A DNA stretch of 32,000 nt from Xanthomonas campestris pv. campestris str. ATCC 33913 (GTDB taxonomy: Bacteria > Pseudomonadota > Gammaproteobacteria > Xanthomonadales > Xanthomonadaceae), in assembly GCF_000007145.1 (NCBI RefSeq), contig NC_003902.1, forward strand, positions 1,057,436 to 1,089,435, written 5' to 3'. A program made the position numbers and the translations under genes. The notes below the pieces were generated by a model, which did not search any database, was not told the DNA's origin, and saw only the letters and a list, made by a program, of their open reading frames with translations. Positions 1 through 32,000 of this stretch are shown piece after piece. Every line of letters starts with the position of its first letter. Position 1 is the stretch's first letter.

Positions 1-32
1 GTCAGTCCATCGACGTAACGGCCAAGGCCTGA
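1..32 (+). CDS. rplW: 50S ribosomal protein L23, 3' end (partial, runs off window start)
   Basis: Reading from nt 3 gives QSIDVTAKA then TGA at 30-32, 10 nt upstream of rplB. Position fits the conserved order rplW-rplB. C-terminus recognised from memory only. Confidence 0.6.
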
Positions 33-42
33 GGTCCAACCC

Positions 43-870
43 ATGCCATTGATGAAGTTCAAACCCACCTCTCCCGGCCGTCGTTCCGCCGTGCGCGTGG
101 TTACTCCCGATCTGCACAAGGGCGCGCCGCATGCGGCACTGCTCGACTCGCAGAGCAAGTCCGGTGGTCGTAACCACCATGGCCGCATCACCGTGCGTCA
201 CGTCGGTGGTGGCCACAAGCAGCACTACCGCATCATCGACTTCAAGCGCAACAAGGAAGGCATTCCGGCGCGTGTGGAGCGGATTGAATACGATCCGAAC
301 CGTACCGCTCATATCGCCCTGCTGTGCTATGTCGACGGCGAGCGCCGCTACATCATCGCCCCCAAGGGCCTGAAGGCGGGTGACCAGGTCATCGCCGGTG
401 CCAACGCACCGATCAAGACCGGTAACGCGCTGCCGCTGCGCAACATCCCGGTCGGTACGACGGTCCACGGTATCGAGCTGAAGCCGGGTAAGGGCGCTCA
501 GATCGCACGTGCAGCCGGTGCAGCCGTCCAGCTGGTCGCTCGCGAAGGCATCTATGCCACGCTGCGTCTGCGCTCGGGCGAAATGCGCAAGGTGCCGGTC
601 GAGTGCCGCGCCACCATCGGCGAAGTCGGCAACGACGAGCACAACCTCGAGAAGCTGGGCAAGGCCGGCGCCAAGCGTCGGCGCGGTGTTCGCCCGACCG
701 TTCGCGGTGCGGCCATGAACGCGAACGATCACCCGCACGGTGGTGGTGAGGCCAAGGCTGGCCAGGGTAATCCGCATCCGGTCACCCCGTGGGGTGTTCC
801 GACCAAGGGTTACAAGACGCGCAAGAACAAGCGCACCCAGCAATTCATCGTCCGCGATCGTAGGGGCTAA
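43..870 (+). CDS. rplB: 50S ribosomal protein L2
   Basis: 275-aa ORF with L2 hallmarks ([26 protein letters not shown]). S10-operon synteny. Confidence 0.98.
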
Positions 871-876
871 TCGACC

Positions 877-1146
877 ATGGCACGTTCACTTAAGAAGGGC
901 CCGTTCGTCGATCACCACCTTGCAAAGAAGGTGGAGTCCGCTGCGGGTAGCAAGAAGCCGATCAAGACCTGGTCGCGCCGTTCGATGATCCTGCCGGAAA
1001 TGGTAGGCATCACCATCGCCGTGCATAACGGTAAGAACCACATTCCGGTGCTCGTCAATGAGAATATGGTCGGCCACAAGCTCGGCGAATTTGCCGTCAC
1101 CCGGACCTTCAAGGGTCACGGTGGCGACAAGAAGTCGAGCAGGTAA
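877..1146 (+). CDS. rpsS: 30S ribosomal protein S19
   Basis: 89-aa [18 protein letters not shown]...[16 protein letters not shown]. Lies 6 nt after rplB. Confidence 0.98.
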
Positions 1147-1158
1147 GGAGAGATGACG

Positions 1159-1494
1159 ATGGAAGCGAAAGCAATCCTGCGCACCGCGCGCATCTCCCCG
1201 CAGAAGGCCCGCCTGGTCGCTGACCAGGTGCGTGGACTGTCCGCCGAACGTGCGGTCAATCTGCTGAAGTTTTCGGACAAAAAGGCTGCACACCTGATCA
1301 AAAAGGTCGTGGAGTCGGCAATTGCCAATGCCGAAAACAATCAGGGCGCGGATGTCGACGAGCTGAAGGTCAAGACCATCATGGTTGATGAAGGTCCCTC
1401 CCTGAAGCGTTTCATGGCGCGGGCGAAAGGCCGCGGTACCCGCATCCTCAAGCGCACCAGCCACATCACTGTGGTTGTGGGCGCCGCCAAGTAA
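1159..1494 (+). CDS. rplV: 50S ribosomal protein L22
   Basis: Track ORF starts at 1153. I prefer ATG 1159 (MEAKAIL...) because GGAG at 1147-1150 lies 8 nt upstream of it. [16 protein letters not shown] is L22-like. Confidence 0.94.
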
Positions 1495-1511
1495 GCGGAA
1501 AGGAAAAGACC

Positions 1512-2246
1512 ATGGGTCATAAAGTTCATCCGACTGGAATCCGCCTCGGCATCGCCAAGGACTGGAATTCCAAGTGGTACGCAAGCAAGGCCGACTTCGC
1601 CGCTTATCTGGCAGCCGACCTGAAAGTGCGTGAAATGCTGCGCAAGAAGCTCGCGCAGGCAGGCATCAGCAAGATCTTGATCGAGCGCCCTGCCAAAACC
1701 GCCCGCGTGACGATCCACACTGCCCGTCCGGGCGTGGTGATCGGCAAGCGTGGTGAGGACATCGAAAAGCTGCGCAAGGAAGTGAGCGAGATGATGGGTG
1801 TTCCTGCCCACATCAACGTCACCGAAGTGCGCAAGCCGGAGCTGGACGCGCAGCTGGTCGCCGAGTCGATCGCGCAGCAGCTGGAGCGTCGCATCATGTT
1901 CCGCCGTGCAATGAAGCGCTCGGTCGGTAACGCGATGCGCCTGGGTGCCCTGGGCATCAAGGTCAATGTGGCTGGCCGCCTCAACGGTGCAGAAATCGCC
2001 CGTTCGGAGTGGTACCGCGAAGGCCGCGTGCCGCTGCACACGCTACGTGCCGACATCGATTACGGTTTTGCCGAGGCGTCCACGACGTACGGCATCATCG
2101 GGATCAAGGTCTGGATCTATAAGGGCGAGGTCTTTGACTTCTCCCAGGTTGGCCAGGAGAAGCAGGACGACAGCCCGCGCAACGATCGTAACGATCGCGG
2201 CGACCGTGGTGACCGTCCTTCGCGCCCGGCTCGTGAAGCGAGGTAA
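1512..2246 (+). CDS. rpsC: 30S ribosomal protein S3
   Basis: 244-aa [16 protein letters not shown]... (KH domain), with a low-complexity RND/RGD C-terminal tail. Confidence 0.98.
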
Positions 2247-2251
2247 CGGCA

Positions 2252-2665
2252 ATGTTGCAACCCAAGCGAACCAAATATCGCAAGATGCACAAGGGCCGCA
2301 ATGACGGCCTGGCATGGAGCGGAAACGCCGTCAGCTTCGGCGAATACGGCCTCAAGGCCACTGCGCACGGTCAGCTGACCGCGCGTCAGATCGAGGCCGC
2401 CCGCCGTACGATCAGCCGCCACGTCAAAAAGGGCGGCAAGATGTGGATCCGTGTGTTCCCCGACAAGCCGATCACCAAGAAGCCGATCGAAGTCCGCATG
2501 GGCTCCGGTAAGGGCAACGTGGAGTACTGGGTCGCGCAGATTCAGCCGGGCCGCATGATCTATGAAATCGAGGGTATTCCCGAGGACATCGCACGTGAGG
2601 CGTTCCGCCTTGCCGCCGCGAAGCTTTCGGTGACCACCACTTTCGTGACCCGGACGGTGCGCTGA
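2252..2665 (+). CDS. rplP: 50S ribosomal protein L16
   Basis: 137-aa [19 protein letters not shown]..., typical L16 N-terminus. Confidence 0.98.
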
Positions 2666-2850
2666 TGGATATCAAACAACTCCGCGAGAAGTCGGCTGAC
2701 GAACTGAAGGCCCACCTGACCGATCTGCGTAAGGAGCAATTCTCGCTCCGCATGCAGCAGGTCACCGGCCAGCTGCCGAAGACCCACGAAACCCGCCGGG
2801 TGCGCCGCGAGATTGCTCGCGTCAAGCACCTGCTCGGCAGCACCCAGTAA
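2665..2850 (+). CDS. rpmC: 50S ribosomal protein L29
   Basis: 61-aa ORF. Its ATG overlaps the rplP TGA by 1 nt (TGATG). [18 protein letters not shown] is L29-like. Confidence 0.95.
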
Positions 2851-2861
2851 GGATGGCCGCG

Positions 2862-3131
2862 ATGAGCGACAACAACGAAAAGCAAACGCTGCGCACGGTC
2901 GAAGGCCGTGTCGTCAGCAACAAGATGGACAAGACGGTCACCGTGTTGGTGGAGCGCCAGGTCAAGCACCCGTTGTACGGTAAGTACATCAAGCGCTCGT
3001 CCAAGCTGCACGCACACGACGCCGACAATGCCTGCAACGAAGGCGATGTCGTGCGCGTGACTGAAATTGCGCCAATGTCCAAGACCAAGAACTGGCGGGT
3101 GGTCGAAATCGTCACCCGTGCGGCCGTCTAA
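2862..3131 (+). CDS. rpsQ: 30S ribosomal protein S17
   Basis: Track ORF starts at 2853. ATG 2862 (MSDNNEK...) is preferred because TAAGGA at 2848-2853 serves as its [29 protein letters not shown] is S17-like. Confidence 0.93.
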
Positions 3132-3145
3132 GGGAGATCTGAATC

Positions 3146-3514
3146 ATGATCCAGATGCAGAGCTACCTCGATGTGGCCGACAATTCGGGTGCCAAGGAAG
3201 TGATGTGCATCAAGGTGCTGGGCGGCTCTAAGCGCCGCTACGCACACATCGGTGACATCATCAAGGTGACCGTCAAGGACGCCATCCCGCGTGGCAAGGT
3301 CAAGAAGGGCGAAGTCTACGACGCCGTCGTGGTGCGTACCCGCAAGGGTGTGCGCCGTCCCGACGGTTCGCTGATCCGCTTCGACGGCAATGCCGCTGTG
3401 CTGTTGAACAACAAGCAGGAGCCGATCGGGACCCGCATCTTCGGGCCGGTGACGCGCGAGCTGCGTTCCGAGAAGTTCATGAAGATCGTCTCGCTCGCTC
3501 CCGAAGTGCTGTGA
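3146..3514 (+). CDS. rplN: 50S ribosomal protein L14
   Basis: 122-aa [30 protein letters not shown], close to E. coli L14. Confidence 0.98.
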
Positions 3515-3529
3515 GCGGAGGACATACAC

Positions 3530-3847
3530 ATGGCTAACCGTATCAAGAAGGGCGACCAGGTCGTCATCAACACCGGCAAGGACAAGGGTAAGCAGGGTGA
3601 AGTGGTGCGTGTGGAGGGCGATCGCGTGATCGTCTCCAACGCCAACGTCATCAAGCGCCATACCAAGCCGAACCCGCAGGCGGGTGTCGCCGGCGGCGTG
3701 GTCGAGCGTGAAGCGTCGATCCATATCTCCAACGTCAATATCGTCAACCCGGCAACGGGCAAGGGCGAGCGCGTTGGCTTCAAGGTGCTGGAGGATGGAC
3801 GCAAATTGCGTGTGTTCCGCTCCAGCGGTGAGGCGCTCGACGCCTGA
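3530..3847 (+). CDS. rplX: 50S ribosomal protein L24
   Basis: 105-aa ORF with [18 protein letters not shown] (KOW motif). spc-operon order. Confidence 0.97.
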
Positions 3848-3858
3848 GGAATGAGATC

Positions 3859-4401
3859 ATGAACACTCGTCTCGAAAAGTTTTACAAGGAAAACGTGGTG
3901 CCGGCCCTGATGAAGGAATTCGGCTACACCAATCCGATGGAAGTGCCGAAGCTGGTCAAGGTCACGCTCAACATGGGCGTGGGCGAAGCGGCAACCAACA
4001 AGAAGATCCTGGAAAATGCGGTCGCCGACATGTCCAAGATTTCCGGTCAAAAGCCGGTGGTCACCAAGTCGCGCGTTTCGGTCGCATCGTTCAAGATCCG
4101 CGACGGTTGGCCGATCGGCTGCAAGACCACGTTGCGTCGCGCCAAGATGTACGAGTTTCTGGACCGTCTGATCAACATCTCGTTGCCGCGCGTGCGCGAC
4201 TTCCGTGGTGTCTCGGGTCGCTCCTTTGACGGTCGTGGCAATTTCAACATGGGTGTGAAGGAGCAGATCATCTTCCCGGAAATCGACTTCGACGCCGTCG
4301 ACGCGATTCGCGGTATGGATATCGCCATCACCACCACCGCCAAGACGGATGCGGAAGCGAAGGCGCTGCTGGCAGCGTTCAAGTTCCCGTTCCGTAACTG
4401 A
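3859..4401 (+). CDS. rplE: 50S ribosomal protein L5
   Basis: 180-aa ORF, L5-like throughout ([11 protein letters not shown]..., [18 protein letters not shown]). Confidence 0.98.
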
Positions 4402-4419
4402 CCGTCGAGGACATCCGAA

Positions 4420-4725
4420 ATGGCAAAGACCTCCATGATCCACCGCGACATCAAGCGGGCAAAGCTGGCAAAGAAGTTCGCCGGCAAGCGTGATGCGCTG
4501 AAGAAGATCCTCTCCAGTCAGGATGCGTCCTACGAAGAGAAGATCGATGCGTCGACCAAGTTGCAGAAGCTGCCGCGCGATTCGTCGCCGAGCCGCCACC
4601 GCAACCGTTGCGAGCTGTCCGGTCGTCCGCGCGGTGTCTACCGCAAGTTCGGTCTTGGTCGCAACATGCTGCGCAAGGCAACCATGAACGGTGACGTTCC
4701 GGGTCTGCGCAAGGCCAGCTGGTAA
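4420..4725 (+). CDS. rpsN: 30S ribosomal protein S14
   Basis: 101-aa ORF ending ...[17 protein letters not shown], the long (non-zinc) S14 form. Confidence 0.97.
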
Positions 4726-4777
4726 TCACAATTCGGCCGCTCGCGGCCGGTTGGAACAGGTTTGTTCTGTTCAACAA

Positions 4778-4807
4778 GGGAGTCCGACGCAAGTCGGGCT
4801 CTTTTGT
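4778..4807 (+). terminator. Intrinsic-terminator-like hairpin inside the spc operon, between rpsN and rpsH
   Basis: GGGAGTCCGAC-GCAA-GTCGGGCTC followed by TTTTGT. The stem is 9-11 bp with one or more G.U pairs, a GNRA loop and a U tract, in sense orientation. Confidence 0.6.
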
Positions 4808-4930
4808 CGTATACTTCCGCTTCTGTCTTGCCCGTGAGGGTGGGGTGAAGCGTTCAAGGGTCCTGGCCCATCCCCAGGAAAACACAAGATTTTCGCGAAA
4901 GCGGATATCGGTGCACTCAAAGGTACTTAT

Positions 4931-5329
4931 ATGAGCATGACTGATCCCATCGCCGACCTGCTGGTTCGCATCAAGAATGCGGCCGCGGTTGGTAAGCAGA
5001 CGGTGAAATTGCCGTCATCCAAGATCAAGGTTGCGATCGCCCAAGTCCTGAAGGACGAGGGTTACATTACTGACCTGCGCGTGACAGCGACCGAGAACAA
5101 CAAGTCGGAGCTGGAAATCGTGCTGAAGTATTTCGAAGGCCGTCCGGTCATCGAGACCCTGAAGCGTTTCTCGCGCTCGGGTCTGCGCCAGTACCGTGGC
5201 AAGACCGAACTGCCCAAGGTCCTGGGTGGCCTGGGTATCGCCATCATCTCCACGTCGAAGGGCATCATGACCGATGCGCAGGCTCGCGAAGCCGGCGTTG
5301 GTGGTGAAGTCCTGTGCTTCGTGGCCTAA
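4931..5329 (+). CDS. rpsH: 30S ribosomal protein S8
   Basis: 132-aa [20 protein letters not shown]... SD AAAGG at 4919-4923. Confidence 0.97.
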
Positions 5330-5344
5330 GGGAAGGAATCGAAC

Positions 5345-5872
5345 ATGTCCCGTGTAGCCAAGAAGCCTGTGTCCCTTCCGAAGGGTGTTGAGCTCAACGT
5401 CCAGCCCGAGCTGATCAGCGTCAAGGGCCCGAAGGGCACCCTGACCCTGCAGAAGCCGGTCGGCGTTGAAATCGCCATCGACGGCGACGTTGCAACCCTG
5501 TCGGCCAATGATCCGTCGCAGATCGCCATCACCGGCACCGTGCGCGCGATCCTCGCCAACATGATCAAGGGCGTTTCCGAAGGTTTCGAGCGCAAGCTCG
5601 AGCTGGTGGGCGTCGGTTATCGTGCCGCCATGCAGGGCAAGGATCTGAGCCTGGCGCTCGGCTTCTCGCACCCGCTGGTGTTCGTGGCGCCGGAAGGCAT
5701 CACGCTGTCGACCCCGACCCAGACCGAAATCCTGGTCCAGGGCGCAGACAAGCAGCGCGTCGGCGAAGTCGCCGCCAAGATCCGCGGTTTCCGTCCGCCG
5801 GAGCCCTATAAGGGCAAGGGTGTGAAGTACGCCGGTGAAGTCATCATTCGCAAGGAAGCCAAGAAGGCTTAA
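5345..5872 (+). CDS. rplF: 50S ribosomal protein L6
   Basis: 175-aa [20 protein letters not shown]...[10 protein letters not shown]. Confidence 0.98.
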
Positions 5873-5954
5873 TGCAGGTCGTTCTGCGGGTCCGGCCATG
5901 CGTGGTCGGGTTCGTACCGAAGCCTGTTTCCTTCAGCTTTCATAGGATTAAACC

Positions 5955-6314
5955 ATGAGCATCAACAAGAACATTGCCCGTCTGCGTCGCGCGAAGTCCA
6001 CCCGTGCGCACATCCGCGAACTGGGCGTCGCCCGTCTGTCGGTGCTGCGCACCGGTCAGCACCTGTATGCGCAGGTCTTCACTGCCGACGGTTCCAAGGT
6101 GATCGCAGCCGCGAACACCCTGCAGGCCGACGTCAAGGACGGCCTGAAGAATGGCAAGAACAGCGACGCCGCCGTCAAGGTTGGCAAGCTGATCGCCGAG
6201 CGCGCCAAGGCTGCGGGTATCGAGAAGGTCGCATTCGACCGCTCGGGCTACCGCTACCACGGCCGCATCAAGGCGCTTGCCGATGCAGCCCGCGAAGGCG
6301 GCCTGCAGTTCTAA
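5955..6314 (+). CDS. rplR: 50S ribosomal protein L18
   Basis: 119-aa ORF ending ...[26 protein letters not shown]. Confidence 0.97.
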
Positions 6315-6473
6315 AGCACTGCTGTGGAGGCGGCCTCGCGTCGTCTCCACGTCCACCGCCGGCAGGGTCTGCCGGGCCGTCCCATTCTTCTGCAATGGCG
6401 CCGGGAACACTGCTGTATTCCACAACCATAAGCGGCCTCGAGCCGTACATACTTAATCACTCAAGGAATCAAG

Positions 6474-7016
6474 ATGGCAGAAGAACGTGCGCCGCGGGGT
6501 CGTGATCGCGACCGTAACCGCGAAGAGAAAGTCGACGACGGCATGATCGAGAAGCTGGTCGCGGTCAACCGCGTCAGCAAGACCGTCAAGGGCGGTCGCC
6601 AGTTCACCTTCACCGCGCTGACCGTGGTCGGCGATGGTCTGGGCAAGGTCGGTTTTGGTTACGGCAAGGCGCGCGAAGTGCCGGTCGCTATCCAGAAGTC
6701 GATGGAGCAGGCGCGCAAGAACCTGGCTACGGTTGATCTGAACAACGGCACCTTGTGGCATGCCGTCAAGTCCGGTCACGGCGCAGCCCGCGTCTACATG
6801 CAGCCGGCGTCGGAAGGTACGGGCGTCATCGCAGGCGGCGCCATGCGCGCTGTGCTGGAGGCGGTCGGCGTCAAGAACGTGCTGGCCAAGGCGGTTGGTT
6901 CGCGTAATCCGATCAACCTGGTCCGTGCAACCCTGAAGGGTCTGTCGGAAGTGCAGTCGCCGGCGCGTGTTGCGGCCAAGCGCGGCAAGAAGGTGGAGGA
7001 GCTCAACCATGGCTAA
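6474..7016 (+). CDS. rpsE: 30S ribosomal protein S5
   Basis: 180-aa ORF with a charged N-terminal extension, then [27 protein letters not shown] (S5 dsRBD). Confidence 0.97.
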
Positions 7017-7200
7017 GGACACTGGCAAGACTGTGAAGGTGCGCCTGGTGCGTGGCCTGCGTGGTACCCAGTCGCGTCACCGCCTGTCGGTGCATGCGTT
7101 GGGCCTGAATAAGATCAACGATGTGCGTGAACTCAAGGACAGCCCGCAGGTGCGTGGCCTGATCAATACGGTTCACTACCTCGTCAAGGTTGAGGACTAA
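7009..7200 (+). CDS. rpmD: 50S ribosomal protein L30
   Basis: Track ORF 6967 is over-extended. ATG 7009 ([20 protein letters not shown]...) overlaps the rpsE stop (ATGGCTAA). 63 aa. Confidence 0.93.
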
Positions 7201-7204
7201 TCCC

Positions 7205-7648
7205 ATGACTATGCATCTCAATGACCTCAAGCCCGCTGACGGCGCCCGTACCGAGCGCACGCGCGTCGGCCGCGGCATCGGCTCCGGCCTGGGCAAGACC
7301 TGCGGCCGCGGCCACAAGGGTTCGTTCGCACGTAAGGGCGGCGGCAAGATCAAGGCTGGCTTCGAAGGCGGCCAGACCCCGATGCAGCGTCGTCTGCCGA
7401 AGATCGGTTTCCGCTCCAAGATGGCGCGTGACAGCGCTGAAGTGTTGTCCTATCAGCTGGATAAGCTGGAAGCCGGTGAGATCGACTTTGCAGCGTTGCG
7501 TGCGGCCAATCTGGTACCGAGCCGCGCCAAGAAGGCGAAGATCGTGCTGAAGGGCGAGCTGAGCAAGAAGTTCGTGCTGAAGGGCGTTGCGGCAACCGCA
7601 GGTGCCAAGGCAGCAATCGAAGCTGCTGGCGGCAGCGTAGAGGAGTAA
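7205..7648 (+). CDS. rplO: 50S ribosomal protein L15
   Basis: Track ORF starts at TTG 7190. ATG 7205 is preferred because GAGGA at 7193-7197 serves as its [22 protein letters not shown] is the L15 signature. Confidence 0.93.
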
Positions 7649-7655
7649 TCGGCAG

Positions 7656-9023
7656 ATGGCGCAGGCTGGCATTGGTAACCTCGGTGGCGGGCTTGGCAAG
7701 TTCACGGAACTTCGTCAGCGGCTGTTGTTCGTCCTCGGGGCATTGATCGTCTATCGCATCGGCTGCTACGTGCCGGTGCCTGGCGTGAATCCCGATGCCA
7801 TGCTTTCGTTGATGCAGGCGCAGGGTGGCGGCATCGTGGACATGTTCAACATGTTCTCGGGCGGCGCCCTGCACCGTTTCAGTATTTTTGCGTTGAACGT
7901 GATGCCGTACATTTCGGCATCGATCGTGATCCAGCTGGCCACGCACATCTTTCCCGCGCTCAAGGCGATGCAGAAAGAAGGCGAATCCGGCCGACGCAAG
8001 ATCACCCAGTATTCGCGCATCGGTGCGGTGCTTCTGGCGGTGGTGCAGGGCGGCAGTATCGCGCTGGCACTGCAGAATCAGACCGCGCCGGGTGGCGCTC
8101 CGGTGGTATACGCGCCGGGCATGGGCTTTGTGCTGACTGCAGTAATTGCACTGACTGCCGGCACCATCTTCCTGATGTGGGTGGGCGAGCAGGTGACTGA
8201 GCGCGGCATCGGTAACGGTGTGTCGTTGATCATCTTTGCCGGCATCGTCGCAGGGCTTCCGTCGGGCGCAATCCAGACTGTCGAAGCATTCCGCGAAGGC
8301 AATCTGAGCTTCATCTCGTTGCTGCTGATCGTCATCACCATCCTGGCGTTTACGCTGTTTGTGGTGTTCGTCGAGCGTGGTCAGCGGCGCATTACGGTGA
8401 ACTATGCGCGTCGCCAGGGTGGTCGTAACGCGTACATGAATCAGACTTCGTTCCTGCCGCTCAAGCTCAACATGGCCGGCGTGATTCCGCCGATCTTCGC
8501 ATCCAGCATCCTGGCGTTCCCCGCCACGCTGTCGATGTGGTCGGGTCAGGCTGCCTCCGGCAGTGGCGTGGGTTCGTGGCTGCAGCGCGTTGCCAATGCC
8601 CTGGGCCCTGGCGAGCCGGTGCATATGCTGGTGTTTGCGGCGCTGATTATTGGTTTCGCATTCTTCTATACCGCGCTGGTCTTCAACTCGCAGGAAACCG
8701 CCGACAACCTCAAGAAGTCGGGTGCGTTGATTCCGGGTATCCGGCCGGGCAAGGCCACTGCCGACTATGTCGACGGCGTGCTGACCCGCTTGACTGCTGC
8801 CGGTTCGCTGTACCTGGTGATCGTCTGCCTGCTGCCGGAAATCATGCGCACGCAGCTCGGCACCTCGTTCCACTTCGGTGGCACCTCGCTGTTGATTGCG
8901 GTGGTGGTGGTGATGGACTTCATTGCGCAGATCCAGGCGCATCTGATGTCGCACCAGTATGAGAGCCTGCTGAAGAAGGCCAACCTCAAGGGCGGCTCGC
9001 GCGGCGGTCTGGCGCGCGGTTAA
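7656..9023 (+). CDS. secY: Preprotein translocase subunit SecY
   Basis: 455-aa polytopic membrane ORF, SecY-like throughout, at the conserved position after rplO. Confidence 0.98.
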
Positions 9024-9087
9024 GTGGTACACTAGTTCTTCATTACGTGAAGACGGCCTGGTTCCCGGGCCACGATCTTCCGATCAG

Positions 9088-9119
9088 AAGGGCGGCTCGC
9101 GCGACGTCTCGCGCGCGGG
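9088..9119 (+). repeat. Diverged copy of the secY 3' terminus (direct repeat of 8988-9019)
   Basis: AAGGGCGGCTCGCGCG is identical at 8988-9003 and 9088-9103, offset exactly 100 bp. The next ~16 nt are similar allowing one indel. Confidence 0.8.
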
Positions 9120-9248
9120 TGTGACGGGGTGGTCCTGTGCGGGAGTAGCACAGGCGATTCGGAGCAGTTTTCTGGATCAACACCGTCCGGCGCCGGAGCG
9201 AGGGCACACTCCCCACGCCGGGTCCATGGAACTTTTGGTTCCACGGGC

Positions 9249-9277
9249 TTCAAAGCAATCCGAGGCCTTGCTACAAT
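9249..9277 (+). promoter_or_regulatory. Candidate sigma70 promoter for the alpha operon (rpsM-rpsK-rpsD-rpoA)
   Basis: TTCAAA (9249-9254), a 17-nt spacer, then TACAAT (9272-9277), about 79 nt upstream of the rpsM ATG. Matches to consensus: 4/6 and 5/6. Confidence 0.5.
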
Positions 9278-9355
9278 TCCCAGTTCACTTTTGATCCATC
9301 CTGCCGGATGGCGCTTGGGCGCTGTCGGGCCATCACTCAGTTGGAGAATCGCGTC

Positions 9356-9712
9356 ATGGCGCGTATTGCAGGCGTCAACCTGCCAGCCCAGAAGCACGTC
9401 TGGGTCGGGTTGCAAAGCATCTACGGCATCGGCCGTACCCGTTCTAAGAAGCTCTGCGAATCCGCAGGCGTCACCTCGACCACGAAGATTCGTGATCTGT
9501 CCGAACCCGAAATCGAGCGCCTGCGCGCCGAAGTCGGCAAGTATGTCGTCGAAGGCGACCTGCGCCGCGAAATCGGTATCGCGATCAAGCGACTGATGGA
9601 TCTGGGCTGCTATCGCGGTCTGCGTCATCGCCGTGGTCACCCGCTGCGTGGCCAGCGTACCCGTACCAACGCCCGCACCCGTAAGGGTCCGCGCAAGGCG
9701 ATCAGGAAGTAA
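9356..9712 (+). CDS. rpsM: 30S ribosomal protein S13
   Basis: Track ORF 9308 is over-extended. ATG 9356 ([10 protein letters not shown]...) has GGAGA 8 nt upstream. 118 aa. Confidence 0.96.
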
Positions 9713-9722
9713 GGGATAGATC

Positions 9723-10115
9723 ATGGCAAAGCCAGCAGAAAAGAAAACGAAGAAGAAGATCAAGCGCGTCATCACTGACGGCGTCGCTCACGTCCACGCT
9801 TCGTTCAACAACACCATCGTCACCATCACCGATCGCCAGGGTAATGCGCTGTCGTGGGCTACGTCCGGCGGCGCCGGTTTTCGTGGTTCGCGCAAGTCGA
9901 CCCCGTTCGCTGCTCAGGTTGCCGCCGAAAAGGCTGGCCGCGCTGCGCTCGACTACGGCGTGAAGTCGCTGGAAGTGCGTATCAAGGGTCCGGGTCCGGG
10001 CCGTGAGTCGGCCGTGCGTTCGTTGAACAACGTGGGCTACAAGATCACCAACATCATCGACGTGACGCCAATCCCGCACAACGGGTGCCGTCCGCCGAAG
10101 AAGCGTCGCGTCTAA
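9723..10115 (+). CDS. rpsK: 30S ribosomal protein S11
   Basis: 130-aa ORF with [24 protein letters not shown]. Confidence 0.98.
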
Positions 10116-10130
10116 AGGGAGCGATAAGAA

Positions 10131-10757
10131 ATGGCTCGTTATATCGGTCCTACCTGTAAGCTCGCGCGCCGTGAAGGTGCCGACCTTTCCCTCAAGAGCC
10201 CGGCGCGTGCGCTGGACTCCAAGTGCAAGCTTGAGCAGAAGCCCGGCCAGCACGGCGCGGCTCGCAAGGGCAAGCTCTCCGACTACGCTACCCAGCTGCG
10301 TGAAAAGCAGAAGGTCAAGCGCATCTACGGTTTGCTGGAGCGTCAGTTCCGCAACTACTACAAGAAGGCCTCGACCAAGAAGGGCAACACCGGCGAGAAC
10401 CTGCTGCAGTTGCTGGAAACCCGTCTGGACAACGTCTGCTACCGCATGGGCTTTGCCGTCACCCGTCCGGCCGCGCGCCAGCTGGTGTCGCACCGTGGCG
10501 TGCTGGTCAATGGCAAGTCGGTGAATCTGGCTTCGTACCAGATCAAGGCTGGCGATGCGATCACGCTGTCGGAAAAGGCACAGAAGCAGCTCCGCGTGCA
10601 GGAAGCCCTGACCGTGGCTGAGCAGCACGACATGACACCGTCGTGGGTCGAAGTCGATTCGAAGAAGTTCAGCGGCGTGTTCAAGGCCGTTCCGGATCGC
10701 GCCGACCTGCCTTCGGATATCAACGAAGCGCTGATCGTCGAGTTGTATTCGAAGTAA
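10131..10757 (+). CDS. rpsD: 30S ribosomal protein S4
   Basis: 208-aa [22 protein letters not shown]... with an S4 domain. Confidence 0.98.
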
Positions 10758-10771
10758 TTCACATTGGAGAG

Positions 10772-10790
10772 CCTCCGGCACCGCCGGAGG
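10772..10790 (+). other. GC-rich hairpin in the rpsD-rpoA spacer
   Basis: CCTCCGG-CACCG-CCGGAGG: 7-bp stem, 5-nt loop, no U tract. Function unknown. Confidence 0.4.
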
Positions 10791-10810
10791 TTCGCAGGAG
10801 ACCCCGCAAC

Positions 10811-11809
10811 ATGACGGTTACCGCCAACCAGGTTCTGCGCCCCCGCGGTCCGCAGATCGAACGTCTTACCGACAACCGCGCAAAGGTCGTAATCGAACCG
10901 TTGGAGCGCGGTTACGGGCACACGCTGGGCAATGCCCTGCGTCGTGTGCTGTTGTCGTCGATCCCCGGTTTTGCGATCACCGAGGTCGAGATCGACGGCG
11001 TGCTGCATGAGTACACCACGGTCGAAGGGCTGCAGGAAGACGTGCTTGACGTCCTGCTCAACCTGAAGGATGTGGCAATCCGGATGCACAGCGGCGATAG
11101 CGCCACGCTGTCGTTGTCCAAGCAGGGTCCGGGTACGGTCACTGCGGCCGACATCAGGACCGATCACAACGTTGAGATCATCAACGGCGACCACGTGATC
11201 TGCCACCTGACCAAGGACACGGCGCTGAACATGCGCCTGAAGATCGAGCGTGGTTTTGGCTATCAGCCGGCTGCCGCGCGTCGTCGTCCGGACGAAGAGA
11301 CCCGCACCATCGGTCGTCTGATGCTGGATGCGTCGTTCTCGCCCGTGCGTCGCGTTGCCTATGCCGTGGAAGCTGCACGCGTCGAACAGCGTACCGACCT
11401 CGACAAGCTGGTCATCGATATCGAAACCAACGGCACGATCGATGCCGAGGAAGCCGTGCGCACCGCCGCCGACATCCTCAGCGATCAGCTGTCGGTGTTC
11501 GGCGATTTCACCCACCGCGATCGCGGTGCGGCCAAGCCGGCTGCCAGCGGCGTGGATCCGGTGCTGCTGCGCCCGATCGACGACCTCGAGCTGACCGTGC
11601 GTTCGGCCAACTGCCTGAAGGCTGAGAGCATCTACTACATCGGCGATCTGATCCAGAAGACCGAAGTCGAGCTGCTCAAGACCCCGAATCTGGGCAAGAA
11701 GTCGCTGACCGAAATCAAGGAAGTGCTGGCACAGCGCGGCCTTGCACTGGGTATGAAGCTGGAGAACTGGCCGCCGGCCGGTGTCGCTCAGCACGGCATG
11801 CTTGGTTAA
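10811..11809 (+). CDS. rpoA: DNA-directed RNA polymerase subunit alpha
   Basis: Track ORF 10643 is over-extended into rpsD. ATG 10811 ([17 protein letters not shown]...) has AGGAG at 10796-10800. 332 aa with the alpha-CTD motif ([14 protein letters not shown]). Confidence 0.98.
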
Positions 11810-11818
11810 TGCAACACC

Positions 11819-11851
11819 GCATGGGCGTCTTCGGGCGCCCATGCTTTTTTT
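11819..11851 (+). terminator. Strong intrinsic terminator between rpoA and rplQ
   Basis: GCATGGGCGTC-TTCG-GGCGCCCATGC followed by TTTTTTT. 11-bp stem (one G.U), UUCG tetraloop, U7 tract, 10 nt after the rpoA stop. Confidence 0.8.
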
Positions 11852-11984
11852 ACATCGACGGGCCAAAGCCCGCGGTGGCACCCGGTCAAGGACAACCGGC
11901 TCGGACCAACCGCAGTCCATTCAACAGCGCCAGGATGGCGACAACGTCTCTCAGTAGTCTCAATATTCCATAGGAATCACACTC

Positions 11985-12368
11985 ATGCGTCACCAGAAAT
12001 CCGGTCGTAAGTTCAACCGCACCAGCGCGCACCGCGAGGCCATGTTCCGCAACATGGCAGCCTCGCTGTTCAAGCACGAGCTGATCAAAACCACCTTGCC
12101 GAAGGCCAAGGAACTGCGTCGTGTTGCCGAGCCGCTGATCACCATCGGCAAGGTCGATGGCGTTGCAAACCGTCGTCTGGCGTTCGCCCGCCTGCGCGAC
12201 AAGGAAGCCGTGGGCAAGCTGTTCGTCGAGCTGGGCCCGCGTTACGCGACCCGTCCCGGCGGCTACCTGCGCATCCTGAAGGCTGGCTTCCGTGCCGGTG
12301 ACAATGCGCCGATGGCGTATGTGGAGCTGGTCGACCGTCCGGTCGTCGCCGAGGAAGTGTCCGAATAA
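11985..12368 (+). CDS. rplQ: 50S ribosomal protein L17
   Basis: 127-aa [27 protein letters not shown]... SD AGGAA at 11972-11976. Confidence 0.97.
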
Positions 12369-12399
12369 TCGGATCGTCTCGTCGCAAAGATTCTTGAAG

Positions 12400-12425
12400 G
12401 AGCCCGGCCCATGCCGGGCTTTTTC
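12400..12425 (+). terminator. Intrinsic terminator after rplQ
   Basis: AGCCCGGC-CCAT-GCCGGGCT followed by TTTT, 33 nt after the rplQ stop. Confidence 0.8.
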
Positions 12426-12429
12426 GTTG

Positions 12430-12479
12430 TGGACCAGCGGTGAGGTGTGTGCTGGCTTGCATGCGCTGGACCAGCGGTG
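12430..12479 (+). repeat. 13-bp direct repeat TGGACCAGCGGTG x2
   Basis: Identical copies at 12430-12442 and 12467-12479, in the rplQ-dsbB spacer. Confidence 0.7.
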
Positions 12480-12955
12480 TCGGCCGGTGCGCGGAAGAGG
12501 CGGCAGCTGGGCATCGGTAACGTCCACGGTGGACTGCGGCCCTTGAAGAGCGCGCTGATGCCATCGCAGTAGCGATGCCGTCCTGGCGTGTTCACGCGCA
12601 CCCGGCGCTGCTGTCCACACCACCGGCGTACGCCATCTGCTTGCCTCGGGTGCGGATGCGAAAGGACGTAAGCGGCGAGGGCCGATAACCTCATTCACGT
12701 CTGCTGTAGAGCTGTGTTCTGGTAGTGCCCCAGCGCCTGTATCAACGGGCTGCGATGCTGCCGCGCGTCGCCACCAGCGGTTCCTGCGCCAGGCTGCTCT
12801 GGTCGAAAGCGGCGCGCGGTTGCAGGCAATCAAGCGAAGCGGGTGTCAGTTAAGCGCAGCATCGGCACGGATTGCCGCAGCGGCCCCGAGCATGCGTGGT
12901 CAGCGGGCCGGGGATGGCAGATAATCCGCATCTTGGTCCTTGGCAAGCGGTAACG

Positions 12956-13474
12956 ATGAATCCATTCCGTTGGGGTTTTCGGGCGCAATTCCTGCTGGGC
13001 TTTCTGGCCTGTGCCGGCTTGCTGGCCTATGCGATCTACGTGCAGCTGCATCTGGGCCTGGAACCATGCCCGCTGTGCATTTTCCAGCGCATCGCGTTTG
13101 CCACATTGGCCTTGCTGTTCCTGCTGGGCGCCTTACATGGCCCACGTGGGGCCGGTGGGCGCAAGGCGTATGGCGTGCTGGCCTTCATTGCTGCCGGCGT
13201 GGGCATGGGCATTGCGGCGCGGCATGTGTGGGTGCAGATCCGTCCCAAGGACATGATGTCTTCGTGTGGGCCGCCGCTGAGTTTTCTGAGCGAAACGATG
13301 GGCCCGTTCGAAGTGTTCCGCACGGTGCTGACGGGCACCGGTGACTGCGGCAATATCGACTGGCGCTTTCTGGGGCTGAGCATGCCGATGTGGAGCATGG
13401 TCTGGTTTGTCGGCCTGGCGCTGTGGGCGCTGTATGCGGGCTTCAAGCACCGCGGCCCGCGCAAGTTGTTCTGA
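12956..13474 (+). CDS. dsbB: Disulfide bond formation protein B
   Basis: Start moved to ATG 12956 (MNPFRWGF...). 172 aa, four hydrophobic segments, a CPLC redox pair and a second Cys pair (SSCGPP...GDCG). Confidence 0.85.
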   Translation: MNPFRWGFRAQFLLGFLACAGLLAYAIYVQLHLGLEPCPLCIFQRIAFATLALLFLLGALHGPRGAGGRKAYGVLAFIAAGVGMGIAARHVWVQIRPKDMMSSCGPPLSFLSETMGPFEVFRTVLTGTGDCGNIDWRFLGLSMPMWSMVWFVGLALWALYAGFKHRGPRKLF

Positions 13475-13518
13475 TGGGTCCGGCTGCGGCCGGCGTCTGC
13501 GATCTTCTGGAGTACACG

Positions 13519-14910
13519 ATGTCCGCTTCTTCCCACTCGACCGACCACCAGCCGGACGCCTGGTCGCCGCAAAGCTGGCGCCAACGCACGGCGCTGCAGA
13601 TGCCGACCTATCCGGATGCGGCGGCGTTGGAGCACACGCTCGATGAGCTGCGCCAATTGCCGCCGTTGGTGACGTCGTGGGAAATCTTCGCGCTCAAGCG
13701 CCAGCTGGCCGAAGCGCAGGAGGGCAAGCGCTTCCTGCTGCAGGGCGGCGACTGCGCGGAGAACTTCAGCGATTGCGAATCGGGCACCATCTCCAATCGC
13801 CTGAAGGTGCTGCTGCAAATGAGCCTGGTGCTGGTGCATGGCTTGCGCCTGCCGGTGGTGCGGGTGGGCCGGTTTGCAGGCCAGTACGCCAAGCCGCGTT
13901 CGGCCGATACCGAGACGCGCGATGGCGTAACGCTGCCGAGCTACCGCGGTGATGTGATCAACGCGCCGGCCTTCACCGAAGCCGCGCGCGTGCCCGATCC
14001 GCGCCGCATGATCACCGCGCATTCGCGCTCGGCGATGACGATGAATTTCGTGCGGGCGCTGATCGATGGCGGCTTCGCCGACCTGCATCATCCCGAATAC
14101 TGGAATCTGCAGTGGGTGGGTTATTCGCCGCTGGCAGCCGACTACCAGAAGATGGTGTCCTCGATCGGCGATGCGGTGCGCTTCATGGAGACGTTGTCGG
14201 GAGCGGAGGTCTACAACCTCAATCGCATCGACTTCTACACCTCGCACGAGGCTTTGCTGCTGCCCTACGAAGAAGGTCTGACCCGGCAGGTGCCGCGCCA
14301 ATGGGGTTGGTTCAACCTCAGTACGCATTACCCGTGGATCGGCATGCGCACCGCGGCGCTCGATGGCGCGCATGTGGAATATCTGCGCGGCGTGCGTAAC
14401 CCGATCGCGATCAAGGTGGGGCCGTCGGTGCAGCCGGATCAGTTGCTGCGTTTGATGGATGTGCTCAATCCCGAAGACGAGCCAGGCCGCCTGAGCTTCA
14501 TTCACCGCATGGGCGCCGCACAGATTGCCGAGAAATTGCCGCCGCTGCTGGATGCGGTCAAGCGCGACGGCCGGCGCGTGCTGTGGGTGTGCGATGCGAT
14601 GCATGGCAATACCGAAAGCACCGGCAACGGCTACAAGACGCGGCGGTTCGACAACATCCGTAGCGAGGTGGAACTGTCGTTCGACCTGCACGCCGCCGCA
14701 GGCACGCGTCTTGGCGGGGTGCATCTGGAACTGACCGGCGAAGATGTCACCGAGTGCACCGGTGGCGCGCGTGAGCTGACCGAACGCGACCTCGAGCGTG
14801 CGTACCGGTCCAGCGTGGATCCGCGCCTGAATTACGAGCAGTCGCTGGAGATCGCCATGGCGATCGTACGCAAACAGCAACAGGTGGCCGCGCAGCCGCT
14901 GGGCGGCTAA
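13519..14910 (+). CDS. 3-deoxy-7-phosphoheptulonate (DAHP) synthase, class II
   Basis: Start moved to ATG 13519 (MSASSHS...). 463 aa. KRFLLQGGDCAENF and overall length match the class II (plant-like) DAHP synthase family. Confidence 0.9.
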   Translation: MSASSHSTDHQPDAWSPQSWRQRTALQMPTYPDAAALEHTLDELRQLPPLVTSWEIFALKRQLAEAQEGKRFLLQGGDCAENFSDCESGTISNRLKVLLQMSLVLVHGLRLPVVRVGRFAGQYAKPRSADTETRDGVTLPSYRGDVINAPAFTEAARVPDPRRMITAHSRSAMTMNFVRALIDGGFADLHHPEYWNLQWVGYSPLAADYQKMVSSIGDAVRFMETLSGAEVYNLNRIDFYTSHEALLLPYEEGLTRQVPRQWGWFNLSTHYPWIGMRTAALDGAHVEYLRGVRNPIAIKVGPSVQPDQLLRLMDVLNPEDEPGRLSFIHRMGAAQIAEKLPPLLDAVKRDGRRVLWVCDAMHGNTESTGNGYKTRRFDNIRSEVELSFDLHAAAGTRLGGVHLELTGEDVTECTGGARELTERDLERAYRSSVDPRLNYEQSLEIAMAIVRKQQQVAAQPLGG

Positions 14911-15136
14911 GAGCAGCGATCAAAACGACTGCGCAGCCGCCAGGCGGGCGCGGCCGGTGCTCGGAATCGGCATGTACCCCGTACACGCCGGTTCCTCCGC
15001 GCCGTCCGCACCCACCTGACGGCTGCTCGCTACGTTTTGTTAGCCGCTCTAAACGCGCGTGCGCATGACGTGATGCTCATGCCGCTTGCGGCATGCTCCT
15101 GCAGCCATCCCTCTTTCCCCCCACAGGAGGAACGGT

Positions 15137-16264
15137 TTGACTGCCGATTGGAACGTCATTCGCGAATACGCCATCCCGCTAGGCGCTGCACTGCTGGCGG
15201 GGCTGGTGGCCTGGTCATTGCTGCTGTGGCTGTTCCGCCGCATGCAGGGCCGCGACTATCGCCGCGCACGCATCATCCGCGTGGTCACCTTGCCGGCGGC
15301 CTTCATCCTGCCGCTGCTGTTTCTCAGCGTTGCCACCGAAGCCACGCCGTTGTCGGAAAAGGCGCTGGCCGCTGTGCAGCACCTGCTGCACGTGGGCATC
15401 GTCGGCTGTGTGACCTGGCTGCTGGTGCGCGCGGTGGCTGCCGGCGAGGCGGCGATCCTGCGCAGCAACCCGATCGAGGTGGCCGATAACCTCACCGCCA
15501 GACGCATCCAGACGCAGACGCGCGTGCTGAGCCGGGTGGTGATGGGTGCAGTGATCCTGCTCGGTATCTCGGTGGTGCTGCTGGGCTTTGAGCAGGTGCG
15601 CCAGATCGGCAAGACGTTATTGGCCTCGGCGGGCATCATCGGCCTGGTGGCCGGTATCGCCGCCAAGCCGGTGTTCGGCAACCTGATCGCCGGTTTGCAG
15701 ATCGCGCTGACGCAGCCGATCCGCCTGGACGATGTGGTGATTGTGGAAGGCGAATGGGGGCGGATCGAGGAGATCGGCAGCTCTTATGTGGTGGTGCGCA
15801 TCTGGGATGAGCGGCGCATGGTGGTGCCGCTGACCTGGTTCATCGAGAACCCGTTCCAGAACTGGACGCGTGCCAGCGCCGACCTGCTGGGTACCGCGTT
15901 CCTGTGGCTGGATTACCGCACGCCGATCGCCGCGGTACGCGCAGAGCTGGAGCGTATCTGCCACAGCGAGCCGCTATGGGACGGGCGTGTCTGCGTCACC
16001 CAGATCACCGATACCAGCGACAACACCATCCAGGTGCGTCTGCTGGTGAGTGCGCGTAATTCCGGCGACGCGTTCGACCTGCGCTGCCTGGTGCGCGAGC
16101 GCATGATCGATTTCCTGACCCGCGAGCACGCCTACGCATTGCCGAGGATCCGTGCCGAAATTACCGGCGAAGAAAAGCCCGCGTCCCGTACGCCGCAGCC
16201 GATCGCGCCGGAAAGCGTGCGCTCGCCGGGAGCGGAAGACGGCGAGCCTGCAGCGTCGATCTAG
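15137..16264 (+). CDS. Mechanosensitive ion channel family protein (MscS-like)
   Basis: The ORF opens at TTG 15086. I prefer TTG 15137, preceded by AGGAGG at 15125-15130. The start is uncertain. TM helices plus IIGLVAGIAAKPVFGNLIAGLQIALTQPIRLDDVV (MscS pore/beta-domain signature). Confidence 0.85.
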   Translation: MTADWNVIREYAIPLGAALLAGLVAWSLLLWLFRRMQGRDYRRARIIRVVTLPAAFILPLLFLSVATEATPLSEKALAAVQHLLHVGIVGCVTWLLVRAVAAGEAAILRSNPIEVADNLTARRIQTQTRVLSRVVMGAVILLGISVVLLGFEQVRQIGKTLLASAGIIGLVAGIAAKPVFGNLIAGLQIALTQPIRLDDVVIVEGEWGRIEEIGSSYVVVRIWDERRMVVPLTWFIENPFQNWTRASADLLGTAFLWLDYRTPIAAVRAELERICHSEPLWDGRVCVTQITDTSDNTIQVRLLVSARNSGDAFDLRCLVRERMIDFLTREHAYALPRIRAEITGEEKPASRTPQPIAPESVRSPGAEDGEPAASI

Positions 16265-16444
16265 CGTTACCTGCTAAGGCGCTTGGCCGCCGAGGTATGT
16301 GCTGGCGGCCGATCGGTTCGCGATGCTGTGCACCGACACGGCTGGCAGTGCGCAGCTGCCTGGGCTGCAAGTAGCGCGACATCCTGGTGATGTTGTTTGG
16401 TGATGTCGCTGCCTGCATCGCCTCCACGCTTCCTTGCGGTGCGG

Positions 16445-18073
16445 TCAGTCGGCCGTCTTCGGTTGCGATGGGCCCGGTGTCGCCGCCGGCGGTGCGCTTG
16501 GCGCGTAGCCGGGCGCAAACCGCGCATGGCTGCGTTGCTCGTAGGCGTAGCCCAGTTCGATCAGGCGCGGCTCGCTCCACGCGGCGCCCATGAACAGCAA
16601 TCCGAGCGGCAAGCCCTGGGTTTGCCCCATCGGCACACTCAGGCTGGGATATCCGGCCACTGCCGCGGCGCCGTAGCCGGCACCGGGAAACGTGTCGCCC
16701 TTGCCGAGCGTGGTAACCCAGGCAGGGCCGGTGGTCGGGACGATCAGCGCGTCCAGGCGGTCGGCCTTCAGTGCGGCGTCGATGCCTTGTTCGCCGGCGA
16801 GCCGTCTGGCGCTGGCGCGCGCGCTCAGATAAGCCGGGTCCTCCAGGCCCGGCGCAGCCTGCGCCTGCTCGAACAACTCCTGGCCGAAGTAGGGCATTTC
16901 GCGCTGCGCATTGGCGCGATTGAAGGCAACCAGCGCATCCAGGTCTTTGACCGGCGCGGCGTGGCTGCGCAGGTAGGCATTCAAGCCGGCCTTAAATTCG
17001 ACCAACAGGACCGTCTGCTCAGCGGCATCCCACTGTCCATCGGTGGCCAGGCGGGTTTCGATCACCGTGGCGCCTGCCGCGCGCAGGGTCTGTACGGCGC
17101 GATCCAACGCGGCGGCGATCGCGGGATCCTCGCGCAGTGGATTGCGCAACAGGCCCAGGCGCGCGCCGCGCAGGCCATCGGGTTTGAGGTGGGCGAGATA
17201 GTTCGGTGTGGACGACGGCGCAGTGCGCGTGGCCGGATCCTGCGGATCGGGTGCGGCAATTGCCTGCAGTACCGCGGCCGCATCGGCAACGCTGCGCGTC
17301 ATCGGCCCGGCGGTGTCCTGGCTGGCCGAGATGGGAATGATGCCGTCACGGCTGACCAGACCCACCGTGGGCTTGAGCCCGACCAGGCCATTGACTGCAG
17401 CCCGGCAGGTGATGCTGCCATCGGTCTCGGTGCCGATGCCTACCGTCGCCAGGCTGGCGGCAATCGCCGCGCCGGTGCCGGCGCTGGAGCCGCATGGGTT
17501 GCGGTCCAGCGCGTACGGATTACGAGTCAGCCCGCCGCGGCCGCTCCAGCCCGAACTGGATTGGGTAGAGCGAAAATTGGCCCATTCGCTGAGGTTGGTC
17601 TTGCCCAGGATCACCGCGCCCGCCGCGCGCAGGCGCCGCACCAGGAACGCATCCTGTGTGGGACGGAAGCTGGCCAACGCCAGCGACCCGGCGCTGTTGA
17701 CCATCGGCAGCGCGTCGATGTTGTCCTTGAGCAGGAGCGGGATGCCGTGCAGCGGGCCGCGCACCTGGCCGGCACGACGTTCGGCATCCAGCGCGGCGGC
17801 GTCGGCTTCGGCCTGCGGGTTCAGTTCGATCACTGCATTTAGGCGTGGTCCGCTGCGGTCGATGCGGGCGATGCGTTGCAGGTAGGCGTACGTGAGTTGG
17901 GCGCTGCTGGACCGGCCGGCCTGCATGCGGGCCTGCAGGGCCGCAATATCGGCTTCGACCACTTCGACAGGCGCAGACGGCACGGATGCGTCGGCGACAA
18001 CGGGCTTGTCGGCAGCAACGGCGCAGCCGCTCAACGCGGCCAGGGAAAGCAGGGACAGGATGGGTGTGCGCAT
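16445..18073 (-). CDS. Amidase-signature family hydrolase, probable lipoprotein
   Basis: ORF 16445..18088. ATG 18073 gives MRTPILSLLSLAALSGC (lipobox LSGC). The amidase signature region contains GSSAGTGAAIAA. Confidence 0.88.
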   Translation of the reverse strand: MRTPILSLLSLAALSGCAVAADKPVVADASVPSAPVEVVEADIAALQARMQAGRSSSAQLTYAYLQRIARIDRSGPRLNAVIELNPQAEADAAALDAERRAGQVRGPLHGIPLLLKDNIDALPMVNSAGSLALASFRPTQDAFLVRRLRAAGAVILGKTNLSEWANFRSTQSSSGWSGRGGLTRNPYALDRNPCGSSAGTGAAIAASLATVGIGTETDGSITCRAAVNGLVGLKPTVGLVSRDGIIPISASQDTAGPMTRSVADAAAVLQAIAAPDPQDPATRTAPSSTPNYLAHLKPDGLRGARLGLLRNPLREDPAIAAALDRAVQTLRAAGATVIETRLATDGQWDAAEQTVLLVEFKAGLNAYLRSHAAPVKDLDALVAFNRANAQREMPYFGQELFEQAQAAPGLEDPAYLSARASARRLAGEQGIDAALKADRLDALIVPTTGPAWVTTLGKGDTFPGAGYGAAAVAGYPSLSVPMGQTQGLPLGLLFMGAAWSEPRLIELGYAYEQRSHARFAPGYAPSAPPAATPGPSQPKTAD

Positions 18074-18163
18074 CGTCGGTTTCCCCAAGGATCAGCTTCG
18101 CAGGCTAGCGGCGCTGCGGCGGGGTGACAACGTGTCGAACGGGTATCGCAGTGAGCGGTGGCG

Positions 18164-18634
18164 TCAGCGACGTCGGCGCCGCACCAGGTCGCGCGCCAGC
18201 ACGCCGACCACGATCAGGTTGATCGCCAGCACGCCCCAGGCGGTCCAGCCGGGATGGCGGACGATGGCGTAGATATCGAATGGCAAATAGATGGCGGCAG
18301 ACAGGCAGCCGAGCACGGAGGCCCAGGCCTTGGCACGCCACAACCCCCAGGCTTCCACCACATGCAGCAGGCCGTAGGCCAGCATGGCGGCGGCGGCCAG
18401 ATGCACCGCGTCGGGGTTGATGGTCTTGAGCAACGACGGCAGTGCGCCGTGGTCGGGGTCCAGACTGAAACGGCGGATCAGCGTACTGACCGCATGTTGC
18501 AGCGGGAGCGGGCCCAGAATTTCCAGGCCCGTCGCCGCCAGGATCGCAAGCATGCCCTTGACCGCCTCGAGCAAGGCGATCAGGTGCAGCCCCGGATGCG
18601 CACGCGGATCCGGGCTGTAGGGCGTGTCGCTCAC
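18164..18634 (-). CDS. Small integral membrane protein (DUF2127-like)
   Basis: 156-aa ORF with a GTG start, several hydrophobic helices and a basic C-terminus (RRRRR). Lies 18 nt downstream of typA on the same strand. Family assignment is from memory. Confidence 0.55.
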   Translation of the reverse strand: MSDTPYSPDPRAHPGLHLIALLEAVKGMLAILAATGLEILGPLPLQHAVSTLIRRFSLDPDHGALPSLLKTINPDAVHLAAAAMLAYGLLHVVEAWGLWRAKAWASVLGCLSAAIYLPFDIYAIVRHPGWTAWGVLAINLIVVGVLARDLVRRRRR

Positions 18635-18652
18635 GACCGTAGGCCTAAACGA

Positions 18653-20482
18653 TCAGCCCGAACGGCCGGCGCGCTTACGGTCGCTTTCGGTCAGGAACTT
18701 CTTGCGCAGGCGGATTTCCTTCGGGGTGACTTCCACCAGCTCGTCGTCCTCGATGAAGTCCAGGGCCTGTTCCAGCGTGTACTTGATCGCCGGGGTCAGC
18801 TTGATCGCGTCGTCCTTGCCCGAAGCGCGCATGTTGGTCAGCGGCTTGGTCTTGATCGCGTTGACGGTCAGATCGTTGTCCTTGGAGTGGATACCGATCA
18901 GCTGGCCTTCGTACACGTTGTCGCCTTCAGCGGCGAACAGACGGCCACGCTCTTCCAACGGCCCCAGCGCATAGGCCGGCGTTGCGCCCGGTGCGTTGGC
19001 AATCATCACGCCGTTCTGGCGCTTGGCGATGGCGCCCTGTTCCTTCGGGCCGTAATGGTCGAACACGTGGAACAGCAGGCCCGAGCCCTGGGTCAGGGTG
19101 CGGAACTCGTTCTGGAAGCCGATCAGGCCACGCGCCGGGATCATGTAATCCAGACGCACGCGACCCTTGCCGTCCGGCTCCATGTTCTTCAGCTGGCCCT
19201 TGCGGGTGCCCAGCTTTTCCATCACGCCGCCCTGGTGCTGTTCTTCGATGTCCACCACTAGCTGTTCGATCGGCTCCATCTGCTTGCCGTCGATTTCCTT
19301 GATGATCACTTCCGGACGCGACACGGCCAGCTCGTAGCCTTCACGACGCATGTTTTCGATCAGCACCGACAGATGCAGTTCGCCACGGCCGGAGACCAGG
19401 AATTTGTCGGCGTCGGAGCCTTCTTCAACCTTCAGTGCAACGTTGTGCACCTTTTCGCGGTCCAGACGGTCGCGCAGCTGGCGGCTGGTCAGGAACTTGC
19501 CACCGGACAGGTCCTTGTTGCCGGCGAACGGCGAGTTGTTGACCTGGAAGGTCATCGAGATGGTCGGCTCGTCCACGGTCAGCGGCGGCAGGCCTTCCGG
19601 CGCGTCGAGCGCACAGACGGTGTCGGAAATGGTCAGCTCGGCCACACCGGAGATGGCGACGATATCGCCGGCCTCGGCGGTGTCCTGCTCGATGCGCTCA
19701 AGGCCCAGGAAGCCCAGCACCTGCAGCACCTTGCCCTGACGCTTCTTGCCTTCACGGTCGATCACGCTGACCGGCATGTTTTTCTTCAGCACGCCGCGCT
19801 GGATGCGGCCGATGCCGATCACGCCGACGAAGTTGTTGTAGTCCAGCTGGCTGATGCGCATTTGGAACGGGCCGTCCGGATCGACGTCCGGTGCCGAGAC
19901 GTGCTGCATGATCGCTTCGTACAGCGGGGTCATGTCGCCGTCGCGCACGTTGGAATCCAGGCTGGCGTAGCCGTTCAGTGCCGAGGTGTAGACGATCGGG
20001 AAGTCCAGCTGCTCGTCGGTTGCGCCGAGCTTGTCGAACAGGTCGAACACCTGGTCGATCACCCAGTCCGGACGTGCGCCGGGACGGTCGATCTTGTTGA
20101 CCACCACGATCGGCTTGAAGCCCATCGCGAACGCCTTCTGGGTCACGAAGCGCGTCTGCGGCATCGGGCCGTCCATCGCGTCGACCAGGATCAGCACCGA
20201 GTCCACCATCGACAGCACGCGCTCGACTTCGCCACCGAAGTCGGCGTGTCCCGGGGTGTCGACGATGTTGATGCGGTTGCCGTTCCAGGTGATGGCCGTG
20301 TTCTTGGCCAGGATCGTGATGCCACGTTCCTTTTCCTGATCGTTGCTGTCCATCACGCGCTCAGCCAACACAGTGCGTTCGGACAGGGTGCCGGACTGCT
20401 TCAGCAGGCAGTCGACGAGAGTGGTCTTGCCATGGTCGACGTGCGCGACGATGGCGATGTTGCGGAGTTTTTCGATAGACAT
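18653..20482 (-). CDS. typA: Translational GTPase TypA/BipA
   Basis: 609-aa [27 protein letters not shown]..., with EF-G-like domains throughout. Confidence 0.97.
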
Positions 20483-20532
20483 GCGGAAAGGGCCCCTGTC
20501 TGGCGCCAGTCTTGAGATGAGGTAAGCCCGAC

Positions 20533-20538
20533 ATTATA
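20533..20538 (-). promoter_or_regulatory. Possible -10 box upstream of typA
   Basis: Perfect TATAAT on the minus strand, 50 nt upstream of the typA ATG. I found no convincing -35. Confidence 0.3.
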
Positions 20539-20726
20539 GCGGTTTCGTTGCCGTGCCGTTGCGGTTTGGCGCAAGTCGATTCAGACCACCCATTCAGGCA
20601 GCGTGATGGCGGCTCGATTGCCGACCCGGCGACGGCCTTGGACCATGGTCGTAACCGCGCGGTCGTCCACGCGCCCGGGTGTATCCTAATGGGCTATTGA
20701 TCACCTCAGAACCTGCAAGGATTTCC

Positions 20727-21221
20727 ATGTCCCTGATCGCCACTTTCGACACGTCCCGCGGCCCGATCGTTGTTGAGCTGTATCCGGAGAAGGCACCGCT
20801 GACCGTGGCCAACTTCGTCAATCTGGCCAGGCGCGGCTTCTACAATGGCCTGAGCTTCCACCGCGTCATCGCCGACTTCATGATCCAGGGTGGTTGCCCG
20901 GAAGGTTCCGGCCGCGGCGGCCCGGGCTATCGTTTCGAAGACGAGGCCAACAATGGCGTCGGTCACGAGCGCGGCGTGCTGTCCATGGCCAATGCCGGCC
21001 CGAACACCAATGGCAGCCAGTTCTTCATCACCCACACCGCCACCCCGTGGCTGGACGGCAAGCACACCGTGTTCGGCAAGGTCACCCAGGGCCTGGACGT
21101 GGTGGATAGCGTTGCCCAGGGCGACACCATCAACACGCTCACCATCGAAGGCGACACCGACGCCGTGCTGGCCGCCAAGGCCGACCGCGTTGCGGAGTGG
21201 AACAAGATCCTCGCCGCCTGA
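20727..21221 (+). CDS. Peptidyl-prolyl cis-trans isomerase, cyclophilin type
   Basis: Start moved to ATG 20727 (SD AAGGA at 20716-20720). 164 aa with [13 protein letters not shown] and NGSQFFI motifs. Confidence 0.95.
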
Positions 21222-21232
21222 TCTCACCCCGC

Positions 21233-21259
21233 CGAACGGCCGCCACGTGCGGCCGTTCG
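21233..21259 (+). terminator. Hairpin after the cyclophilin gene (weak terminator candidate)
   Basis: CGAACGGCCGC-CACGT-GCGGCCGTTCG: 11-bp stem, followed only by CTTGTC (poor U tract). Confidence 0.35.
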
Positions 21260-21321
21260 CTTGTCAAAGCGCCGCCAGGCCCCGTGCAACGCCAGCGCGC
21301 AACCCCACCAACGCTTTTTAG

Positions 21322-22323
<1,002 letters not shown>

Positions 22324-22344
22324 GTGATTGCTGCAATGAGATAG

Positions 22345-22378
22345 AAAAACGCCGGGCATTGCCCGGCGTTTTTTTTGT
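22345..22378 (+). terminator. Intrinsic terminator after mdh (potentially bidirectional)
   Basis: AAAAA-CGCCGGGC-ATT-GCCCGGCG-TTTTTTTT. An A-run upstream and a T-run downstream of an 8-bp GC stem. Confidence 0.85.
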
Positions 22379-22449
22379 CCCTCATTTAGTTCACGGCGTT
22401 CTGCGTGCTGCCTTGGGTGCACGATCACGTGCAGTTGCTGCACGCGTGA

Positions 22450-23064
22450 TCAGTTCAAGCCTTCGGCTTGCAGTGCGGCTTGTACGTCTGCATCTGCCAA
22501 CATGCGCTGGAAGAACGCATCGAGCGCGCTCAGGCCGGACAGGTCCACGCCGGCCTTGTGCGCCCAGCGCAAGGTGACGAACAGGTAGGCATCGGCGCCG
22601 GTATGCGTGTCGCCGGCTAACCAATTGCGGCCCTGCAGATGCGCATCCACACGCGTGTAGAGCGTGCGCAGTTTGGTGCGCGCATCCTCGTGGCTGCGCT
22701 GGATCAGCGCGTCTTCCTGCAGATACGCCGTGCTGCCGAAGAGCGGCTTGAAGGTCGGATGCAGATCGGCGTTGACGAAGGCGATCCAGCGATTGATCTC
22801 GGCGCGGCTACGCGCGGTGCCGTCGCCACCCAGGCCGGTCAGCGGTGCGGTGTCGGCGATATAGTTGAGGATCGCCGCATTCTGGGTCAGTGCCCATTGG
22901 TCGACCACCAGCAGCGGCACCGCGCCGGCCGGATTCAGGCGTAGATAGTCAGGCGACTTCATCGTGGCCGCGTCGACCACAGTGAGCTCGAACGGCAGGC
23001 AGGACCAGCGCAATACGATGTGATCTGCGAGCGAGCAGGCGCCCGGTTTTGTATACAGCTTCAT
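22450..23064 (-). CDS. gstA: Glutathione S-transferase (GstA-like)
   Basis: Start moved to ATG 23064 (MKLYTKPGACSLADHIVLRW, close to the E. coli GstA N-terminus). 204 aa. Confidence 0.88.
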   Translation of the reverse strand: MKLYTKPGACSLADHIVLRWSCLPFELTVVDAATMKSPDYLRLNPAGAVPLLVVDQWALTQNAAILNYIADTAPLTGLGGDGTARSRAEINRWIAFVNADLHPTFKPLFGSTAYLQEDALIQRSHEDARTKLRTLYTRVDAHLQGRNWLAGDTHTGADAYLFVTLRWAHKAGVDLSGLSALDAFFQRMLADADVQAALQAEGLN

Positions 23065-23125
23065 GGAGAGTCCACACAGGAGCGAAGACGCAAGCTTAGC
23101 GGCATCGCGTGCTGCGTGGCGCGCG

Positions 23126-23587
23126 TCAGGACGCGGTGCGTGGCCGCAGTTTCTGCACGCGGTAGAACGTATGGTCACCGATGGTGGCCACCTGATACGC
23201 ATTGCGCCAACTCGGGGTAGCAATGGCGCTGGCAGCGAAGTGACTTGCGCCTGGCACGATTTCTTTGCGCTGGCCTACCGGTAGCGCCCAATTGCGTTCC
23301 GCAGCCAGCGCCACGTCCAACGCCTTGTTCCAGGCATCGTCGTTCTTCAGCTGGGTGCCGGGTGACACGATGGTCGGCGCGAATTGCTTGCGCGCGGTCA
23401 CCACCTGACACATCGAATCGCCCCACAGACCACTGTCCAGGCGACGCAGTGCAACTTCCGCAACCGCCTGCTGACCACGCAAGGTCTGATCACGCGCTTC
23501 CAGGTACACGGTGGTACTCAAACACAACGAATCTGCTGCAGGCTGCGGCAATAATTGCGACAGCCAAAGTATCCAGGCCAGTTTCAT
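23126..23587 (-). CDS. Cell wall hydrolase, SleB/Hydrolase_2 family, secreted
   Basis: Start moved to ATG 23587, preceded by AAGGAG. 153 aa with signal-like MKLAWILWLSQLL and the motifs MCQVVTARKQFAP and GASHFAA...PSW. Confidence 0.8.
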   Translation of the reverse strand: MKLAWILWLSQLLPQPAADSLCLSTTVYLEARDQTLRGQQAVAEVALRRLDSGLWGDSMCQVVTARKQFAPTIVSPGTQLKNDDAWNKALDVALAAERNWALPVGQRKEIVPGASHFAASAIATPSWRNAYQVATIGDHTFYRVQKLRPRTAS

Positions 23588-25286
23588 AGAACTCCTTGCT
23601 CCGTATGGGCCCATCCACAGGGTGTCCAATGCGAACACACCAGTGCGGGAGGCTTGGCGTCATGGGGAGGCGACCTGTCACGGGCCGCCCGGTCTCCGGC
23701 GAAAGGAAGAATCTGCCGAAGGTGCCCGCCGAATCAGGCGGGTCAAAAAGTTGGCGCAAGGTAGGCGCCGATCACACAATCTTGGCTGAATGGGCGGGGT
23801 TGACGGCGGTCATTGCTTGCTGGATCAGCGATGTGGCGATGACCGTCTCTGCACCGCAGCGCGCAGTGCGCGTCGCATTGCTGTAGCGACGCGGTGCTGA
23901 TGCAAATAATTTGTTGGCGTTGCACAGATGTCTTCGCGAAATCACACCGATGACGTGCGGGAATTCACGTTGGCTGCACATGTGGTTTGCTGTGAAGCTT
24001 ACGAGCTATGTAGTGACGTGATTTGCTGAGGTTATGCGGTAAGGCAACTGTGGTGCGGGGTGTGCGCTGTTGCGCTGCTGCCAGCAGGTGCAGCCAATGT
24101 CTCTGTTGATGTCGTCTGTAGCTTGCCTGTTCTCTGCAGAACGTTGTGCATTGAGATGTCTGCAACCGCGCGCAGCGATTTGCCACCTTTCAGTGGCCAG
24201 TACGTTATGCGGCGACGACTGCAGCAGGACGTCATCTCTTGGCTAGTCGGGCATGTGTGTTGCGTGTGCTCCGATCATGTTCTCGTTATGCGGCGCGGTG
24301 CGGGTTGTTTGGTAGCGAGCAATTGATTGACTCATATCGACGGTCTGGCGTGGCGATGTTGAAGCTGCATGTTGTCGCTTCGGCCTTGTTCTTCCGTTCG
24401 AAGTGATGAGCGTCGTAGGTGCGTGCTTCACGCGCAGACCGAATGTTGCCGATCACGCGATCGCAGATTTCGTCAGTGTTGTTGGGTTGTCGTACGAAGT
24501 CGCCTAGCAACTTCCCATGGTGAGCGGGGTTGCTGTGTCCAGATGATGATTTATGCTCTGGAATGTCTGGCGCGTGCAGCGCTTGCGGCGTGTTCAATCG
24601 AAGCTTGATCGAAGTGCGGCGACAAACGACGTCCTTTCTGCATGCTGGTGCTTGCAAGTCGACATCGTTTTATCTGGTCCCAGGTGAACCAGATTGCTGG
24701 CTCTGAATTCACGCGATGGGCACTGCGTTGAATGTCGACAACGGTTCTTGCTCATTGGCAACCAAGCAATGAGATGCCATGACACAGGTGAGAAGAAGCC
24801 GCACGCGGATCATTGCTCGAGGTGAGTCGTCTGTCCAAACCGTCAGCGTGTACATCGCAATCTGGTTCGGCAGGTTGCTCGCATTGCTCAGGCGAACTGC
24901 CCGCTTTGTAGTGTGCTCAAAAATGCAGCAGCCAAAGAGGCAGTGGTTCGCATCAACACCGTGTCGCTCGACGCAAAGAAGCCAGCTTCAAGTAGATGTA
25001 AGTCCGCTGCGCTGGGCGAAAGGTGCGGTCGCTGCACTCGTTGCGGTTGGCGAGAACGAAATCGAAGTAAAGAGTTTTCCTCGTCTTTGGGCAGTTGCGG
25101 CGATGGAGAACTCGGCATGTCGCCTACGCTGCACGGCGCAGCGATGAGAGAGCATGTGTTGCGTGCCATGCAATCACTCCGCAGATCCAGCGTGCATGTT
25201 TCGTTGATCGCTGCTGCAATGGATGCCGCTTGCTAAGGCCAAGCGAGCTATCTGACCAATCAGGCGCATGGCAGTAAACTGAGTAG
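23588..25286. other. ORF-less, compositionally atypical island (lower GC, G+T-rich + strand)
   Basis: No ORF longer than 123 codons in any frame, and no recognisable translation. Hand counts of 60-nt lines give 50-53% GC in five lines and 60% in a sixth, versus 68% and 78% in two flanking-gene lines. Confidence 0.6.
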
Positions 25287-26648
25287 CTAGCTACGAATTC
25301 GTATGCAATGCCTGCCACAGGGTAGTGCGATCAGCGACCAACCACGTCGCGGCGCGAGCCCCGATTTTGCAAGCGGTCTTCGGTTGAGTCGATTGCGTAG
25401 CCCGTTGGCATACGCCAGCAGCAGACAGCCGGTTCCGCACACCATCGGGCCCGCTGCCATGGCCCAGGCCAGGTCGACGTGACCACGCCCGTGGCCGTCC
25501 CCGAGATTGAGCATCAGCCCGATCAAGATGCTGCCCATTGCCAATGCCACCTGCGCGCAGGCGGTGAGTCGCGCGACGCCGGCGGCATGCTGTGCCGGCT
25601 GCTGGCACGACAGTTCGGCATGGCGCGCCCAGACCCATTGCCCGGCGCTGCCGCCTGCCATCCCCATGCCGAAGGCCATGGCGGTGTCCAGCCACAGCGC
25701 ATGACCTGCACCCGCCGCAAAGCTCGTCCCCAAAGCCGCCAGCACCGCGCCGCTGCCTGCAAGACGCGGCAGTGCGTTAGTGCGCCAGCGTGCGGCCAGT
25801 GGCTGCACAGCAACTGTTCCCAGTGCGTAGCCCATCAGAATGGCGCTGCACCAGCCTGGCGCACCGATGCGCGATTGCGCGAGATAGGGCGCCAACTTGG
25901 TGAAGGTGGGCAGGGCACAGCACAGCAGCGCCATCACTGCAAACGTCGACAGCTGATCGGCCTGCCGAGCTGTCACCGGCACTGTGCGTGGTGCTGGGGC
26001 AAGCGCCTGGGTGTAAGGACGCAATGCCTGACGCAGCCACGCAGCCGACAACAGCGCGATGCTGCTGACCACCGCAACCACCATCAACGCGGTCCAGGGT
26101 GCTGACGGCTGGTGGCTCTGCAGCACCAGCCCGATCGCCGCACTGATCGACACTGCTGCCAGGCCGCTGCCGATCAGCCGTAGTGCGCTGACGCCGCGCG
26201 CGCCGCGCCAGGGCCAACGCCCAAGCCCCAACAAGGCATTCTGTGCGACGTCGCCCACCGCGTAGGCAGCACGGAAGGGCAGGCTGAGCAGCAGCACGCA
26301 GCCCAGGCGCGTGCTGGCCGGCAGCAGCGGCACCAGGAACAGCAACAACAAGCTCAGTGCCGCCAGCGCGATGCCGCGCCATTGCGATCGCCCCGCCCAC
26401 GCCAGGCTGGTGCCCGCGCCCCAACGTCGCGCGGCGAGCAGGCCCATTGCCGCGCTGAGGAGCAGGCCAGCTGCCACCGCGCAGCCGGCTGCGATTGCAT
26501 CCAGGCCGGCATGCTCAGTGAGCGCGAAGATCAGCAGGAGCTCGCCGGTGTACCAGAGCAGGCTCTTGCCGAAGTGCGCACCGGCATAGGCGCGCAGTGT
26601 TGCCGCCGGTAGAGCCGGCAGCAAGGGCAGGGGACGGTGCGCGTGCAT
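25287..26648 (-). CDS. MFS/GPH-type transporter
   Basis: 453-aa highly hydrophobic ORF with about 12 predicted helices. The N-terminal FGKSLLWYTGELLLIFALTE resembles the GPH/MFS motif. The basic C-terminal tail is encoded by the lower-GC border region. Confidence 0.75.
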   Translation of the reverse strand: MHAHRPLPLLPALPAATLRAYAGAHFGKSLLWYTGELLLIFALTEHAGLDAIAAGCAVAAGLLLSAAMGLLAARRWGAGTSLAWAGRSQWRGIALAALSLLLLFLVPLLPASTRLGCVLLLSLPFRAAYAVGDVAQNALLGLGRWPWRGARGVSALRLIGSGLAAVSISAAIGLVLQSHQPSAPWTALMVVAVVSSIALLSAAWLRQALRPYTQALAPAPRTVPVTARQADQLSTFAVMALLCCALPTFTKLAPYLAQSRIGAPGWCSAILMGYALGTVAVQPLAARWRTNALPRLAGSGAVLAALGTSFAAGAGHALWLDTAMAFGMGMAGGSAGQWVWARHAELSCQQPAQHAAGVARLTACAQVALAMGSILIGLMLNLGDGHGRGHVDLAWAMAAGPMVCGTGCLLLAYANGLRNRLNRRPLAKSGLAPRRGWSLIALPCGRHCIRIRS

Positions 26649-26791
26649 GCCGGCGTTATAGCGCAGCGAAGCGTCAGGAAGAAGAACTGCGCGACTTGCC
26701 GCGCCAGTGTCCTAGCGGCAGCCGATGAATGCCCGCTCGCCCGCCCGCGTCGAGGCACGACGCGGCAGCGCGAAGTACTGGGCGTGCAGCG

Positions 26792-29275
<2,484 letters not shown>

Positions 29276-29380
29276 ACGCCTTTACTCGGGGCTGCCACAG
29301 ATCGAAACAAGCCAGCGCATGACCGGCAAAAATTAGGTCGCGATACCGGTTCTTTTGTCGGGCGGGAGGGCACGCTCATG

Positions 29381-29423
29381 CCGCAACCCGCAACCCGCAA
29401 CCCGCAACCCGCAACCCGCAACC
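29381..29423. repeat. Heptanucleotide tandem repeat (CGCAACC) x6
   Basis: Perfect period-7 tract of 43 nt, lying 62 nt beyond the stop codon of the MDR dehydrogenase gene (29485-29487). Confidence 0.95.
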
Positions 29424-29484
29424 ATAAGCGCGTAGCTGAGGCTCATATCGCCGCCGCAGCTCCACCCACCAAGCGCACTAGCCA

Positions 29485-30507
29485 TCACCAACCAGCCACC
29501 ACCAGCTTGCCAATGGTGCTGCCACTTTCCAGGCGGCGGTGCGCCTCGCGCAGGGTCTGCGCACAGATTGGCGAAAGTGTCTCGGTGTGGGTGGTACGCA
29601 GCTCGCCGGCATCGATCAGGCTGGCCGCGCGATTGAGAATGCGATGCTGCTCAACCATGTCATCCGTGGCGTAGCGCGCACGGGTGAACATCAGCTCCCA
29701 GTGGATGCCGATGCACTTGGATTTGTACGGGTCGCCAATCGGCAACGGGCCGCGTGGCTCCACGATCAGCCCCACATGCCCCTGCGGCGCCAGGAGCTCG
29801 CCCAGCTGCGCCCAGTAGCGGTCCGTATCGGCCAGGTTGAGCGCCGCGTCCACCTGGTCCAGGCCGATCGCCTGCAACTGCGGGTGCAGTGGCTGGTGGT
29901 GGTCGATCACATGCTGCGCGCCCATCTGCCGGACCCACTCAACGGTTTCCGGCCGCGACGCGGTGGCGATGACGGTGAAGCCCGCATGCCGCGCCAACTG
30001 GATGGCGATGGATCCCACGCCGCCCGCGCCGCCGATGATCAACAGGTGTTTGCCACGGTTGCGCGCGCCGTCGAACGCGAACGGCATGCGCTGGAACAGC
30101 AACTCCCACGCAGTAAGCGTGGTCAGTGGCATCGCGGCGGCCTGCGCAAAGCTCAGCGACGTCGGCTTGCAGCCGGCGATGCGCGCATCCACCAAGTGAT
30201 ATTCGGCGTTGCTGCCCTGGCGCCCGCTATCTCCTGCGTAATAGACCTCGTCGCCGACCGCAAACGCGGTGACGTCCGGGCCCACGGCTTCAACCACGCC
30301 AGCGGCGTCGAAGCCCAGCACCTTCGGTGCGGCAAGGGTTTGCGCCTTGGGCGCGCGCAGCTTGGTATCGACCGGATTCACCGACACCGCTTCGACACGT
30401 ACCAATAAGTCATACCCGGCCGGTGCGGATGGCGCTGGCAGGTCCATGTCAAGCAGGGACGCGGGGTCGTCGATCGGGAGGTAATGGGTGAGGGCGACGG
30501 CTTTCAT
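29485..30507 (-). CDS. Zinc-binding alcohol dehydrogenase / quinone oxidoreductase family (MDR) protein
   Basis: Start moved to ATG 30507, preceded by AGGAG. 340 aa with MKAVALTHY...VEAVSVNPVDTK and the Rossmann motif LIIGGAGGVGSIAIQLAR. Confidence 0.88.
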   Translation of the reverse strand: MKAVALTHYLPIDDPASLLDMDLPAPSAPAGYDLLVRVEAVSVNPVDTKLRAPKAQTLAAPKVLGFDAAGVVEAVGPDVTAFAVGDEVYYAGDSGRQGSNAEYHLVDARIAGCKPTSLSFAQAAAMPLTTLTAWELLFQRMPFAFDGARNRGKHLLIIGGAGGVGSIAIQLARHAGFTVIATASRPETVEWVRQMGAQHVIDHHQPLHPQLQAIGLDQVDAALNLADTDRYWAQLGELLAPQGHVGLIVEPRGPLPIGDPYKSKCIGIHWELMFTRARYATDDMVEQHRILNRAASLIDAGELRTTHTETLSPICAQTLREAHRRLESGSTIGKLVVAGW

Positions 30508-30921
30508 CGGAGCGCTCCTAGTGGGGAGTTCAGGGTGCGTTGTGTGGGAAGTTCCCCGCAACCACCAACCCCACAATTCAGGTCGGGCGGGCCTTTCCGT
30601 TCACCAACGTGCACTTGGACACGGTCTTCACGCACCTGCCCAAGGCGTTCAACCGACGTATTCAACTGGGTAAATTGGGGTGGCGTTCATCTGCACTGCA
30701 TGTCCGAACTGGGCGCCCGGTCGCACTCCTCATAAAGCTGTATACGTAGGATTAGCAGCGTTTGCGGCGGGCGGCATTTGCTTTCACATGTTATATGACC
30801 GTTAACGCGATCTTCACTAAGCCCGGCTTAATCTGCGCCCCGATGGCTCTGGATGTGACGAGCATCTTTTACCAAGAACAACGCCTCTATCGGTTTATCT
30901 CCCAAAGAAGGAGCTGTATAC

Positions 30922-32000
30922 ATGAACAAGAAAATTCTCACTGCCGCGTTGCTCGGCGGTCTGGCGGTTGCCCAGGCTGCTTCCGCGCAGGAGTTCGATG
31001 ACCGTTGGTACCTGACCGGTAGCGCTGGCTTCAACTTCCAGGACAGCGATCGTCTGACCAATGATGCTCCGTTCGTCACCCTGGGTCTGGGCAAGTTCGT
31101 TAGCCCGAACTGGTCGATCGACGGCGAGCTGAACTATCAGAACCCGAACTTCGATGCCAACCAGGACCAGAACTGGAGCCAGTACGGCATCTCGTTCGAC
31201 CTGCGTCGCCACTTCATCGCCGAAGGCCGCGGCTGGAACCCCTACCTGCTGTTCGGTCTGGGCTATCAGCGTTCGGAAGAAGAGTTCGACGCCACCCCGA
31301 ACCCGGTTTCGCCGGGCCAGCAGAAGGACGGCAACTTTGCCGCCAAGGCTGGTGTCGGTCTGCAGACCACCTTCGACAAGCGCGTTGCCGTGCGTGCAGA
31401 ACTGGCCTACCGCGCCGACTTCAATGACCAGAGCGTTGCTGCTCCGCAGGAAGACTGGTTCGGCGACGTGCTGGCTTCGGTCGGCGTCGTGATCCCGCTG
31501 GGACCTGCTCCGTCGACGGCTCCGCCGCCGGCTCCGGCTCCGGTTGCTCCGAGCTGCGCCGATCTGGATGACGACGGTGACGGCGTCAACAACTGCGACG
31601 ACAAGTGCCCGACCTCCCAGCCTGGCCAGACCATCGGTCCGGACGGCTGCCCGGTGCCTGTGTCGATCGACCTGAAGGGCGTGAACTTCGACTTCAACAA
31701 GTCGACCCTGCGTCCGGATGCTGTGTCGATCCTGAGCGAAGCGACCGAGATCCTGAAGCGTTACCCCGACCTGAAGGTCGAGGTTGCCGGTCACACCGAC
31801 TCGAAGGGCACCGACGCGTACAACCAGAAGCTGTCCGAGCGTCGTGCGACGACCGTGTATGACTACCTGACCAAGAACGGCGTTGATGCGTCGCGTCTGG
31901 TTGGCCCGATCGGCTACGGCGAGAGCCGTCCGATTGCTCCGAACGCCAACCCGGATGGTTCCGACAATCCGGAAGGCCGTGCGAAGAACCGTCGTACCGA
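30922..32000 (+). CDS. mopB: OmpA-family major outer membrane protein (MopB-like), 5' part; runs off window end
   Basis: Not in the ORF track because no stop falls within the window. ATG 30922 is preceded by AAGGAG (30907-30912). Signal peptide MNKKILTAALLGGLAVAQAASA, a beta-barrel region, a DLDDDGDGVNNCDDKCP calcium-binding-type motif, then an OmpA C-terminal domain (GHTDSKGTDAYNQKLSERRA). Confidence 0.92.
   Translation, partial: MNKKILTAALLGGLAVAQAASAQEFDDRWYLTGSAGFNFQDSDRLTNDAPFVTLGLGKFVSPNWSIDGELNYQNPNFDANQDQNWSQYGISFDLRRHFIAEGRGWNPYLLFGLGYQRSEEEFDATPNPVSPGQQKDGNFAAKAGVGLQTTFDKRVAVRAELAYRADFNDQSVAAPQEDWFGDVLASVGVVIPLGPAPSTAPPPAPAPVAPSCADLDDDGDGVNNCDDKCPTSQPGQTIGPDGCPVPVSIDLKGVNFDFNKSTLRPDAVSILSEATEILKRYPDLKVEVAGHTDSKGTDAYNQKLSERRATTVYDYLTKNGVDASRLVGPIGYGESRPIAPNANPDGSDNPEGRAKNRRT

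Follow-up and report, generated by a model that had tools for sequence, protein, structure and literature searches.

A gene-free island in Xanthomonas campestris: probable composite of lineage-specific spacer DNA and a candidate structured leader of a cell-wall hydrolase gene

The CUT loci of Xanthomonas reportedly bring together a TonB-dependent receptor (TBDR), an inner-membrane transporter, a regulator and degradative enzymes. The remnants left by gene decay, such as pseudogenes and junk spacers, are free of open reading frames, with a GC content relaxed to mutational equilibrium, a neutral rate of change and frequent indels, and long gene-free stretches between protein-coding genes are also the setting of the OLE, GOLLD, HEARO, ROOL and raiA RNAs. 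Among regulated 5' leaders, GGA motifs at the Shine-Dalgarno (SD) sequence are a hallmark of CsrA/RsmA sites, and in Xanthomonas RsmA acts on 5' UTRs. The window analysed here, a stretch of 32,000 nt from X. campestris pv. campestris ATCC 33913 (NC_003902.1, positions 1,057,436 to 1,089,435), contains a gene-free island of 1.7 kb (23588-25286) between a gene for a SleB-like hydrolase, hereafter hyd, and an MFS-like transporter gene. The island consists of two unrelated parts, the control region of hyd (23582-~23826, minus strand) and a filler (23827-25286), and it is quite probable that the former comprises a conserved promoter and structured leader and the latter a non-functional spacer.

Limits and composition of the island

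The island extends from the ATG of hyd at 23587 (minus strand) to the stop codon of the MFS-like gene at 25287, in agreement with the limits and neighbours given in a preliminary description of this DNA, which was also correct in stating that no open reading frame exceeds 123 codons (the longest are of 123 aa at 24286-24657, minus strand, and 122 aa at 24779-25147, plus strand). Its hand counts of 60-nt lines proved exact on recount, both in the island, where the lines starting at 23881, 23941, 24001, 24301 and 24661 have a GC content of 0.50-0.53 and line 24241 has 0.60 with a GC skew of +0.28 and an AT skew of –0.58, and in the flanking genes (0.683 for line 26101 and 0.783 for line 22801). 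The low GC reported for the island holds with respect to the flanking genes (~55%, or 0.53-0.57 in 300-nt windows, vs a mean of 0.635 in the rest of the window) but not with respect to other intergenic DNA, values of 0.50-0.57 being found also in the intergenic stretches at ~4650-4950, 30600-30900 and 800-1400. What is anomalous in the island is its length, not its base composition. Similarly, the plus strand is G+T-rich, as had been claimed, from ~23800 to 24700 (A.166, C.231, G.321, T.282) but not in 24701-25286, where the AT skew is essentially nil; the peak G+T of the island, 0.633, compares with a maximum elsewhere in the window that is barely lower (0.617).

The hyd leader: structure, conservation and spread

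The gene served by the leader, hyd (23126..23587, minus strand), encodes a SleB-like cell-wall hydrolase (PF07486, E 7.5e-16), which is 74-100% identical among all the loci bearing the motif described below. That the island must hold the promoter of this gene had been proposed, and a control region is indeed present, 23582-~23826 being conserved next to hyd. Here ~230 nt are ~10-fold more conserved than synonymous sites; that they differ in kind from the remaining island had been missed. The region would correspond to the ancestral fadH-hyd intergenic region and would carry the hyd promoter followed by a structured 5' leader of ~170 nt.

Its upstream block (23766..23826, minus strand), with ATTCAG at 23786-23791 and GTCAAC at 23799-23804, is conserved from Xanthomonas to Pseudoxanthomonas and is presumed to be promoter or operator DNA of hyd. 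Next comes the box CCTACCTTGCGCC (23753..23765, minus strand), in which the T, A and T of TAnnnT and the following GC are invariant and the middle positions vary freely; it can be read either as a –10 hexamer TAnnnT with a GC-rich discriminator or as the 5' strand of a helix whose other strand is the SD segment GCAAGGAG. This helix is 95.6% paired, without covariation, is broken in about one quarter of the sequences, and is part of the minimum free energy (MFE) structure in 61% of 173 leaders, assuming that the box is transcribed. Three further candidates were discarded: a sigma-54 promoter or sigma-70 –35 element upstream of the TAnnnT box, for which there is no consistent spacing and no conserved GG; a conserved terminator at 23769-23753 (minus strand), the 5' arm of which is not conserved in other species; and an upstream ORF from the AUG in CCCCAUGACGCC, since several species have AUA or ACU in place of this AUG and the length downstream of it is not constant.

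The RNA motif itself (23582..23753, minus strand; match of 136 bits to the covariance model R2) runs to the start codon and comprises four hairpins, P1 to P4, and two invariant boxes. In P1 (CCCGCC...GGCGGG; 23725..23742), exchanges between CG and UA are found in 42/100 sequences, and exchanges between AU and GC in 42/100 too. P2 (UUCGGC...GCCGGA; 23695..23720) has a loop of variable length and two-sided changes at all 8 of its pairs in the model-based alignment and at 5/6 in the MAFFT alignment. P3 (GGGCGGCC / GGUCGCCU; 23668..23690) is paired in 98% of cells, with GC to AU swaps at two pairs, and its closing pair is G-U in 89/100 sequences, which fixes the strand of the leader. Between P3 and P4 lies the single-stranded box CUCCCCAUGACGCC (23656..23669), invariant or nearly so, which resembles an anti-SD sequence. 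P4 (23605..23655) is long and variable in sequence; it forms a hairpin in the MFE structure of each of the 80 unique sequences folded (mean z –2.4), its outer 7 bp have 6.0 pairs formed vs 3.6 when partners are swapped, and two-sided changes occur at 7/7 modelled pairs. The second box, ACGGAGCAAGGAG (23592..23604), contains the SD sequence and two GGA motifs and is invariant in 59/59 aligned upstream regions. All these elements are on the minus strand.

The secondary structure of the leader is backed by covariation. In the MAFFT alignment, 92.5% of cells are paired vs 35-54% in slid controls, and 115 compensatory cells are counted vs 38.5+/-5.7 after shuffling, with none of 500 shuffles reaching the observed number; the model-based alignment gives 89.8% paired cells, two-sided changes at 22 of 29 pairs, and 359 compensatory cells vs 116+/-16. 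A covariation test on orthologous intergenic regions had been suggested in the preliminary description; in the hyd leader, all four hairpins covary. A first covariance model, R1, made from the consensus that RNAalifold gives automatically, lacked P2 and P4 and was abandoned. With R2, a search of 1.2 Mb returned exactly one full-length match, always abutting hyd, in each of the 100 sources (100/100), and of the matches in a motif-first metagenome scan anchored on CUCCCCAUGACGCC, 117/119 are directly upstream of hyd, the contigs of the other two ending too early; the leader is exclusively associated with hyd. No Rfam family matches it at E<=10, nor any of ten orthologous loci, and no paper on a leader of this hydrolase was found in the literature.

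The hyd leader is an uncatalogued candidate cis-regulatory RNA, well supported as a structured RNA, and it most likely controls the translation of hyd or the stability of its mRNA in cis. It might be controlled by a protein or a small RNA (e.g. RsmA/CsrA at the GGAs of ACGGAGCAAGGAG), or be an RNA thermometer or a stability element, and not sense a ligand, a tentative reading to which we give an appreciable chance, though somewhat short of an even one. The two GGA motifs of the invariant ACGGAGCAAGGAG overlap the SD sequence, as an RsmA site would have it, no terminator was found after any leader hairpin, and the predicted ensembles leave the SD sequence partly accessible (P(unpaired) 0.23-0.32), both of the latter favouring control without a ligand; however, four hairpins and a second invariant box 64 nt upstream exceed what a simple RsmA site would need. 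It is rather unlikely that the leader represents a new riboswitch-like class of sensor confined to Lysobacteraceae/Xanthomonadaceae, in which case some signal, such as a metabolite of the cell wall or envelope, would be coupled to the translation of the universally conserved SleB-like periplasmic cell-wall hydrolase. The leader, whose interest is that of a modest but new candidate cis-regulatory RNA, is tied one-to-one to a hydrolase conserved throughout a family to which plant pathogens of major importance and Stenotrophomonas maltophilia, an opportunist, belong, and it offers a concrete handle on how this hydrolase is regulated.

The filler and the history of the locus

The two genes fadH and hyd are separated by ~300 nt in Stenotrophomonas, Pseudoxanthomonas and X. 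cucurbitae, and early-branching Xanthomonas carry between them a cluster in the order fadH-Rap1a-MFS-ROK-TonB receptor-GDPD-hyd. Parts of it are seen as fadH-Rap1a-MFS-ROK-TBDR-GDPD in X. translucens and X. sacchari, as MFS-ROK-TBDR-GDPD-hyd in X. maliensis, and as TBDR-GDPD-GDPD-ORF500-hyd in X. translucens (ORF500 being an ORF of 500 aa); the position of the filler is syntenic with the genes that are intact in these three species. The MFS gene has an internal deletion in X. nasturtii, is missing from X. arboricola, and in X. bromi is replaced by an insertion sequence with an IS5-type transposase (DDE_Tnp_1), an unrelated ORF being also present at the site. In the window, the MFS-like gene (25287..26648, minus strand) is the sole survivor of the ancestral cluster and is eroding: positional orthologs exist across Xanthomonas, the identity is 97-100% within X. 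campestris and no higher than 66% with other species, no Pfam family matches at E<=1, codon positions 1+2 diverge by 2.0% vs 6.4% at 4-fold sites, and the C-terminus varies in length (453 vs 435/436 aa). Xanthomonas lineages are found at various stages of loss, some having the whole cluster, some MFS and a filler, some a filler alone and some none of these, and the locus offers a natural series in which reductive evolution can be followed cleanly.

The filler contains nothing recognisable as a gene. Pfam searches with its 7 longest ORFs and with stop-masked six-frame translations gave just two sub-threshold chance matches, the period-3 signal of codons is absent, and blastn and tblastx against 80 related species loci and the rest of the window found no match; an intact homologous gene spanning the filler, which would have made it an ordinary pseudogene, was found in none of these loci. 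The filler changes rapidly. Over seven X. campestris lineages, pi is 5.31% vs 4.40% at 4-fold sites and 0.50% in the leader, and segregating sites amount to 15.1%, 10.3% and 1.7%, respectively; the alignment of the filler has 88 gap columns. Its two parts, both X. campestris-specific, non-coding and unassigned to a strand, behave alike: filler A (23827..24700), with the G+T-rich plus strand, has a pi of 5.35% and 15.3% segregating sites, and filler B (24701..25286), devoid of AT skew, has 5.26% and 14.7%. Relative to the most distant X. campestris strain the filler is 12-13.5% diverged and 4-fold sites 6-6.6%. In the closest strains it is 2.0-2.6% diverged, below the overall 4-fold value of 4-5%, but equals the 4-fold value of the adjacent hyd+GST genes (0.5-2.0%), so that mosaic recombination offers an alternative explanation for the lower divergence. 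The fillers that sister species have at this site diverge at 1-2 times the 4-fold rate, and those of different species are homologous neither to that of X. campestris nor to one another: a sensitive blastn among those of 11 species links the closest relatives only, and a common origin was rejected on this basis. All the sampled strains of X. campestris have kept a filler of 1.46-1.50 kb, a considerable length for bacterial DNA without a use.

According to the mechanism that we favour, the Xanthomonas of group 2 would have lost most of the cluster (its members being Rap1a, MFS, the ROK regulator/kinase, the TBDR and a GDPD gene or two, with the 500-aa ORF as an addition in X. translucens), and the filler would be what is left between the MFS-like gene and hyd, now drifting neutrally at ~55% GC, the level presumably reached by unselected DNA in this genome. 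It is its position that points to this descent; a search for remnants of ROK, TBDR, GDPD, GDPD2, Rap1a and ORF500 by tblastn, blastn (word 7) and tblastx returned composition-driven noise only, and unrelated DNA could have taken the place of the cluster. This lack of homology to the cluster genes is compatible with an origin of the filler by horizontal acquisition at a recombination hot spot, possibly with silencing by the H-NS-like XrvA/XrvB, as are its species specificity, its GC below that of the flanking genes, and the transposase and unrelated ORF at the same site in X. bromi. We regard such an origin as improbable. The GC of the filler is no different from that of the window's other intergenic DNA, and the substitutions are near compositional equilibrium, the polarised changes being roughly balanced (34 GC to AT and 26 AT to GC). 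Moreover, the filler has no ORFs of note, no tRNA or mobility gene is present at the island, no meaningful direct, inverted, tandem, flanking or terminal repeats and no target duplications were found, and blastn against phages and plasmids, even in distant mode, revealed no similarity. The neighbouring MFS-like gene has positional orthologs across Xanthomonas. Two perfectly inverted 12-nt copies (24686-24697/24857-24868) were considered as a possible MITE and rejected, since the repeat does not extend beyond the 12 nt and is not flanked by a target-site duplication.

As an account of the filler, a long non-coding RNA that is functional but evolves fast is highly improbable, be it a G+U-rich plus-strand transcript divergent from the hyd promoter and ending at ~24750 or an RNA of the minus strand. 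It would explain why the G+T skew of ~23800-24700 stops near a terminator-like hairpin (24726-24743, plus strand), but the number of such matches (2) does not exceed the 2.3 expected from shuffled sequence. The same skew, with a C+A-rich hyd-sense strand and a maximum beside the hyd promoter, is seen again in other species, whose fillers are not homologous, and the constant length within X. campestris would also fit; yet no mutational strand asymmetry was detected, transcription-coupled mutation being rejected as the source of the skew with 11 C>T vs 14 G>A, from a sample of only 67. Nor does the skew appear to be inherited, since TBDR antisense and ROK sense lean alike (plus-strand G+T 0.53-0.55), too weakly to give 0.60. 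Two windows of the minus strand (24491-24690 and 24591-24790) have fold z-scores of –3.1 and –2.3, against which 24480-24880 on this strand gives –1.95, the plus strand ~0, and 28 of 32 windows fall within ~+/-1.3. The Rfam 15 covariance models do not match the filler; over the whole window the sole match at the gathering threshold is sX9 (14972-15045), and at E<=10 the sole match in 23400-25500 is a chance miRNA. The filler changes no more slowly than synonymous sites do, with numerous indels, and sister species have no homolog of it. Of the origins offered in the preliminary description (foreign DNA, decayed DNA or a long non-coding transcript), that of non-coding, decayed, lineage-specific DNA stands, whereas recent foreign DNA and a long non-coding RNA find no support; neutral junk had been named as the outcome if conservation between strains were lacking, as it is for 23827-25286.

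As a neutrally drifting spacer, the filler could plausibly have only a passive role. RNA reading through from the MFS-like gene on the minus strand would be untranslated, rich in C and poor in G (C.32, G.23), and weakly folded (MFE per 200 nt of –43 to –58 kcal/mol vs –66 to –77 on the plus strand), properties that favour Rho-dependent termination, so that the spacer may act as an insulator and keep transcription of the MFS-like gene from reaching hyd. The island as first described is ordinary, and it provides a caution that a long, lower-GC stretch devoid of ORFs in a high-GC genome is not necessarily foreign DNA or a long non-coding RNA.

Comparison with known systems

The filler shares with the remnants of gene decay all the traits listed at the outset, differing in that it has no recognisable parental homology and is not formally a pseudogene of a named gene. 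As in CUT-type loci, the ancestral cluster had a TonB-dependent receptor, an MFS_2 transporter, a ROK-family protein and GDPD phosphodiesterases, but the window retains the diverged MFS-like gene only and the locus has ceased to be of this type. With OLE, GOLLD, HEARO, ROOL and raiA the filler has in common its setting, without their match to a model, conservation beyond the species or excess folding. The hyd leader, in turn, is similar to the ydaO (cyclic-di-AMP) riboswitch and to other cis-regulatory leaders of cell-wall hydrolase genes in combining several hairpins with unpaired boxes that do not vary and in its exclusive position directly upstream of such a gene, whereas it differs from them in its occurrence (Lysobacteraceae/Xanthomonadaceae), in its architecture, and in having neither an Rfam match (E<=10) nor a terminator. 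Finally, although its conserved structure is much larger than that of CsrA/RsmA-controlled 5' leaders and binding is only putative, the hyd leader resembles them in carrying GGA motifs at and beside the SD sequence.

Gene order and composition of the island

On the – strand, fadH (26792–29101) is followed by an MFS-like gene (25287–26648), the island (23588–25286), hyd, the gene for a SleB-like cell-wall hydrolase (23126–23587; PF07486), and GST. The island had been described as ORF-less and this holds, its longest ORF being of 123 aa; the hand counts of 60-nt lines were likewise exact on recomputation. Its GC content (0.53–0.57) is lower than the mean of 0.635 elsewhere, but other intergenic stretches of the window also lie at 0.50–0.57, and the G+T skew, present at about 23800–24700, is confined there and barely exceeds coding-DNA extremes. 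The observation of an island is real, and mostly ordinary.

No Pfam family was found in the island, either from its longest ORFs or from all six frames, nor any Rfam match even at E ≤ 10, tRNA gene, meaningful repeat or 3-nt periodicity, and promoter- and terminator-like matches occur no more often than after shuffling. The preliminary description had named foreign DNA as one possibility; for a recent acquisition of this kind no evidence was found, the GC content being like that of other intergenic DNA and similarity to 72,556 plasmids and 50,697 phage records being absent in distant mode. Folding energies equal those of dinucleotide shuffles on both strands, save for a pair of overlapping segments of the – strand (z –3.1 and –2.3), which reach a z of only –1.95 when refolded as a 401-nt piece. 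A perfect 12-nt inverted repeat, GAACCAGATTGC / GCAATCTGGTTC (24686–24697 and 24857–24868, 159 nt between them), lacks a target-site duplication and probably arose by accident; the random expectation is about 0.1. Elsewhere in the window, the only Rfam family is the sRNA sX9 (RF02228; 14972–15045, + strand, 91.8 bits). The ADH–fadH intergenic region holds a perfect 7-nt tandem repeat, CCGCAAC (6.1 copies, 29381–29423), whose copy number varies among X. campestris strains (several units more in L085, fewer in L086), and which is therefore a VNTR-like marker.

History of the fadH–hyd interval

By comparative genomics on 80 species-representative loci anchored on hyd, the island consists of two distinct parts. 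Homologs exist only for the approximately 230 nt beside hyd (about 23588–23826), with 82–89% identity in other Xanthomonas and a core kept into Stenotrophomonas and Pseudoxanthomonas, while the remaining 1.46 kb or so, the filler (23827–25286), has no match in these loci. The fadH–hyd interval is a plasticity hot spot. The gap measures about 300 nt in Stenotrophomonas, Pseudoxanthomonas, Luteimonas, an X. albilineans-like strain and X. cucurbitae, the last having lost everything between the two genes, and in early-branching Xanthomonas it is filled by a gene cluster, ordered fadH-Rap1a(–)-MFS-ROK(–)-TonB receptor-GDPD in X. translucens and X. sacchari and MFS-ROK-TBDR-GDPD-hyd in X. maliensis (TBDR, TonB-dependent receptor). 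On the hyd side, X. translucens reads TBDR-GDPD-GDPD-ORF500-hyd; ORF500 (locus L019, 4207–5709), directly upstream of the hyd leader, encodes an Ala-rich product of 500 aa with an N-terminal hydrophobic segment, and has neither a Pfam family nor a homolog in the other 79 loci.

In group-2 species only a strongly diverged MFS-like gene is kept of the cluster, and the fillers (0.5–1 kb, 47–58% GC) are ORF-less and non-homologous between species. The MFS gene carries an internal deletion in X. nasturtii and is missing in X. arboricola. In X. bromi (L011, about 3870–5400) an IS5-type DDE transposase (PF01609) and an unrelated 270-aa ORF with no Pfam family replace both MFS and filler. Since no filler shows residual homology to any cluster gene, we infer descent from the cluster from position; it is also possible that unrelated DNA took the place of the cluster at the filler site.

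The MFS-like gene of the window looks to be under relaxed selection and on its way to loss. It has no Pfam match at E ≤ 1, its protein, identical in hundreds of X. campestris assemblies, shares at most 66% identity with homologs outside the species (flanking proteins, 86–99%), its divergence at codon positions 1 and 2 is one third of that at its 4-fold sites, and its C-terminus varies in length among strains through different stop codons (453 vs 435/436 aa).

Constraint and strand skew in the filler

Constraint was assessed in seven X. campestris lineages, among them a divergent strain and representatives of pv. raphani and pv. incanae. Segregating sites and mean pairwise divergence amount to 15.1% and 5.31% in the filler (with 88 gap columns in the alignment), 10.3% and 4.40% at 1,064 4-fold degenerate sites of five flanking genes, and 1.7% and 0.50% in the 230-nt hyd-proximal block. 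In comparisons with the most divergent strain, filler divergence is 12–13.5% vs 6–6.6% at 4-fold sites. In X. hortorum, X. arboricola/asclepiadis and X. floridensis/codiaei, the fillers diverge 1–2 times as much as 4-fold sites, and the leaders 3–10 times more slowly. Polarised substitutions in the filler are near compositional balance (34 GC→AT, 26 AT→GC), with no strand asymmetry detected among them. From divergence and polarised substitutions, therefore, the filler is unselected DNA roughly at mutational GC equilibrium, which accounts for its lower GC and makes a foreign origin unnecessary. The earlier proposal of a long ncRNA is not borne out, as the filler diverges at or above the level of 4-fold sites, is non-homologous between species and has no Rfam match. 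We regard it as a neutral, lineage-specific spacer left by erosion of the gene cluster, as far as its position indicates.

The skew is common to the fillers of several species, which are C+A-rich on the hyd-sense strand with a peak beside the hyd promoter; the G+T fraction on that strand is 0.39–0.46 in the non-homologous fillers of the window and of three relatives (L001, L005 and L009). It could be mutational, inherited (ROK, in sense, and TBDR, in antisense, skew weakly in the same direction) or due to selection for a C-rich, G-poor read-through RNA. The – strand, the direction of MFS read-through, has C.32 and G.23 and folds weakly, and its read-through RNA would be untranslated, C-rich, G-poor and weakly folded. 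This is the type of RNA preferred by Rho, which makes it plausible that the filler would act as a passive insulator.

The hyd leader

The part of the island worth pursuing is the leader of approximately 170 nt at its hyd-proximal end. An alignment of 59 hyd upstream regions contains the invariant boxes CUCCCCAUGACGCC and ACGGAGCAAGGAG and, between them, hairpins with compensatory changes. In the MAFFT alignment, pairing amounts to 92.5% in hairpins P1–P3 together with a candidate box:SD helix (35–54% with slid partners), with 115 two-sided changes vs 38.5 ± 5.7 in shuffles (0/500); RNAalifold was also applied. P4, a long, sequence-variable hairpin, is in the MFE structure of 80/80 unique sequences folded, and its outer stem forms 6.0/7 pairs vs 3.6/7 after partner swap. 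Each of 100 sources (1.2 Mb) contains exactly one full-length match to the covariance model R2, which was built with P1–P4, and every match abuts hyd; that of the window lies at 23582–23753 in the hyd sense (136 bits). In the R2-based alignment, which is model-fitted and so biased towards R2, two-sided changes occur at 22/29 pairs and compensatory cells number 359 vs 116 ± 16. A motif-first metagenome scan returned 119 loci, 117 with hyd directly downstream and two ending too early. Because the frequent G-U pairs are feasible only on the hyd-sense strand, the structure, as predicted from sequence, belongs to the hyd transcript. No Rfam family matches the leader in the window or ten orthologous loci, and no published description was found in a literature search.

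A further box, CCTACCTTGCGCC (23753–23765, – strand), has invariant T, A and T around middle positions that vary freely, as is typical of a –10 hexamer, and it could equally pair with the complementary SD sequence GCAAGGAG. Among 173 unique leaders, 61% have the box:SD helix in their MFE structure if the box is transcribed; the helix shows no covariation, and about a quarter of the leaders have a mismatch at its centre. We lean towards the –10 hexamer as the likelier function, with the helix a serious alternative. Upstream of this TAnnnT box (23766–23826, – strand) lie further invariant positions, TGTCAA-N8-ATTCAG-N4-GATT, which are not spaced as a sigma-70 –35 element would require and may be a transcription-factor site.

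As no leader hairpin is followed by a U-tract, control of hyd by translation or stability is more likely than attenuation. A small-molecule ligand is a possible effector, and RsmA/CsrA would be a reasonable candidate, given that a pair of GGA motifs lies at the SD sequence.
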